A DNA stretch of 64,000 bases, from contig QNYZ01000037.1 in NCBI GenBank assembly GCA_003973265.1, positions 2,220 to 66,219 on the forward strand, written 5' to 3'. Position 1 is the stretch's first letter, and the number at the start of each line of letters is the position of its first letter. A model generated the notes under the pieces. It made no database searches, was not told the DNA's origin, and worked only from the letters and a program-made list of their open reading frames with translations. This document shows positions 1-64,000 of the stretch, one piece after another. Position numbers and translations under genes: made by a program. The DNA comes from Deltaproteobacteria bacterium. Its GTDB lineage: Bacteria; Desulfobacterota; Desulfobacteria; Desulfobacterales; QNYZ01.

Positions 1-148
1 CTGAACCCGCGCAGGCGTATCCACCTCTCTTTACCGATGAAACCGGATGGTCGCTGTATTGATGAGATATTGCTAAGATTGCCAAGGGGATAATGGACAT
101 TCAAACGACTAAATTGTGAATAATTTGTAACCGACCTGCCTGAACCTG

Positions 149-178
149 GCTCCATATTAGGGATGGAGCTGTTTTTTT
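149..178 (+). terminator. Intrinsic terminator-like hairpin
   Basis: GCTCCAT-attaggg-ATGGAGC stem-loop followed by a T7 tract. Confidence 0.55.
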
Positions 179-295
179 GTATTCTGGTCCATATCTGTCG
201 GTAAAATTGGAATGAATTTCAGCAATCGGGAAATGCCATGAATCGAATGGGGTCTCTGTGGCGCGTTACGTTTGGCGGCCATCTTTTTATTCCAT

Positions 296-329
296 TTTTA
301 TGATGGCGCAGGTTTTATGATGGCGCAGG
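296..329. repeat. Perfect 17-bp tandem duplication
   Basis: TTTTATGATGGCGCAGG at 296-312 and 313-329. Confidence 0.9.
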
Positions 330-554
330 ACAAGGGATTTCAGGCGGCCGATTCAAACGATGTGGACAGGCCTGTTTCGCAAAAAATAACTGATATTCCC
401 GCATGGGAATCCAATCATAGCCGTGTAAATGGTATCATTGTAAAAGGGGGAAAATCTTGTTGAACCTGCACTTTACAAATTTCAATATGATCTTATTGTC
501 AGTTACGCGTCGTTTCTCTTGCGGCAGAAGTGCCGCTGTAACAAGGAGGGAATA

Positions 555-1733
555 ATGAGTGCTTTTAGATTTTTTGTGCTTCCTTTAGTTCTGGGCCTGG
601 TTGCCTGCTCATCCGGTTCCGATCAGAGTCCTGAGGAATCCTTTCAGCCTAAAACGGTAAAGGTGGTTACTCAGGTTGTCCAAAGTGCGAAGGTTCCTGT
701 CTCAAGAAGTTTTCCAGGAACGGTTGCCAGTGCGGATACGGCGGTACTGACGCCCAAAGTGGTCGGCTATATTGAATCCTTCCAGGTTCGGCCCGGAGAT
801 ACCTTTCATAAAGGTGATGTTCTGGTCAAGATCAAGAGCAAGGAGCTGATAGACAAAGAAAAATTTGCGCAGAGTGCGGTGAAGGAAGCTGAAAACGCAA
901 AAAAACAGGCCGCCCTGGGGCTCAACATGGCAAAGGCGGGGCTTAAACAGGCCGAGGCGCAGTTTTTACTCGCTCAGAATACGTATAGACGGTTTGAAAA
1001 CCTTCTGAAAACAGAGAGCGCCAGCAAACAGGAATTCGATGAAGTTGAGGCCAAATACAGGGCGGCGAGAGAAAGCAAAAGAATTGCTGAAGAAAACGTA
1101 AAGCTGGCTGTGGAAAAACATTCCCAGGTTAATATCAAGCGGCAGCAGGCGGATGCCATGCTGGATGAGGTGAAAACATATCTGAGTTACACCACCCTTA
1201 AGGCTCCCTTCAACGGAATTGTACTTCAGAAAATGGTGGATATGGGCAACCTGGCCGCACCGGGGCAACCCGTCCTCAAGATAGGCTCCCTGGGAAATGT
1301 GGTATATGCTCAGGTGAACAGCAGCGCCATCAAGCTGGTGCAGGTCGGAAGGGATGTGGAAGTGGAGGTGCCGGCGGCAAAGAAGCGTTTCACGGCGAAG
1401 GTACTGGAAATTGATCCCAACGTGGATCCGGCTACCAGGAACTTCAAGATCAAATTATCCGGCGACGAGGCGATCATTCCCGGCATGTATGCCAATGTCT
1501 TTTTAGGAGAGGATGTTGAAAAGGCCACCCTGGTGCCCGGAAGGGCGGTGCTTGAACGTGGGCAGCTCTCGGTTATTTTTGTTAAAAAGGACGGCAAGGC
1601 GGAAATGAGAATCGTCAAGACCGGGAGAACCATTGGAGACAAAGTTGAAATTGTCAGCGGCCTGCGTCCTGACGAGCGGATTGTAGTGGAAAACGGAGAA
1701 TCACTGAGAACCGGCGACGTGCTCGAGGAGTAG
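555..1733 (+). CDS. RND efflux periplasmic adaptor (membrane fusion) lipoprotein
   Basis: AGGAGG SD before ATG 555; lipobox LVAC; lipoyl halves (VVGYIESFQVRPGD, LKAPFNGIV) flanking a long helical hairpin; adjacent to an RND permease. Confidence 0.92.
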   Translation: MSAFRFFVLPLVLGLVACSSGSDQSPEESFQPKTVKVVTQVVQSAKVPVSRSFPGTVASADTAVLTPKVVGYIESFQVRPGDTFHKGDVLVKIKSKELIDKEKFAQSAVKEAENAKKQAALGLNMAKAGLKQAEAQFLLAQNTYRRFENLLKTESASKQEFDEVEAKYRAARESKRIAEENVKLAVEKHSQVNIKRQQADAMLDEVKTYLSYTTLKAPFNGIVLQKMVDMGNLAAPGQPVLKIGSLGNVVYAQVNSSAIKLVQVGRDVEVEVPAAKKRFTAKVLEIDPNVDPATRNFKIKLSGDEAIIPGMYANVFLGEDVEKATLVPGRAVLERGQLSVIFVKKDGKAEMRIVKTGRTIGDKVEIVSGLRPDERIVVENGESLRTGDVLEE

Positions 1734-1736
1734 ACA

Positions 1737-4700
1737 ATGACGGAAGATAAAAATATATACAGTCATGAGGAAAAGGATTGCGAAGTTGATCCTGAAGAAG
1801 AGCTTGAAGCCATTGAATATGCTATTTCAGAAAAGCTGGCAAAGGCTTTTCTGCACTCCAAGATAACCCCGCTTCTGATCATCGCGGCATTATTTATCGG
1901 GATGGTGTCCGTCTGGTTTACGCCCAAGGAAGAAGAACCGCAGATAGTGGTGCCCATGGTTGATATTCTCGTTCCCTATCCGGGAGCAAATGCCCATGAT
2001 GTCGAAAAAGTCGTCACGTCTCCCCTGGAAAAACTGTTCTGGGAAATCCCCGGTGTCGATTACGTCTACAGTATGGCGATGAACGACGTGGGGGTGGTCA
2101 CGGTACGTTTCAAGGTCGGCGAGGATGAGGAAAAGAGTATTACCAAGCTGAAAACGAAACTCGACTACAACATGGACCGCATACCCCACGGGGTACTTCC
2201 GCCCATGATCAAGAACAAATCGATCAACAGCGTTCCCCAGGTGGCGATTACGCTCTGGTCTAAAAGTTATGACGGGTACAGCCTGCGAAGGATTGCCGCT
2301 GAAGTGGAAGATCGCCTGAAAAGCATCAAGGATGTTTCTGAAACCGAAATTATCGGCGGATATAAACGGGTAATCCGGATCGAACCTGATATTGAAAAGA
2401 TCAAGGGATACGGGCTTGATCTCATGCGGATCTTCGGTGCGCTCTCCATGTCGAACCAATCGCTCAATACGGGCGAGATTACCTCGGGCGGGCATGTATT
2501 CTACCTGACAGCCGGGGGTTTTTTTAACACGCCTGAAGATGTGAAAGGCCTGGTAGTGGGGGCGTTTAAAGGCAAGCCGATCTATTTGCGGGATGTGGCG
2601 CGTATTTATGATGGTGCGGGGGTTCCCCATCATTATCACATGATCGGTTTTAATCAGGCGCATACCCCGGAAAGCTTCCAGGCGGTTACCCTCTCAATCG
2701 CCAAGAGGAAGGGAAGTGATTCTGTCGTCGTGGCAGACAGTATCCTTAAAAAAGTCGACGCTCTCAAAGGGTATGTGATTCCATCCGATGTTCATGTGAC
2801 GATTACCAGGGATTACGGTGAAACCGCTTACGAAAAAGTAAAAACACTGATCGAACATCTACTCGGGGCTATCTTGGCGGTCATGGTTGTAATGACCGTT
2901 GCCATGGGCTGGCGGGCAGGGCTGGTGGTATTTGTGGCCTTGCCGGTCACATTTGCCCTTACTTTTTTTGTCTACTATATATTCGGCTATACCCTGAACC
3001 GGGTGACGCTTTTTGCCCTTATATTTGTAGTGGGGCTGGTGGTGGACGATGCCATTATTATTGTCGAGAACATGGAGCGTCACTTCAAGCTTGCCAAAGA
3101 AAACCTGTTTGCCCGTGCAATATACGCCGTGGGAGAAGTGGGTAATCCGACCATTTTGGCCACCATCACGGTCATCGTCGCTATCTATCCCATGGCATTT
3201 GTTGGGGGATTGATGGGGCCGTACATGAAACCGATGCCCATTGGCGCTTCCCTGTCCATGATCTTCTCTTTGTTCGTGGCGCTTACGATTACTCCCTGGC
3301 TGGCCTTTAAACTCCTTGCCGGTCATGCGGGCAAAGGGACAGGGGTGGTTGATGAAGAAGAATGGGTTAAGACAACCCGGCTGTATCGGATCTACAGAGC
3401 CGTTCTCTTACCCCTGATGGAAAAAAGACCGTTGCGGTTTCTTCTCATCGGGGGCATCTTTCTTCTCTTTATCGGGGCATTTCTTTTTGTCCCGACGAAG
3501 CTGGTGGTGATGAAGATGCTTCCCTTTGACAATAAAAATGAATTGCAGGTGATTATTGATATGCCCGAAGGAACCCCGCTGGAAAGGACAACGGCTTTGG
3601 CTGCGGATATCGGCCACTACCTGGCGACGGTCAAGGAAGTTGAAAATTACCAGGTATATGCCGGCATTGCGGCACCGATTAATTTTAATGGTCTCGTCCG
3701 GCACTATTTCTTTCGAAAGGGAGAAAATGTGGCGGATATTCAGGTTAATTTTGTGGATAAGTCCAGGCGTTCAAAACAGAGTCATGACCTTGCCAATAAA
3801 ATGCGGGCGCCGATCCAGGAGATCGGCCGGAAGTATAATGCCAATATCAAAATTGCCGAGGTACCGCCTGGCCCGCCGGTGCTTTCCACCCTGGTGGCGG
3901 AAGTGTACGGTCCCACCCGGGCGGCCCGCTTGAGGGTGGCTGCCAAAATAAAGAAAGTATTTGAGACGACAGACGGAGTGGTCGATGTAGACTGGTATGT
4001 GGAAGACGATATGCAGGAAATCGATTTCAGGGTGGATAAGGTTAAGGCTGCTTTAACCGGAATATCCACTGAAATGATCTCCAAAACGCTTTACATGGCG
4101 ACGAGCGGCATGAAAGTCGGCATCCTGCACACAGGCAAAGACCGGGAAGACGTGGATATTATTGTAAAGGTTCCCGAAAAGCAGCGGTCGACCCTTGATA
4201 CCCTGAAAAATATCAGCCTTATCTCCATGGCCGGGAAATCGGTTTCCTTAAGTGAACTGGTGAAAATAAAAAAGAGAGTGAAAGACAAAGCTGTTTATCA
4301 CAAAGATATCATGCCGGTGGTCTATGTGGTGGGAGACGTGGCGGGCTCCGAGGAAAGCCCGGTGTATGCCATCTTAAAGATGCGGAAAAAGATCGCATCA
4401 TTGACGGACGGATCGTCTAAAATTAAACAATACTGGACAGGTCAGCCGGAAAATACGCAAGAGGTGTCCATGAAATGGGACGGGGAGTGGCAGATCACCT
4501 ATGAAGTGTTCCGAGACCTGGGAATGGCCTTTTTCGGCGCCATGATTGTCATGTATTTTGTCCTTGTTGCATGGTTCGGATCGTTTGCCACGCCGATTAT
4601 CATGATGATTCCTATCCCCTTGAGCCTGCTGGGAATTATCCCGGGCCATTTTTTATTCGGTGAGTTTTTCACGGCTACCAGTATGATCGGATTCATCGCC

Positions 4701-4997
4701 CTGGCGGGGATCATGGTCCGGAACGCGGTTTTGCTGATTGATTTTATTGAAATTGGAATAGAGCGGGGAAAACAGATCAAAGACGCGGTCATTGAATCGG
4801 GGGCCATTCGAACCCGGCCCGTTGTTCTAACAACGGTAGCGGTAATTACCGGGGCGTTTTTCATGCTCCCCGATCCGATCTTCGCCGGTCTCGGTGTTTC
4901 TCTGATTGCCGGTGCCATCGTGTCCACGATCTTGACGCTGGTAATCATTCCGCTGGGGTACTACATGTATTACCAGATGCAACATAAATCAAAATAG
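1737..4997 (+). CDS. RND efflux permease (AcrB/CzcA superfamily)
   Basis: 1086 aa; two TM bundles; GLVVDDAIIIVEN and RTRPVVLT motifs; N-terminal PKEEEPQIVVP. Confidence 0.95.
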   Translation: MTEDKNIYSHEEKDCEVDPEEELEAIEYAISEKLAKAFLHSKITPLLIIAALFIGMVSVWFTPKEEEPQIVVPMVDILVPYPGANAHDVEKVVTSPLEKLFWEIPGVDYVYSMAMNDVGVVTVRFKVGEDEEKSITKLKTKLDYNMDRIPHGVLPPMIKNKSINSVPQVAITLWSKSYDGYSLRRIAAEVEDRLKSIKDVSETEIIGGYKRVIRIEPDIEKIKGYGLDLMRIFGALSMSNQSLNTGEITSGGHVFYLTAGGFFNTPEDVKGLVVGAFKGKPIYLRDVARIYDGAGVPHHYHMIGFNQAHTPESFQAVTLSIAKRKGSDSVVVADSILKKVDALKGYVIPSDVHVTITRDYGETAYEKVKTLIEHLLGAILAVMVVMTVAMGWRAGLVVFVALPVTFALTFFVYYIFGYTLNRVTLFALIFVVGLVVDDAIIIVENMERHFKLAKENLFARAIYAVGEVGNPTILATITVIVAIYPMAFVGGLMGPYMKPMPIGASLSMIFSLFVALTITPWLAFKLLAGHAGKGTGVVDEEEWVKTTRLYRIYRAVLLPLMEKRPLRFLLIGGIFLLFIGAFLFVPTKLVVMKMLPFDNKNELQVIIDMPEGTPLERTTALAADIGHYLATVKEVENYQVYAGIAAPINFNGLVRHYFFRKGENVADIQVNFVDKSRRSKQSHDLANKMRAPIQEIGRKYNANIKIAEVPPGPPVLSTLVAEVYGPTRAARLRVAAKIKKVFETTDGVVDVDWYVEDDMQEIDFRVDKVKAALTGISTEMISKTLYMATSGMKVGILHTGKDREDVDIIVKVPEKQRSTLDTLKNISLISMAGKSVSLSELVKIKKRVKDKAVYHKDIMPVVYVVGDVAGSEESPVYAILKMRKKIASLTDGSSKIKQYWTGQPENTQEVSMKWDGEWQITYEVFRDLGMAFFGAMIVMYFVLVAWFGSFATPIIMMIPIPLSLLGIIPGHFLFGEFFTATSMIGFIALAGIMVRNAVLLIDFIEIGIERGKQIKDAVIESGAIRTRPVVLTTVAVITGAFFMLPDPIFAGLGVSLIAGAIVSTILTLVIIPLGYYMYYQMQHKSK

Positions 4998-5111
4998 ATG
5001 CTGTTGGAATCGAAGATGGCTTCCTGTTTGTTCAAGCAGCGTTAATGGGGATGGGGCGCCGCGGCAATCGATTGGGATCTAAAATGAAATATCCGGGAGG
5101 GGAAATCCGCG

Positions 5112-6014
5112 TCACCGATGGTCGGTTGCGTTCCGCTTTAACACTTCGCCGATTTTAGCCGCATGCGCAGGGGTGGAGCCGCAGCAGCCACCAATAATTT
5201 TTGCACCGGCTGCTACCCAGTCAGCCGCATTTTCGGCGTATTGGCGAGGGGTTGTATGCCACTGCGTTTTATCACCGACGACTTCCGGTTTTCCGGCATT
5301 GGGTTTTGAGACCAGCGGCGTATCGACTACCTTTCCCATCTCTGCCAGAATCGGGGTGGCCTCTTCAGGCGTAACGCCGCCACAATTGAGGCCGACAATA
5401 TCCGCACCGGCCTCAACCAGTCGAGATGCCGCGACTCTGGGGGGTACGCCCATCATCGTCCGCGCACCCCGGGGCGTCATGTCAAAGGCCATTGAGGCAA
5501 TCACAGGCAGGGAGGGAGCGGCCTTTTTAGACGCATTGACCGCAATCACGGCTTCTTCGATGTCCATCATGGTCATGATCCAGATAGCGTCTGCACCACC
5601 CCGGGCATAACCGGTTACTTCTTCCTGATATGCGTGGTACAGTGCTTTCGGATCAAGATCACCCAGGGGCTTTAACAGTTTGCCCGTGGGCAAAATTGTT
5701 CCGGTGAGATAAGATCCCGCCGGCATCTCCGCCCGGATGATTTCGGTGACGCCCTGGTTGATCTCGACGATCTGATCTTGCAGCCCCCACTTTTCAAGCT
5801 TCCACGGGCCGCCCTGGCTGCCACCGGCACCGATCAGCTGACACCCGGCATCAATGTATTGACGGGTTAACCACCTCAGGTCATCGGGATGATCGAGAAA
5901 CCATTTTCCCAGGCATCCGGACAGATCAAACCCCCTCTCCTGCACCATGGTGGCCACAGCGCCAAAACAGACCAGGGGGTCTTCTTTTTCCACCGCTTCG
6001 AGAAATGGTATCAT
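5112..6014 (-). CDS. Stand-alone homocysteine S-methyltransferase family protein
   Basis: Zn-ligand motifs VGLNC and IIGGCCGSTPAH, plus KPNAG, as in the MetH Hcy-binding domain/BHMT/MmuM family. Confidence 0.88.
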   Translation of the reverse strand: MIPFLEAVEKEDPLVCFGAVATMVQERGFDLSGCLGKWFLDHPDDLRWLTRQYIDAGCQLIGAGGSQGGPWKLEKWGLQDQIVEINQGVTEIIRAEMPAGSYLTGTILPTGKLLKPLGDLDPKALYHAYQEEVTGYARGGADAIWIMTMMDIEEAVIAVNASKKAAPSLPVIASMAFDMTPRGARTMMGVPPRVAASRLVEAGADIVGLNCGGVTPEEATPILAEMGKVVDTPLVSKPNAGKPEVVGDKTQWHTTPRQYAENAADWVAAGAKIIGGCCGSTPAHAAKIGEVLKRNATDHR

Positions 6015-6047
6015 CCTGAATCTCCTGTTCTATGCTGTGTAAGTGAT

Positions 6048-7433
6048 TTATCCATAGGCAACGGCCGGCAGCCACAGGACCAGCTGGGGCCACATAAGAA
6101 CGAGCAGCAGTCCGATTAACTGGAGAATGACAAACGGAATCACGCCTTTATAAATATCGAGGAGTTTGACTTCCGGAGGTGCGACACCCTGGATAAAGAA
6201 TATGGCAAACCCGACCGGCGGGGTGAGAAATGAGGTTTGGAGGCTAACCGCAACCAGGACGGTAAACCAGACCAGTTCGGGTCTTTCGATCACGCCGTAG
6301 CCGTTGAGATCAAGGCCGAGGTTGCTGACGACCGGTGCGATCAGGGGCAGAATGATCAGGCTGATCTCGATCCAGTCCAGGAAAAACCCCATCAGAAAGA
6401 CGGCAATCAGGATAACGGCAATCACACCCTCCGGCCCAAAGGGCAGATTTGTCAGAATGCTTTCGACGAACTCATCTCCACCCAGCATTCTCAGGACCAG
6501 GGCAAATGCCTGCGCCCCGACGAAGATGCCGAAGATGTAGCCGCATGTCCTGAATGTGGCGATGGTGACCTCTTTGATCACCTGGTAAGAGATTCTTCGA
6601 TTATACAAGGCCAGCAGGCTGGCGCCAAGCGCCCCGACGCCGCTGGCTTCGGTCGGTGTGGCCATGCCGGCAAAGATTGAACCTAGGACCAGCACAATCA
6701 GCCCTGCCGGTGGTAAAATCGTCTTGAGGACATCGAGAAAGACCCGCCAGGTGAGATCCCGCCGCGTTTTGGAAAGCGGGGCAGCATGGGGTTTAACAAG
6801 GCCAACGATGAGAATGTAACCGATGTAGAGCAGGCCCAGAATAACACCGGGAAAGACGGCGCCCATGAACAGGTCGCCGACCGAAAGGTTCAATTGATCG
6901 GCCATAATGACGAGCATGACGCTTGGGGGAATGAGTATGCCCAAGGTTCCCGATGCGGCCACAGTGCCCAGGGCAAGGGATTTATCGTATCCCTGCTCCA
7001 GCATAACCGGCAGGGACAGAATTCCCAGCAGCACTACCGAAGCGCCGATGATGCCCGTAGAAGCGGCCAGAACAATTCCGATGACGGCCACTGTAATGGC
7101 CAGGCCGCCCCGGACCTTGCCGAAAAGATCCTGCATCGATTTCATCATATTCTCGGCAATGCCGGATTTATCCAGCATGAGGCCCATAAATACGAACATC
7201 GGTACAGCCACCAGGACCCAGTTGTTCATCAGCTTGTAGGCCCTGTTGACGATCATGCCCAGCATATTATAGTCGAGCCCTGTCATGGTGTCGAAATATG
7301 TGTCAGCCAGATTGCCCAGCAGGGTAAAAATAACGGCCACGCCGCCAAGTACAAAGGCGATGGGAAAACCGGTGAAAAGGAGACCGATAAAGGTCATGAA
7401 CATGAGGATGACAAGGAAGTCGGTAATCACCAT
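6048..7433 (-). CDS. TRAP transporter large permease (DctM)
   Basis: Highly hydrophobic; GTLGILIPPS, ATPTEA, SFLTPPVG motifs. Confidence 0.95.
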   Translation of the reverse strand: MVITDFLVILMFMTFIGLLFTGFPIAFVLGGVAVIFTLLGNLADTYFDTMTGLDYNMLGMIVNRAYKLMNNWVLVAVPMFVFMGLMLDKSGIAENMMKSMQDLFGKVRGGLAITVAVIGIVLAASTGIIGASVVLLGILSLPVMLEQGYDKSLALGTVAASGTLGILIPPSVMLVIMADQLNLSVGDLFMGAVFPGVILGLLYIGYILIVGLVKPHAAPLSKTRRDLTWRVFLDVLKTILPPAGLIVLVLGSIFAGMATPTEASGVGALGASLLALYNRRISYQVIKEVTIATFRTCGYIFGIFVGAQAFALVLRMLGGDEFVESILTNLPFGPEGVIAVILIAVFLMGFFLDWIEISLIILPLIAPVVSNLGLDLNGYGVIERPELVWFTVLVAVSLQTSFLTPPVGFAIFFIQGVAPPEVKLLDIYKGVIPFVILQLIGLLLVLMWPQLVLWLPAVAYG

Positions 7434-7443
7434 GGCGTTTACC

Positions 7444-7971
7444 TTATGCGCTTTTCTTGTGGAAGATGATTGTCACGGAGCGGACCATCCGGGAAACCGA
7501 GGCAAGAATAATGAGAAACATGCTGACGGGCAGCACCGACTTGATTAACCAGCGCGCAGGGAGGCCCAATGGAGACTCCGATCTTTCACTCACCCGCCAG
7601 GCGCTTTCCACGAAATCAAGGCCATGTACAAAGAGGATGATAGCCAAGGGTAAAAGTAAGAACAGTATGCCCAGAAATTCGATCAGCTCTTTTTTCCTGG
7701 GCGAAAATCGCTGGTGAAAAAGATCAAGGCGGATATGGGCATCCTCGGTGATGCCGTAAGAGATGCCAAACATGATGCAGGCACCATACAAATGCCATTG
7801 CAGTTCTTCCAGCCATACCATGCCCTTGCCAAAGGCGTAGCGCAGGATGACCTGGAGCAGAATATTAAAAATAAGAAGAAAATTGAGCCAAGCGATTGCC
7901 TGGCCGATACGGCGGATGAATCCGTCGATTGCCTGGCAAAAACGGGGTGAGTTCACTATTTTGTCATTCAT
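7444..7971 (-). CDS. TRAP transporter small permease (DctQ)
   Basis: 4 TM; LEELQWHL and HIRLDLF motifs; start moved to ATG 7971 (MNDKIV). Confidence 0.92.
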   Translation of the reverse strand: MNDKIVNSPRFCQAIDGFIRRIGQAIAWLNFLLIFNILLQVILRYAFGKGMVWLEELQWHLYGACIMFGISYGITEDAHIRLDLFHQRFSPRKKELIEFLGILFLLLPLAIILFVHGLDFVESAWRVSERSESPLGLPARWLIKSVLPVSMFLIILASVSRMVRSVTIIFHKKSA

Positions 7972-8027
7972 GGCCGTCCCAATAAAAGGCAGAGGCCTTC
8001 TATGCCTATGTATCAAATTCCAAAACT

Positions 8028-8084
8028 AAAAAAAATGCTGGAAGCAGAGAGTGGCGTTATGCCTGTTGTGCTCCGCTTCCGGCA
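8028..8084 (-). terminator. Hairpin plus U-tract between dctP and dctQ
   Basis: Minus-strand arms TGCCGGAAGCGGAG / CTCTGCTTCCAGCA followed by T8. Confidence 0.6.
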
Positions 8085-8114
8085 GCTTAAGATTCTATCT
8101 GGTGATCGGTGTGA

Positions 8115-9200
8115 CTATTTTGGTCCCACTGTCCGGGGCAAGAATCCAACCCGGCTCCAGTATGCATAGTCGGCACGGAAAGCAGCCAGATCATCCCACA
8201 CCTTCTTGAAGAACGGATCTTTTGCTGACTGCTCTTTTCGAACTTCTTCCCAACTCTTTTTAAAAGCGTCGAGCATTTCGTCAGACCAGTACATGTTTTT
8301 AACGCCGTGTACCTCGGCATTTTCCTTGATTACCGGGCCCTGGCTTCCTTCGGCAATCGCCAGGCTCTGCATCAAAGAGGCCCTGACACCCAACTCAACC
8401 AGGGCTTGCTGGGCAGGGGTCATTTTATCATTCCAGACATCTTTGTTGATCAATAACTCGACAAAGGTCGCCTGCTGGTGCCAGCCCGGATAGTAGTTAT
8501 ATTTGACAATTTTGTAGAATCCTAAATTTTTATCAATGCTGGGCATGGAAAACTCAGTGGCGTCAATGGCGCCCTTTTCAAGGGCAGGGAAAATCTCGGC
8601 CGGCGGAAGCACCGTCGCAGAGACACCTAATTTTTGGACGACCTGGCCTCCGAGTCCAAAGAAACGCATCTTGAGCCCTTTGAGATCGTCGATGGATTTG
8701 ATTTCCTTGGAAAACCAACCCGATGTTTCAGGTGCAAGCATTCCCACGGGGAAGGCTTTGACGTTGTAGCCGGCAGTGTCATACATTTCCTGATAGAGCT
8801 TCATGCCATTGCCTTGAAACATCCATGCCAGGTACTCAGTTGCCTCCGGGCCGAAGGGGACACTGCCGAAAAGAGGGCCTGCCGCCATTTTGCCGGACCA
8901 GAATCCTGCCGAGGCATAACCGGCCTGGATACGACCCTTGGCGACGGACTCAAGGATTTCCATCCCCGGAACAAGTTTGCCCGGATCGTAAACCTTGAAT
9001 ATGAGCTCTCCGCCGCTGGCTTTTTCTATCTGCTCTGCAAACCAGACCATTGTATCGCCGATTACAGGCAGGGCCAGGGGATAGATCGATTGGGTCTTTA
9101 ACATCAGTTTTTTAGCTTGAACCGGACCGGCAACCCCAAGTCCCAGCCCGAAAATGACAGCCAGCGCAACGACTAACACAGCGGTTTTTCTCAGTTTCAT
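8115..9200 (-). CDS. TRAP transporter substrate-binding protein (DctP, TakP-like)
   Basis: Signal peptide; DLKGLKMRFFG, ALEKGAIDATEF, YYPGWHQ motifs; AAGGAG SD before ATG 9200. Confidence 0.93.
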   Translation of the reverse strand: MKLRKTAVLVVALAVIFGLGLGVAGPVQAKKLMLKTQSIYPLALPVIGDTMVWFAEQIEKASGGELIFKVYDPGKLVPGMEILESVAKGRIQAGYASAGFWSGKMAAGPLFGSVPFGPEATEYLAWMFQGNGMKLYQEMYDTAGYNVKAFPVGMLAPETSGWFSKEIKSIDDLKGLKMRFFGLGGQVVQKLGVSATVLPPAEIFPALEKGAIDATEFSMPSIDKNLGFYKIVKYNYYPGWHQQATFVELLINKDVWNDKMTPAQQALVELGVRASLMQSLAIAEGSQGPVIKENAEVHGVKNMYWSDEMLDAFKKSWEEVRKEQSAKDPFFKKVWDDLAAFRADYAYWSRVGFLPRTVGPK

Positions 9201-9388
9201 AAACACGCTCCTTTCAAGTTTGGGTAAGTTGAACATTATGCATAGAGATATCTCAATGGCCAAAAGTATCGTATAGTTAAGGATAGGTGTCAATAGTCAA
9301 TTACCATATCCGCCATGGCATCGACGCGGAACAATCGATTAGGGATGCATCATAGATCGATTCGGTACACATATTAGACGGGTATCTT

Positions 9389-9952
9389 TTATCGGGACGA
9401 GCCGGTGACCTTTGTCATCTGTTGTTCGAGTTCTTCCGGCAAAAAAGAAAGGTACCGAAAGATCCGTTTTTCCATTTTTCGCGACACTTTCCAGAGTTGT
9501 TCGAGGCGAGCGCTGTATCCGGGCTTTTGACAATACCTTTCCAGGATATATTCCATCCGTTTGTCCATGGAGACGATGCGGTCATGGAGTACCCGTTTAT
9601 CGGCGTAATTGACGATTTCGGCTTCATCCGGGGTGTCCGCTAAAAAGTAGGTATCCAGGGTCACATGCTGGCCCACGATTTTACCCACTTCGCGGTAGCC
9701 AAGATCAATCATCAATTCTTCACCCGTCCGGGTATGGTCTTCCCTGGTATCAAAACTACGGGTTTTGGTGATGTCGTGTAATAAAGCCCCGGCAATGACC
9801 AGCTTGCGGTTTAAAATTATTTCTTTTCCCCGGAGCTGGTCTGCCAGGAAAGTGGCGACCCGGCAGACCTGCCGGGAATGATCGACGATATGATCAAACA
9901 TTCCGGTTTGGCGGAAAAGGAGATTGCATTCTTCAACGGAAGGTGTGTTCAC
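9389..9952 (-). CDS. HD-domain metal-dependent phosphohydrolase
   Basis: H...LLHDITK...H...H...YADK ligand pattern. Confidence 0.85.
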   Translation of the reverse strand: MNTPSVEECNLLFRQTGMFDHIVDHSRQVCRVATFLADQLRGKEIILNRKLVIAGALLHDITKTRSFDTREDHTRTGEELMIDLGYREVGKIVGQHVTLDTYFLADTPDEAEIVNYADKRVLHDRIVSMDKRMEYILERYCQKPGYSARLEQLWKVSRKMEKRIFRYLSFLPEELEQQMTKVTGSSR

Positions 9953-10030
9953 CGGCTGGAGACCTCTATCTGATCGGATAATTCCGATTGCGGGCTGAGG
10001 TTGCGCTGTTTTTAGTGGTACACAAATAAA

Positions 10031-10106
10031 TGGTACGCCCGGCTGGATTCGAACCAGCGATCTTCAGCTCCGGAGGCTGACGCCCTATCCCCTGGGCTAC
10101 GGGCGC
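10031..10106 (-). tRNA. tRNA-Arg (anticodon CCG), CCA encoded
   Basis: Reverse complement GCGCCCG...TCAGC-CT-CCG-GA-GCTGA...GGTTCGAATCC...CGGGCGT-A-CCA folds as a 76-nt cloverleaf. Confidence 0.97.
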
Positions 10107-10129
10107 AATTGATAAATCAGCTTGCGGTG

Positions 10130-10158
10130 AAAATAAACCGGGTAAGTTAAAAAGTCAA
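10130..10158 (-). promoter_or_regulatory. Sigma70-like promoter for tRNA-Arg
   Basis: TTGACT-N17-TATTTT just upstream of the tRNA. Confidence 0.55.
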
Positions 10159-10175
10159 GGCAGAAGGATGCCGGC

Positions 10176-11483
10176 TCAGGCAGAATCGCCGGGGTCGGGT
10201 GGGCGCTCGCTATTCAGATAAGCGATGGCGTCCCCGGCCACGTATAATGAACCGGCGACGACAATGGCATCTTCTTTTCCGCCGGTATCCATGGCATACT
10301 GAATAGCTGTTGCTACATCCGGCTGGATGACCGTGTCGGGTGCATATGCCCGCACAGCCTGTGCCAGTATTTCCGGTGCAAGTGCCCGCTCAGTGGACGA
10401 CGTCCGGGTAACAATCACCCGATCGGCCAGAGGGGCCAGGATGGCCATCATGGCGTCATAGGGCTTGTCGGCCAGGATACCGGTTACCAGGGTGATTTTT
10501 CGGTCCGCCAGCCGGGTGGAGAGATATGTTGCCAGTTTCCGGGCAGCGGCAAGGTTGTGCGCACCGTCTAAAATGATCAGCGGGTCCGTGGAAACCACCT
10601 CCAGCCGGGCCGGCCAGTGAACCTTTTTAAGGCCCTTGCGGACATGGTCTTCCGTGATGGAAAACCCTTTGGCGTTGAGTAGCTCGCAGGTGACCATCGC
10701 CAGGGCGACATTTTCCGGTTGGTGGTCTCCCACCAGGCTGGTGGTGATGTCCCGCCATGTGTGCGTCAATCCGTAATAGTTGAAGCGGTCGTTTTTAAAC
10801 CGCCGTATCCGGAAGGCACGGCCCAGTCGGTAGCAGGGTGTTGATTTGCGGGCGGCAGCCTTTTCAATCACGGCAATTGCACTTTTTTTGCGCACACCGG
10901 TCACCACCGGTGCGCCGGTTTTGATGATTCCGGCCTTTTCAGTGGCGATGGCGGCGATGGTATTGCCCAGATGCTGTCGATGTTCAATGGAAATATTGGA
11001 AATGATGGAAACCATCGGTTGAATAATGTTGGTGGCATCCATACGGCCGCCCATACCGGTTTCGATTACCGCGATATCGACCTTTTGCCTGGCAAACTCG
11101 AACATGGCCATGGCCATGGTGATTTCAAAGAAAGTGGCCTCGCGTGATCCCTTGTTGGCACGGTTGACGGCCAGATAGGCATCGACCATGTGGTCATTTT
11201 CAATTTCACGGCCGTTGATCCGGATCCGTTCGTTAAATCGGACCAGATGTGGCGACGTAAAGAGGCCCACGCGTAGCCCCGCCTGGCCCAATATGGACGA
11301 AAGGGATGCGGCAATGGAGCCTTTGCCGTTGGTTCCGGCGATATGAATAAATCGGAGCTGGTCCTGGGGATTTCCCAGTGCCTTGAGGATATCTCCGATG
11401 ATATCAAGGCCCAGCTTGATCCCAAAGCGCCGCAGGACGTACATGGCATCGAGACATTGGTCGTAGGTGATTTTTTGTGTCAT
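10176..11483 (-). CDS. folC: Folylpolyglutamate/dihydrofolate synthase
   Basis: HIAGTNGKGS, FTSPHL, ETGMGGRMDATN, LDGAHN, GSLY motifs. Confidence 0.96.
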   Translation of the reverse strand: MTQKITYDQCLDAMYVLRRFGIKLGLDIIGDILKALGNPQDQLRFIHIAGTNGKGSIAASLSSILGQAGLRVGLFTSPHLVRFNERIRINGREIENDHMVDAYLAVNRANKGSREATFFEITMAMAMFEFARQKVDIAVIETGMGGRMDATNIIQPMVSIISNISIEHRQHLGNTIAAIATEKAGIIKTGAPVVTGVRKKSAIAVIEKAAARKSTPCYRLGRAFRIRRFKNDRFNYYGLTHTWRDITTSLVGDHQPENVALAMVTCELLNAKGFSITEDHVRKGLKKVHWPARLEVVSTDPLIILDGAHNLAAARKLATYLSTRLADRKITLVTGILADKPYDAMMAILAPLADRVIVTRTSSTERALAPEILAQAVRAYAPDTVIQPDVATAIQYAMDTGGKEDAIVVAGSLYVAGDAIAYLNSERPPDPGDSA

Positions 11484-11530
11484 TGTCTAAAATCCCGGGG
11501 CTAAAAAATCGGGTCGAATAAAACAGATCT

Positions 11531-11573
11531 AAAAAAACCCGGCGAACTGAGATGCTGTTGCCGGGCTTTTTTA
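11531..11573. terminator. Bidirectional-type intrinsic terminator after rpsU
   Basis: A7-CCCGGC...GCCGGG-C-T6. Confidence 0.7.
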
Positions 11574-11617
11574 TCTACCGTTAGTTCTGAGCTGTCTTAA
11601 TCTGCTTATTTTTCTGG

Positions 11618-11830
11618 TTAATTTTGGAACCGCCTCTTTTTCTTTATTTCGGCAATACGTCTCCGGCGTTGGGCTTCACGCTGCTTGCGCCGTCTGTACT
11701 CACTCGGTTTTTCGTAGCTTTTTTTTAATTTTAAGCGCTTGAATAATCCGTCGTTCTGGATTTTCTTTTTTAATACGCGCATTGCCTTTTCAAGGTCATT
11801 ATCGAATACTTTGACCTCAATCTCTTTCAA
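11618..11830 (-). CDS. rpsU: 30S ribosomal protein bS21
   Basis: LEKAMRVLKKK...YEKPSEYRRRK pattern; TTG start. Confidence 0.93.
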   Translation of the reverse strand: MKEIEVKVFDNDLEKAMRVLKKKIQNDGLFKRLKLKKSYEKPSEYRRRKQREAQRRRRIAEIKKKRRFQN

Positions 11831-11964
11831 ATGCCTCGCCCCCTTCCCGCCACCGGCCTCAACTGCATGATAAAAATACCGATGGTTTATTTATTTTCTT
11901 CGTCTCACGGAGATGGAAATAATAATTGAACGCACTTTTCCATGAGAGTTAAATTGAATTTAGT

Positions 11965-11993
11965 AACATAAATCGGTTTGGATAATTTTTCAA
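11965..11993 (-). promoter_or_regulatory. Sigma70-like promoter for rpsU
   Basis: TTGAAA-N17-TATGTT. Confidence 0.45.
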
Positions 11994-12181
11994 GGTTAAT
12001 TTAATAAAAAAAGACCCCCGAATTTTGTCTCTTGCCTTTGCGGGTGACTGAAAATATACTGACCGGTAATTGAACGATGTGTCATGTTGAATAGGTAAGG
12101 GCGCTTGTCCTTAAAAAAAGCGTACCTGTTTCTTAATTTACCCTGATACAGATCTGACCTGTCTATTGTAGAGGAGGCGTG

Positions 12182-12895
12182 ATGACTGACAACGAAGAAT
12201 ACCTTTCCCGTCCGTACCGGATGGAAAGCCCCGACGAAGACACCCTGGTTGAAGATGACAACTTCGATAGAGAAACGGCCTACGAGGCCTGGGAAGAAGA
12301 GAGCCCGGCCGGTATCGTGGGGCTTTTACGCAGATACTGGATGTTCTTAGCGCTGCTGATTCTTGCCTTTCTTGGATTGATTCTAGTGTACAATGTCATG
12401 CGGCCTGCAAAAAATACCGTCAATTTGTCGCAGACCAAAGCCTTGGAATCACGGGTGGATGAACTTGAAAAGCGACTGGCCCGGTTTGAAGAAAAAATGG
12501 CCCGGCGCAATGATACCAGCGAACCCGGCGTTCAACCCGAAGTGGTTGACCGGCTTTCAGATCGGGTAGGTCGCCTCGAAAGCTCTTTCAAAACCTGGAT
12601 GGAAAAGGTGAAGGCAAAATTGGAGGTAACGCCCCCGAAACCTGCTGCCCGGAAAATCACCCGGACAACACCCAAAAAAACGGTTGTTGTGAAAAAAAAG
12701 GAAAAGCAGGCACCGGTAAAGATAAAGAAAGCCGCCACGGCCAATACGGGTGTACAGTATCATACGGTGCAGCCGGGAGAGACGCTTTTTCGGATCAGCC
12801 TGCGTTACGGTTTACCTGTAAAGCAAATAAAAAAAATCAACCGGCTTTCGGGAAATACCATCAAGCCCGGCCAGAAGCTGCAGGTATCCCCCTAA
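12182..12895 (+). CDS. Membrane-anchored LysM-domain protein
   Basis: Acidic N-terminus, single TM, coiled coil, basic linker, C-terminal LysM (YHTVQPGETLFRIS...IKPGQKL); GAGGAGG SD. Confidence 0.88.
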   Translation: MTDNEEYLSRPYRMESPDEDTLVEDDNFDRETAYEAWEEESPAGIVGLLRRYWMFLALLILAFLGLILVYNVMRPAKNTVNLSQTKALESRVDELEKRLARFEEKMARRNDTSEPGVQPEVVDRLSDRVGRLESSFKTWMEKVKAKLEVTPPKPAARKITRTTPKKTVVVKKKEKQAPVKIKKAATANTGVQYHTVQPGETLFRISLRYGLPVKQIKKINRLSGNTIKPGQKLQVSP

Positions 12896-15108
12896 GCCGG
12901 GGATTCGTCGGGAGGTGTATCCTTTTTAAGGATATGACGGGGCAGGGGGGATGAATCGGCTGTTGATGAACGGACAAACTGTCCGATGGCCCGGTGAACC
13001 CGGGGTGAACCCTGACCGCGGATGATGCCATGCCGGTCAAAATGAAAGAGCATATACTGCTTGTTATCCAGCGCGAGGCTGTCAAAGAACTGCCTGGCAC
13101 CTTTTTCATCGACAACCGGATCTTGATCTGCCAGCACCAGGAGAACCGGCGAATTAATGGCCGGTGCGGATTCCATGACCTGATCCATTAATTTCTCGAG
13201 CTCGGAAACGCCGGAAACCGGGTTGCGAACGTAATTGATATCCGGATTCTCGGGGTTATTTTCCACAAACTGCCTGGCCATTTTCGGGCGAACCCGGCTG
13301 ATGATGCGGTTCCACATATCCATGGCCGGGGCCAGGCGGGCAGTGGCCGAATGCAGTTTGAACGGTGGACAGACGGCAAATACCGCAGTGATATCCGGAA
13401 TCCGCGCGGCCAGGTCCAGGGCCAGGCCCGCCCCGTTGGAAAACCCGCCGGCAATGGTTTTTCGGCACGACAGGCTGATAATGGCGTAGCCCAGGTCGGC
13501 ACTTTCCATCCAGTCCTGCCGGGATCGCAGGCTGAGGTCTTCAGGGCTGGTACCGTGGCCCTTCACCCGGGGGGCATAGACCCACCATCCCTGCCGGTTG
13601 AGATATCGGGCCAGCTCTGCTACTTCCATGGGTGCGGCCATGTACCCGTGAATCAATACGATACCGGTTTTCCGGGCGCGTCCCCGTAGCAGGAACGGGG
13701 CACCCACCTGCCTGGGCCTGGATTCCCCTTCAATATAAAAAGACTGGTAGTCCCGGTCAAAATCACGTTCTCCCAGCTCGATCAGAAATCGCCGGGCCCG
13801 GTGTTTGATCCACAGGCCGGGCAGCCGCGCCAGGGTCCGCAGTTGTTTTTGAAGCCCGGTCATCGGTTCGATTTCATTGATCATGATCTTAACCGGGTTT
13901 TCCACCCGCACCCGGTGAAAGTCAGACAGCAAGGTCAGTTTTGACTGATCCTTGATGAAATGGTCACCGTCCGGTTTGATGATGCCTTTTTCAACGGCCA
14001 GTCCCTTGAAATGGCCAAACCAGTGGTGGCGGTCATCCGTCAAAAGGTGCAGGGGCGGTCTGTCCATGTCGTGGTGAAAAAACAGGTCCGGGGGCGCCTT
14101 CTTCTCTGCCATGGCCAGAAAAGCACGTCGTTTGAGATCGACCGGGCTGAACCGTTTGCGTGGCAGGTATTTTAAGATCGTGGCAAATATATGCTCGGGG
14201 TTCACGGTGGTCATACGGTAGATGGCGCGCATATACCGGTTGGTTAAATCCCTTGCGATATTGCGCATCATGGGAGTGGATGGCAGCACCTCGTCGAAAC
14301 CGATGTTGCGCGGGTTGTTGATATCATTGCGGATAACCGGGTGATCTAAAAGCGGAGATACCCGGATCGGTTTGCCGAAACGGATGTCGATATCCATCCG
14401 GGACAATAAGATAGTCCCCTCGGCCATGAGCTCTTCTTCCATCCGGTCGGTAACGTTGTCGAGGAAGCGATCGGCCAGATAAGTCAGCAGGTTCTCCCTG
14501 GCCCGGAGCGGATAGTAGGTAATATTAACGGGAACGATAGAGGTATCGGTTTCAAAGATCGGGTCGGGTTGATCGACTTGAAACAGATCCATCAGGCGTT
14601 TTGATTCTGCCGGGTGATCTGTATACATTTTTTTAAGGCGCTGGCGGTAAAATTCCGTGCGAAGCGCCAGGGAAGCGGCACCCGTATGGGGGGGGTGCTT
14701 TTTCCCGTCAAAGGTGATCAGGTATTCACCCTTGTCGAATACTTTCTTGTTTTTTACCATCCGGCCTTCGGGGTAGATGATCCATGATGCTTCCCCGGTC
14801 AAAAGACTTTTAACGATGAGGCGGTCCCGGTCCGGGTTGTGGGTGGAAATGGCGCCCACTTTATCGAGGAGGGCGCCCAGAGAGGAGTTATACAGCTCAG
14901 CGGCGGCCAGGGACCAGACCGGCTTGTCTGAAAGCTGGAAAGCGTTATAGGTCAGGATAAGGGTTTCCAGGCGTGTAAAATGATTTGCCACGAAAATAAC
15001 GGACCCATCCGGGACATTCTCCCGGCCATGGACATGAATGGCCGCCTTGGACAGTGCCGTAATAGTCCGAATGGCCAGACCCGTGGTCTGGTAGGCAAAA
15101 CGATTCAT
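12892..15108 (-). CDS. Fusion of PlsC/PlsB-like acyltransferase and alpha/beta hydrolase
   Basis: N-terminal NHFTRLE and YPEGR motifs; C-terminal LIHGY, GFSNG nucleophile elbow, DPVV Asp and RHG His. Confidence 0.85.
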   Translation of the reverse strand: MNRFAYQTTGLAIRTITALSKAAIHVHGRENVPDGSVIFVANHFTRLETLILTYNAFQLSDKPVWSLAAAELYNSSLGALLDKVGAISTHNPDRDRLIVKSLLTGEASWIIYPEGRMVKNKKVFDKGEYLITFDGKKHPPHTGAASLALRTEFYRQRLKKMYTDHPAESKRLMDLFQVDQPDPIFETDTSIVPVNITYYPLRARENLLTYLADRFLDNVTDRMEEELMAEGTILLSRMDIDIRFGKPIRVSPLLDHPVIRNDINNPRNIGFDEVLPSTPMMRNIARDLTNRYMRAIYRMTTVNPEHIFATILKYLPRKRFSPVDLKRRAFLAMAEKKAPPDLFFHHDMDRPPLHLLTDDRHHWFGHFKGLAVEKGIIKPDGDHFIKDQSKLTLLSDFHRVRVENPVKIMINEIEPMTGLQKQLRTLARLPGLWIKHRARRFLIELGERDFDRDYQSFYIEGESRPRQVGAPFLLRGRARKTGIVLIHGYMAAPMEVAELARYLNRQGWWVYAPRVKGHGTSPEDLSLRSRQDWMESADLGYAIISLSCRKTIAGGFSNGAGLALDLAARIPDITAVFAVCPPFKLHSATARLAPAMDMWNRIISRVRPKMARQFVENNPENPDINYVRNPVSGVSELEKLMDQVMESAPAINSPVLLVLADQDPVVDEKGARQFFDSLALDNKQYMLFHFDRHGIIRGQGSPRVHRAIGQFVRSSTADSSPLPRHILKKDTPPDESPA

Positions 15109-15126
15109 AATATCCTTGTGCCGCAG

Positions 15127-15155
15127 TTGACATAAATACCGGTGACCCTTAGAAT
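15127..15155 (+). promoter_or_regulatory. Sigma70 promoter for the NIL-ferredoxin/mnmA/mtaB run
   Basis: TTGACA-N17-TAGAAT. Confidence 0.7.
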
Positions 15156-15217
15156 ATCTGTTTCGTGATCAAAAGAAAAGAGTTTTCGGAAAATTTAAGG
15201 ATTTTCGGAGGGGCAGG

Positions 15218-15646
15218 GTGTATTCAAAAATATTAATGTTACGGTTTCCCCAGAAAGAAGTACAGCAGCCGATTGTCTGTCATCTGGCCAAGGATTTTGA
15301 CCTGGTGTTCAATATCTTAAATGCCCGCATTCTTCACCGTCGGGAAGGGGTCATGGTGATGGAGCTTTCCGGGACGAAAAAGCATTTTAAAGATGGTGTC
15401 CGGTTCCTCAAGGAACAGGGGGTCCGGGTCCAGAATGCGTCTCAGGAGGTGAGCCGGAATGATGAAAAATGTACCCATTGCGGTGCCTGTACGGCTGTTT
15501 GTCCCACGGGTGCATTGTGGGTCCGCCGGCCGGACATGTCGGTGACCTTCGAACAGGAAAAATGCAGTGTCTGTGAGCTTTGCGTGACGGCCTGCCCGGT
15601 GCGGGCCATGGACGTCACTCCTTCGAATCGAACGTTTTCGAAATGA
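15218..15646 (+). CDS. NIL domain - 2x[4Fe-4S] ferredoxin protein
   Basis: FNILNA within an ACT-like NIL domain; two CxxCxxCxxxCP motifs. Confidence 0.9.
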   Translation: MYSKILMLRFPQKEVQQPIVCHLAKDFDLVFNILNARILHRREGVMVMELSGTKKHFKDGVRFLKEQGVRVQNASQEVSRNDEKCTHCGACTAVCPTGALWVRRPDMSVTFEQEKCSVCELCVTACPVRAMDVTPSNRTFSK

Positions 15647-16755
15647 AACCGACCGTCGCCGTTGCGATCAGCGGCGGAGTGGATTCCCTGACAGCCGCCT
15701 GGCTGCTGAAAGAACAGGGCTATCCGGTTATCGGCGTCCATTTTATTACCGGCTACGAGGCTGGACCGCACGCCGGGCAGGGTATCGGGCAGGAATCTGG
15801 TTCTCCGGATTCGAGGGTGGATGCCGCCCGTCGGATGCTGCGTCCGGTTGCCGATCGCCTGCGGATTTCCATAGAGATACTCGACGGCGCCGAATGCTTC
15901 CAGGCCGAGGTTGTTGATTATTTTGTCAACGCCTACCGGACCGGACAGACGCCGAGTCCCTGCCTGGTCTGTAACCCCGCTCTCAAATTCGGCGAGCTCT
16001 TCCGATTTTCCAGAAAACTGGGCGCCCGGCAACTGGCTACCGGCCACTACGCCCGGGTTGAGCGGGAAACAGACGGGCGTGTCCACCTCTATCGGGGGCT
16101 TGATCCGGCTAAGGATCAGTCGTATTTCCTGGCCCGGCTTTCCCGGAAACAACTGGGTCGGTCCCTGTTTCCCCTTGGGGAAATGACCAAATCAGATGTG
16201 GTCGCGCTGGCCCGGAAAAACAACCTGTTTCCGGTCACTGAAGGGGAAAGCCAGGATATCTGTTTTATCGATAACGGCGGATATGGAAAATTTCTGGCCG
16301 GCCAGGCCGGATTTACACCCCGTCCCGGTCCAATCGTTAACATGGATGGCGATGTTATCGGTCAACACCGGGGTCTCCATCTGTTCACGATCGGCCAGCG
16401 CCGGGGGATCAATTGCCCGGCCCCTTCCCCTTACTACGTGATCCGGCTGGATACGGATGAAAACTGCCTGGTGGTGGGGCCGCGGAAAGCACTTTTTTCA
16501 TCAGGCTGCCGGGTGTCGGAAATCAACTGGATCGGTCCGCCACCCGCATCATCAATACCGGTATCGGTTAAGATCAGGTATCGGCACCCGGCCGTCCCGG
16601 CCACGATAGTACCCACGGCGAATGACGCGGCGGTTGTATGTTTTGGTCAGCCCCAGGAGGCGGTCACGCCCGGCCAGGGGGCTGTTTTTTACCGGGGCGA
16701 CGAAGTGCTGGGCGGTGGCTGGATTATCGGTGAAGAGACGGGCAATCCCACATAA
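15643..16755 (+). CDS. mnmA: tRNA 2-thiouridine(34) synthase
   Basis: SGGVDS PP-loop, PCLVCN, ATGHY, KDQSYFL, SQDICF, TIGQRRG, TPGQ; ATGA overlap with the upstream gene. Confidence 0.96.
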   Translation: MKPTVAVAISGGVDSLTAAWLLKEQGYPVIGVHFITGYEAGPHAGQGIGQESGSPDSRVDAARRMLRPVADRLRISIEILDGAECFQAEVVDYFVNAYRTGQTPSPCLVCNPALKFGELFRFSRKLGARQLATGHYARVERETDGRVHLYRGLDPAKDQSYFLARLSRKQLGRSLFPLGEMTKSDVVALARKNNLFPVTEGESQDICFIDNGGYGKFLAGQAGFTPRPGPIVNMDGDVIGQHRGLHLFTIGQRRGINCPAPSPYYVIRLDTDENCLVVGPRKALFSSGCRVSEINWIGPPPASSIPVSVKIRYRHPAVPATIVPTANDAAVVCFGQPQEAVTPGQGAVFYRGDEVLGGGWIIGEETGNPT

Positions 16756-16849
16756 ACCCGGTTGCAGATTCCGGCCAGTGTGTCCGCCAGATGGCGAACA
16801 TCAGACATCTTTTTCCGTTGGGATTCCACGTAATAAAAAAGGTTTAAAA

Positions 16850-18160
16850 GTGGCAAATAGATTTAAAATTATAACACTCGGCTGCAAGGTCAACCAGTGC
16901 GAATCGGAGTCTTTGGAAAGACAGTTGGCGGAAAGGGGCGAGCGGCCCACCGGGCAGGATGAGGCGGCGGATTTGTGTATTATCAATACCTGCACTGTTA
17001 CGGCCAAGGCAGCTTCGCAATCCCGACAGGCAGTACGGCGGGCAATCCGTGACAACCCGGATGCACAAATTGTTGTCACCGGCTGCCATGCCCAGACCGA
17101 TCCGGAAGCATTTGAGAAAATCAATGGAGTGAACCAGGTGGTTGGATACCGCGCCAAGGGGCACCTGCCGGAGATGCTGAGGCCTTCATCTACCGGCATC
17201 GTTGACCGGGATGTTCTGGATGGCCGGTTTTCGCCGCTGGTCATCGGCGTGGGCAATGATCGGACCCGGCCGTTTTTGAAGATTCAGGATGGTTGTGATG
17301 CGTTTTGTACCTATTGCATTGTCCCGTATGCCAGGGGGCGCAGCCGGAGCATGCCGCTGAAAATGGTTCTGGCAAACCTGATGGAGCTGAAAGCATCCGG
17401 GTATCACGAGACTGTTCTGACGGGGATCCATCTCGGCGCATACGGGCAGGACCAGGTTCCTCCCGTGGGATTGAATGCGCTCCTTGGGAAAATTGAAGCA
17501 TCCCGTGCGCCGGACCGGATTCGGCTCAGTTCCATCGAACCCTGCGAGTTGACCGATGGGCTCATCGATCAGGTGGCCGGAAACGAGATGTTCTGCCGGC
17601 ATTTTCATATACCGCTCCAAAGCGGGGATGACGGGATTCTCAGCCGGATGCGACGGCCATATACGGCCGGATTTTTTAAAGAGCGGGTGCTGAAAATTAT
17701 TGAGCGAATGCCGGATGCGGCCATCGGCATAGATACGCTGGTCGGGTTTCCCGGTGAAACCGCACAGGCATTTGAAAATACCCTCGCCATGATTGATGAC
17801 CTGCCGGTGGCGTACCTTCACGTGTTTCCCTTCTCGGCCCGTCCGGGAACCCCGGCAGCCCACTATCCGGATCAGGTGTCACCCGAGGTTGTCAAGGTGC
17901 GCTGTCAGCGGATGCGGACGCTCGGCCTGCAGAAAAGATCGGGATTTTACCGCCGGCATTTAGACAGGACCCTGACGGTTTTGATAGAAAATAGACGTGA
18001 TCGGATCACGGGATGGCTCAAAGGGGTTACCTCCAATTATGTAGCGGTGCAGGTAGATGGCGACGATGCGCTTATGAACCGTCTGGTCCGGGTGCGCATC
18101 AACCGGGTAGACGAAGAGAACCGGGTGACAGCAACGGTGGTTGATACCGGATCGGGTTGA
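16850..18160 (+). CDS. mtaB: tRNA t6A37 methylthiotransferase (radical SAM)
   Basis: TLGCKVNQ, NTCTVT, VTGC, KIQDGCDAFCTYC, HVFPFSARPGT; GTG start at 16850 inferred. Confidence 0.92.
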   Translation: MANRFKIITLGCKVNQCESESLERQLAERGERPTGQDEAADLCIINTCTVTAKAASQSRQAVRRAIRDNPDAQIVVTGCHAQTDPEAFEKINGVNQVVGYRAKGHLPEMLRPSSTGIVDRDVLDGRFSPLVIGVGNDRTRPFLKIQDGCDAFCTYCIVPYARGRSRSMPLKMVLANLMELKASGYHETVLTGIHLGAYGQDQVPPVGLNALLGKIEASRAPDRIRLSSIEPCELTDGLIDQVAGNEMFCRHFHIPLQSGDDGILSRMRRPYTAGFFKERVLKIIERMPDAAIGIDTLVGFPGETAQAFENTLAMIDDLPVAYLHVFPFSARPGTPAAHYPDQVSPEVVKVRCQRMRTLGLQKRSGFYRRHLDRTLTVLIENRRDRITGWLKGVTSNYVAVQVDGDDALMNRLVRVRINRVDEENRVTATVVDTGSG

Positions 18161-18381
18161 CTTTATTGGGGTTGTATTTCTCGCCGCTTGTGGCGCTAAA
18201 GACGGGGAAAATACTTCAAGCAATACCCATCCGCTGGCGGCGGGGTTCTTTATTTCAGCTAATATTTGACTATCCTGGTAATTTTATTTAATTTAGACCT
18301 TTCAGGCAGAGTCAGGCCGTCTTTTAGGCAGGTAAATCATCGGTACCGGATACAGGATAATCATTTCAGAGGCCGTGCAGC

Positions 18382-20148
18382 ATGTATAAAGCATTTTTCG
18401 GATTTAGTGAAAGGCCGTTTAAACTGGTTCCGGATCCGGCCTATTTTTTTCTTGGCCCCAGCCATGAAGAAGCGCTGGCGCATCTGGAATTTGCCGTCAG
18501 GCAGGGGGAGGGCTTTACCCTGATTACCGGTGAAGTGGGAACGGGCAAAACCACCCTGTGCCGCCGGTTTCTTGAAAACCTGGATGAAAATACCGAGGTG
18601 GCCTATATCTTCAACCCGGTTCTCGGGGTTGTCGAGCTATTACAATCCATCAACGAAGAATACGGAATTTCTGCTGCTGCCCAATCTCCCCGGGAGTTAA
18701 TCAACCGGCTCAATACCTTTTTGCTGGATATGAAAGCCAAAAAACATCGGGTGATTCTCGTCATCGACGAGGCCCAGAACCTTTCCGCCGATGTGCTCGA
18801 GCAGCTCCGACTCTTGTCCAATCTGGAGACCACACGATCCAAGCTGCTCCAGATTATTCTGGTGGGGCAACCCGAGCTGAACGATCTGCTCAGCTCGTAT
18901 CATCTGCGGCAGCTTGGCCAGCGGATATCTCTCAGTTGCCGTTTACTCCCGCTTACCCGCCGCGAAACCCAGCGGTATATCGCCCATCGGGTTTCCATTG
19001 CCGCCAACCGGCCGGAGGCCGTTTTTTCTCCAGCCGCCGCGCGGGAAATTCACGCATATTCCGGGGGCATCCCTCGATTAATCAATACGGCCTGCGATCG
19101 ATCCCTGCTGGCCGCTTTCAGTAGCAATGAGCACCATGTGTCGGCAAAGACAGCACGCCAGGCAGTGAAGGAATTACGAAACAATCAAGACCGGCGTCCT
19201 TTTCCGGGGCGATTCAAGCTGCAGTGGGCATGGATGCTTCTATCCGTCGGTATCCTTGCCCTGATCGGTCTCTTTGTGATACCGAAGATGAAGGCGGTTG
19301 GCCCGGACGTGGTTTTTTCTACTAATAGCCGGCCAGCCGCCAGACAAGATAAAGCACCCGTGGGCAGACACCCGGCGGGTTTCACCCGGTCAGACGAAAA
19401 AAAACTGCCCGATGCGGCGGCGGCAGCTGCATCCGTCTCCGACCCTGGTCTGTCTCCGGATCACGTAAAAGGCGGCGGGGGCCTGGCAGCCGGCGAACTG
19501 AAGCAATGGCTGCTGACCGGCCAAGCGGAAAAATCGCGGCGGGATGCCATGCTGACTGTGTTACGGTTATGGGGGGTCAAAGCGGGCATGGAGGGGGACA
19601 CTCCCGCTTCCCGTGACGATTTCAGATATTTTCGACAGGTGGCCGGAAACCACGGGATGAAGATTTACCGGACCACGGCTGGCCTGCCCCGGGTGTTGCA
19701 AATGGACCTTCCGGCAATACTGGCGTTTGATTCAGATGGCAGTTTCCGGTACCGGGTGCTGAGCCGCCGGGATGGGCAGGCCTTTGTTTTGACGGATGGT
19801 GACCGGCATATTTCTGTCTCGGCCGATGAATTGTTGAGTAGCGGATGGAAATGGTCGTATATTCCATGGAAGGATTTTGCGGGAATTGTCGGTACGATTC
19901 CACGCAATGCAACGGCCGAAACCATTTTGACATTTAAAATGCTGCTGAGGAAAATGGGGTTTACCGAGGTCCCCTTGACTGCTGAATACGAAGATTTGAC
20001 CCGGAGGATCGTCGAAAAAATACAGGCGGACAATGGACTCTATATCGACGGGGTAGTGGGACCCGCCACAAAAATTGTTATCTATAACAAGCTGACACGG
20101 TATCGGGTGCCACGTATCAGCTCCCGTGGCAGTCGAAAGGCAAATTGA
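18382..20148 (+). CDS. ExeA/GspA-type AAA ATPase with TM and C-terminal peptidoglycan-binding domain
   Basis: MYKAFFGFSERPF, GEVGTGKT, IDEAQNL, LVGQPEL, SGGIPRLIN, DGVVGPAT. Confidence 0.92.
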   Translation: MYKAFFGFSERPFKLVPDPAYFFLGPSHEEALAHLEFAVRQGEGFTLITGEVGTGKTTLCRRFLENLDENTEVAYIFNPVLGVVELLQSINEEYGISAAAQSPRELINRLNTFLLDMKAKKHRVILVIDEAQNLSADVLEQLRLLSNLETTRSKLLQIILVGQPELNDLLSSYHLRQLGQRISLSCRLLPLTRRETQRYIAHRVSIAANRPEAVFSPAAAREIHAYSGGIPRLINTACDRSLLAAFSSNEHHVSAKTARQAVKELRNNQDRRPFPGRFKLQWAWMLLSVGILALIGLFVIPKMKAVGPDVVFSTNSRPAARQDKAPVGRHPAGFTRSDEKKLPDAAAAAASVSDPGLSPDHVKGGGGLAAGELKQWLLTGQAEKSRRDAMLTVLRLWGVKAGMEGDTPASRDDFRYFRQVAGNHGMKIYRTTAGLPRVLQMDLPAILAFDSDGSFRYRVLSRRDGQAFVLTDGDRHISVSADELLSSGWKWSYIPWKDFAGIVGTIPRNATAETILTFKMLLRKMGFTEVPLTAEYEDLTRRIVEKIQADNGLYIDGVVGPATKIVIYNKLTRYRVPRISSRGSRKAN

Positions 20149-20957
20149 TGAGTACGATATTGGAAGCACTTAAAAAGGCCGAACCCAAGCCTGCAATTGT
20201 CAAACAGCGGGTGGGCGTGGAATATACGCCCCGGCGAAAAGGCGGTGGCTCCGGATTCTGGCAAAAGAGAGGCGGTATCTATCTTATGGTCGCGATACTT
20301 CTATGCCTCCTTACGGGGGCTGGGGTATTGTGGTACAAAAATGCGTTGCCCGACAGCCCCGAAAAGAAAAACATACGCGCCGGTCAAGCCGCCCGGTCAT
20401 CATCCGGAGAAGCGGTACCCGTTGCGTCTCCGGCTCAGACGTTGACGCCTCGTCCTGCCGCCAAACCAGAGGCCGCGAAAAAACATATAAAACCAGAACC
20501 GGCACCACGACCGGGCGATGCCGGTATTCCTGGCCGCAGCCGAAAGAAAACTTTGGCCAGACAGACGTCCCGGGAAAAAAACCGTTTACAGCAACAGGGA
20601 TTAAAACAGAAACCACCCCAGGTGGTTGCAGAAAAACACCATTCTTCTTCCCCGTCTGTGGACGTTTCCCGCCCCGGAAAAGACCGGACCATGGCAAAAC
20701 CGGTTTCTGAAAAAAATATCAGATCGGATGCTGATAATCATGAACCCTGGCAGGATGCCTCCCCGCTTGCGGATAAGAAAATGAAACTGCAGGCGCTTGC
20801 CTGGTCTTCTCAGCCTCGAAAGCGGATGGTGGTAATCGACGGGCAGGTCATCCGGGAGGGGGATGATGTAAACGGGTATGCCGTGGCAAAAATTCGTAAA
20901 AAGGATATCATTCTGCAGAAAAGCGGGCAGTATTATAAGCTGGCGTTTAGACGATAA
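20148..20957 (+). CDS. ExeB/GspB-like protein
   Basis: MSTILEALKK start, single TM, low-complexity linker, C-terminal RMVVIDGQVIREGD; overlaps the exeA stop. Confidence 0.85.
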   Translation: MSTILEALKKAEPKPAIVKQRVGVEYTPRRKGGGSGFWQKRGGIYLMVAILLCLLTGAGVLWYKNALPDSPEKKNIRAGQAARSSSGEAVPVASPAQTLTPRPAAKPEAAKKHIKPEPAPRPGDAGIPGRSRKKTLARQTSREKNRLQQQGLKQKPPQVVAEKHHSSSPSVDVSRPGKDRTMAKPVSEKNIRSDADNHEPWQDASPLADKKMKLQALAWSSQPRKRMVVIDGQVIREGDDVNGYAVAKIRKKDIILQKSGQYYKLAFRR

Positions 20958-20981
20958 TCGGCAGCAGGCACAGCCGGCGGA

Positions 20982-21770
20982 CTATATCTCCAGAATCAAT
21001 CCAACCGGGCAGTGATCCGATCCGTAGATTTCATTGTCAATGAATGATTTTACTACCCAGCCTTTATCAACGATATCGCGGCTGACGAAAAAATAATCAA
21101 TTCGCCATCCGGCATTTCGTTCGCGGGCCTTGAACCGATATGACCACCACGAATATTTGACCGTTTCCGGATTAAAGTGGCGGAACGTGTCCACGTACCC
21201 GTGATCAACGATCCGGTCGAGCCAGTCCCGCTCGATTCTTAAAAATCCGGACCGTTTCTCGTTGGCCCTGGCATTTTTTAAATCGATTTCATTGTGTGCG
21301 ATATTGTAATCACCGCAGATGACGATACTGCGGCCGTCTGCCATGAGCTGATCAGTGTAGGCAAAGAAGTCCGCAAAAAAATCGAGTTTGTAATCCAGCC
21401 GCTCCTGGCTCATCTGGCCGTTGGGGAAATAGATGTTGAAAAAAACGAAATCGCCCATGTCCAGTTCAAGAATTCGGCCCTCATCATCGAAGCGTTCGAT
21501 GCCGATACCGGTCTTAACGGACCGGGGTGATATGCGGGAATAGACGCCGACACCGCTGTATCCTTTTTTGACAGCGGCATCTGACCAGTACGACTGGTAA
21601 CCGTCAATGGCCGTCATGCTTTCAGTTCGCTGATGGGCCTGCAGTTTGGTTTCCTGGAGGGCGAGAATATCCGCATTCAGGGTCGCAAACGTTTCCAGAA
21701 AACCTTTCTTCATGACCGCCCGCAGTCCATTCACATTCCAGGAAATCAGTTTAATCCGGCGGGTTTTCAT
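20982..21770 (-). CDS. xth: Exodeoxyribonuclease III / AP endonuclease
   Basis: SWNVNG, LQETK, YFPNG, GDYN, WRIDY, GSDHCP. Confidence 0.96.
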   Translation of the reverse strand: MKTRRIKLISWNVNGLRAVMKKGFLETFATLNADILALQETKLQAHQRTESMTAIDGYQSYWSDAAVKKGYSGVGVYSRISPRSVKTGIGIERFDDEGRILELDMGDFVFFNIYFPNGQMSQERLDYKLDFFADFFAYTDQLMADGRSIVICGDYNIAHNEIDLKNARANEKRSGFLRIERDWLDRIVDHGYVDTFRHFNPETVKYSWWSYRFKARERNAGWRIDYFFVSRDIVDKGWVVKSFIDNEIYGSDHCPVGLILEI

Positions 21771-21802
21771 TTCATCTCCGGTGGTCTATTTTCCGGTGAA
21801 AT

Positions 21803-21838
21803 AAAAAAGCCCCCATCTGTTCAGCATGGAGGCTTTTT
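21803..21838. terminator. Intrinsic terminator after groL
   Basis: A6-GCCCCCAT...ATGGAGGC-T5. Confidence 0.7.
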
Positions 21839-21895
21839 CTATCTGCGTGACGCGGGCACTCATTCGTCATGCGCAATCAAACGGGTCTGACGTCG

Positions 21896-23554
<1,659 letters not shown>

Positions 23555-23612
23555 TTTTGCTCAACCTCCATTTGTCTCGTTAGAGATAATTTCGTATTGT
23601 TTTAGAAAAAAA

Positions 23613-23900
23613 TTATTCGATGACGCCCAGAACATCATCTTCACGCATGATCAGGTATTCCTCGCCCCCGACCTTGACTTCCGTACCGGAATATTTTCCA
23701 AACAAAATCCGGTCGCCCTTCTTTAACTCCACAGGGGTTCTTTTGCCGTCATCGCCAACCTTACCGTTGCCTACGGAAATCACTTTCCCCTCGGCCGGTT
23801 TTTCTTTTGCCGTATCCGGGATAATGATACCGCCCTTGGTGGTGGTTTCTTCCTCGACGCGCTGAACCAGAATTCGATCCTGCAATGGTCTTAATTTCAT
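23613..23900 (-). CDS. groES: Co-chaperonin GroES
   Basis: [32 protein letters not shown]. Confidence 0.99.
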
Positions 23901-24101
23901 TTGTCCATTTCTCCTTTTCTTGGTTTTAATTGTTTCAGAATTTTTTGCTGAGACATTCCTTCAGCGAATTGACTTTTCTGTCCACTTTATCGCTGCTAAG
24001 AATAAGCATCCGATCAGGGTTGTAAAGAGATCGGAAAACAAAATTTTATTTACGTTTTATTTCTCAAAATACCGGGGCTGATCCATTAATGCCTGTCAGT
24101 T

Positions 24102-24383
24102 TCAGTCCGCATTCTTAGATGCACTGTCGGCGGTGGATGTTTTTTCCGGGGTGGTGGATTTTGTATCCGGTTTTTTAGCCGCAGGCCTGGTTGCAGAGTC
24201 TTTTTTGCCGGCATAGTCCGTTACGTACCAGCCGGAACCTTTCAGATGGAAACTGCTGTGGGAGATAAGCTTGTGCAATTTTCCGCCGCAATTCCTGCAC
24301 CGGGTGAGCGGCTTGTCGGAAAATTTCTGGAGCGCTTCGGTGAAGTCGCCGCATTTTGTGCATTCATATTCGTAAATGGGCAT
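24102..24383 (-). CDS. FmdB family zinc-ribbon protein
   Basis: [12 protein letters not shown]...CRNCG...[11 protein letters not shown]. Confidence 0.92.
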
Positions 24384-24476
24384 TTATGTCTCTCCTGATC
24401 CTGATTGAACCTGATTGAAATTGATAAATCGCGGTTGGAATAGATAAATCGCAACCCATTTTTCACAACCGGTCTA

Positions 24477-24504
24477 ATAATAATGAGGGATCCGGCGTTG
24501 TCAA
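24477..24504 (-). promoter_or_regulatory. Sigma70-like promoter upstream of the FmdB gene
   Basis: TTGACA-N16-TATTAT. Confidence 0.55.
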
Positions 24505-25058
24505 GATGCCGATACCGAACCATCGTAATAGGTCCGCCACCGGCTGTAAAATGATAACACGGATGATAGATTTTCAACACGCATACAGCCCAGGATATCA
24601 TGCGTTTTTTGATGGACGCGCATTTCCTCTTTCATTTTTTCAGAATCGGTTGCCACGAAATTCTGCATGAATTTGGTAAAGCGGACAATATGAACCAGCT
24701 CATGGGTGACAATATACAATGCAAACGGAAAAAGCCGGAGCTGAGGCGATCTTTCCAGTTCGTTAATAATGGCGTGATCCTGGAAACAGATTTTATACAG
24801 GTCGTAGGAAGCTGAAGAAAGCGAGGTGTCCGTCCGCTGCCCCTGATAGCGGACGATCTGGGCAAAGGGTCCATGAATCACTTCGTGGGGAGATAAATCC
24901 GCCAGGGTCTTGATATCGTATCTTCTTCCCAGCCACTCGCTGGCAGACAGCTTGTAGGCATTGCTGACCAGTTCCTCGGCCATGCTGGCGGAATCGTTGA
25001 CGGTCCGGACCTGTTCCGGGTTAAATATCTTCAGCCTGATCGTCGATTGTTTGCTCAA
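24501..25058 (-). CDS. Hypothetical protein with HExxH motif
   Basis: 185-aa ORF filling the gap; YIVTHELVHIVRF. Confidence 0.7.
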   Translation of the reverse strand: MSKQSTIRLKIFNPEQVRTVNDSASMAEELVSNAYKLSASEWLGRRYDIKTLADLSPHEVIHGPFAQIVRYQGQRTDTSLSSASYDLYKICFQDHAIINELERSPQLRLFPFALYIVTHELVHIVRFTKFMQNFVATDSEKMKEEMRVHQKTHDILGCMRVENLSSVLSFYSRWRTYYDGSVSAS

Positions 25059-25308
25059 TTTATGTTTTCACTCCGGCGATAGGTGCATTATCTACAAAAT
25101 AGAGGCTTCTGCTACCCCGCAGTATCGCTGTAAGCGGTGTATACCTGTAAAGAATGTAAAGGGCAAAGGCCTGAATGTCAAATCATGACGGTTTTATTGA
25201 CGATACGGCAAACGGTAGCGGCAAATAAAAAGGATGGACAATGCTTTCAGCCGATGTTATATATCTACAGAGCATGATTGAAAAATAGTTTTGAAAGGAG
25301 GTGATCGG

Positions 25309-25407
25309 TTGGGTAGCGTGATAAAAAAACGTCGGAAGAAAATGCGTAAACACAAGCACCGCAAGCTGCTTGCCCGGACACGTCATCAGAGAAGAAAGGG
25401 TAAATAA
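25309..25407 (+). CDS. bS22/AURKAIP1(COX24)-like small basic ribosomal protein, 32 aa (not in ORF track)
   Basis: AAAGGAGGTGAT SD, TTG start, MGSVIKKRRKKMRKHKHRKLLARTRHQRRKGK*, downstream terminator. Confidence 0.9.
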   Translation: MGSVIKKRRKKMRKHKHRKLLARTRHQRRKGK

Positions 25408-25430
25408 TGAGACCTGAATTCTTTTCTGCC

Positions 25431-25480
25431 AAAAAAAAGAGCACCGTCACTGAATTGATTCAGATAAGCGGTGCTTTTTA
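25431..25480. terminator. Bidirectional terminator between the bS22-like gene and hflC
   Basis: A8-GA-GCACCG...CGGTGC-T5 with inner CTGAAT/ATTCAG stem. Confidence 0.7.
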
Positions 25481-25510
25481 TTTGGAATTTGGAACCGCTT
25501 AGCGCAATCC

Positions 25511-26452
25511 CTATTCGGCAGGATAGCTTTTCAGGTATTGCAGAAATTGAGAGTCCGTTGATAAAACGACCTGGGTTTTACTGTCGAACGCGTCATTGTA
25601 GACCTCGAGGGTCTTGGTAAATGAATAAAATTCGGGATCCACGCCAAAGGCCTTGGCCAGGATCAGAGTCACTTGCGCATCGGCTTTCCCCTTGATTTCC
25701 TGGGCGGTTCTGTAGGCCTCGGAAGTAATTCGTTTCAGATCCTTTTCCTTTTCCCCGCGTATTTCCAGGGCTTCTCCCGTGCCCTCGGAGCGAAATTTTT
25801 CGGCAATCTGTTTCCGCTCGGCAATCATTCGGCCATAAACCGATTTTCGTACTTCTTCCACATAGTTGATCCGTTTGAGCTTGACGTCAACCAGTTCGAT
25901 GCCGAACTTGGTCAGCTTGGGCTGGGCCTGGGCAAGGATTTTTTCAGTAATCTTATTTCGTCCCGTGACGACATGAAAGTTATATACCTTCTTGACATCC
26001 TTCAGCCCCACCTCGTACGTATCCAGCGGCCGGTTGGTCAACCGGACCGCTTCAATCAGTGGGTTGGAGGTAATCAGGTTTCGTACCGCCGGGTCGATAA
26101 TACCGTCTAAACTTCTCTTTGCGGTAAATTCATCGGTCACCGTCTGGAAAAAAGCCACCGGATCAACAATTCGCCACCGGGCAAAGGGATCGACCCAGAT
26201 AAAAGTCTTATCCAGGGTGGGGATCTGGCCCGGATCACCGTCCCATTCCAGCAGGTATTTGGGAAACCGGTTTACGACTTGAATTACCGGGACTTTAAGT
26301 TTCAGACCGGGTGATTTGATCGGTTTGCCAACGACCCGGCCGAACTGGGTAATCACCACCTGTTCGGTTTCATCAACAATGTAGATGGAATTGTAGACGA
26401 CGAGAGCAATGGCCCCCAATATAATTAAGAATACAGCGTTTTTTGATTTCAT
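25511..26452 (-). CDS. hflC: FtsH protease modulator HflC
   Basis: TM plus SPFH domain; RMIAERKQIA, DPEFYSF; 1-nt overlap with hflK. Confidence 0.95.
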   Translation of the reverse strand: MKSKNAVFLIILGAIALVVYNSIYIVDETEQVVITQFGRVVGKPIKSPGLKLKVPVIQVVNRFPKYLLEWDGDPGQIPTLDKTFIWVDPFARWRIVDPVAFFQTVTDEFTAKRSLDGIIDPAVRNLITSNPLIEAVRLTNRPLDTYEVGLKDVKKVYNFHVVTGRNKITEKILAQAQPKLTKFGIELVDVKLKRINYVEEVRKSVYGRMIAERKQIAEKFRSEGTGEALEIRGEKEKDLKRITSEAYRTAQEIKGKADAQVTLILAKAFGVDPEFYSFTKTLEVYNDAFDSKTQVVLSTDSQFLQYLKSYPAE

Positions 26453-27492
26453 TATTTAATCCCCGTCTGTTTCCCCAGGTTCAGCAGGGGGAGAAGGTTT
26501 TGCTGGTTTGAATCGACAATAAATTTTTGCCCCATTTTCGGGAATAACTCGCGAATGGCATCCAGATAGAGCCGCCGCTTGGTGATGTCTTTGGCCTTGG
26601 CGTATTCTTTGTACAGGGCGGTAAACCGGGTGGCATCACCCTTGGCGCGGTTCACCTTGTCCAGCGCGTACCCTTCAGCCTCTCTGATGACGCGCTGGGC
26701 CTCGCCGCGGGCGGTGGGGATTGCTTTATTGTATTCTTTTTTGGCCTGATAGATCAGTCGTTCTTTTTCCTGAACCGCCTGGTTGACTTCGTTAAAAGAG
26801 GGTTGAACCGGCCCGGGAACATTGGTTTTTTTCATTTCAATCGTGATGATTTCAAGCCCGGATTCGGCGATATCCATCTCTTCCTGGAGTATTTTTCTGG
26901 CCTCATCGGCAACCTCTCTTCGTTTGCTGATGATTTCGTTGATGCTTCGATCGCCCACCACCATCCGCATGGAGGCTTCGGACATGTCCCGCAGCAGGCG
27001 TTTGACATCGCGAACCTTAAACAGATAATTATACGGATCCTTAATCCGGTATTGAACGATCCACGGGACCAGGGCCACATTTAAATCACCAGTCAGCATC
27101 AGCGCCACATTATTTTCAGTATCCGTCGAAATAGTCGCGCCTCTTCGTGACTGAATGGACCGGAACCCAAACTCCTCGGTTTCAACCTTGCGGACTGTGA
27201 CTTTGGTGACCTTTTCAATACCGGCCGGCCACTTAAAATGGAACCCGGGCTGGACGGTACGGACAAACCTGCCAAACCGCTGAATGACACCGACCTCATT
27301 TGTCGCCACGGTGAAATAAGCCGAGGTTGCCAGGAAAAGCGCCAAAAGAATCAGGATGACAATGGGTCCTCCCGGCAGTTTGATCTTTTTTATTTTATCA
27401 AGCACCTCGTCTACTTGGGGGGGGCGCCCGCCACCTGAATCGCCACCTTTGTATTTCTGGTGTTCTTTGAGTTTTTCCCAGTCCCAGTTCAT
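26452..27492 (-). CDS. hflK: FtsH protease modulator HflK
   Basis: TM plus SPFH domain; MLTGDLN, ARGEA...AEGY, TKRRLYLD. Confidence 0.95.
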   Translation of the reverse strand: MNWDWEKLKEHQKYKGGDSGGGRPPQVDEVLDKIKKIKLPGGPIVILILLALFLATSAYFTVATNEVGVIQRFGRFVRTVQPGFHFKWPAGIEKVTKVTVRKVETEEFGFRSIQSRRGATISTDTENNVALMLTGDLNVALVPWIVQYRIKDPYNYLFKVRDVKRLLRDMSEASMRMVVGDRSINEIISKRREVADEARKILQEEMDIAESGLEIITIEMKKTNVPGPVQPSFNEVNQAVQEKERLIYQAKKEYNKAIPTARGEAQRVIREAEGYALDKVNRAKGDATRFTALYKEYAKAKDITKRRLYLDAIRELFPKMGQKFIVDSNQQNLLPLLNLGKQTGIK

Positions 27493-27586
27493 GATTGAAG
27501 CCTTATATTTAAATTGAGTTTGTCTGTTTATCGGATTAATGGTCAGTTTTTAAAACGCTGGGCAATCAGCATAAAAATATACAATA

Positions 27587-27615
27587 ATTATAAATAATAC
27601 GCCCGGTGAAGTCAA
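27587..27615 (-). promoter_or_regulatory. Sigma70 promoter for hflKC
   Basis: TTGACT-N17-TATAAT. Confidence 0.75.
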
Positions 27616-27708
27616 GCGTAAACCGAAAACGATCTTATCGCCAGTCTAATAAAGGAAAGGGGGAGGGGACATTTGACGCAACCGGACAGGTTTAGTAAAC
27701 TCTGCGCC

Positions 27709-28080
27709 ATGAAACGAACCCGGAAAAAGCTGAAAAGACCCGTAGCCATTGGCAAGCGTCTTTCTGCGGTGCTGGATTCTATCCGGCGCTATGCCGATCA
27801 GGATCTGGTCCGGGTCTGGGAATTGTGGGACGTCACCGTGGGGGCGCGGCGGGCGGCGCATACCCGGCCGGCAGTGTTTAAAGACCAGCTGCTGGTGGTG
27901 TATGCCGATAGTTCGGCCTGGATTCATGAGCTCCAGTTTCAAAAAAATGAGATCATAAGTAAACTGAATGCCGCCCTTGAAAAAGAGATGATCACCGATA
28001 TCCGGTTTCGGATCGGACCTGTAAATGCTCCCGAAGATTCATCTGATCGTGTGAACAGGCGAAGCGGTCCCGCCGGATGA
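27709..28080 (+). CDS. DUF721/DciA family protein
   Basis: WDVTVG...AAHTRP...LVVYADSSAWIHEL...IRFRIG pattern. Confidence 0.85.
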   Translation: MKRTRKKLKRPVAIGKRLSAVLDSIRRYADQDLVRVWELWDVTVGARRAAHTRPAVFKDQLLVVYADSSAWIHELQFQKNEIISKLNAALEKEMITDIRFRIGPVNAPEDSSDRVNRRSGPAG

Positions 28081-28856
28081 TGGCTGGACATCAGCAGCCG
28101 GTCTTACCCCCTGATTCCGCCGATTTAACCCGCGATACGTTTTATAATGGTCGCCTGGTTATCTGTCAGCACAGGGCGGGATACCGTTTTTCGATCGATT
28201 CGATCCTTCTGGCCGGATTTGTCCGGCCCGGAAAAGAGGAGCGTCTGATGGACCTGGGGTGCGGGTGCGGGGTTATCTCTTTGATGCTGGCCTGCCGGTT
28301 TCCGGCATTGCGGTTTTACGGGGTTGAAATTCAACCGGCCCTGGCGTCACTGGCCCGGAAAAATGTGATTGAAAACAAGATGGGCGATCGGGTTCAGATT
28401 ATAGAAAGCGACATGAACGCTTTGTCTCAGCAGATCAGCAAGGGGCCGGTAGATATCGTTTTTTGTAACCCGCCGTTCGGGCGGGGCCGTTGTGGCCGTA
28501 TCAATCCCGATACGGAACGTGCCCTGGCCCGACATGAAATCAAGGTGTCGCTGGAAGAGGTCATTGCCGTTACGCGTCGGATGCTGCGAACCGGCGGCCG
28601 GTTTTTTACTGTTTTTCCCGCTGAACGGATCACCGATCTGCTTTATTCCATGCGTGCCCGGCGAATTGAACCCAAACGGATACGGATGGTTCATGCGTTT
28701 GCAACCAGCCGGCCCAACCGAATCCTGGTCGAGGGGGTCGCCGAAGGGCGGCCCGGAACTGTGATCGATTCACCACTGGTAATCTACCGGGCGGAAGGTG
28801 AGTATACCCGCGAGGTTCAGCGCCTGTTTACACTCCAAGACGGCCAAACCCGGTGA
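28077..28856 (+). CDS. tRNA1(Val) A37 N6-methyltransferase-like (YfiC/YabB) SAM methyltransferase
   Basis: GYRFSIDSILL, DLGCGCG, NPPF, ALARHE. Confidence 0.88.
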   Translation: MMAGHQQPVLPPDSADLTRDTFYNGRLVICQHRAGYRFSIDSILLAGFVRPGKEERLMDLGCGCGVISLMLACRFPALRFYGVEIQPALASLARKNVIENKMGDRVQIIESDMNALSQQISKGPVDIVFCNPPFGRGRCGRINPDTERALARHEIKVSLEEVIAVTRRMLRTGGRFFTVFPAERITDLLYSMRARRIEPKRIRMVHAFATSRPNRILVEGVAEGRPGTVIDSPLVIYRAEGEYTREVQRLFTLQDGQTR

Positions 28857-28959
28857 AGCAGATCAGGTGAGGCCAAATCTTCGATGAGGTTCAGTCAGAA
28901 TGAAATCAAAAGGGGAATTACACGACACCGGTCGTCCCGACGGGTGGATTGCTTGATTT

Positions 28960-29745
28960 TTACGTGTCGGTTTCCGGCGGAATTTCAACCGGTGACTGCC
29001 CCGGCCGATAGCGCCAGAGTCGAAGGGTATCTGACGTGAGGCTGGCATAGGTGAATGCTTCAATCCAGTTGCCCGTGTTGCAATAGATTTTACCCTGGCG
29101 ATGAAAAATTTCAGGGTGATGCGTATGTCCCATTAATACCATGTCAAATCCATTTTCAGCCAGAGACCAGGCCGCCTGGCGATAATGCCCGGGACCGAAT
29201 TTAGGCCCTTTATGACGATTGCGGCCCCGGCTGAGCCTTGAAAAAAAGGAGGCCAGGCCGACACCGATATCCGGGTGGATCAGCCGGTACCCGTTTTGTA
29301 AAAAGGGGTTTCGCAAGAATTTTTTCAGTATCCGGTAGCCGCTGTCCGCAGCAATGAGACCATCTCCATGGGTCAGGTAAATCCGGTGGCGGCCATGTGT
29401 CATTTCCCATGAATTCGGGTGAACCCGAATGCCGATATGGTCAGGCAAAAAGTTTCCCAGGGCAAAATCGTGGTTGCCGGCAATATAATGAACCTGAACG
29501 CCCTCTTGAACCAGGGCTTTCAGCGTGTAGAGGACATTGAAATAATCCGGACGGATCGCGTGGCGATACTCTACCCAGAAATCGAATAAATCACCCAGGA
29601 TGAACAGCTGATCGGCATCTTCACGGATAAGGGTTAAGAAGTCGACCAGCGTCTGCTCCCGGTGAGCCGGGTAGGGCAGATTCGCACCGAGGTGGGCGTC
29701 GGAGATAAAATAGGCCCGCTGGGCGGCTTTTTTAGTGGCAGTCAT
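28960..29745 (-). CDS. lpxH: UDP-2,3-diacylglucosamine hydrolase (LpxH-like metallophosphoesterase)
   Basis: SDAHLG, GDLFDFW, GNHD, HGD, GHTH. Confidence 0.8.
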   Translation of the reverse strand: MTATKKAAQRAYFISDAHLGANLPYPAHREQTLVDFLTLIREDADQLFILGDLFDFWVEYRHAIRPDYFNVLYTLKALVQEGVQVHYIAGNHDFALGNFLPDHIGIRVHPNSWEMTHGRHRIYLTHGDGLIAADSGYRILKKFLRNPFLQNGYRLIHPDIGVGLASFFSRLSRGRNRHKGPKFGPGHYRQAAWSLAENGFDMVLMGHTHHPEIFHRQGKIYCNTGNWIEAFTYASLTSDTLRLWRYRPGQSPVEIPPETDT

Positions 29746-30161
29746 GGCTGCTGGGCATCTGCTTCTTTTTTTAACTGGCTTTCAAGTTTGGCAAACAGCT
29801 CTTTTTTCTTCAGGGCCTGGTCAGCCTGGATCGATTCGACTTTTTTAGTAAAGAACTGTTTTTCGGATTTAAATTCAGCCAGGGCCTTGTCGAGTTCGCT
29901 GGTTGGCCGCACCTGCCTGAATCTTTCGATATTTAAATGCGCTTTGATGAAGAGACGGTCGCCATGGGCCTGTTCGACGGATTCGACAATCCCCTCTTTT
30001 ACCAGCCGTCGCAGAATATATCCGCCCCGCTCCAGGGATATGGCCAGATGCCGGCAGACATGATCCAGTGCCGGCGGGGCTTTTTCGGTGTGGCTGAGTA
30101 TTCGAATGGCAGCGACAAAGAGGTGCGCATCGGTATATAAGTTAAGGTCATGAGGCATCAT
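29742..30161 (-). CDS. Hypothetical protein (wHTH-like N-terminus, coiled-coil C-terminus)
   Basis: ORF with ATGA overlap into lpxH; helical, charged C-terminus; start uncertain (30161 or 30158). Confidence 0.7.
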   Translation of the reverse strand: MMPHDLNLYTDAHLFVAAIRILSHTEKAPPALDHVCRHLAISLERGGYILRRLVKEGIVESVEQAHGDRLFIKAHLNIERFRQVRPTSELDKALAEFKSEKQFFTKKVESIQADQALKKKELFAKLESQLKKEADAQQP

Positions 30162-30247
30162 TTTGAATCCATGCTTGACAATAAAAGGAATGAAATGTAT
30201 CAAATTTTATCAGTTTGTCAAGCGAATCAATGGCCAGAATACCTTAA

Positions 30248-31588
<1,341 letters not shown>

Positions 31589-31640
31589 CCCTGACAGGTG
31601 CTGTTTTTCGCGGAGCCCGAATGTGATACCCGTTTAATAA

Positions 31641-33305
<1,665 letters not shown>

Positions 33306-33324
33306 TAAAAGTTACCGTAAGATA

Positions 33325-36300
33325 TCAGCGCTCACAGATCCTGGCGACGATCAATTCTCCAATTTTTTCCGCCGAGCGGCCGAACAGGTCATCCATGGCC
33401 ACCATGTCCAGGTGGCTGTCTTTCCATCCGGTACTGTTTTCCTGAAAAATATTTTTAATGTGCTCATATTTTCCGCCCAGGGCCCGGATTTTATCCGGCA
33501 GCGGAACGGTTTTCCGGAAGGTGATATTCAGAAGCAATAACTGGCCGATGGTGTGGCCGGCACCGGGTACATCCGACAGAAGCGGGATGACGATCATGCT
33601 GCGGTCATCTTTTCTTCCCTTGCCGATATAGACATTCCCCTGCCGGACGATGATTCGCTTGGTCCCCTTCAGGCGGCTATCCGTTTCGACCCGGGAGGGG
33701 ATCGGCGCCAGGGTTCCTTCTTTTTTCATGACCTGGATCTCTGTCCGGTCGGTCAATTCACCCAGCGTATTCAGCCCGCTGATCCGGTATAAAATGGCCC
33801 CCTCGATGGTTTGCACAATGGCCTGGAGGTTTCGCAAAACAATGACATTACGATTAATCAGGCGGGAGATCTCGATGCCATGGTGGCGCAGTGCTTCAAA
33901 AAGGATTCCCTCTGTCCGGTCAGAGATACGGCTGGTACCGACGGTTACCGTTTTGGCCTGGTGTTTGATGGCATCTACCGGGCGAGACAATAAATTAATG
34001 GCCTTGCCCAGGTTGGCAAAGAGGGTGTCGATCATATTCCGGGCGGACCCTTCCTTGCCGAAATCAATTTTAAAATCGGAAACGGGCAACCGTCCGGAAA
34101 GATATTTCAAAAGAAGGCTCAGGTCGGTGGCCACGGTCAGGCCCAGAATGGCCGGGAACTTCCCGTTGATTTTGCGGGAGCGGAATTCCCGGTAAAAACA
34201 GGCCACTTTTTCCCGGAAGGCAGGTTCCAGAATGATGTCGTATATATCGAGCCCCTTTCGGGAGTAGGCCCGGAAATCCTGTCGCAGCGCTTCCCGGAAG
34301 CGGTAGATGAAGCGTGATCCCTCATGGATCGCCAGGGCGGCATGATATCCCCAGATGTGGCCGGTAAGCGTATTTAGAATCGGCGCCAGATGTTCACTGA
34401 CCCTGGGAACGTATAACACATGGGCGGCATACGGAGAAAACCGGTCTTCGCCTTCGTCGGCGATGACCACCGGCGCTGCTTTGTGGGCCCGGAAAATGGC
34501 CGTATCCTTGACCAGATCCCCCACCACCGCCGGGCGGGCACCCGCGGCACAAACGATGATCAGGGGCTCGGCGGACAGATCGATGTGTTTTTTGTCCTCC
34601 ACAAAATCCGAAGAGATGGTTTTGTAACACAACTCACTCAGTTTGATACGGATCTCGTCGGCAGATGCCTTGTTGGGGCCGCTGCCAACCGTGGCCCAGT
34701 AGGTCTTTTCGGTGGCCAGGTCCCTGGCCGTGTCAGCGATTTTGTCACTTGTGGCGAGTACCTTGCGCATATGTGCCGGCAATATTCTGAGTTCTTTGAT
34801 CTGATCTGAAACAAAGGCCCCATCGCGATGGCCGGTCAGCCGGGCGAGATACAGCCCCAGGATGGCTCCAGCCACAATCTGGGCATAAAAGGCTTTGGTG
34901 GAGGCCACCGACATTTCAATATCCCGGCCGCTGCTGGTATAAATGACACCATCCGTTTTAAAGGTCAGATCCGAATCCCGGCGATTGACGATGGCCAGGG
35001 TATGGGCACCCCGGGCCTTAATCATATCCACGGTACGATTGGTATCCGTGGTGGTGCCGGACTGACTGATTGCCACAACAAGTACATCGGCCATCGACTG
35101 GGCGTCATCGTGTTCGTCGATGGTAAATCCACTCAGCTCCGAGGCTTTTAAGGCGCGGATCTGGATAGATGGGTCGTTTAAATAATAGTTGGTGATATCC
35201 GCGCAGGTCCGGGCGGCGATTCCGGCCGTTCCCTGGCCGATGAAAAAAATGCGGTGGATCTGTTTTTTTTCAAAGGCGGCCTGCAGCCGGGCCGGGAAAG
35301 TGGTTTCGTCCAGGGCAATGAGACAGCGATCGCTGTTGTCCGGGTCGGTTGTCCAGCGTGCCCGGAGGGTTTGTTCCACGGAGCGCGGGGCTTCGTGGAT
35401 CTCCTTTAAAAAATAGTGGGGGAAATCCTGGCGATCGATATCCCGGGAGGTTATTTCCGTGGTTTTAATGTCATCTTCGGAAAGATGAACCGGGGTCTGA
35501 TCGTAATACATGGCTGTGATGCCGGCCAGCCCGCCACCAGACATCTGGTCCAGGATGAAAATCTGTCCCTGGGTTTTTCCGTTTTTCCCGTCCACCACGG
35601 CTTCGCCGTCGAGCTTCAGGTAGGTGTCGGTCTCTTCAACGAAACCGTATACTTCCGATACGGGCATGTAATGGTCCCGGGCCAGCCCGATAAAGATGGC
35701 CTGACCACTTCCTTTCTGGGCCAGAAAGATCTTGCCCGGCGCCAGGTCGGTATGCATGCTGATGGCATGCGAACCGGCAAATTCGTTGACAGCCAGCCGG
35801 AAGGCGTCGGCAATGTCGTGACCGGCCTTTAGATGTTTTTCAATGGTCAGGGGAATCATCTTGGTATCGGTCGTTATTTCCGGATGGATCCGGTATCCGT
35901 TTGATTCAAAGGCCTGTTGCAGAGACAGATGATTGTCAATATCCCCATTGAGACAGACATGGATGATCCCCTGTTGATCGTCAGGTGTCATAACGACATT
36001 GTCCACGGGATGGCAGTTGGGTTCGGTAATGGCGCCGACCGAGGCCCAGCGGGTATGGGCGCAGACAGTATGGTGGCAATGCGGATGGGAAATCAATATC
36101 TGGAGGATCCGGTCAGCCTGGATCTGGTGACGTAAAAAACGGACATTGTCGCCCAGGCTGCCGATTTCAGCGGCGACTTTATAGGTGAGCGTCAGCGTTG
36201 TCATTGCCTGGCCGGAAGGGTCCTGGGCGTGACGGATGCGAATGTTGCCGTTAACCAGAATATCTGCCCGGATTCGGTCGCTCAGCTGCCGGGAAAGCGA

Positions 36301-37101
36301 TTTTTCAGCCAGCGATTTTTCAAACCCGGCAAAATCCGACCGGGTCATATGGAACAGCAGGGACAGGCCGGCAGAATCACGGCCACGGACTTCGAGCCGG
36401 TCGATACTGTTAAGAACGGCATTGATCTGCCTGAATATGGCGATTGATGTGCCGCCGGGTGGCACCGGTGCGTTTGCCAGCAGGTCTTTTACCCGAAGGA
36501 TATTTTTTGCAAGCTCCGTGGTCAGGGTCCAGTGGATGTCTTTCAGGCGTTCGATATTCTTCGATACCTGTGCCACCCCGGTTGTTGTCAGTCGAATCTG
36601 TATCGTGGTCAGCGTCTGCTGCTCGGTTTCGATGAGTTTCTCAAGGCGGTTGACAATGTCGCCCAGTGCCGCCTGAATCTCCTCGTTCTGATAAATTTTT
36701 TCGAACGGGCGATCTTGTTTTAATACGCGGACATCGTCCCAAAAACCGGCCAGCGTGGCGGCACCCCCCAGATGCCGGGCCTCAATCGAGTGATCATTAG
36801 CCGGAAAACGGGCCAGAGAACCGCTTTCAATCTGCGCAAGGTTTTCCTTCAGCCCGTCAATATCCAGGCGTACTTCGGGTGATTCTTCCGGCTTTACGGC
36901 GATAAGACAGGTCAGTCCGCAGGACAAACGGGTCCCGGTGAGCGGGAAAAAGATAACCGCCTTTCGGGGAACGGACGTGATCGATCTTCCCAGGTAGATC
37001 CGATACCTGAGAATAGAGATTCCGATATTAAACCACTTTTCCGGGAACCGGGGGAAAACAATTGCAGCGCGTTTGAAGTCTAAGTGAACAGGTCTGATCA
37101 T
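33325..37101 (-). CDS. Giant GlmS-like glutamine amidotransferase/SIS protein (1258 aa)
   Basis: RGRDSAG, HTRWA, NCHP, NGDIDN (class II GATase); SQSGTTTDT, VASTKAF, KLSELCY, AKTVTV (SIS domains); start uncertain. Confidence 0.85.
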   Translation of the reverse strand: MIRPVHLDFKRAAIVFPRFPEKWFNIGISILRYRIYLGRSITSVPRKAVIFFPLTGTRLSCGLTCLIAVKPEESPEVRLDIDGLKENLAQIESGSLARFPANDHSIEARHLGGAATLAGFWDDVRVLKQDRPFEKIYQNEEIQAALGDIVNRLEKLIETEQQTLTTIQIRLTTTGVAQVSKNIERLKDIHWTLTTELAKNILRVKDLLANAPVPPGGTSIAIFRQINAVLNSIDRLEVRGRDSAGLSLLFHMTRSDFAGFEKSLAEKSLSRQLSDRIRADILVNGNIRIRHAQDPSGQAMTTLTLTYKVAAEIGSLGDNVRFLRHQIQADRILQILISHPHCHHTVCAHTRWASVGAITEPNCHPVDNVVMTPDDQQGIIHVCLNGDIDNHLSLQQAFESNGYRIHPEITTDTKMIPLTIEKHLKAGHDIADAFRLAVNEFAGSHAISMHTDLAPGKIFLAQKGSGQAIFIGLARDHYMPVSEVYGFVEETDTYLKLDGEAVVDGKNGKTQGQIFILDQMSGGGLAGITAMYYDQTPVHLSEDDIKTTEITSRDIDRQDFPHYFLKEIHEAPRSVEQTLRARWTTDPDNSDRCLIALDETTFPARLQAAFEKKQIHRIFFIGQGTAGIAARTCADITNYYLNDPSIQIRALKASELSGFTIDEHDDAQSMADVLVVAISQSGTTTDTNRTVDMIKARGAHTLAIVNRRDSDLTFKTDGVIYTSSGRDIEMSVASTKAFYAQIVAGAILGLYLARLTGHRDGAFVSDQIKELRILPAHMRKVLATSDKIADTARDLATEKTYWATVGSGPNKASADEIRIKLSELCYKTISSDFVEDKKHIDLSAEPLIIVCAAGARPAVVGDLVKDTAIFRAHKAAPVVIADEGEDRFSPYAAHVLYVPRVSEHLAPILNTLTGHIWGYHAALAIHEGSRFIYRFREALRQDFRAYSRKGLDIYDIILEPAFREKVACFYREFRSRKINGKFPAILGLTVATDLSLLLKYLSGRLPVSDFKIDFGKEGSARNMIDTLFANLGKAINLLSRPVDAIKHQAKTVTVGTSRISDRTEGILFEALRHHGIEISRLINRNVIVLRNLQAIVQTIEGAILYRISGLNTLGELTDRTEIQVMKKEGTLAPIPSRVETDSRLKGTKRIIVRQGNVYIGKGRKDDRSMIVIPLLSDVPGAGHTIGQLLLLNITFRKTVPLPDKIRALGGKYEHIKNIFQENSTGWKDSHLDMVAMDDLFGRSAEKIGELIVARICER

Positions 37102-37108
37102 GGCTGGC

Positions 37109-38527
37109 TTATCCCTTTTTAGGTATGGTCTTCAGGTATTGTCCCTGCATGTTATGGCTGGTCGAGGTTTGCGGTGCGGATTGCCGGGCAAAGTATTCCT
37201 TGAAATAGGCTTTAATAGCCATGCGGGCATATTGTCCGGATTTAATGCCAATGAAATCTTGATGGGCCACCATTGCAGCCACAACCACGCTTTGACCGCT
37301 GGTGTTGTCCCTGGCAAATCCCACAAACCAGTCATACCGGGGATTATTATTCATACTGCCCGTTTTACCACCGAGATCCAGCCGGGAAAGGATCCGGTCA
37401 CGGCGATAGCCCCTGAACACCTTTCGGGCGGTTCCCTCGCGGATGGTGGTCTGCATAAGGCCGGCGAGAATCCGGGCCGTACGGGGTTTAATGGGGTTTT
37501 GAATGGTACGGGAGTGTCCCTGGTAGACAACCTGTCCGCTGTTGTTGACGACGGAATCAATCAGGGTCGGCTCGATCAGCCGGCCGCCGTTGATGACCGT
37601 TGCGGCGATCATGGCACCATGCAGCGGAGAGAGCGTGGTTTCCTTATTAAAACCGCAGGCCAGTTCGGCCCATCGATACGGCCGGTCCGAAACGGAGAAC
37701 AGGCTGGGTGCTGTCTGAAAATCAAGATTAAACTCACGGTTGAAACCAAAGGCGCTGGCATACGACAATAGATTTTTGCCACCAAGGCGATTGGCGCCCA
37801 GTTTTCCGAAGACCGGGTTAATGGACTGGGCAAAGGCGTCCTGCAGCGTGACCCGGTTGGTATATTTGTTCTGCTGTTCTTTCAGCTGCTTTTTATACAA
37901 TGTATGTTTGCGGCCGTTATACTTCAAGGTCGAGTCCGGGCCCAGGTGGCAGATCTCAATTGCCGCCGATGCCGTGATGATTTTAAAGATACTGGCAGCA
38001 GGGAAGTGGTTGTCCGCGCATATGTTGCGGCCCGGGTGGATCCGGTCATGGTTGATCATCGCCAGAATGTGGCCGGTGGACGGGTCCATGACGACAATTC
38101 CAAGGTATCGGGCGTATTCAAGGCGCAGTTTATCCGTGAGGGCCTTTTGAAGATGGGGGTCAATCGTGGTGTTGACCTGATACCGGTTGCTGCCGTCTTT
38201 AAGGGGAAAAGTGTCCGCCGCCAGACGGTTCGTACCGACATTGGCCAGCATGCGGCGGAGGGCCTGTTTGGTCAGGGGCCGGGGGGGGGTGGCCACATCG
38301 GCTTCCATACTGCGGGCCGAGGTATTGCTGTCCGGCCATATACCGGTAACGGAGGCCCCATAGCCGGCACATAGAACGAATATGACGGCAAGGGCCAGCA
38401 TCCACCGCAACCGGGGCGGTTTCCCGCGGCGATGCCTCCTGGTATTTCGCTTCAATGTATCCTGATAAGACCGCCATCCGGTATTGTTATCTGAAGATAG
38501 CGATCCCAGTCTGTATTTTCGTATCAT
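37109..38527 (-). CDS. Penicillin-binding transpeptidase-domain protein
   Basis: TM anchor; SxxK (SIFK), SxN (SIN) and KTG motifs. Confidence 0.9.
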   Translation of the reverse strand: MIRKYRLGSLSSDNNTGWRSYQDTLKRNTRRHRRGKPPRLRWMLALAVIFVLCAGYGASVTGIWPDSNTSARSMEADVATPPRPLTKQALRRMLANVGTNRLAADTFPLKDGSNRYQVNTTIDPHLQKALTDKLRLEYARYLGIVVMDPSTGHILAMINHDRIHPGRNICADNHFPAASIFKIITASAAIEICHLGPDSTLKYNGRKHTLYKKQLKEQQNKYTNRVTLQDAFAQSINPVFGKLGANRLGGKNLLSYASAFGFNREFNLDFQTAPSLFSVSDRPYRWAELACGFNKETTLSPLHGAMIAATVINGGRLIEPTLIDSVVNNSGQVVYQGHSRTIQNPIKPRTARILAGLMQTTIREGTARKVFRGYRRDRILSRLDLGGKTGSMNNNPRYDWFVGFARDNTSGQSVVVAAMVAHQDFIGIKSGQYARMAIKAYFKEYFARQSAPQTSTSHNMQGQYLKTIPKKG

Positions 38528-38649
38528 CTATTCTTTTGCCTGGTCTAATTTGCATTTAAAGCTGATCCAGTCGCCGGGCCTGCTCAAAAAACGACCCGCC
38601 TGAAACAGAGGGCATCTGAAGTGCCATTTCATATCTACCGGGCCGGGTA

Positions 38650-40608
38650 TCAGGAAAGCGGTGTCCCCGGCGGAACCGGTTCGTCCAGCCCGGCCAGCGT
38701 GACGTTTTTTTTATTTACTGCCGCCAGAATCATTCCTTCGGATAACACGCCCATGAGTTTGGCGGGTTTCAGATTGGCAACAACGATCAGCTGTTTACCT
38801 TCCAGATCTTCGGGCTTATAGCGGGTGGCAATTCCGGCAACCACGGTCCGTTTTCCACCGGTATCCAGTTCCAGTTTGAGCAGCTTTCTGGCCCGCGGGA
38901 TTGCTTCCGCCCGGACAACGGTTGCCACACGCAGATCAACCCGGGCAAAATCTTCCATGGTGATTTCCGGCTTGATCGGGGGCACGGCCGATGGGGTGTC
39001 CGTGCCGGTTATGGTGGATCTGCCGGCTGGTTTATCTTCGGCCCTTGTTTCTATCCGGGGAAACAGGGCGATGGATTTGGGAAGTTGAAGGCCCGATGGA
39101 ATGGCCCCCCATTTCCGTAACCCGGGCAGATTGTAAAAGGGGTGCCCGGTTTTCGCTTCCGGGTCAATCCCCAGGTGCCTGATCATGGTAAAGGCCGTAT
39201 CCGGCATGACAGGGTAAATTAATCCGGCAACAATTCGAAGCCCCTCCAGCAGGTTGTATATAACTATTTTGAGCTGCGGGCGGGTGGCATCCTTTTTAGC
39301 CAGCTCCCACGGTGCCATTGTGTCGACATACCGATTCATCTGGGCGATCAGTTCCCATATCGCCATAACGCCCTTGTGAAAAGCAAACGTGTCAAACGCC
39401 GTTTCAAACGCATCGATGGTTTTTCTTGCCATGGGGGCAATGTCAAAGGCCGTCTCGGATGTTGTTTCAGGCGTCGTTTCCGGGTCCGGTGCGGGGATCC
39501 GGCCCCCAAAGTACTTGTGGGTCATGGCCAGGACCCGGGAAAAAAGATTGCCCAGATCATTGGCCAGGTCCGCATTGATCCGCTGTACCAGTGATGATTC
39601 GGAAAAATCGGAATCAAGCCCGAAGGCCATGTCCCGTATCAGGAAAAACCGAAACGCGTCGAGGCCGTAGACTTTTATCATTTCCAGGGGTTCCACCACA
39701 TTGCCGATGCTCTTGGACATTTTGCCGGCATCAATATTCCAGTATCCATGGACATTGAGGTGACGGTAAAGGGGGATTCCGGCGGCTTTAAGCATAATGG
39801 GCCAGTAGATACCATGGGGTTTTAAAATGTCCTTGGCGACAATATGCTGGGCCGCCGGCCAGAATGTGCCAAAAAGATCGCCGTCCGGGTATCCGAGGGC
39901 AGAAACATAGTTCAGCAGCGCGTCAAACCAGACATAGGTTACATATTTTTCATCAAAGGGCAGGGTGATTCCCCACTGAAGTCGTGTTTTGGGCCTGGAA
40001 ATACACAAATCCTCCAGTGGCTCGCGTAAAAATGCCAGCACTTCGTTGCGATACCGTTTGGGGCGGATGAAATCGGGGTTGGCCCTGATATGGTCAATCA
40101 GCCATTGCTGGTACCGGCTCATTTTAAAAAAATAGTTGGATTCACTGATTTCTTCGGGCGAAGTCTGGTGGTCCGGGCATTTGCCGTCGACCAGTTCCCG
40201 TTCGGTATAAAAGCGCTCGCAGCCGACACAGTAAAGACCGGTATATTCGGCAAAGTAAATGTCGCCGGCGTCGTATATTCTCTGCAGGATCCGGTTCACC
40301 AGCGCCATATGGGCCGGATCGGTCGTGCGGACAAAACGGTCATTGGAAATGTTCAGTTCGGGCCATAATTTCCGGAAGAGATCGCTGATACGATCCACAT
40401 AGGCCTTGGGGGTCAGCCCCTCTTTTTCAGCAGCGTGGACGATCTTATCGCCGTGTTCATCCGTTCCGGTAAGGAAAAAAGTTTGTCTGCCGCGCATGGT
40501 GTTAAAGCGCGCCGCCACATCGGCAACGATGGTTGTATAGGCATGTCCCAGGTGGGGCCGGGCATTGACGTAATAAATCGGGGTAGTAATAAAAAAAGGT
40601 TCTGGCAT
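38650..40608 (-). CDS. metG: Methionyl-tRNA synthetase with C-terminal tRNA-binding domain
   Basis: TTPIYYVN, HLGH, GTDEHG, YVWFDAL, KMSKS, C-terminal Trbp-like domain. Confidence 0.98.
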   Translation of the reverse strand: MPEPFFITTPIYYVNARPHLGHAYTTIVADVAARFNTMRGRQTFFLTGTDEHGDKIVHAAEKEGLTPKAYVDRISDLFRKLWPELNISNDRFVRTTDPAHMALVNRILQRIYDAGDIYFAEYTGLYCVGCERFYTERELVDGKCPDHQTSPEEISESNYFFKMSRYQQWLIDHIRANPDFIRPKRYRNEVLAFLREPLEDLCISRPKTRLQWGITLPFDEKYVTYVWFDALLNYVSALGYPDGDLFGTFWPAAQHIVAKDILKPHGIYWPIMLKAAGIPLYRHLNVHGYWNIDAGKMSKSIGNVVEPLEMIKVYGLDAFRFFLIRDMAFGLDSDFSESSLVQRINADLANDLGNLFSRVLAMTHKYFGGRIPAPDPETTPETTSETAFDIAPMARKTIDAFETAFDTFAFHKGVMAIWELIAQMNRYVDTMAPWELAKKDATRPQLKIVIYNLLEGLRIVAGLIYPVMPDTAFTMIRHLGIDPEAKTGHPFYNLPGLRKWGAIPSGLQLPKSIALFPRIETRAEDKPAGRSTITGTDTPSAVPPIKPEITMEDFARVDLRVATVVRAEAIPRARKLLKLELDTGGKRTVVAGIATRYKPEDLEGKQLIVVANLKPAKLMGVLSEGMILAAVNKKNVTLAGLDEPVPPGTPLS

Positions 40609-40634
40609 ATCCAATCCATTTTAATTGTGATGAG

Positions 40635-41309
40635 CTATTTCTTATTTCTGCGGCTCTTACCTCTGGGCCGATAAACCGTGGTATTTTCATAAGTAAGGCA
40701 ACACATCAGGCGCCCGCAAAGCCCGGATATTTTGGTCGGGTTCAGGGAAAGCCCCTGGGCCTTGGCCATCCGGATAGAGACCGGCTCGAATTTTTCGATA
40801 AAGCTTCTACAGCAGATCTCACGTCCACAGCGGCCCAGCCCGCCGATCATCTTTGCCTGGTTGCGAATTCCTACCTGACGCATTTCAACACGGACTCTTA
40901 ATTTTTTTACCAGCATCTTGACCAGCTGCCGGAAGTCAACCCGGCCCTCGGCAGTAAAAAAGAAGGTCGTTTTTTTGGTGTCGAAGGTGGTTTCAACCGA
41001 AAAAAGATTCATTTTTAAACCGAGCTTATTGATGCAATTCTGGCAATAATTCTGAGAAAATTTTTCAGTTTCCCTGTTTTTGGCCAGCTGGTCCCTGTCT
41101 TTGGCTGTGGCCAGCCGGAAAACCTTTTTTAAGGGACGTTTGTTTTTATTCTCGCCCCGGGCTTCCGGTACAATGGCAACTATCCCGTATCCCAGGCCCT
41201 GCTTGGTTTCCAGGATGACATGATCCCCCGGATTTAAAACAAATGCTCCGGCGTCAAAATCATATATTTTCCCGGCAGAATTAAACCGGATGCCGACGAT
41301 TTTACCCAT
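40635..41309 (-). CDS. RicT/YaaT (PSP1 domain) protein
   Basis: RVDFRQLV, GRCGREICC, NPTKISGLCGRLMCCL. Confidence 0.92.
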   Translation of the reverse strand: MGKIVGIRFNSAGKIYDFDAGAFVLNPGDHVILETKQGLGYGIVAIVPEARGENKNKRPLKKVFRLATAKDRDQLAKNRETEKFSQNYCQNCINKLGLKMNLFSVETTFDTKKTTFFFTAEGRVDFRQLVKMLVKKLRVRVEMRQVGIRNQAKMIGGLGRCGREICCRSFIEKFEPVSIRMAKAQGLSLNPTKISGLCGRLMCCLTYENTTVYRPRGKSRRNKK

Positions 41310-42414
41310 AATTTTTTATCGACTCCAACCCACCTGAGGTGGATATATTTTGTGCCAATGTGGCTAAATACGTCTCCAGGGCCAGCCGTGGATTGGCATT
41401 GGCCAGGATCTGTTTTTCTATTTTTTCCAGGGCTTCAAAACTGCCGACGAACGTTTGGGAGGGAACCGATGCGGCGACCTCCTTGATCTGATCCGTTCTA
41501 TCCCGATTGATGGTATGCTCGGGCGTAAATGCCACCATTGCCAGATCCCGCAGCCAGGACTTCATGATACCCAGCAGATGAAAAATATGTTGTGGGTCAC
41601 GCGCCAATATATCCGCCAGGGCCATGATTCGACGGGTGGACCCTGTTTTATCCGGGGCTGGCCCCCGATGGATCTGCATCAGCTCATCCATCAACCAGTG
41701 TCTTTGTCGGAGCCATTGCCCCGAATCCATTTCCCGGGCTGTCTGGTGGCTTCCTCCGGCCATGGCGGCGATAAGCCGGGACGCTTCTTCACTGATTCCC
41801 TCTGAGTCGGCAATGGAACGCGCAATCTGTTCTTCCGGCAGTGGTGGAAACCGGAGATGCTGGCAACGCGAGAAAATGGTTGGGAGTAAATCCGACGGCT
41901 TATTTGCAATCAGGATCAGCGTGGTCCGGGCGGGGGGCTCTTCCAGCATTTTTAATAATGCGTTGGCTGCAGGCAGAGTCATTGCCTGCGCTTTTTCGAG
42001 AATAGCAAATCGATACCGGGCATCGTAAGGTTTTAACGCCAGTGTATCACAAAGCGATCGGATCTGGTCAATTTTAAGTGCATTTCCAGCCGGTTGAATA
42101 CTGAGGATATCGGGATGCTCCCCGGTTATGATCTTCCTGCATGCCGGGCAGGAACCGCACACCGGCCAATACGCCGGATCCTGACTGTCTCCATTTGTAT
42201 TTTGACCGTCTGATTCGGTGGAAATGTCCGGCTGGCCGGTACAATTCAGTGCCATGGCCAGCCGGATGGCTGTCTGGTATCGGCCAACACCGTCAATCCC
42301 TGTAAACAGCATGGCATGGGGGATTTTCCGGGTGCGAATCAGGTGCGTCAGGACTTGGATCGACCTGCCGCCTGGAATCAACATTGGATTGAGCATCGGA
42401 CCGGCTACCCGCAC
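41302..42414 (-). CDS. holB: DNA polymerase III delta' subunit
   Basis: HAMLFTG, CGSCPAC, HPD, AANALLKMLEEP, TIFSRC. Confidence 0.92.
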   Translation of the reverse strand: MRVAGPMLNPMLIPGGRSIQVLTHLIRTRKIPHAMLFTGIDGVGRYQTAIRLAMALNCTGQPDISTESDGQNTNGDSQDPAYWPVCGSCPACRKIITGEHPDILSIQPAGNALKIDQIRSLCDTLALKPYDARYRFAILEKAQAMTLPAANALLKMLEEPPARTTLILIANKPSDLLPTIFSRCQHLRFPPLPEEQIARSIADSEGISEEASRLIAAMAGGSHQTAREMDSGQWLRQRHWLMDELMQIHRGPAPDKTGSTRRIMALADILARDPQHIFHLLGIMKSWLRDLAMVAFTPEHTINRDRTDQIKEVAASVPSQTFVGSFEALEKIEKQILANANPRLALETYLATLAQNISTSGGLESIKNYG

Positions 42415-42415
42415 A

Positions 42416-42694
42416 TCACTGGTGATCGACCCGCTCCCTGATTTCTTTTCCCGGCTTGAAGAATGGCAGCTTTTTGGGCTTTATCCGAACCTTCTCCCCT
42501 GTTTTAGGATTGCGGCCGATGTAGCTTTTATAGCTTTTTACATAAAAGCTGCATAATCCGCGGATTTCGACCCGCTCACCCCTGGCCATGGTTTCGGTCA
42601 TATCGTCGAAGAAAATCTGTACAACCCGAGATGCTTCCAGTCTGGAAATATTTGCTTCATTCTTGAGCCGGGTAATCAACTCTAATTTATTCAT
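42416..42694 (-). CDS. IHF/HU family DNA-binding protein (IHF-beta-like)
   Basis: MNKLELI, ERVEIRG, GRNPKTGE, PFFKPGKE. Confidence 0.93.
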   Translation of the reverse strand: MNKLELITRLKNEANISRLEASRVVQIFFDDMTETMARGERVEIRGLCSFYVKSYKSYIGRNPKTGEKVRIKPKKLPFFKPGKEIRERVDHQ

Positions 42695-42879
42695 TTAGCC
42701 TCCTTGACTGATTGTCACGAACACATATAATCACTTTTTATTAAATAAATTCAAACAGCAAGTCAAGCTGTTAATTTCTTTTCGTATGTCGGTTTTGTCC
42801 GGCCATTTTGATAAAGTTTCGTATAAATTGCGATTCAAAGATGGTTTCAAGGTCGCGCGAAAAGGATTCAAACCGGATT

Positions 42880-43398
42880 TTATGTGTGTAACAGTTCCAC
42901 ATCGTCTTCATCTACTTCCACGGCAGCAAACTGGCCGAGGGTCTCGATATGAACAATCACCCTGTTTTTCCCCCGGTATTGTGAAAAAATACCGATCACA
43001 CCGGTAAATGCGCCCCGGATCACTACGACCTGATCTCCTTTTTTAAAACGGGACCCGGTCGTTACCTGCTGATCCGTTGCCGTGATGATTTTCAATGAAT
43101 CGATGGTTTCCGGGGAAACAGGTAACGGGCCCTGACGGTTGCCAATCAGACGGACAGCCCCTACTGTTTTAAGGATTTCAAGATGATGCGATGGGTTCAG
43201 ATCCGTCTTGACAAACAGGTATCCCGGAAACAGACAGGCCCGTAACATAACACGTCTGTCCCGGCGCCTGCTTTGAACCAGGATTTTGGGGAGAAAAACC
43301 TCCACCGCTTTTCTGGCCAGGGCCTCACAGGTCGTGTTTTCAAATCGGCTTTTGGTGTGGAGCACGTACCATGCGGGGGTCAGCCGGGTCCCATGCAT
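42880..43398 (-). CDS. NusG paralogue (UpxY/RfaH-type transcription antiterminator)
   Basis: WYVLHT, VFLP, LFPGYLFV (NGN domain) and KGDQVVVIRGAFTG (KOW). Confidence 0.88.
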   Translation of the reverse strand: MHGTRLTPAWYVLHTKSRFENTTCEALARKAVEVFLPKILVQSRRRDRRVMLRACLFPGYLFVKTDLNPSHHLEILKTVGAVRLIGNRQGPLPVSPETIDSLKIITATDQQVTTGSRFKKGDQVVVIRGAFTGVIGIFSQYRGKNRVIVHIETLGQFAAVEVDEDDVELLHT

Positions 43399-43401
43399 AA
43401 A

Positions 43402-45738
43402 TCAGTATCCCCCGACGGTAGTATGGCCGCCGATTCCCTGATGGATACTGCCCAGGCCGTGCAGGGATATGGAAAATGCATATCTTGTATTCTCGGCTTC
43501 TTCGATATAGTCCAGGGAAAAAGTCCAGCAATCGGCCCGGTACTGCCATCCCAGCGCCCGCTTGACATCCTCCTTGGTGATCATGTCGCGTTCATATTCC
43601 GCATGGGCCGACAGGCGACGGGTGACCAGCGCGTATAGATATAGCTTTAAATGTTCCTGTTGATCGCCCTGGATACGATAGCTGGCCTGAAGCCGATCGC
43701 CGCGTCTGTCCCGGATAATGGCCTCCACATTTTTTTGCAGATAATCATTATCGTAGGTGTCATATTTCATATCCGCCTTGGCCCACAGGTAGGGAGAAGG
43801 CATAAAACGTATTTCACCGAAAATGGGGGAAAGCGGCCTGGGGTCATCCTTGTTGTCACTGGCTTCGTTAAAATCGTAACTCTGGGACAGAAAGAGCCGT
43901 AGAAATTCGCGATAATCGTATTTTCCGGCGCTGACAGGCATATCGGTCCGGGCGCTTTGTCCCTTTCGGCCGGTTTGTTTGAGCTTCGATGTAAATGAGC
44001 TGAGCAGTGTGTAGGTGATGGTATTATTCTTCTCAATTGGTTTAACCGGGGAAAAACGGGGCAGATCGTCCTGGCTGATGTCCGGGGTAAAATTATAAGA
44101 AATCTGGGGGCGGATGGCATGTTTTATTTTTTCAATGCGGTTGCCGCCAATCTGGTAAACCCGATACACTTCAGATGAGAATTTGCCGCCGATATCGTAC
44201 ATATTCCGGTGAATGGAGGTTTTCTGATTCTTGTCCTTATTGTCGGTCTCGCTGACATACCAATAGTTATATCGCCACCCGGCGGACGGTTCAATGGTGA
44301 AATAACGGCCGGCTCTCAAGGGAAGAAAGATGCGTGGATACCACTCGGCTTCATGCAGGCGGGTGATATCGCTGCTGGCATCACTGTCTTTCCGGAAATA
44401 ATGGATATAGTGGGTGTCTATCGTGTAAAACAGCGGCGTGCTGAAGATTTCCTGCTTTGAGCCGTTAAAGGTTACCCATGGTAACTGCTGGATCGTGGGG
44501 TCCTCGTCGCTGAATTGTCGCCGGATGACATCATCATACCAGGTTGCCCCCGTATTCAACCGGAACCTGGACCATGTACGGCTGATATTAATGATGTTTC
44601 GCCGAATCGTTTCATTGAAATCATCCAGATCCCGCCCGAAAGTATCAAAAAAATATTCATCCGTTGTATTAAATCCGGTCAGGCCATTTTTAAATTCCAG
44701 CAGATAATCCTGATCGCTGACAATATCCAGGTCAATCTTGGCGGTCAGGCCCCAGGGCAGGGTCTGTTGATCGTGTTTCATCCTGAACCAGTATCGCTCC
44801 CGGTTCGGACGTGTCTGGTCGTCGTGGGTATAGCCCCATCGATCACTGGAATCACCGGTGCCGTCATCCACCTGCCGGTCGTCCAGGTAATCGAACATAA
44901 TCGTCCCCCTGGACCGTGGGTCCAGGACATACCGAAATTCAGCGCCCCATTTATTGCCCCGGTTTTCCAGGTATTGCCAGTAAAGCGTGGCATCGGTACT
45001 GGGGCTGATCGCCCAGAAAAAGGGCTGGGTGTATTCAAAGCCATTCCGACTGTCGGATATGGCCAGTTCCGGGGGTAAAAATCCGGTTTCCCGGTTTCGT
45101 TTGATGGGAACCACCAGGAAAGGGGTGTAAAATACGGGCAGGTTTTTGATCCAGAGCGTGGTATGCCATGCGGTGGCGTAGCCCTCCATCGCCACGTTGA
45201 CATCTCTTCCGGTTATTTTCCAGTCCGGCGAATCACCGTCGCACGAGGTAATACTTGCTTTTTCAGCCGAGTATGTATGGGGACCGGTTTTCTGGATCTG
45301 GCTGCCGGTAATATGAAAATGACGGGCCTGAAAAAAGGCGCGGCCGTTGTAAATAGTGCCGGTTTCGTTACTCAGGTCCAGGTCCATCCGGTCACCGGCC
45401 ACCGTATCTTTCCCCGCCTTTACGACAACATGGCCAGACGCTTGAGCGGTCAGTTTTTTTGTACTGTACTGGATACTGTCCGCGGTAATGATTCGGTCTC
45501 CCTGGACCAGCTTTACATGACCCGTGGCATTAAAAAGCTGGGTATTTTTATCGTAGCTGACATTGTCTGCAAAAATCCGCCATGGCAGGTCGGACGAAAT
45601 GGTTTGCCCCCAGGAAGCGACAGGGGTAAACAACAGGACAAGAACGAACAGATAGACCGGTATGAGGCGTTGCCCTGAACATGCCCGTCTAACCGGATAC
45701 GATGATAGTTGGCTGGTGATCGTTTCCCAATTTTTCAT
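43402..45738 (-). CDS. lptD: LPS assembly protein LptD
   Basis: OstA-like N-domain, ITSCDGDSPDW, VFYTPF, RETGFLPP, aromatic-rich barrel, ADCW near the C-terminus. Confidence 0.9.
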   Translation of the reverse strand: MKNWETITSQLSSYPVRRACSGQRLIPVYLFVLVLLFTPVASWGQTISSDLPWRIFADNVSYDKNTQLFNATGHVKLVQGDRIITADSIQYSTKKLTAQASGHVVVKAGKDTVAGDRMDLDLSNETGTIYNGRAFFQARHFHITGSQIQKTGPHTYSAEKASITSCDGDSPDWKITGRDVNVAMEGYATAWHTTLWIKNLPVFYTPFLVVPIKRNRETGFLPPELAISDSRNGFEYTQPFFWAISPSTDATLYWQYLENRGNKWGAEFRYVLDPRSRGTIMFDYLDDRQVDDGTGDSSDRWGYTHDDQTRPNRERYWFRMKHDQQTLPWGLTAKIDLDIVSDQDYLLEFKNGLTGFNTTDEYFFDTFGRDLDDFNETIRRNIINISRTWSRFRLNTGATWYDDVIRRQFSDEDPTIQQLPWVTFNGSKQEIFSTPLFYTIDTHYIHYFRKDSDASSDITRLHEAEWYPRIFLPLRAGRYFTIEPSAGWRYNYWYVSETDNKDKNQKTSIHRNMYDIGGKFSSEVYRVYQIGGNRIEKIKHAIRPQISYNFTPDISQDDLPRFSPVKPIEKNNTITYTLLSSFTSKLKQTGRKGQSARTDMPVSAGKYDYREFLRLFLSQSYDFNEASDNKDDPRPLSPIFGEIRFMPSPYLWAKADMKYDTYDNDYLQKNVEAIIRDRRGDRLQASYRIQGDQQEHLKLYLYALVTRRLSAHAEYERDMITKEDVKRALGWQYRADCWTFSLDYIEEAENTRYAFSISLHGLGSIHQGIGGHTTVGGY

Positions 45739-46119
45739 TTAATCTCTTAATGTGCGGCATGAAAGTGAGGTTTTTACCGGTCTGATCAAGTAAAATGCTT
45801 TAACCGGGTTAAAATACTGATATGCTATAAATCCGACCTCGTTGAAAAAGTCAAGGTTTTGTTGTAACAGGCAGACATCCTGCCGGTTGCCGGGCAGGGT
45901 GAATATCGGCCACGATACACATAGACAAACGGCTTGAAACAGGGGCCGAATATCAGGTTGGACTAAAAATACGTGCAATCAGCCGGGTGACGGGTGAATG
46001 GATGTTTCAGAGATCGACCAGCCATTTCGGCTGGCGGTAATCAGGTTGACCAGTACTGTGCCCTTAAGCGGGTTTTTGGTGTGATACAAATGTCTTGAAC
46101 ATAAAATAATTGGGTGAAA

Positions 46120-48411
46120 ATGAAAAAAACCAATCCAGCAATTTTGAATACTATCGGCAACACGCCTCTGGTATTAATTAATCATTTGACTCCGAATCCC
46201 CGCGTGAAAATATATGCCAAACTGGAATATTTTAATCCCAGCGGCTCAATCAAGGATCGGGCGGCGTTGTATATGATTGAGGCCGGAGAGACGTCCGGGG
46301 AGTTGACACCGGAAAAAACGGTGATTGAGGCCACCAGCGGCAATACCGGTATCGGCCTGGCCTTGGTCTGTGCGGTGAAAGGATACCGTCTGCTCCTGAC
46401 GATGTCTGAATCTGTCAGTACCGAGCGGCAGAAAATTTTAAGGGCACGGGGGGCGGATATTCTGCTTACCCCGGCCCGGATGGGAACCGACGGGGCCATT
46501 GAAGAGGCGTATCGACTGGCCCGGGAAAATCCGGACAAGTTTTATTTGACCGATCAGTTTAACAATCCCGCCAACTGGCAGGCGCACTATGAGACCACGG
46601 CAGTGGAAATCTGGGAGCAGACGGCCGGGGAGGTGTCGGCGGTGGTGGTGGCTTTGGGAACATCGGGCACGGTCATGGGCATCCAGCGGCGTCTGAAAGA
46701 ATTTAATTCCCGCATAAGTATTGTGGGCGTAGAACCTTACCTGGGCCATAAGATCCAGGGCCTGAAAAACATGATGGAGTCGTATCGGCCTGAGATATTC
46801 GAAAAAGACCGCCTCGATCAGAAAATGAATATTGATGATGACCGTGCATTTGAGATGACCCGCCAATTGGCCAGAAAAGAAGGGCTGCTGGTGGGGATGA
46901 GTTCGGGCGCCGCAATGGCGGCCGCCTGTGATGTGGCCGAATCCCTCGAAGAGGGCCTCGTGGTCGCTGTTTTTCCGGACGGAGGCGAGCGGTATCTGAG
47001 TACATCGGTTTTTACCATGCCGTCATGTTCCGGTATGGACCTGTTCAATACCATGACCGGCCGGAAAGAGCCGTTTACTCCCCTGATACCTGACAAGGTA
47101 GACATCTATTCATGCGGACCCACGGTGGCCGCCCCGTTACATGTGGGGCAGTATCGCCGGTATGTTTTTTCTGATCTCCTCAGCCGGTACCTCAGATCAA
47201 AAAGGTATGTGGTGCGTCACATTACCAACATTACTGATTTCGATGACCGGACGATTGAGGGTTCTTTTGAGGCCGGAGAGGATCTCAAGACCTTTACCGA
47301 TAAAAATACCGCCCGTTTCAAAAAGGATCTGGAAATTCTGGGTATCGCCCCCGCCGACCGGTTTCCCCGAACGAGTGAGCATCTTCCAGAAATGGTACGG
47401 CTGGCTGAAAAACTCGTTGATAAAGGAGCGGCGTATGAAAAGCTGCGGTCGATATATTTTAATATCTCCCGGTTTTCCGGGTATGGGGAGCTTTCCGGGG
47501 TTGACATTGGCAAGATAAGAATCGGCGCTACGGTAGATCTGGATGAATATGAAAAAGACAATCCCAAGGATTTTACCCTGCTCAAGCGTTCAAGGCTTTC
47601 CGAACTTCGCCGGGGTATCCGTGTCCGTACGTCGTGGGGCAACACGCGGCCTTCCCTGCACCTGCAATGTGCCGCCATCGCCATGAAGTATCTGGGCGAG
47701 AGCTTTGATATCCACACGGGCAGCCGGGAACTTGTATTTCCCCATCACGAAAATGAAAGCGCCATTGCCGGTGCAGTAACCGGTCAGCCCCTGGCACATT
47801 ACTGGCTCCACAGTGAGCAGGTTATCATGGCGGACGGAAATCATCCAACCCTGCCCGAATTAACCGATCTGGGGTTTTCCGGCCGGGAAATTCGCTACTG
47901 GCTACTGTCCAGTCATTACCGTAAACCCCTTGTTTTTACCCTTGATGCCCTGCGCAATGCGCGGCGCTCGCTGGCCCGGATTGATCATTGCACCGACATG
48001 CTTAAACGTATTCAAAGCACCCGCAATGATATAAAAATTGACCAGCTCCTGTACGATTTAAAACACGGTTTTTCCGCTGCCATGGATGACGATTTGAATT
48101 CTTCCACGGCATTGGGGGCAATTTTCAAGGTAATCCGGCAGATTAACACCCTCAATAACCAGGGCCTTCTGGGAAAAGCCGCCGCCACCCTGATCCTGGA
48201 GCGATTTAAAAAGATCGATACCGTTTTGAATATCCTCGATGGCGGGCATGCGGTTGAAAATCCCAAAGCCCGGCAGTTGATCCATGCGCACAAACAGGCC
48301 CGGAAAGCTCACGATTTTGCCCGCGCGGATGCCATTCGGGATCAGCTGCGGCATCTGGGGATTCAGATAAGAGACAAGAAAATAACAGAATTGAATTTTG
48401 AAGAGGCATAA
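46120..48411 (+). CDS. Cysteine synthase (CysK/CysM-type) fused to cysteinyl-tRNA synthetase
   Basis: N-half: NPSGSIKDR (PLP Lys), EATSGNTG, GTSGT, DGGERYLS. C-half: YSCGPT, HVGQ, NITD, HLQC, DIHTG, FPHHENE, HYRKP, MDDDLN, ADAIRDQL. No stop between the halves. Confidence 0.93.
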   Translation: MKKTNPAILNTIGNTPLVLINHLTPNPRVKIYAKLEYFNPSGSIKDRAALYMIEAGETSGELTPEKTVIEATSGNTGIGLALVCAVKGYRLLLTMSESVSTERQKILRARGADILLTPARMGTDGAIEEAYRLARENPDKFYLTDQFNNPANWQAHYETTAVEIWEQTAGEVSAVVVALGTSGTVMGIQRRLKEFNSRISIVGVEPYLGHKIQGLKNMMESYRPEIFEKDRLDQKMNIDDDRAFEMTRQLARKEGLLVGMSSGAAMAAACDVAESLEEGLVVAVFPDGGERYLSTSVFTMPSCSGMDLFNTMTGRKEPFTPLIPDKVDIYSCGPTVAAPLHVGQYRRYVFSDLLSRYLRSKRYVVRHITNITDFDDRTIEGSFEAGEDLKTFTDKNTARFKKDLEILGIAPADRFPRTSEHLPEMVRLAEKLVDKGAAYEKLRSIYFNISRFSGYGELSGVDIGKIRIGATVDLDEYEKDNPKDFTLLKRSRLSELRRGIRVRTSWGNTRPSLHLQCAAIAMKYLGESFDIHTGSRELVFPHHENESAIAGAVTGQPLAHYWLHSEQVIMADGNHPTLPELTDLGFSGREIRYWLLSSHYRKPLVFTLDALRNARRSLARIDHCTDMLKRIQSTRNDIKIDQLLYDLKHGFSAAMDDDLNSSTALGAIFKVIRQINTLNNQGLLGKAAATLILERFKKIDTVLNILDGGHAVENPKARQLIHAHKQARKAHDFARADAIRDQLRHLGIQIRDKKITELNFEEA

Positions 48412-48413
48412 AC

Positions 48414-49496
48414 ATGATCCCGATCTATTTTCCGTTTACCGATATGCCGGAACCCGTGGCCGATCTTTTGGCCGCCGTGTTTGACCAGATCATCGTTTTA
48501 TCTCCATCAGAAAAGGCAATTGACCTGTCCATGGCGCATCAGATCCGTAAAGGCTGGTTATCTGTGATTGCGCCCTTTGAAGATGGGGATGCTGCACTGG
48601 ATAAGATCGTCCAGTCCTACCGGGCATGGGCCGACCTGCATGGACAGGACCGTCTAAACCGATTCGTCACGCAGAAACTACAGGCATCCTTTTCCGGCGA
48701 ATCATCTGCATTCACGCTGCTTGATGAAATTCGGGGACGCAGCCAGGGGGTAAGCCCGGACGCTGAAAAGGAATCCCGGCAGGGTTCGGATCGGGGCCCA
48801 GGCGGGGAGAAGAAAAAACCGGGAACAACCCGGCATCCAGATATCGATATTCAGAAAAGCCGTGTCCTTTTGGCCATTGCCCAGGAATACGATCGGAGAA
48901 ACCGGGAAATTCAGCAGGACCTGGTTTCGGCCGCTTCCATTGAGAAAAATTTCTTAAACGCATTACACGCAACAGCGGATGGGGCCATGCAGGGATCACC
49001 ACCTTCCCTTGTGTGGCCTGAAGGTGGGGAGCCGTCGTACATGCTGAGGGAGCGCCTTGCCGCCTGGACCTGCTTTCTCAATCAGGAAGCCGTCTCATCA
49101 TATCGAATCTTTGTTACCACCAGCGAACCCGTCATGACGCTATTGGCACAATCGTTGCCATCAACCGAGCCGCTGGCCACGATCAACAAGATAGGGATAA
49201 ACCCGATGCCTGGCCCGGACACACCTCCTGAGGCTGACCGGCGGTGGCAGGGAAAGCTGGCACAATGGCTGGCTGATCAGACGATATCTGTCGAAACCGT
49301 CGGATCATCTGCCCCGCCGGATCCTCCCGCTGTACAAAACGGAGCGCCGTCAATTTCCCTGAAAATTTACCGTACCGATAAATCTCCCCGGCAATGGTTT
49401 CAGCAGGCGGCAGGGATAACCAGTGATATTCAAACGGAATCCGATTCCCGTGTCACTGGGCCGGCCACCGTGCTGGTATTTGTTTCCACGGACTGA
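48414..49496 (+). CDS. Hypothetical protein
   Basis: 360-aa ORF starting 2 nt after the fusion gene stop with a GAGG SD; no recognisable motif. Confidence 0.7.
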   Translation: MIPIYFPFTDMPEPVADLLAAVFDQIIVLSPSEKAIDLSMAHQIRKGWLSVIAPFEDGDAALDKIVQSYRAWADLHGQDRLNRFVTQKLQASFSGESSAFTLLDEIRGRSQGVSPDAEKESRQGSDRGPGGEKKKPGTTRHPDIDIQKSRVLLAIAQEYDRRNREIQQDLVSAASIEKNFLNALHATADGAMQGSPPSLVWPEGGEPSYMLRERLAAWTCFLNQEAVSSYRIFVTTSEPVMTLLAQSLPSTEPLATINKIGINPMPGPDTPPEADRRWQGKLAQWLADQTISVETVGSSAPPDPPAVQNGAPSISLKIYRTDKSPRQWFQQAAGITSDIQTESDSRVTGPATVLVFVSTD

Positions 49497-49727
49497 TATT
49501 TGCGTAATATACCGGTAAATCAGGATAAACAACACTTGGGCGGGGGGGTATCCTAATAAATTTAAAAGGGAAGGGAAAGGCTTGACTCACGCTTTTATTT
49601 GATATATGGGAGCGGTCGTGTAGCAATTACGGTCTTTTATGACCGTTTTAACATTCGGTTCCGAATATATGGAGCGGCAAAATATAAGGATCGGCAAACT
49701 TTTATTTTCTGAAAGGAGAAATTGAGC

Positions 49728-49916
49728 ATGTCTTTTAACGTTACGGTAGATGAGGAAAAATGCGTCGGTTGTGAAGAATGTGTCGATGTCTGCCCGGTAG
49801 AGGTATTTGAAATGGTAGACGAAAAATCACAGCCGGTGAATGCGGAAGAATGCCTCGGTTGTGAAAGCTGTGTTGAAGTATGTGAAGAAGAAGCGATCAC
49901 CGTAGAAGAAGTGTAG
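49728..49916 (+). CDS. Acidic 2x[4Fe-4S] ferredoxin
   Basis: CVGCEECVDVCP and CLGCESCVEVC; AAGGAG SD. Confidence 0.95.
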   Translation: MSFNVTVDEEKCVGCEECVDVCPVEVFEMVDEKSQPVNAEECLGCESCVEVCEEEAITVEEV

Positions 49917-49920
49917 TTTT

Positions 49921-49957
49921 TTTCCCCGATCCCGGGCAGTGCCCGGGATCGGGGAAA
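49921..49957. repeat. Perfect 18-bp inverted repeat after the ferredoxin gene (terminator/stabiliser)
   Basis: TTTCCCCGATCCCGGGCA-G-TGCCCGGGATCGGGGAAA. Confidence 0.85.
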
Positions 49958-50214
49958 TAACCCATGCCAAGAGTTTATCGCAACCATCCTCGTTTTATCC
50001 ATTCCCTTTAACCCGTGTTTTTTTTCAAACGGCTGCCTGAAAGATGGCCATTGGATTTGCAGCTGCCGTCACCGGAATACGCTAACACGTGATCCTTCGT
50101 GGTAACCACAAGAAGAACAGGTCTATTTTGCGGACATTTGAATTGGACGGCGGGCCTGACCCGCTGGCCCATACCACTTGCACCGGCTGATGAACTGTGT
50201 TAGTGCCTGTCGCC

Positions 50215-50547
50215 ATGAAACAATACGTTATTGATGAATTACAATCTGGAGACAGCGAAAAAATAGTAGAATATGTAAAGCATCATTTTTCCGCAACGGG
50301 TCTTGACCAGGTTTACTGGGTGATTCTTCCCGATGACCTGTTAAGCGATACCCAGAAAGCGCATCGGGAATGCCGGCCGTTTTATGTGGCTGTCGAGCTG
50401 ATGGATACTTCCGTGAAGTGTGAATTGCTGGTACGCTCAAAAAAGCGACTGGGTTGTGACTGTATCTGTTATGCGGATCGGCAGCAGCGTAACTGGGTGA
50501 TAGATCAGATGGATCTGATGATTGATGATCTGGGTATTCAGACATGA
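50215..50547 (+). CDS. Hypothetical protein, Cys/His-containing
   Basis: MKQYVIDEL...HRECRP...CDCICYA; ATGA overlap with the next gene. Confidence 0.7.
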   Translation: MKQYVIDELQSGDSEKIVEYVKHHFSATGLDQVYWVILPDDLLSDTQKAHRECRPFYVAVELMDTSVKCELLVRSKKRLGCDCICYADRQQRNWVIDQMDLMIDDLGIQT

Positions 50548-51260
50548 AGTTGTCTTTTGCTCAAAAAATTCATTCGTGGGTCATCGTCTTGTGGGCCGTC
50601 ATGTCGATTGTTATTATGGGCTCTGCCGCTATTGTGGCCGCATTTTTCTCGAAGGATGGCCATGTTCCCCATCTCATCGGCAGATTTTGGGCCAAATCCA
50701 TATTGTGGATCAGCCGGGTAAAGGTAGACGTACAGGGAAAGGATCATCTTGATCCTGAGGTTTCCCATGTCTTTATGGCCAACCACCAGAGTTTTTTCGA
50801 TATACCCGTTTTACTGGGAGAGCTGCCCTGTCAGTTTCGCTGGCTGGCCAAGGCGGAGTTGTTTAAAGTTCCGTTGTTTGGGGCAGCCATGCGGGGGGCC
50901 GGTTATATCAGTATTGACCGGTCGGATCGCCATGCCGCCATCAAAAGCCTGAAAATTGCGGCCGGGAAAATAAAAAACGGTGTGTCGGTATTGATATTTC
51001 CGGAAGGTACGAGGAGCCGCGACGGCCGTCTGCGTCCGTTTAAAAAAGGAGGCTTTTTCCTTGCAATCGATTCCGGCGTGCCGATTATACCCATCGTGAT
51101 TCACGGCACCCGGGAGATCATGCCCAGGGATACACTGGATATTCGGCCGGGGAAAGTAAGGGTCGATATTCATATGCCTATTAAATCAACAGATTATTGT
51201 CGTGATACAAAGGATGATCTTCTGAAAAAAGTTCGGAATGAGTTCACCGGGCAGTTATAG
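50544..51260 (+). CDS. plsC: 1-acyl-sn-glycerol-3-phosphate acyltransferase
   Basis: NHQSFFD, IDR, FPEGTRS, FKKG. Confidence 0.88.
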   Translation: MKLSFAQKIHSWVIVLWAVMSIVIMGSAAIVAAFFSKDGHVPHLIGRFWAKSILWISRVKVDVQGKDHLDPEVSHVFMANHQSFFDIPVLLGELPCQFRWLAKAELFKVPLFGAAMRGAGYISIDRSDRHAAIKSLKIAAGKIKNGVSVLIFPEGTRSRDGRLRPFKKGGFFLAIDSGVPIIPIVIHGTREIMPRDTLDIRPGKVRVDIHMPIKSTDYCRDTKDDLLKKVRNEFTGQL

Positions 51261-51341
51261 CAGCGGTATCCTGGATTTAATGCGCGACATGGCGGTTGAC
51301 TACCCGGAGGGGACTTGAAAAGAGAAATGGGTTCGTTTTAA

Positions 51342-53480
51342 ATGCGTAAGGAAATTTTCGGTATACTGTTTTTTCTGCTCCTTATTTTTACTCTGGTGAG
51401 CCTGGTGTCGTATAGTCCCCACGATCCTTCGCCCCACCATGTGGTCAGCCTGGGGCATCCGGTTCATAACCTGTTCGGTGTTGTTGGTGCGTATCTGGCC
51501 GGCCTTCTCATCGGGTTGTTCGGGCTGGGCGCTTTCTGGATCCCGGTATTGCTGCTTCTGGTCAGTATCCATATGTTAAGCGGGCGAACCAGCCGGGATA
51601 TCGGGGTGACCGTGGCCGGCGGGTTGGTTTTAATGATTGCCACGGGAGCGTTGCTGGCGCTTAAGGGCAACCACCTGTCCCTTTTTTCCAGCCGGTACTC
51701 TACCGGCGGTATTGTCGGTATACCCCTTAAAATTTTTCTGCTGAAGTATTCTAACTTTGCCGGTGCGCTCATTGTCCTGCTGGTTTTATGGGTGATCGGT
51801 CTGATCATGACGACCCGTCTTTCCCTGATTGATATCTCAAAAAAATTTTGGCAGTTAAGCCTGGAGATGAAAGCGAAAAGCGTCAAGCTGGCTGAACGGC
51901 GGAAAAAAGTCAAAAAGCAATCGGCAGCGAGGAAAAAAGCGGCCCGTAAACCGAAACAAAAAGTTCGAATTCAGGCCCCCAAACCGCCTCCGGTAAAAAA
52001 GCCCCCGGTTCCCAAGCAGCAGGTCTTCGATTTTATGAAAAGCGGGGAGGGGTTTCAGCTGCCGCCGGTAAATTTTCTCGATGACCCGCCACCGGCCAAT
52101 TCGCATGCCAACGAAGAAAATCTGCAGGTTCAATCCCAGCTCCTGGAAAAAAAGCTGAACGATTTCGGTGTCGGCGGGCGGGTCAGCACGGTCATGCCCG
52201 GACCGGTGATTACCACCTTCGAATACAAACCGGCGGCGGGCGTGAAAATCAGCAAGATTGTCAATCTGGCCGATGATCTGTCCCTGGCATTACGGGCGAT
52301 GAGTATTCGTATCGTGGGGCCGATTCCGGGCAAGGCCGCCATCGGCATCGAGGTGGCCAATTCCACGCGGGATATGGTTCATTTCAAGGATATTGTCACT
52401 TCCAGCGCGTTTGGAAAGTCGAAGTCCCCTTTAACGATCTGCATGGGAAAAGATATAGTTGGGGCGCCGGTCGTCACCCAGCTGGATAAAATGCCCCACC
52501 TGCTGATTGCCGGTGCCACCGGAACGGGCAAGAGCGTGGGCCTGAATTCGATGATCTGCAGTCTTTTATACAAATCGAACCCGGATGAAGTGAAGCTGAT
52601 TCTGATCGATCCCAAACGGATCGAACTGACACCGTATAACCACATTCCCCATTTGATTACGCCCGTGGTGACCAGCGCCAAAAAGGCCACCAATGCCTTA
52701 TTCTGGGCGGTAAATGAAATGGAAAACCGCTATAAGCTGCTCTCCGAACAAAATGTGCGCAATATCATTCAATATAATAATAAAATCGAGAAGCTCGAAC
52801 CGAAAGACGGAGATCCGGTTAAAAAATTACCGTATGTCGTTATCATTATCGACGAGCTGGCGGATCTGATGATGGTGGCCTCCCGGGATGTGGAGGCCTC
52901 CCTGATGCGTCTGGCCCAGATGGCCCGGGCCGCCGGGATCCATTTGATTCTGGCGACCCAGCGTCCATCGGTGGACGTGTTGACGGGGATCATCAAAGCC
53001 AATTTTCCGACCCGGTTATCCTTCCAGGTGTCGTCCCGGACGGATTCGCGGACGATTATCGATGCCAATGGCGCTGAAAGCCTGCTGGGAAACGGGGACA
53101 TGCTGTTTCTTCCCCCTGGCGTGGCCCGGCTTCAACGGGTCCATGGCGCGTACATTTCCGAGCCGGAGATTGCCCGCATCACCCAGTTTTTGAAAGAGCA
53201 GAAGAAACCCGAATACGACCAGAAAGTCACTGAGGCGCAGTTGAAGGAAACGGATAATCAAACGCCGGAAGAAGAACAGGATGAGCGTTACGATGATGCC
53301 GTCGCCCTGGTGACCCAGACCCGTCAGGCCTCGATTTCCAAAGTACAGCGGCATTTGCGCATTGGCTATAACCGGGCCGCCCGGATTATCGAAATGATGG
53401 AAAGAGAAGGGGTGATCGGCCCGGCGGACGGCGCCAAGCCACGGGAGGTCCTGGTCCGGGGATACGATGATATTCCCTGA
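51342..53480 (+). CDS. ftsK: DNA translocase FtsK
   Basis: N-terminal TM domain, HLLIAGATGTGKS, IDPK, DELAD, ATQRPSVDV, gamma domain IGYNRAAR. Confidence 0.97.
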   Translation: MRKEIFGILFFLLLIFTLVSLVSYSPHDPSPHHVVSLGHPVHNLFGVVGAYLAGLLIGLFGLGAFWIPVLLLLVSIHMLSGRTSRDIGVTVAGGLVLMIATGALLALKGNHLSLFSSRYSTGGIVGIPLKIFLLKYSNFAGALIVLLVLWVIGLIMTTRLSLIDISKKFWQLSLEMKAKSVKLAERRKKVKKQSAARKKAARKPKQKVRIQAPKPPPVKKPPVPKQQVFDFMKSGEGFQLPPVNFLDDPPPANSHANEENLQVQSQLLEKKLNDFGVGGRVSTVMPGPVITTFEYKPAAGVKISKIVNLADDLSLALRAMSIRIVGPIPGKAAIGIEVANSTRDMVHFKDIVTSSAFGKSKSPLTICMGKDIVGAPVVTQLDKMPHLLIAGATGTGKSVGLNSMICSLLYKSNPDEVKLILIDPKRIELTPYNHIPHLITPVVTSAKKATNALFWAVNEMENRYKLLSEQNVRNIIQYNNKIEKLEPKDGDPVKKLPYVVIIIDELADLMMVASRDVEASLMRLAQMARAAGIHLILATQRPSVDVLTGIIKANFPTRLSFQVSSRTDSRTIIDANGAESLLGNGDMLFLPPGVARLQRVHGAYISEPEIARITQFLKEQKKPEYDQKVTEAQLKETDNQTPEEEQDERYDDAVALVTQTRQASISKVQRHLRIGYNRAARIIEMMEREGVIGPADGAKPREVLVRGYDDIP

Positions 53481-53542
53481 TACGATTTGGATTATGGGAA
53501 TTTTCCGGAAAAATGCCGGACAAAAGTCAAGCAGGAGACGTC

Positions 53543-54304
53543 ATGTATCTTATTAAAAATAAGTTGGAAACAGATACCATAGCGCTCGGTACTTTCATCA
53601 GTGAGATAAAAAATCCGAATATTGGATATGTGCTGGCCCAGGCCGGTTTTGATCACATGGTCCTGGACAATGAACATTCGGATTTCAGTGATGCCGAGAT
53701 AACCGTTATGGTGGCCGGTGCCCGGGCTGCCGGCCTGGGTGTCATGGTGCGCATTCCCGAGATCAGCCGCGGGGCGGTGATGAAGCCGCTGGACGCGGGC
53801 GCCGACGCCCTTCTCGTGCCCTGTGTACAGACGTCGGATCAGGTACGCCAGGTGATCGACTGGGCCATGTTCTCCCCATTGGGCCATCGAGGGTGCCATC
53901 CCCTGCGGGCGGCCAACAGGTTCCAGACGATGGATGTGGCTGACTACATGAAGCAGGCCAACCAGGGGGTTATGATTTTCATCCAGATAGAAACGGCCGA
54001 AGCTCTTGAGAACGTAGACGAAATTGCCGCCATAGCGGGTGTGGCCGGGCTGTATATAGGGCCGGTCGATATGTCGATTGCCATGGGTATTCCCGGCAAA
54101 ATTGATGATGAACGTGTGGGCCGGGCCACGCAAAAGGTCGTCGATGCCTGTAAAACACATCAACGGGTGCCCGGCAAGTTTATCTGGGACAGAAAATCGG
54201 CCCATGAAGCCCAGAAAATGGGCGTGCGCCTGCTCTCCTATGCGGCGGATCTCTTCCTGCTCGCCGATGCCGCCGCCCGGGCGGTAAAAGCAGTCAGGGG
54301 CTGA
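53543..54304 (+). CDS. HpcH/HpaI family class II aldolase
   Basis: LDNEHS, VRIP, LDAGA, GHRG, QIET, IGPVD. Confidence 0.9.
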   Translation: MYLIKNKLETDTIALGTFISEIKNPNIGYVLAQAGFDHMVLDNEHSDFSDAEITVMVAGARAAGLGVMVRIPEISRGAVMKPLDAGADALLVPCVQTSDQVRQVIDWAMFSPLGHRGCHPLRAANRFQTMDVADYMKQANQGVMIFIQIETAEALENVDEIAAIAGVAGLYIGPVDMSIAMGIPGKIDDERVGRATQKVVDACKTHQRVPGKFIWDRKSAHEAQKMGVRLLSYAADLFLLADAAARAVKAVRG

Positions 54305-54411
54305 TAACCCTCCAGGCGGCAGGCGTGCGGGTCTGGCCCGAATCCGGGTAAAAATGCCCGGTTTTGCCCCCCTCGTCGATTTCACGCCAAAATGATCATT
54401 CGGGGCGCCAG

Positions 54412-55071
54412 GTGAATATTAACAAAAAAACGATTGACAAAATTCCCGGATTTCTCGATGAGGCCGAAGGGGCCGCTCTTTACACGTATGCGGTGGCGGC
54501 TTCCCCGTTGGGACCCTGTCTTGAGATCGGCAGCTATTGCGGAAAATCAGCCGTATACCTGGGGATGGCGTGTCGAAAAACCGGTAACGTTCTGTTTTCC
54601 ATTGACCATCACCGGGGATCCGAAGAACAGCAACCGGGTGAATTCTATTTTGACCCGTCGTTGTTTAACTGTCAGACGTTCAGCGTGGATACATTTCCCA
54701 ATTTCAGAAAAACACTTGCCATGGCCGGTCTGGAGGATACCGTGGTGCCGATCGTCTGTCGTTCCGAACTGGCCGCAAAATGCTGGGCCACCCCCCTGGG
54801 GCTCGTGTTTATCGATGGCGGACATTCCCTTGCGGCTGCCCGAACCGATTACAGGGGCTGGCATCCCCATATCCTGCCCGGCGGTTACCTGCTGGTTCAT
54901 GATATATTTAAAGATCCTGCCAGGGGAGGCCAGGCGCCTTATGAAATATATCGGTCTGCTCTGGCTTCAGGGCGCTTCACGGAATTGGTCATGGTTGGTA
55001 CGCTGGGGGTATTGCAGCGGGTTGATGATACCGGTCGCAAGAATACCGGATCATGGGATTTAAGGGGATAG
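54412..55071 (+). CDS. Class I SAM-dependent methyltransferase (Methyltransf_24-like)
   Basis: LEIGSYCGKS, IDHHRGSEE, FIDGGH, HD; GTG start inferred. Confidence 0.85.
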   Translation: MNINKKTIDKIPGFLDEAEGAALYTYAVAASPLGPCLEIGSYCGKSAVYLGMACRKTGNVLFSIDHHRGSEEQQPGEFYFDPSLFNCQTFSVDTFPNFRKTLAMAGLEDTVVPIVCRSELAAKCWATPLGLVFIDGGHSLAAARTDYRGWHPHILPGGYLLVHDIFKDPARGGQAPYEIYRSALASGRFTELVMVGTLGVLQRVDDTGRKNTGSWDLRG

Positions 55072-55496
55072 CTTACCGGAGGGGGCACTTCATGACCGGA
55101 GGGCTTGCGCAATGGTCATGTCCATAACAGGAATCCCCGGGGTGCGCTTTTTAAAAACCGTTCCTGCGCGGGCATGGGGTTGGATAAGACCGGTTTAATA
55201 ACCGGGTGCCGGGCTTCGACAACGCCCATGCCATCAAGTCCAGATCGCGAAAGCGGCAGGTGTCAGGCAGATGTCACCTCAAACGAAAATAATTAAGCCG
55301 CTATCTTTGACGATTTTATCATCAAATTCCGGGTCATGTCGGATAATTATGCCGGGATCGAACCGATTCTCCACCTGATTCTGGAAAAATAAATCGGTTG
55401 AAACCACCATTTTTTGATTTCCCGGTTGACCATTTTCTCCGCTTCGTCTATGCGACAGCTTCAACTTGAAGACGATTTAACCGGAAACAGGAGATT

Positions 55497-57776
55497 ATGG
55501 AAACCGAATCCTTTATTTCAAAAATTGCAGCCGAACTGAAAATAACCGCCGGCCAGGTGTCCGCGGTCAGCGCGCTGATCGAAGAAGGCGCCACTATTCC
55601 GTTTATTTCCCGGTACCGCAAGGAAGCCACCGGCAGCCTGGACGAGGTTACCGTCAGCGCCATCCGGGATCGGATGGTTCAGCTGAAAGACCTTTTCGAC
55701 CGTCAGGCCGCTATTCTCAAATCCCTTGAAAAACACGGGCACCTGACCGATGAACTCAAAAAGAAGGTGGTTGAGGCCGAAAACCTGGCGACGCTTGAAG
55801 ATATCTATCTGCCTTACCGGCCCAAACGGCGTACCCGGGCGGTCATGGCCAGGGAAAAAGGGCTTGAACCGCTGGCCCTCCTCCTGCTGGAGCAAAAGGG
55901 TATCGACCCGAACCAGGCCGCCCAGCCCTTTATCGATCCTGAAAAATCCGTTGAATCCGAAGAAGACGCCCTGGCCGGCGCCCGGGATATTATCGCGGAA
56001 ATCGTCAGCGAAAATGATGAGGCCCGGGCCAGACTCCGCAACCTGTTTTTCAATAAGGCGACGGTGAAAAGCCGCGTGATGACCAAAATGGAGGAAAAAG
56101 GGGCCAAGTTCAGAGATTATTTCGACTGGGAGGAGCCCATTGCCGCCATTCCTTCCCACCGGATGCTGGCCATGCGCCGTGGCGAAAAAGAGATGATCCT
56201 GATTATGCGCATCTTGCCGGATGAAGAAACGGCGCTGCGGATACTGGATGATCTCTTTATCATCGGAAGGGGCGATGATTCGGCCCAGGTAAAGCTGGCC
56301 ATTGACGACTGCTATCATCGGTTATTGTCCATCTCCATGGAGACGGAAACCCGGCTGTATGCCAAAAAGCGGGCCGATGCCGAAGCGATCCGCGTGTTTG
56401 CCGATAACCTTCGCCAGCTGCTCCTGTCTCCGCCTCTGGGGGCCAGACGGGTTATGGGGATCGATCCGGGTTTTCGAACCGGCTGTAAGCTGGTCTGCCT
56501 GGATCGGCAGGGAAAGTTGCTCCACAACGATACGATCTTTCCGTTCATGTCTGAAAAAAAAGTTCTGGCAGAAACGGAAAAGGTCAAAAAACTGTGCGAA
56601 CAATTTAAAATCGAAGCCATCGCCGTGGGGAACGGAACCGCCGGCAGGGAAACCGAAGCGTTTTTCCGGGCGATTCCTTTCAGCAAACCGGTACAGGTGA
56701 TCATGGTGAACGAAAGCGGCGCCTCAATCTATTCGGCTTCGAAAGTGGCGCGGGAGGAGTTTCCCGATTATGACCTGACGGTACGGGGAGCGGTTTCCAT
56801 CGGCCGCCGGCTCATGGATCCTCTGGCCGAGCTGGTGAAGATCGATCCGAAATCAATCGGGGTGGGACAGTATCAGCATGATGTGGACCAGAAACTGCTG
56901 AAAGCGGCTCTGGATGATGTCGTGATGAGCTGCGTTAACCACGTGGGGGTTGATCTGAACCGGGCCAGCGCTCAGCTGCTGGCCTATGTATCCGGGTTAA
57001 ACGCCGGGATTGCCAGAAAGATCGTTTTGCACAGAGAGGCCACCGGCCCCTTCAAAAGCCGCCAGGCGCTTCTCGATGTGACACGCCTGGGCCCCAAGGC
57101 CTTTGAGCAATGTGCCGGTTTTTTGAGGATTTCCGATGCGGAAAATCCCCTGGATGCCAGCGCCGTTCATCCGGAAAGCTACCATATCGTTGATGCCATG
57201 GCCAAAGACCTCGGCCTGACCATTTCCGACCTGATGAATCAACCGGATGCCCGCAGCCGTATCGAAGTATCGCGGTATGTGACGGATACGGTCGGCATTC
57301 CCACGCTCAACGATATTATAGAAGAGCTGGCCAAACCCGGCCGTGATCCGAGAGCGCAGTTTGAAGCCTTTTCGTTTGCCGACGGCATTGAAAAAATTCA
57401 GGATCTCCGGGAAGGGATGAGGCTGCCCGGTGTGGTAACCAATATCACCGCGTTCGGGGCGTTTGTCGATATTGGCGTTCATCAAGACGGGCTGGTCCAT
57501 ATCAGTCAGATGGCCGATCGGTTTATTAAAAGTCCGGGTGAGGTGGTCAAGGTTCAGCAGCAGGTCTCGGTAACGGTTCTTGAGGTGGACCTGGGACGAA
57601 ATCGGATTGCCCTGTCCATGAAGCAGTCGGCTGCGGAAAAACGAGATGGCAGGGTGAAAAAGACGCCAACCGGCAAGCCCCGCCCCCGTAAGGCCGGGGA
57701 AAAGAAGCGGGGAAAACAGAAATTGACTGTAACCAATTCAATGGCGGAAGCATTGCTCCGAAGCGGATTTAAATAG
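55497..57776 (+). CDS. tex: Tex transcription accessory protein
   Basis: GATIPFISRYRKEATG, DPGFRTGCK, KSIGVGQYQHD, HPESY, C-terminal S1 domain. Confidence 0.97.
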   Translation: METESFISKIAAELKITAGQVSAVSALIEEGATIPFISRYRKEATGSLDEVTVSAIRDRMVQLKDLFDRQAAILKSLEKHGHLTDELKKKVVEAENLATLEDIYLPYRPKRRTRAVMAREKGLEPLALLLLEQKGIDPNQAAQPFIDPEKSVESEEDALAGARDIIAEIVSENDEARARLRNLFFNKATVKSRVMTKMEEKGAKFRDYFDWEEPIAAIPSHRMLAMRRGEKEMILIMRILPDEETALRILDDLFIIGRGDDSAQVKLAIDDCYHRLLSISMETETRLYAKKRADAEAIRVFADNLRQLLLSPPLGARRVMGIDPGFRTGCKLVCLDRQGKLLHNDTIFPFMSEKKVLAETEKVKKLCEQFKIEAIAVGNGTAGRETEAFFRAIPFSKPVQVIMVNESGASIYSASKVAREEFPDYDLTVRGAVSIGRRLMDPLAELVKIDPKSIGVGQYQHDVDQKLLKAALDDVVMSCVNHVGVDLNRASAQLLAYVSGLNAGIARKIVLHREATGPFKSRQALLDVTRLGPKAFEQCAGFLRISDAENPLDASAVHPESYHIVDAMAKDLGLTISDLMNQPDARSRIEVSRYVTDTVGIPTLNDIIEELAKPGRDPRAQFEAFSFADGIEKIQDLREGMRLPGVVTNITAFGAFVDIGVHQDGLVHISQMADRFIKSPGEVVKVQQQVSVTVLEVDLGRNRIALSMKQSAAEKRDGRVKKTPTGKPRPRKAGEKKRGKQKLTVTNSMAEALLRSGFK

Positions 57777-57956
57777 GGGACCGACACGGGCGGGAAATGA
57801 TGCGGGCCTGGATTCGGGTGAAAGGTGAGGGACGATTCTCACCTGGTTGCCGGAAGGCCCGCCGGCCATGTCGATTGGTGTGAATCGGTGATATGGATTG
57901 AAAGGTTACCGGAATCCGGGGCGCTGAAAAGCGGTCACGAATTCCGGGGGTTCAAT

Positions 57957-58397
57957 TTATTTCAGTGCGCCGGCCAGCACTTTCATGACCGTCTCGCCGC
58001 CGTTTCCCTTAACGTAGTCGAGCACCATCGGTATCACCTGGCCAACCATGCCGGCGTCCAGGCCGAGCTTGTCAAATGATCCTGCCAGACCCGCGGCTGA
58101 CCCTAACGCTTTGCCCGCCATGCTGGCCAGACCGCCGGATTTTCCTGTTTCCGGTGCCGCGCTCAGTAATGTGTCCATTTCCGGGACTGCTTTGGCCACC
58201 GTTGTGAACTCGTCGCCGCTCAGTTTGGATTTGGCAAGGTTGAACACCGCGCCGGCCGCACCGGCCGCCTGGGTGTCGTTAATGCCCAGGCCGCTGGTCA
58301 GCATGGATACCAGTCCATCTGCCGCAAGGGCCGGGCTGGTTATCATAAATCCCAATACGATCAGTACGGCCATCATTGTCGTGCTTTTTTTTACCAT
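57957..58397 (-). CDS. Exported DUF2780-like protein
   Basis: Signal peptide ending ALA; QAAGAAGAVF, FDKLGLDAGMV pattern; GAGGAG SD. Confidence 0.75.
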   Translation of the reverse strand: MVKKSTTMMAVLIVLGFMITSPALAADGLVSMLTSGLGINDTQAAGAAGAVFNLAKSKLSGDEFTTVAKAVPEMDTLLSAAPETGKSGGLASMAGKALGSAAGLAGSFDKLGLDAGMVGQVIPMVLDYVKGNGGETVMKVLAGALK

Positions 58398-58529
58398 GTT
58401 GTCATCTCCTCGTTGTTGTGTTTCGTCTATTATTTCTATTCAAAACAGATCCGGTCAAGCTATTTTATAAAGTGATCGATAGATATCAGTATCTTTGCCT
58501 CAGGTCAAACAATGTGAATTTTTCAGGTA

Positions 58530-58545
58530 TGGCCATGGCGTTGCA
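58530..58545 (+). promoter_or_regulatory. Possible sigma54 -24/-12 promoter for the amidohydrolase
   Basis: TGGC-CATGGCG-TTGCA with GG-N10-GC spacing, ~140 nt upstream of ATG 58686. Confidence 0.4.
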
Positions 58546-58685
58546 TCCTTTTCCACAAGCGTCTATATAAGATCCATAAGGCGGGTTCCATCGGAAAAAG
58601 GATGGCCCTGGCTGGAATAAATCTGAACACCTGCCGGTTTTGTCTGCACGGGCGATTTGTCAACGGAAATGTAAAGGGCCGACTC

Positions 58686-60269
58686 ATGCGAATTTATCAT
58701 GGAAAAATCATTACCTTGGATGCGGATAACCGAATTTTCAACTATCTTGTGGAAGACCAGGGACGGATTGTCCATGTCGGCGATTTACTTCCCCGTGAAT
58801 ATCAACACAATCATTCAACAGTAGAGTTGGGGAGCCGTGTGCTGCTGCCGTCTTTTGGAGATGGGCATATGCACTTTTCAAACTGGGCCCTGATCGCCGT
58901 ATCATCTTTTGATGTGAGAAAAGCCAAAACCATTCGTCAAATCCAGGATATTGTACGGCAATTCATGGCGCGAAATAAAAAGGCCAAGGCGATTATCGCT
59001 TTTGGCGCATCCAAACACAGTGTCATGGAAAAACGGCTGATCGTCCGGGAGGAACTGGATGAAGTCTGCCCGGATATCCCGCTGATTCTCATCTGCTACG
59101 ACGGGCATTCGGCCATCTGCAATACCCGGCTGATGGAAAAATTTCCCGATAAGGTCAAACAGATGGCCGGATTTCAGGCAGACACCGGCCAGCTGTTTCG
59201 GGAGGCGTATTTTGCCGGGACGGATTACGCCTCATCCCTGGTGCCCCCGTTGGAACTGGTTAGAAGTATTATCAAGGGGTTTGATCTGCTGGCAGAAAAA
59301 GGGATCGGGTTGATTCATGCAACAGAGGGCATCGGGTTCCCCCGAGACCTGGACGTGACTCTGGTCAGCCTGATCGCCAGAGCACAAACCCGGCGAAACC
59401 GGTTCCAGACGCGGCTGTTTTTTCAGACGCTGGACGTCGACAAAGCGCTGAAACGCAATCTTCCACGGATCGGCGGATGTTTTGCAACGGCAATTGACGG
59501 GTGTTTTGGTGCCTGTGATGCGGCCCTGCACGAACCTTACCAGGATAATCCCGGTAACCGGGGGCATTTTTTTCAAGGTGAAGCCGACCTTATCGCGTTT
59601 GTAAAAAAGGCCAACCGGGCCGGGTTGCAGGTTGAAATGCATGCCATCGGGGATGCGGCGGTCTCCCGGGCGGTAAAGGCGATTGAATCGGCCCTGGTGG
59701 ATTTTCCCCGGAAAGACCATCGCCATACGATTATTCATGCGTGTCTGATTCGACCCGCAGAATTAAAAAAAATAGCTGAATTGGGTATTGGGATTACCCT
59801 TCAGCCCGGTTTTTTAATCAGTCCCCTGGAACCGGCGGAATACTTACACGACATCCTCGGGTCCCGGGTGAACAGCAGCTCGCCCTTGCGGTCGATCATC
59901 GATGCCGGCATCCATCTCAGCGGCGGGTCCGATGCGCCCGTGATTGACCCGGACCCCATTGAAGGGATCTATGGTGCCTGTAATCATCCGTATGACCCGG
60001 ATCAGTCTGTTTCGATTACGGAAGCCTTAAAAATGTTTACCTGTGAAGTGGCCTGGACAACCTTTGATGAAAGAGAACGGGGCAGCCTGGAAAAAGGAAA
60101 AATTGCGGACATGGTCATTTTGAATCAGGACCCGCTGCGACTCGACCCCGGGGAGCTGCGGTCGCTGCAGGTGGAAAAATTATTTCTGCATGGAAAAGCG
60201 TACCAGCCCGGCATGGGGCTGACGGGGATGCTGTGGCATGCATACGCCGGGAGAAAAGAGAAAGTCTGA
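58686..60269 (+). CDS. Amidohydrolase_3 family metallo-amidohydrolase (YtcJ/NfdA-like)
   Basis: DGHMH, DGH, HAIGD, IIHA, GSDAP, RGSLEKGKIAD. Confidence 0.9.
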   Translation: MRIYHGKIITLDADNRIFNYLVEDQGRIVHVGDLLPREYQHNHSTVELGSRVLLPSFGDGHMHFSNWALIAVSSFDVRKAKTIRQIQDIVRQFMARNKKAKAIIAFGASKHSVMEKRLIVREELDEVCPDIPLILICYDGHSAICNTRLMEKFPDKVKQMAGFQADTGQLFREAYFAGTDYASSLVPPLELVRSIIKGFDLLAEKGIGLIHATEGIGFPRDLDVTLVSLIARAQTRRNRFQTRLFFQTLDVDKALKRNLPRIGGCFATAIDGCFGACDAALHEPYQDNPGNRGHFFQGEADLIAFVKKANRAGLQVEMHAIGDAAVSRAVKAIESALVDFPRKDHRHTIIHACLIRPAELKKIAELGIGITLQPGFLISPLEPAEYLHDILGSRVNSSSPLRSIIDAGIHLSGGSDAPVIDPDPIEGIYGACNHPYDPDQSVSITEALKMFTCEVAWTTFDERERGSLEKGKIADMVILNQDPLRLDPGELRSLQVEKLFLHGKAYQPGMGLTGMLWHAYAGRKEKV

Positions 60270-60623
60270 TGATCTTAAAACAAACATAAACGAACATATA
60301 TATGGTGGTGTATCTGGTTTTCCACTATTGGGTGAAATATTATGATTGGTGCAAAATATTCATATTTATTTTTATAAAACAGCTCATTATAGTCAATAAT
60401 ATCTATGCGGCGGATTCCATGAATGCGAAATCCGGTCTGTTCGGTATTGGTTCTAAAATAAACACTTGACAAAAATTTCACACATATTGTAAACGCAGGA
60501 AGAAAATCAGGTCCCGTTCAGAGAGATTCAATACGTTGTTTCCTGCGGTTGAACGTTGGCCGGGTATAGGCGTGAATTTTATCGTATCAGGCGTATGACA
60601 TATATGAACAGGAGAACCAGAAA

Positions 60624-63053
60624 ATGATTGATCAGGCCAGAGTTGTCATAATTGGCGGGGGAATTACCGGGTGCAGCGTATTGTATCATCTGGTAAAAGC
60701 CGGGGTAAAAGATGCGGTGCTGGTGGAAAAAGGGGAGCTGACCAGCGGGGCGACCTGTCATGCCGCGGGGATGTTGACCCAGTTTAATACCTCACCGACA
60801 ATTATGCGTATGCGCCAGTACAGCGCTAAATTATACCATGAACTTAATGCGTACGAACAGGTGGGCAGTGTCAATATTGCTGCCAGCCCGCAGATGCTCA
60901 AAACTCTCCAGCGCAATGTCAGCCGGGCCCGGGGGATCGGTCTGGAAGTCGGTATTATTTCGGCCCGGGAAACCCTTGATCTGCTGCCCTGGGCAAGTCC
61001 CGACAATATCGAAGGTGCCGTCTACCTTCCCGAAGACGGCCACATCGATCCCCACGGCGCCACCTATGCCGTGGCCAAGGCGGCTACCGACCTGGGGGCC
61101 ACCATCCTTATCCGAACCCGTGTGACGGGTATCGACGTGTCCGGGCAGGGCGAAGTGATGGGGGTCAGGACGGACAAGGGGAATATCCGCTGCGAGATCG
61201 TTGTTAATGCCGCCGGAATCTGGACGGCCCAGGTGGCGGCCATGGTGGGCGCAAAAGTACCCTGCACGCCGGTGGTCCATCAGCATATTGCCATGGAGCC
61301 GGTTGAAGGCCACGAGATCCCCGGCGACAGCCCGACCTTCCGGGATTATGAGGCGCTGGTATACGGGCGACCCGAAGGCGGCAGCTATCTGGTGGGCGGG
61401 TGGGAGCCGAATCCGCCATCCCAGTGGATAGACGGGGTGCCGTGGGAGCATGAGTCGTCGGACCTGCCCAACGATTTTGACCGGTTTGCGCCTATGCTGG
61501 AAGATACCATCAAACGTTTTCCGTTTCTGGCCGAATCCGGGATGGTGAACCTGGTGGCCCATCCCGATGCGTTTACCCCGGATAACGGCCCGCTTCTGGG
61601 GCCATGGCCCGGCATCAGGGGGTTCTGGTTTGCCGGAGCGTCCTGCATGCACGGGTTTGGCGGCGGCGGCGGTTTCGGAAAAATCATGGCCGAGTGGATC
61701 ACCACCGGCCAGACCGAATGGGACGTCCATGCCTTCCGGGCCTGGCGGTTCAGCCCGCATTATCTGGACCCGTTCTATGCGGCCAGATGTGCCTGTGAGT
61801 GCTATAAATATTACTATCGAACCTATTTCCCCAACGACGAAGACACGGTGATGCGGCCCCGGCGAATCAGTGCTTTTCACCATCGTCTTCAGGATCTGGG
61901 CGCAGTGTTTGGAAAGAAAAACGGATGGGAGCGGCCCAACTACTTTCAACCGGACAAACCCTGGCGCCGGGCCGGTGAAGACCAGCGCGAATGGGGCGGA
62001 TGGGTCAAGCCGCCCTATTTTGACACCGTGGCCCAAGAGGCCGGGGCCGTGCGCCAGCGGGTGGGAATTTTCGATCTGAGTTCTTTCGGCAAGATCGATC
62101 TGACCGGGCCGGGGGCGTTGGCCCTGATCCAGCGGATTACCGATAACAATATGGATCGGCCGGAAGGTACGGTGATCTACACCCAGTTTCTGAACCAGAC
62201 CGGCGGAATTGTGGGCGATGTCATGGTGACCCGCCTGGGACCGGAACATTTCCGGATCATCAGCGGTTCCGGCACCGTGAATTCCGATCTGGGATGGATT
62301 AAATTGAACCGGCAGGACGAGGATGCAGCGGTGACGATTTCTGACCTGACGAACCGGCTGGCCGTGATCGGTATCTGGGGGCCTCAGGCGAGAAACGTGC
62401 TGCAAACCATTACGACATCCGATGTATCCCACAGCGGTTTTCCGTATATGACGGCCGCCACCATTGATATCGGCGGTATTTCCGTTCTGGCCCAGCGGGT
62501 GACCTATGTGGGCGAGCTGGGTTGGGAACTCTATGTCCCGACAGAACGTGCGATTTTTATCTGGGATCAATTATGGGCAGCCGGGAAACAATTCGAGATG
62601 GCGGCCTGTGGGTACAAGGCCATCGATTCCCTGCGGCTCGAAAAAGGCTACCTGGCCTTTGCCGGCGATATCACCCCCCTTGAGAATCCGTTTGAGGCCC
62701 GGCTGGGATTTTGTGCCCGGTTGGATAAAGGGCATTTTATCGGGCGGGAGGCCCTCAAGCAGGCCATGGATACCGGTACCCGGCAACGGCTCTGCACGGT
62801 GGTAGTTGGCGACGGGACCTACCAGACCCTGTATGGCGGCGAAGCGGTCTATTACCGGGGTGAGGTTGTTTCCCGACTGCGAAGCGCCGGGTACGGGTAT
62901 GCTGTCCGGCAAAATATTGGATTTGCCTACCTGCCGATGGAACTGGTCGCAGAGGGAACCGCGCTTGAGGTCGATCTGTTCGGAGAACGGGTTTCGGCCA
63001 GGGTAGCGGCGGATGTGCTCTACGATCCCCAGGGAAAAGCGATCCGCCAATAG
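60624..63053 (+). CDS. Dimethylglycine/sarcosine dehydrogenase-like FAD oxidoreductase with GcvT folate-binding domain
   Basis: GGGITG, GATCHAAG, FTPD, GWERP, DLSSFGK, YVGELGWE, SLRLEKGY. Confidence 0.92.
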   Translation: MIDQARVVIIGGGITGCSVLYHLVKAGVKDAVLVEKGELTSGATCHAAGMLTQFNTSPTIMRMRQYSAKLYHELNAYEQVGSVNIAASPQMLKTLQRNVSRARGIGLEVGIISARETLDLLPWASPDNIEGAVYLPEDGHIDPHGATYAVAKAATDLGATILIRTRVTGIDVSGQGEVMGVRTDKGNIRCEIVVNAAGIWTAQVAAMVGAKVPCTPVVHQHIAMEPVEGHEIPGDSPTFRDYEALVYGRPEGGSYLVGGWEPNPPSQWIDGVPWEHESSDLPNDFDRFAPMLEDTIKRFPFLAESGMVNLVAHPDAFTPDNGPLLGPWPGIRGFWFAGASCMHGFGGGGGFGKIMAEWITTGQTEWDVHAFRAWRFSPHYLDPFYAARCACECYKYYYRTYFPNDEDTVMRPRRISAFHHRLQDLGAVFGKKNGWERPNYFQPDKPWRRAGEDQREWGGWVKPPYFDTVAQEAGAVRQRVGIFDLSSFGKIDLTGPGALALIQRITDNNMDRPEGTVIYTQFLNQTGGIVGDVMVTRLGPEHFRIISGSGTVNSDLGWIKLNRQDEDAAVTISDLTNRLAVIGIWGPQARNVLQTITTSDVSHSGFPYMTAATIDIGGISVLAQRVTYVGELGWELYVPTERAIFIWDQLWAAGKQFEMAACGYKAIDSLRLEKGYLAFAGDITPLENPFEARLGFCARLDKGHFIGREALKQAMDTGTRQRLCTVVVGDGTYQTLYGGEAVYYRGEVVSRLRSAGYGYAVRQNIGFAYLPMELVAEGTALEVDLFGERVSARVAADVLYDPQGKAIRQ

Positions 63054-63072
63054 AAATATCAAACGCGTCAAA

Positions 63073-63106
63073 CGGGTGGTCGCTGCAAAAAGGCGGCGGT
63101 CACCCG
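63073..63106 (+). terminator. Hairpin downstream of the oxidoreductase
   Basis: CGGGTGGTCGCTG...CGGCGGTCACCCG pairing with G-U; no clear U tract. Confidence 0.4.
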
Positions 63107-63320
63107 CTTGGTCACGGTCCTGGTGGCGCGTTGATTCGGATGCCGGATAGTCCGCTTTTAACCCGCATTACGCACGAACAAAATTGCCGGCCTTATCAGC
63201 CTCTCCGCTTTTCTTTGCTAACCCGTTCGAAACCTTGACAAAATCTCTTCAGACTGTTAAACGCTTTGTCGTACGATTTGTGACAACAATTGTACGGCTG
63301 TGACAATAACAGGATTCGGC

Positions 63321-64000
63321 ATGCAGCATTCCTACAATCTGGCAAATATCGGTCTGTCCGATTATGCAATCCACACCTACCTGTCACTTCTCAAGGCCCA
63401 TCCTGTCAACGGGTCTCAGTTGAGCAGGCAGTCGGGAATTCCGCGGGCGCGGATTTACGATATCCTTCGGATGCTGAAACGACGGGGGTTTGTTGCCGAA
63501 GCGGGGAAGGGGAAGTTTGTACCGTTGCCCCCCGATGAACTGATCAAGCAGTTGCGGCGGGATTACGAGGCGGATCTTAATCGTTTTAAAGACCTGGTAA
63601 ACGACGTGGATGCTCCGGCTGGTCACGATTTTATCTGGACGATTATCGGGTATCAGCGGGTTATGGCCAAGGCCGGCGAGATGATTGATGCGGCCGAAAA
63701 CGAAATTTATGTCCGCCTGTTCCGACAGGAAGCCGACGTATTGGTGCCGGCCCTGAAAAAGGCAGAACAGCGGGCCGTGCCGGTCAAATGCATTTTCATG
63801 GAGCCGTTTCCCGACACCTTTAATGTCCAGGTGATCCACCCGCAGCACGAGCTGGTGGAAGAAAAATTAGGCGGGCGGTCGTTTGATCTGATCGTGGACA
63901 GGGAAGAGTTTATTGGCGGTATGTTCACACCGGAGAAAGTCGACGCCTGCCGGATCAACTGGAGCCGGAACCGATGGTTTGTCCTGGCCGGGCGCGACAG
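63321..64000 (+). CDS. TrmB family transcriptional regulator (3' end outside window; not in ORF track)
   Basis: Open frame from ATG 63321 to the edge: MQHSYNLANIGLSDYAIHTYLSLLKAHPVNGSQLSRQSGIPRARIYDILRMLKRRGFV, matching the TrmB wHTH pattern. Confidence 0.9.
   Translation, partial: MQHSYNLANIGLSDYAIHTYLSLLKAHPVNGSQLSRQSGIPRARIYDILRMLKRRGFVAEAGKGKFVPLPPDELIKQLRRDYEADLNRFKDLVNDVDAPAGHDFIWTIIGYQRVMAKAGEMIDAAENEIYVRLFRQEADVLVPALKKAEQRAVPVKCIFMEPFPDTFNVQVIHPQHELVEEKLGGRSFDLIVDREEFIGGMFTPEKVDACRINWSRNRWFVLAGRD

Follow-up and report, generated by a model that had tools for sequence, protein, structure and literature searches.

Few aminoacyl-tRNA synthetase (aaRS) paralogs have been recruited to amino-acid biosynthesis; HisZ, which lacks an anticodon domain, and AsnA are among them. 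In eukaryotes, the HisRS-like domain of GCN2 is a dead synthetase fused to an effector enzyme, in this case a kinase, where it senses uncharged tRNA and binds many tRNAs. According to PMC9437257, HisZ is a HisRS paralog without adenylation that gives HisG its end-product control, and two CysRS paralogs, MshC and the CysRS* of some Desulfobacterales, arose by duplication of CysRS. Both of these CysRS paralogs are active enzymes that use ATP; CysRS*, which has no anticodon domain, is linked to SelC*/SelB*, and in neither case is a cysteine synthase attached. In the SepRS-SepCysS(-SepCysE) system, a PLP enzyme forms cysteine within a single assembly that also recognizes tRNA-Cys (PMC5424206, PMC8762117), while the CysM of M. 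tuberculosis works without O-acetylserine made by CysE, according to PMC11361707.

Here we describe a protein family in which a class I synthetase paralog is covalently fused to a cysteine synthase, which adds to this small set. We found no description in the literature of a fusion between cysteine synthase and a decayed CysRS; the fused proteins are currently named either 'cysteine--tRNA ligase' or plain 'cysteine synthase', and since neither name describes them, annotation is corrected over hundreds of genomes. As with HisZ, an aaRS paralog is attached to the enzyme that makes its cognate amino acid, but HisZ is a separate class II subunit that acts at the first step of its pathway, whereas the fusion is class I, covalent and acts at the last step. 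The source genome belongs to the same order as those with CysRS*; unlike CysRS* and MshC, which remain active, the fused module has decayed ATP motifs. An identity as MshC (the Cys:GlcN-Ins ligase) was rejected, given this decay and a score of 161 bits against a cut-off of 485.

The window, by which we mean the whole 64,000-nucleotide stretch of Desulfobacterales DNA that was analyzed, contains an open frame at 46114/46120..48411 on the forward strand. Counted from the ATG at 46120, the fused ORF (46120..48411, +; P0001) encodes 763 amino acids plus stop, and a Shine-Dalgarno-like hexamer, GGGTGA, is found 5′ of this ATG at 46112-46117. Pfam assigns PALP to residues 9-287 (243.5 bits), tRNA-synt_1e (PF01406) to 320-615 (237.6 bits), DALR_2 (PF09190) to 651-705 and the anticodon-binding domain CysS_C (PF23493) to 717-754 (24.9 bits against a cut-off of 23), and the AlphaFold2 model has a mean pLDDT of 88.3 and a pTM of 0.70. 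Sequence alignment places an inter-domain linker of about nine residues at 299-307 (47014..47040, +), with a pLDDT of 68-75 in the blocks spanning 291-310; complex prediction gave a weak signal for docking between the domains, on which we base nothing. The earlier note on this DNA, made from the letters and their open reading frames, had read the stretch as one in-frame ORF of about 763 residues with a junction at this point, and both claims are borne out, as are the motifs that it named: SIKDR (43-47), TSGNTG (72-77) and GERYLS (289-294) in the first half, and CGPT (332-335), HLQC (514-517) and FPHHENE (540-546) in the second. It is confirmed that a complete CysM-type PLP domain is joined to a full-length CysRS fold in one ORF.

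Both domains are present in all of the best 120 clusters (out of 6751 matches at E<=1e-30, with 8000 scored), which are 755-770 aa long with the one exception of a 638-aa protein from a short contig. Of 301 genomes sampled across the phylum, at least 116 have the same architecture (frames of at least 700 aa), so the fusion is not an assembly artefact; the refuting condition set in the earlier note, that homologs would always be split, does not hold, since they are fused. A search of related loci based on generic CysRS patterns returned full fused genes in 8 of 80 loci. The fusion is an old paralog family across Desulfobacterota.

The first 298 residues (46120..47013, +) form a fold-II PLP cysteine synthase domain of the CysM type, as indicated by TIGR01136, Foldseek and a conserved signature. 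This half scores 358 bits with the TIGR01136 cysKM model, above its cut-off of 344.15, and stays under the narrower equivalog cut-offs for cysM (350 vs 394) and cysK (319 vs 351), and Foldseek matches it to E. coli CysM (2bhs) with a TMt of 0.96 and an rmsd of 1.4. Lys45 of SIKDR (46246..46260, +), which we take to be the PLP Schiff-base lysine established for CysK/CysM, is invariant in 72 of 72 fused sequences, together with the TSGNTG substrate-carboxylate ('asparagine') loop (46333..46350, +), GTSGT and the Ser/Gly loop; position by position, K45, T72-G77 (the last a fully invariant block), G180-T184 and S261-A265 are invariant or at least 90% conserved. The PLP domain has an intact, invariant active site, and judged from its sequence this half looks like a working enzyme.

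Its substrate may be other than O-acetylserine made by CysE. In the GLKNM loop (46759..46773, +), G214, L215, K216 and N217 are invariant among fused sequences, whereas E. coli CysM has GIRRW at this place. The best PDB matches of a 43-aa segment around the loop are 3dwi/3dwg/3dki, all M. tuberculosis CysM, without gaps and with an E of about 0.1; GLKNM aligns with ALRNM, and K216 lies opposite Arg220 (3dwi; same segment, E about 0.1), whose presumed role in this O-phosphoserine sulfhydrylase is our basis for the comparison. As a whole, the PLP half scores higher with E. coli CysM (249 bits) than with its M. tuberculosis counterpart (201 bits). The M. tuberculosis enzyme shares the CysM-type fold, but it is an unfused enzyme of 323 aa whose sulfur comes from the CysO thiocarboxylate, and no CysO-like neighbor of the fusion was seen.

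Residues 306-615 (47035..47964, +) make up a CysRS-like Rossmann and CP domain (PF01406, Foldseek), matched by Foldseek to 8qhp_A (TMt 0.91) and to E. coli CysRS 1u0b_B (TMt 0.85), and the AlphaFold2 model superposes on the latter, tRNA-bound structure over 471 columns. The whole fold (TMt 0.85-0.91) and the Zn-ligand motifs are thus shared with canonical CysRS (E. coli 1li5/1u0b; TIGR00435), but HIGH and KMSKS are absent, further positions of the ATP site are relaxed, and the score with the cysS model (TIGR00435) is 333 bits, below the cut-off of 340, against 575 for the genome's own stand-alone CysRS. The HIGH motif has decayed to HVGQ (341-344; 47140..47151, +), opposite HLGH of 8qhp and HIGN of the own CysRS, and KMSKS is deleted, with an alignment gap opposite the motif and a remnant of the loop at 569-577 (47824..47850, +). 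The earlier note was right about the CysRS fold, the Zn ligands and the anticodon region, but had overlooked the loss of these two motifs. This loss is typical of the family: of 48 fused sequences, 4 have HxG[N/H] and 5 have KM[S/A][K/R]x, against 60 and 62, respectively, of 69 stand-alone ones.

To locate the decay, 92 positions that are at least 85% conserved in 60 canonical CysRS were scored in 47 fused sequences. The catalytic/CP part keeps 57 of 82 such positions, and its losses lie at HIGH, the GGxD strand, E238/Q241 and KMSKS, that is, at the ATP/adenylate site. The HIGH position varies freely among orthologs (QLDQ, EIAD and NLSE, for example), and the KMSKS loop differs in sequence and length among orthologs that are otherwise 62-83% identical. 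Early-branching fused members retain HLG[N/V] and KMSRS, and in a rough FastTree tree several lineages have each lost the catalytic motifs on their own, step by step. The family offers a natural series of decay, with KMSRS still present at one end and full degeneration at the other, that shows which aaRS parts persist once catalysis can be dispensed with. The state of the motifs did not correlate with the fusion being the sole synthase. We conclude that the CysRS half probably no longer works as a synthetase and does not itself charge tRNA.

The anticodon-binding region, comprising the DALR_2 bundle and CysS_C (residues 616-755; 47965..48384, +; PF09190, PF23493), is the best-kept part of the CysRS-like half, in contrast to HisZ. 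In the same 47 fused sequences, all 3 canonical signature positions of the helical bundle and 6 of the 7 in the C-terminal anticodon domain are kept; signature residues of the anticodon domain are conserved at 0.89 or more. The family shows the pattern of a regulatory pseudo-synthetase module of the HisZ/GCN2 kind, in that the catalytic motifs are lost and the part for ligand or tRNA binding is retained under purifying selection. Two observations count against our reading of this module: the fused proteins end a few residues past the last conserved Gly-x-x-x-x-Asp and so lack the last stretch of a canonical C-terminal domain, and the anticodon region as a whole is just 0.41 identical between orthologs, although the canonical one reaches just 0.44.

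The fusion is not the canonical CysRS of its genome, where a separate canonical CysRS charges tRNA-Cys. A check for second copies, proposed in the earlier note, found a canonical cysS on another contig (C29) and a cysK and a cysE-like gene elsewhere in the source genome. At least two CysRS-type genes occur in 124 of 151 genomes of the source's order, and wherever a CysRS-like query picks up the fusion in a near-closed genome, a second CysRS-type gene is there as well (16 of 16); in two genomes of the order, 91% and 94% complete, the fused copy was seen and a canonical CysRS was not. A stand-alone CysK is missing from 10 of 18 near-closed genomes with the fusion, and CysE was found in none of these 10 (6 of which come from one family, f119). 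The fusion is the sole CysK/M-family match in 8 of the 10, where 'sole' refers to matches at E<=1e-40 and says nothing on transsulfuration or uptake. In the other eight, the stand-alone CysK is accompanied throughout by a CysE-like gene, and CysE is present in 11 of 11 fusion-free genomes. This phyletic pattern argues against dependence on CysE and suggests that the fusion works without it. It points to a CysE-less cysteine pathway in many sulfate-reducing and related Desulfobacterota, in which no cysteine synthase other than the fusion is apparent, and this bears on metabolic models of sulfur-cycle organisms.

Because the ATP motifs are lost while the tRNA-reading domain is kept, the fusion probably makes cysteine under tRNA-linked control, with no charging. 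The earlier proposal of an enzyme that both makes cysteine and charges it onto tRNA-Cys stands insofar as an in-frame fusion is conserved in Desulfobacterota and ties cysteine synthesis to a tRNA-Cys-type module; its charging half finds no support. In the mechanism that we propose, the C-terminal two-thirds of the protein, a CysRS paralog, would have no synthetase function, and the PLP domain would use sulfide and a substrate that is not O-acetylserine from CysE to make free cysteine. The likeliest substrate would be O-phosphoserine, because the substrate loop matches that of the M. tuberculosis O-phosphoserine sulfhydrylase (over 43 aa, E about 0.1). The dead CysRS module would bind tRNA-Cys via its anticodon domain, and in most lineages the Zn pocket may in addition take up cysteine or a cysteinyl group. 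Binding of tRNA-Cys would couple cysteine synthesis to the state of tRNA-Cys, by which a pathway that has no feedback-regulated CysE step would gain a control point of its own. We infer tRNA binding, the regulatory effect and the substrate from conservation and the phyletic pattern, and we hold with moderate confidence, on what the sequences suggest, that the protein is a cysteine synthase that does not depend on CysE and carries, as sensor or anchor, a CysRS module that is catalytically dead but binds tRNA-Cys.

Analogous control is exerted by HisZ on HisG, by the HisRS-like domain on GCN2 and, at the RNA level, by Cys T-boxes. The likeness to GCN2 lies in a dead synthetase domain carried on an effector enzyme, tRNA sensing by the fusion being putative. 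A more specific form of the favored reading, which we offer tentatively, is a tRNA-gated, O-phosphoserine-dependent, CysE-independent sulfhydrylase, the anticodon domain of which would read tRNA-Cys and the acceptor/Zn pocket its charging, and which would be the main cysteine route in a large part of Desulfobacterota. If tRNA-Cys does gate the enzyme, this would be a new bacterial coupling of amino-acid supply to translation demand. A tRNA-gated synthase would also be the protein-level counterpart of a Cys T-box.

Alternatively, the CysRS part could have no ligand role and be kept for folding, solubility or oligomerization, as under constructive neutral evolution. Such a relic or scaffold would agree with the stepwise, independent decay of the catalytic motifs, with the loss of the Zn site in some lineages and with the gene context, since the neighbors of the fusion are the housekeeping genes tmk, holB, metG, lptD and ftsK, and no sulfur-specific or tRNA-specific gene lies beside it in the context examined. 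A relic should, however, relax everywhere, whereas here the decay is confined to the ATP/adenylate site and the anticodon signature is maintained. A family-specific cluster of conserved residues has moreover arisen in the CP-domain loop with its 4-residue insertion (468-500; 47521..47619, +): 18 positions are at least 90% conserved in fused sequences and below 30% in canonical ones, and 11 of the 18 fall at 466-499, within which residues 468-480 are predicted to be flexible from a pLDDT below 50. The CysRS-like half is also under almost the same constraint as the essential CysRS that these organisms encode (identity 0.55 vs 0.61; 5 shared genomes, 10 pairs), and the fusion is kept in reduced genomes of 1.5-1.8 Mb. 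We therefore regard a relic as rather unlikely.

If the module were a strict counterpart of HisZ, sensing cysteine for feedback and nothing else, it would bind free cysteine in the Zn pocket and inhibit the PLP domain allosterically, with no role for tRNA. The ligands that it would need are present: C332 in CGPT (47113..47124, +; conserved in 0.94 of 47 fused sequences), presumably the first Zn ligand, as in E. coli CysRS; C517 in HLQC (47659..47670, +), where the canonical preceding Trp is Leu in this clade; and H542 and E546 in FPHHENE (47737..47757, +), which, with C517 as the second, we likewise take to be Zn ligands. Of these four, C332, C517 and H542 are conserved at 0.91-1.00 among fused sequences (H542 at 1.00). 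The 10 of 18 near-closed fusion-bearing genomes without CysE have no classical feedback step, which also favors such a sensor, and it has a precedent in HisZ (PMC9437257). Against this, the fourth ligand, the final Glu of FPHHENE, is conserved at just 0.64, and the Zn ligands are gone in a genome (G027) that has no CysE and whose only synthase is the fusion. Desulfovibrio-type fused members have lost every Zn ligand and still keep the anticodon-domain signature, the very domain that HisZ has shed. Because the Zn ligands are not universal, cysteine sensing cannot be the common denominator of the family, and a sensor of this kind is improbable.

The dead CysRS could instead hold a tRNA whose aminoacyl group is transformed at the 3′ end by the PLP domain, for example by a SepCysS-like conversion of Sep- or Ser-tRNA to Cys-tRNA, or by turning Cys-tRNA into another beta-substituted product. 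Fold-II PLP enzymes need just a free alpha-amine, which aminoacyl-tRNA offers, and the retained anticodon signature, the substrate loop of O-phosphoserine type (a 43-aa match at E about 0.1), the short linker of about nine residues and the absence of CysE from many fusion-bearing genomes would all suit such chemistry. The fused module itself, however, appears unable to activate an amino acid, and we know of nothing that puts Sep or Ser on tRNA-Cys. SepRS was found neither in the source genome nor in 10 others, five of them closed (best matches 25-30 bits against a cut-off of 380), and SepCysS was not found in the source genome (34.8 bits against 365), so the SepRS/SepCysS route is rejected, and the earlier suggestion that cysteine is formed on a pre-charged tRNA lacks a charging enzyme; SepCysS is moreover a fold-I PLP enzyme and SepRS class II, whereas the fused PLP domain is fold II and its partner would have no charging activity. 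In the source genome, 87% complete, a single ordinary tRNA-Cys(GCA) was found, which speaks against an extra or odd tRNA-Cys partner. SelA occurs in all of the closed genomes compared, 5 of 5 that carry the fusion and 5 of 5 that do not, so there is no Sec-specific signal, and the comparison is uninformative on a link to selenocysteine. Finally, the co-occurring canonical CysRS needs free cysteine, of which the fusion is the only maker in sight in CysE-less genomes. We judge tRNA-dependent chemistry to be quite improbable.

That the CysRS half is active with a non-canonical ATP site and esterifies fresh cysteine onto tRNA-Cys is very improbable: it would draw on the full fold, Zn ligands and anticodon domain of this protein, on the HLG[N/V] and KMSRS of basal members, on the two genomes of the order with no other CysRS seen and on some class I enzymes, such as ArgRS, that manage without a canonical KMSKS, but HIGH and KMSKS are absent here and vary freely among orthologs, further ATP/adenylate-site positions are relaxed, the half scores 333 bits where 340 are needed, and a canonical CysRS shares the genome, as a second CysRS-type gene does in 16 of 16 near-closed genomes with a detectable CysRS-like half. 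Make-and-charge may still apply to a protein of a Nanoarchaeota MAG (P0124), where the fusion is independent and both HIGN and KMSKS are intact.

At the fusion locus itself, a scan for promoters and terminators was unremarkable, and no leader RNA (T-box or riboswitch) matched Rfam at E<=1 in 45600-46300. An ORF of 360 aa (48414..49496, +) starts 3 nt after the stop of the fusion; no Pfam or NCBIfam family was assigned to it, and an Atlas search gave no usable match. Its homolog lies on the same strand immediately downstream of the fusion in nine order-level loci, and it is probably an operon partner of the fusion in this order.

The fused gene is a single 763-aa ORF at window positions 46120-48411 on the forward strand, with a GGGTGA hexamer upstream of its ATG. 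Pfam places a PALP domain at residues 9-287 (243.5 bits) and a CysRS catalytic domain at residues 320-615 (237.6 bits), followed by DALR_2 (residues 651-705) and the CysS_C anticodon-binding domain (residues 717-754); the motifs quoted for both halves in an earlier note were all recovered where it had put them. AlphaFold2, run on an alignment of 72 family members, gives a confident model (mean pLDDT 88.3, pTM 0.70). In structure superposition its PLP half matches E. coli CysM (2bhs, TMt 0.96), while the model matches tRNA-bound E. coli CysRS (1u0b_B) with a TMt of 0.85 over 471 columns, anticodon domain included. Since one ORF carries domains of both kinds and superposes on both CysM and CysRS, the in-frame fusion is real. 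Folded as separate chains, the two halves give a docking score of 0.38, against 0.01 for the best of three controls, with at least 85% of contacts agreeing between runs and a partner pLDDT of at least 87. The method rates this as weak support: of 80 solved complexes 58 passed its mark, as did 2 of 110 mismatched pairs, and the passes with scores of 0.60 or below comprise 7 of the 80 complexes and both mismatches.

The earlier note had proposed that this protein both makes cysteine and charges it onto tRNA-Cys. Alignment of the CysRS-like half with solved CysRS and with the genome's own stand-alone CysRS shows HIGH replaced by HVGQ and the KMSKS loop deleted; the half scores 333 bits on the NCBI cysS model (cut-off 340). 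The genome encodes a separate canonical CysRS, which adjoins uvrB on contig C29, scores 575 bits on cysS and carries HIGN and KMSKS. The CysRS paralogue in the fusion thus cannot activate cysteine, the fusion is not the cell's CysRS, and the make-and-charge reading is very unlikely. For a route resembling SepRS/SepCysS, also raised in the note, the enzymes were not found: in this genome the best SepRS match scores 27 bits (cut-off 380) and the best SepCysS match 35 bits (cut-off 365), and SepRS was likewise not found in five closed fusion-bearing genomes. The search for further stand-alone cysteine genes that the note had recommended returned, beside cysS, a canonical cysK, which reaches 465 bits on its own model, adjoining a serine-acetyltransferase-like gene, which scores 158 bits on the cysE model, below its cut-off of 210. 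Elsewhere in the genome, outside the window, ARAGORN predicts a tRNA-Pyl(CTA) at C67:7226-7298 and a tRNA-SeC(TCA) at C24:8687-8784.

Across the family these motifs form a decay series. In an alignment read-out, 4 of 48 fused and 60 of 69 stand-alone CysRS-type sequences carry HxG[N/H]; for a KMSKS-type motif the figures are 5 of 48 and 62 of 69, some few of the 69 being fragments of fused genes. In a rough FastTree phylogeny the fused CysRS halves form their own group apart from canonical CysRS (42 fused sequences and 2 fragments, support 86); basal members retain HLG[N/V] and KMSRS, the motif has been lost independently in derived lineages, and in the window's order the decay is complete. 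All Zn ligands are gone in three long-branch fused members and in one further genome, G190. A true stand-alone 468-aa relative of the CysRS-like half, the P0139 cluster (58 members, contigs of at most 12 kb), carries HIGL and KMSRS, and shows the paralogue in either a split or a pre-fusion state.

The fused family is old and widespread. The best 120 clusters are all fused, at 62-83% identity, and come chiefly from Desulfobacterales or 'Deltaproteobacteria' MAGs, where the only name given is 'cysteine--tRNA ligase'. Among 151 sampled genomes of the window's order, 145 contain a CysRS-type match and, counted from the table, 124 contain two or more; across 301 genomes of the phylum there are at least 116 matches to the CysRS-like half in frames of at least 700 aa, at 37-57% identity. 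Named carriers include Desulforapulum autotrophicum, Desulfobacula, Desulfocapsa and Desulfopila, and Desulfovibrio ferrophilus has a highly degenerate fused form annotated 'cysteine synthase'. A Nanoarchaeota MAG encodes a fusion with canonical CysRS motifs (P0124), whose CysRS half is closer to ordinary CysRS (50-56% identity) than to the fused family (39-45%); it is therefore an independent fusion. The searchable full-text literature, a scope that excludes subscription journals and supplements, yielded no mention of a cysteine synthase-CysRS fusion, including in the available portions of PMC2922099, PMC5388404, PMC11580382, PMC8762117, PMC5424206, PMC9774590, PMC9855970, PMC11361707 and PMC9437257; the last, a 2022 review of aaRS paralogues, lists MshC and CysRS* alone for CysRS.

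What selection has kept differs between the parts of the protein. All catalytic signatures of the PLP half are present in 72 of 72 fused sequences, and the gene's assignment as a cysteine synthase whose PLP site is intact is firm. For the CysRS-like half, 92 positions conserved at 85% or more across 60 canonical CysRS were scored in 47 fused paralogues: the catalytic/CP part retains 57 of 82, with losses at HIGH, K74, the GGxD strand, E238/Q241 and KMSKS, whereas the helical bundle retains 3 of 3 and the C-terminal anticodon domain, with its conserved Arg/Asp residues at 724-752, 6 of 7. Fused members without Zn ligands still carry the same anticodon-domain residues and a CP-domain motif. Over the same pairs of genomes (5 genomes, 10 pairs), identity is 0.55 for the CysRS-like half, 0.61 for canonical CysRS and 0.70 for the PLP half; at 7 genomes the canonical set becomes a mix of two CysRS types. 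A further 18 positions are at least 90% conserved in the fused family and less than 30% in canonical CysRS, 11 of them clustered at residues 466-499, a CP-domain loop that is flexible in the AlphaFold2 model. There is thus good support for the paralogue still being selected for something besides catalysis, with the anticodon-binding signature its most persistent part.

We examined cysteine biosynthesis genes in all 29 genomes of the phylum sample with at most 10 contigs, counting as fusion-bearing those with a CysK/M match within a frame of at least 700 aa (18 of 29). In eight of these 18 genomes the fusion is joined by a stand-alone CysK-type gene, and all eight have a CysE-like gene, adjoining cysK in six. 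The other ten lack a stand-alone CysK-type gene, and CysE was detected in none of them at E<=1e-20; the fusion is the sole CysK/M-family match in eight and is accompanied by a CysM-like gene in two, six of the ten belonging to one family and the count covering CysK/M and CysE as cysteine sources. CysE and a stand-alone CysK/M are both present in each of the 11 genomes that lack the fusion. That the fusion enzyme does not depend on CysE is therefore well supported.

The substrate loop suggests O-phosphoserine as the substrate of the PLP domain. When residues 198-240 were compared with all solved structures, the top matches were chains of M. tuberculosis CysM that carry the label O-phosphoserine sulfhydrylase (segment E ~0.1), the ungapped alignment placing GLKNM on ALRNM and the invariant K216 on Arg220 of 3dwi, a residue that presumably reads the substrate phosphate; E. 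coli CysM differs, with GIRRW at this place. O-phospho-L-serine is a substrate of M. tuberculosis CysM, according to an eLife report (PMC11361707). As the GLKNM-type loop is shared by the Nanoarchaeota fusion and by CysM-like proteins of ~300 aa that stand alone, it marks a CysM subfamily and not the fusion.

We suggest that the dead CysRS module may bind tRNA-Cys, and that such binding would tune or target the synthase; GCN2 and Cys T-boxes are analogies for tRNA-linked control. Without CysE the usual feedback-controlled step is missing, so control on the synthase itself would be physiologically sensible. HisZ is a precedent for control of a biosynthetic enzyme by a dead synthetase (PMC9437257). 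A role for the CysRS-like half purely as a cysteine sensor fits poorly, as the Zn ligands are absent in genome G027, whose sole synthase is the fusion, and are also lost in Desulfovibrio-type members.

Downstream of the fusion, a 360-aa ORF (48414-49496, forward strand) starts 3 nt past its stop codon, and in 9 order-level loci a homologue occupies this position; the ORF matches no Pfam or NCBIfam family, its Atlas model is poor (pTM 0.20), and it may be an operon partner. A 116-aa ORF without a family (50197-50547, forward strand) shares 4 nt with the beginning of a gene for a PlsC-type acyltransferase (50544-51260, forward strand).

Stand-alone CysRS in the order sample are of at least three kinds (loci L019, L021, L058 and L059): a KMSKS type (~450-480 bits on PF01406), a KMAKS type (~310-330 bits), and a divergent kind that starts CGPS and has neither of the usual strings WHxEC and HHENE (genomes G029 and G033). 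Two CysRS-like halves lie inside longer open frames, of 1403 aa (G316:C12:121505-122893) and 1181 aa (G336:C318:30320-31678), which may reflect an extra fused domain or merely a long upstream open frame. CysM-like domains at the C-termini of other proteins of 600-995 aa (P0137, P0140, P0145, P0148, P0153, P0168, P0178, P0213, P0240 and P0241) look like additional, distinct fusions of the PLP domain.
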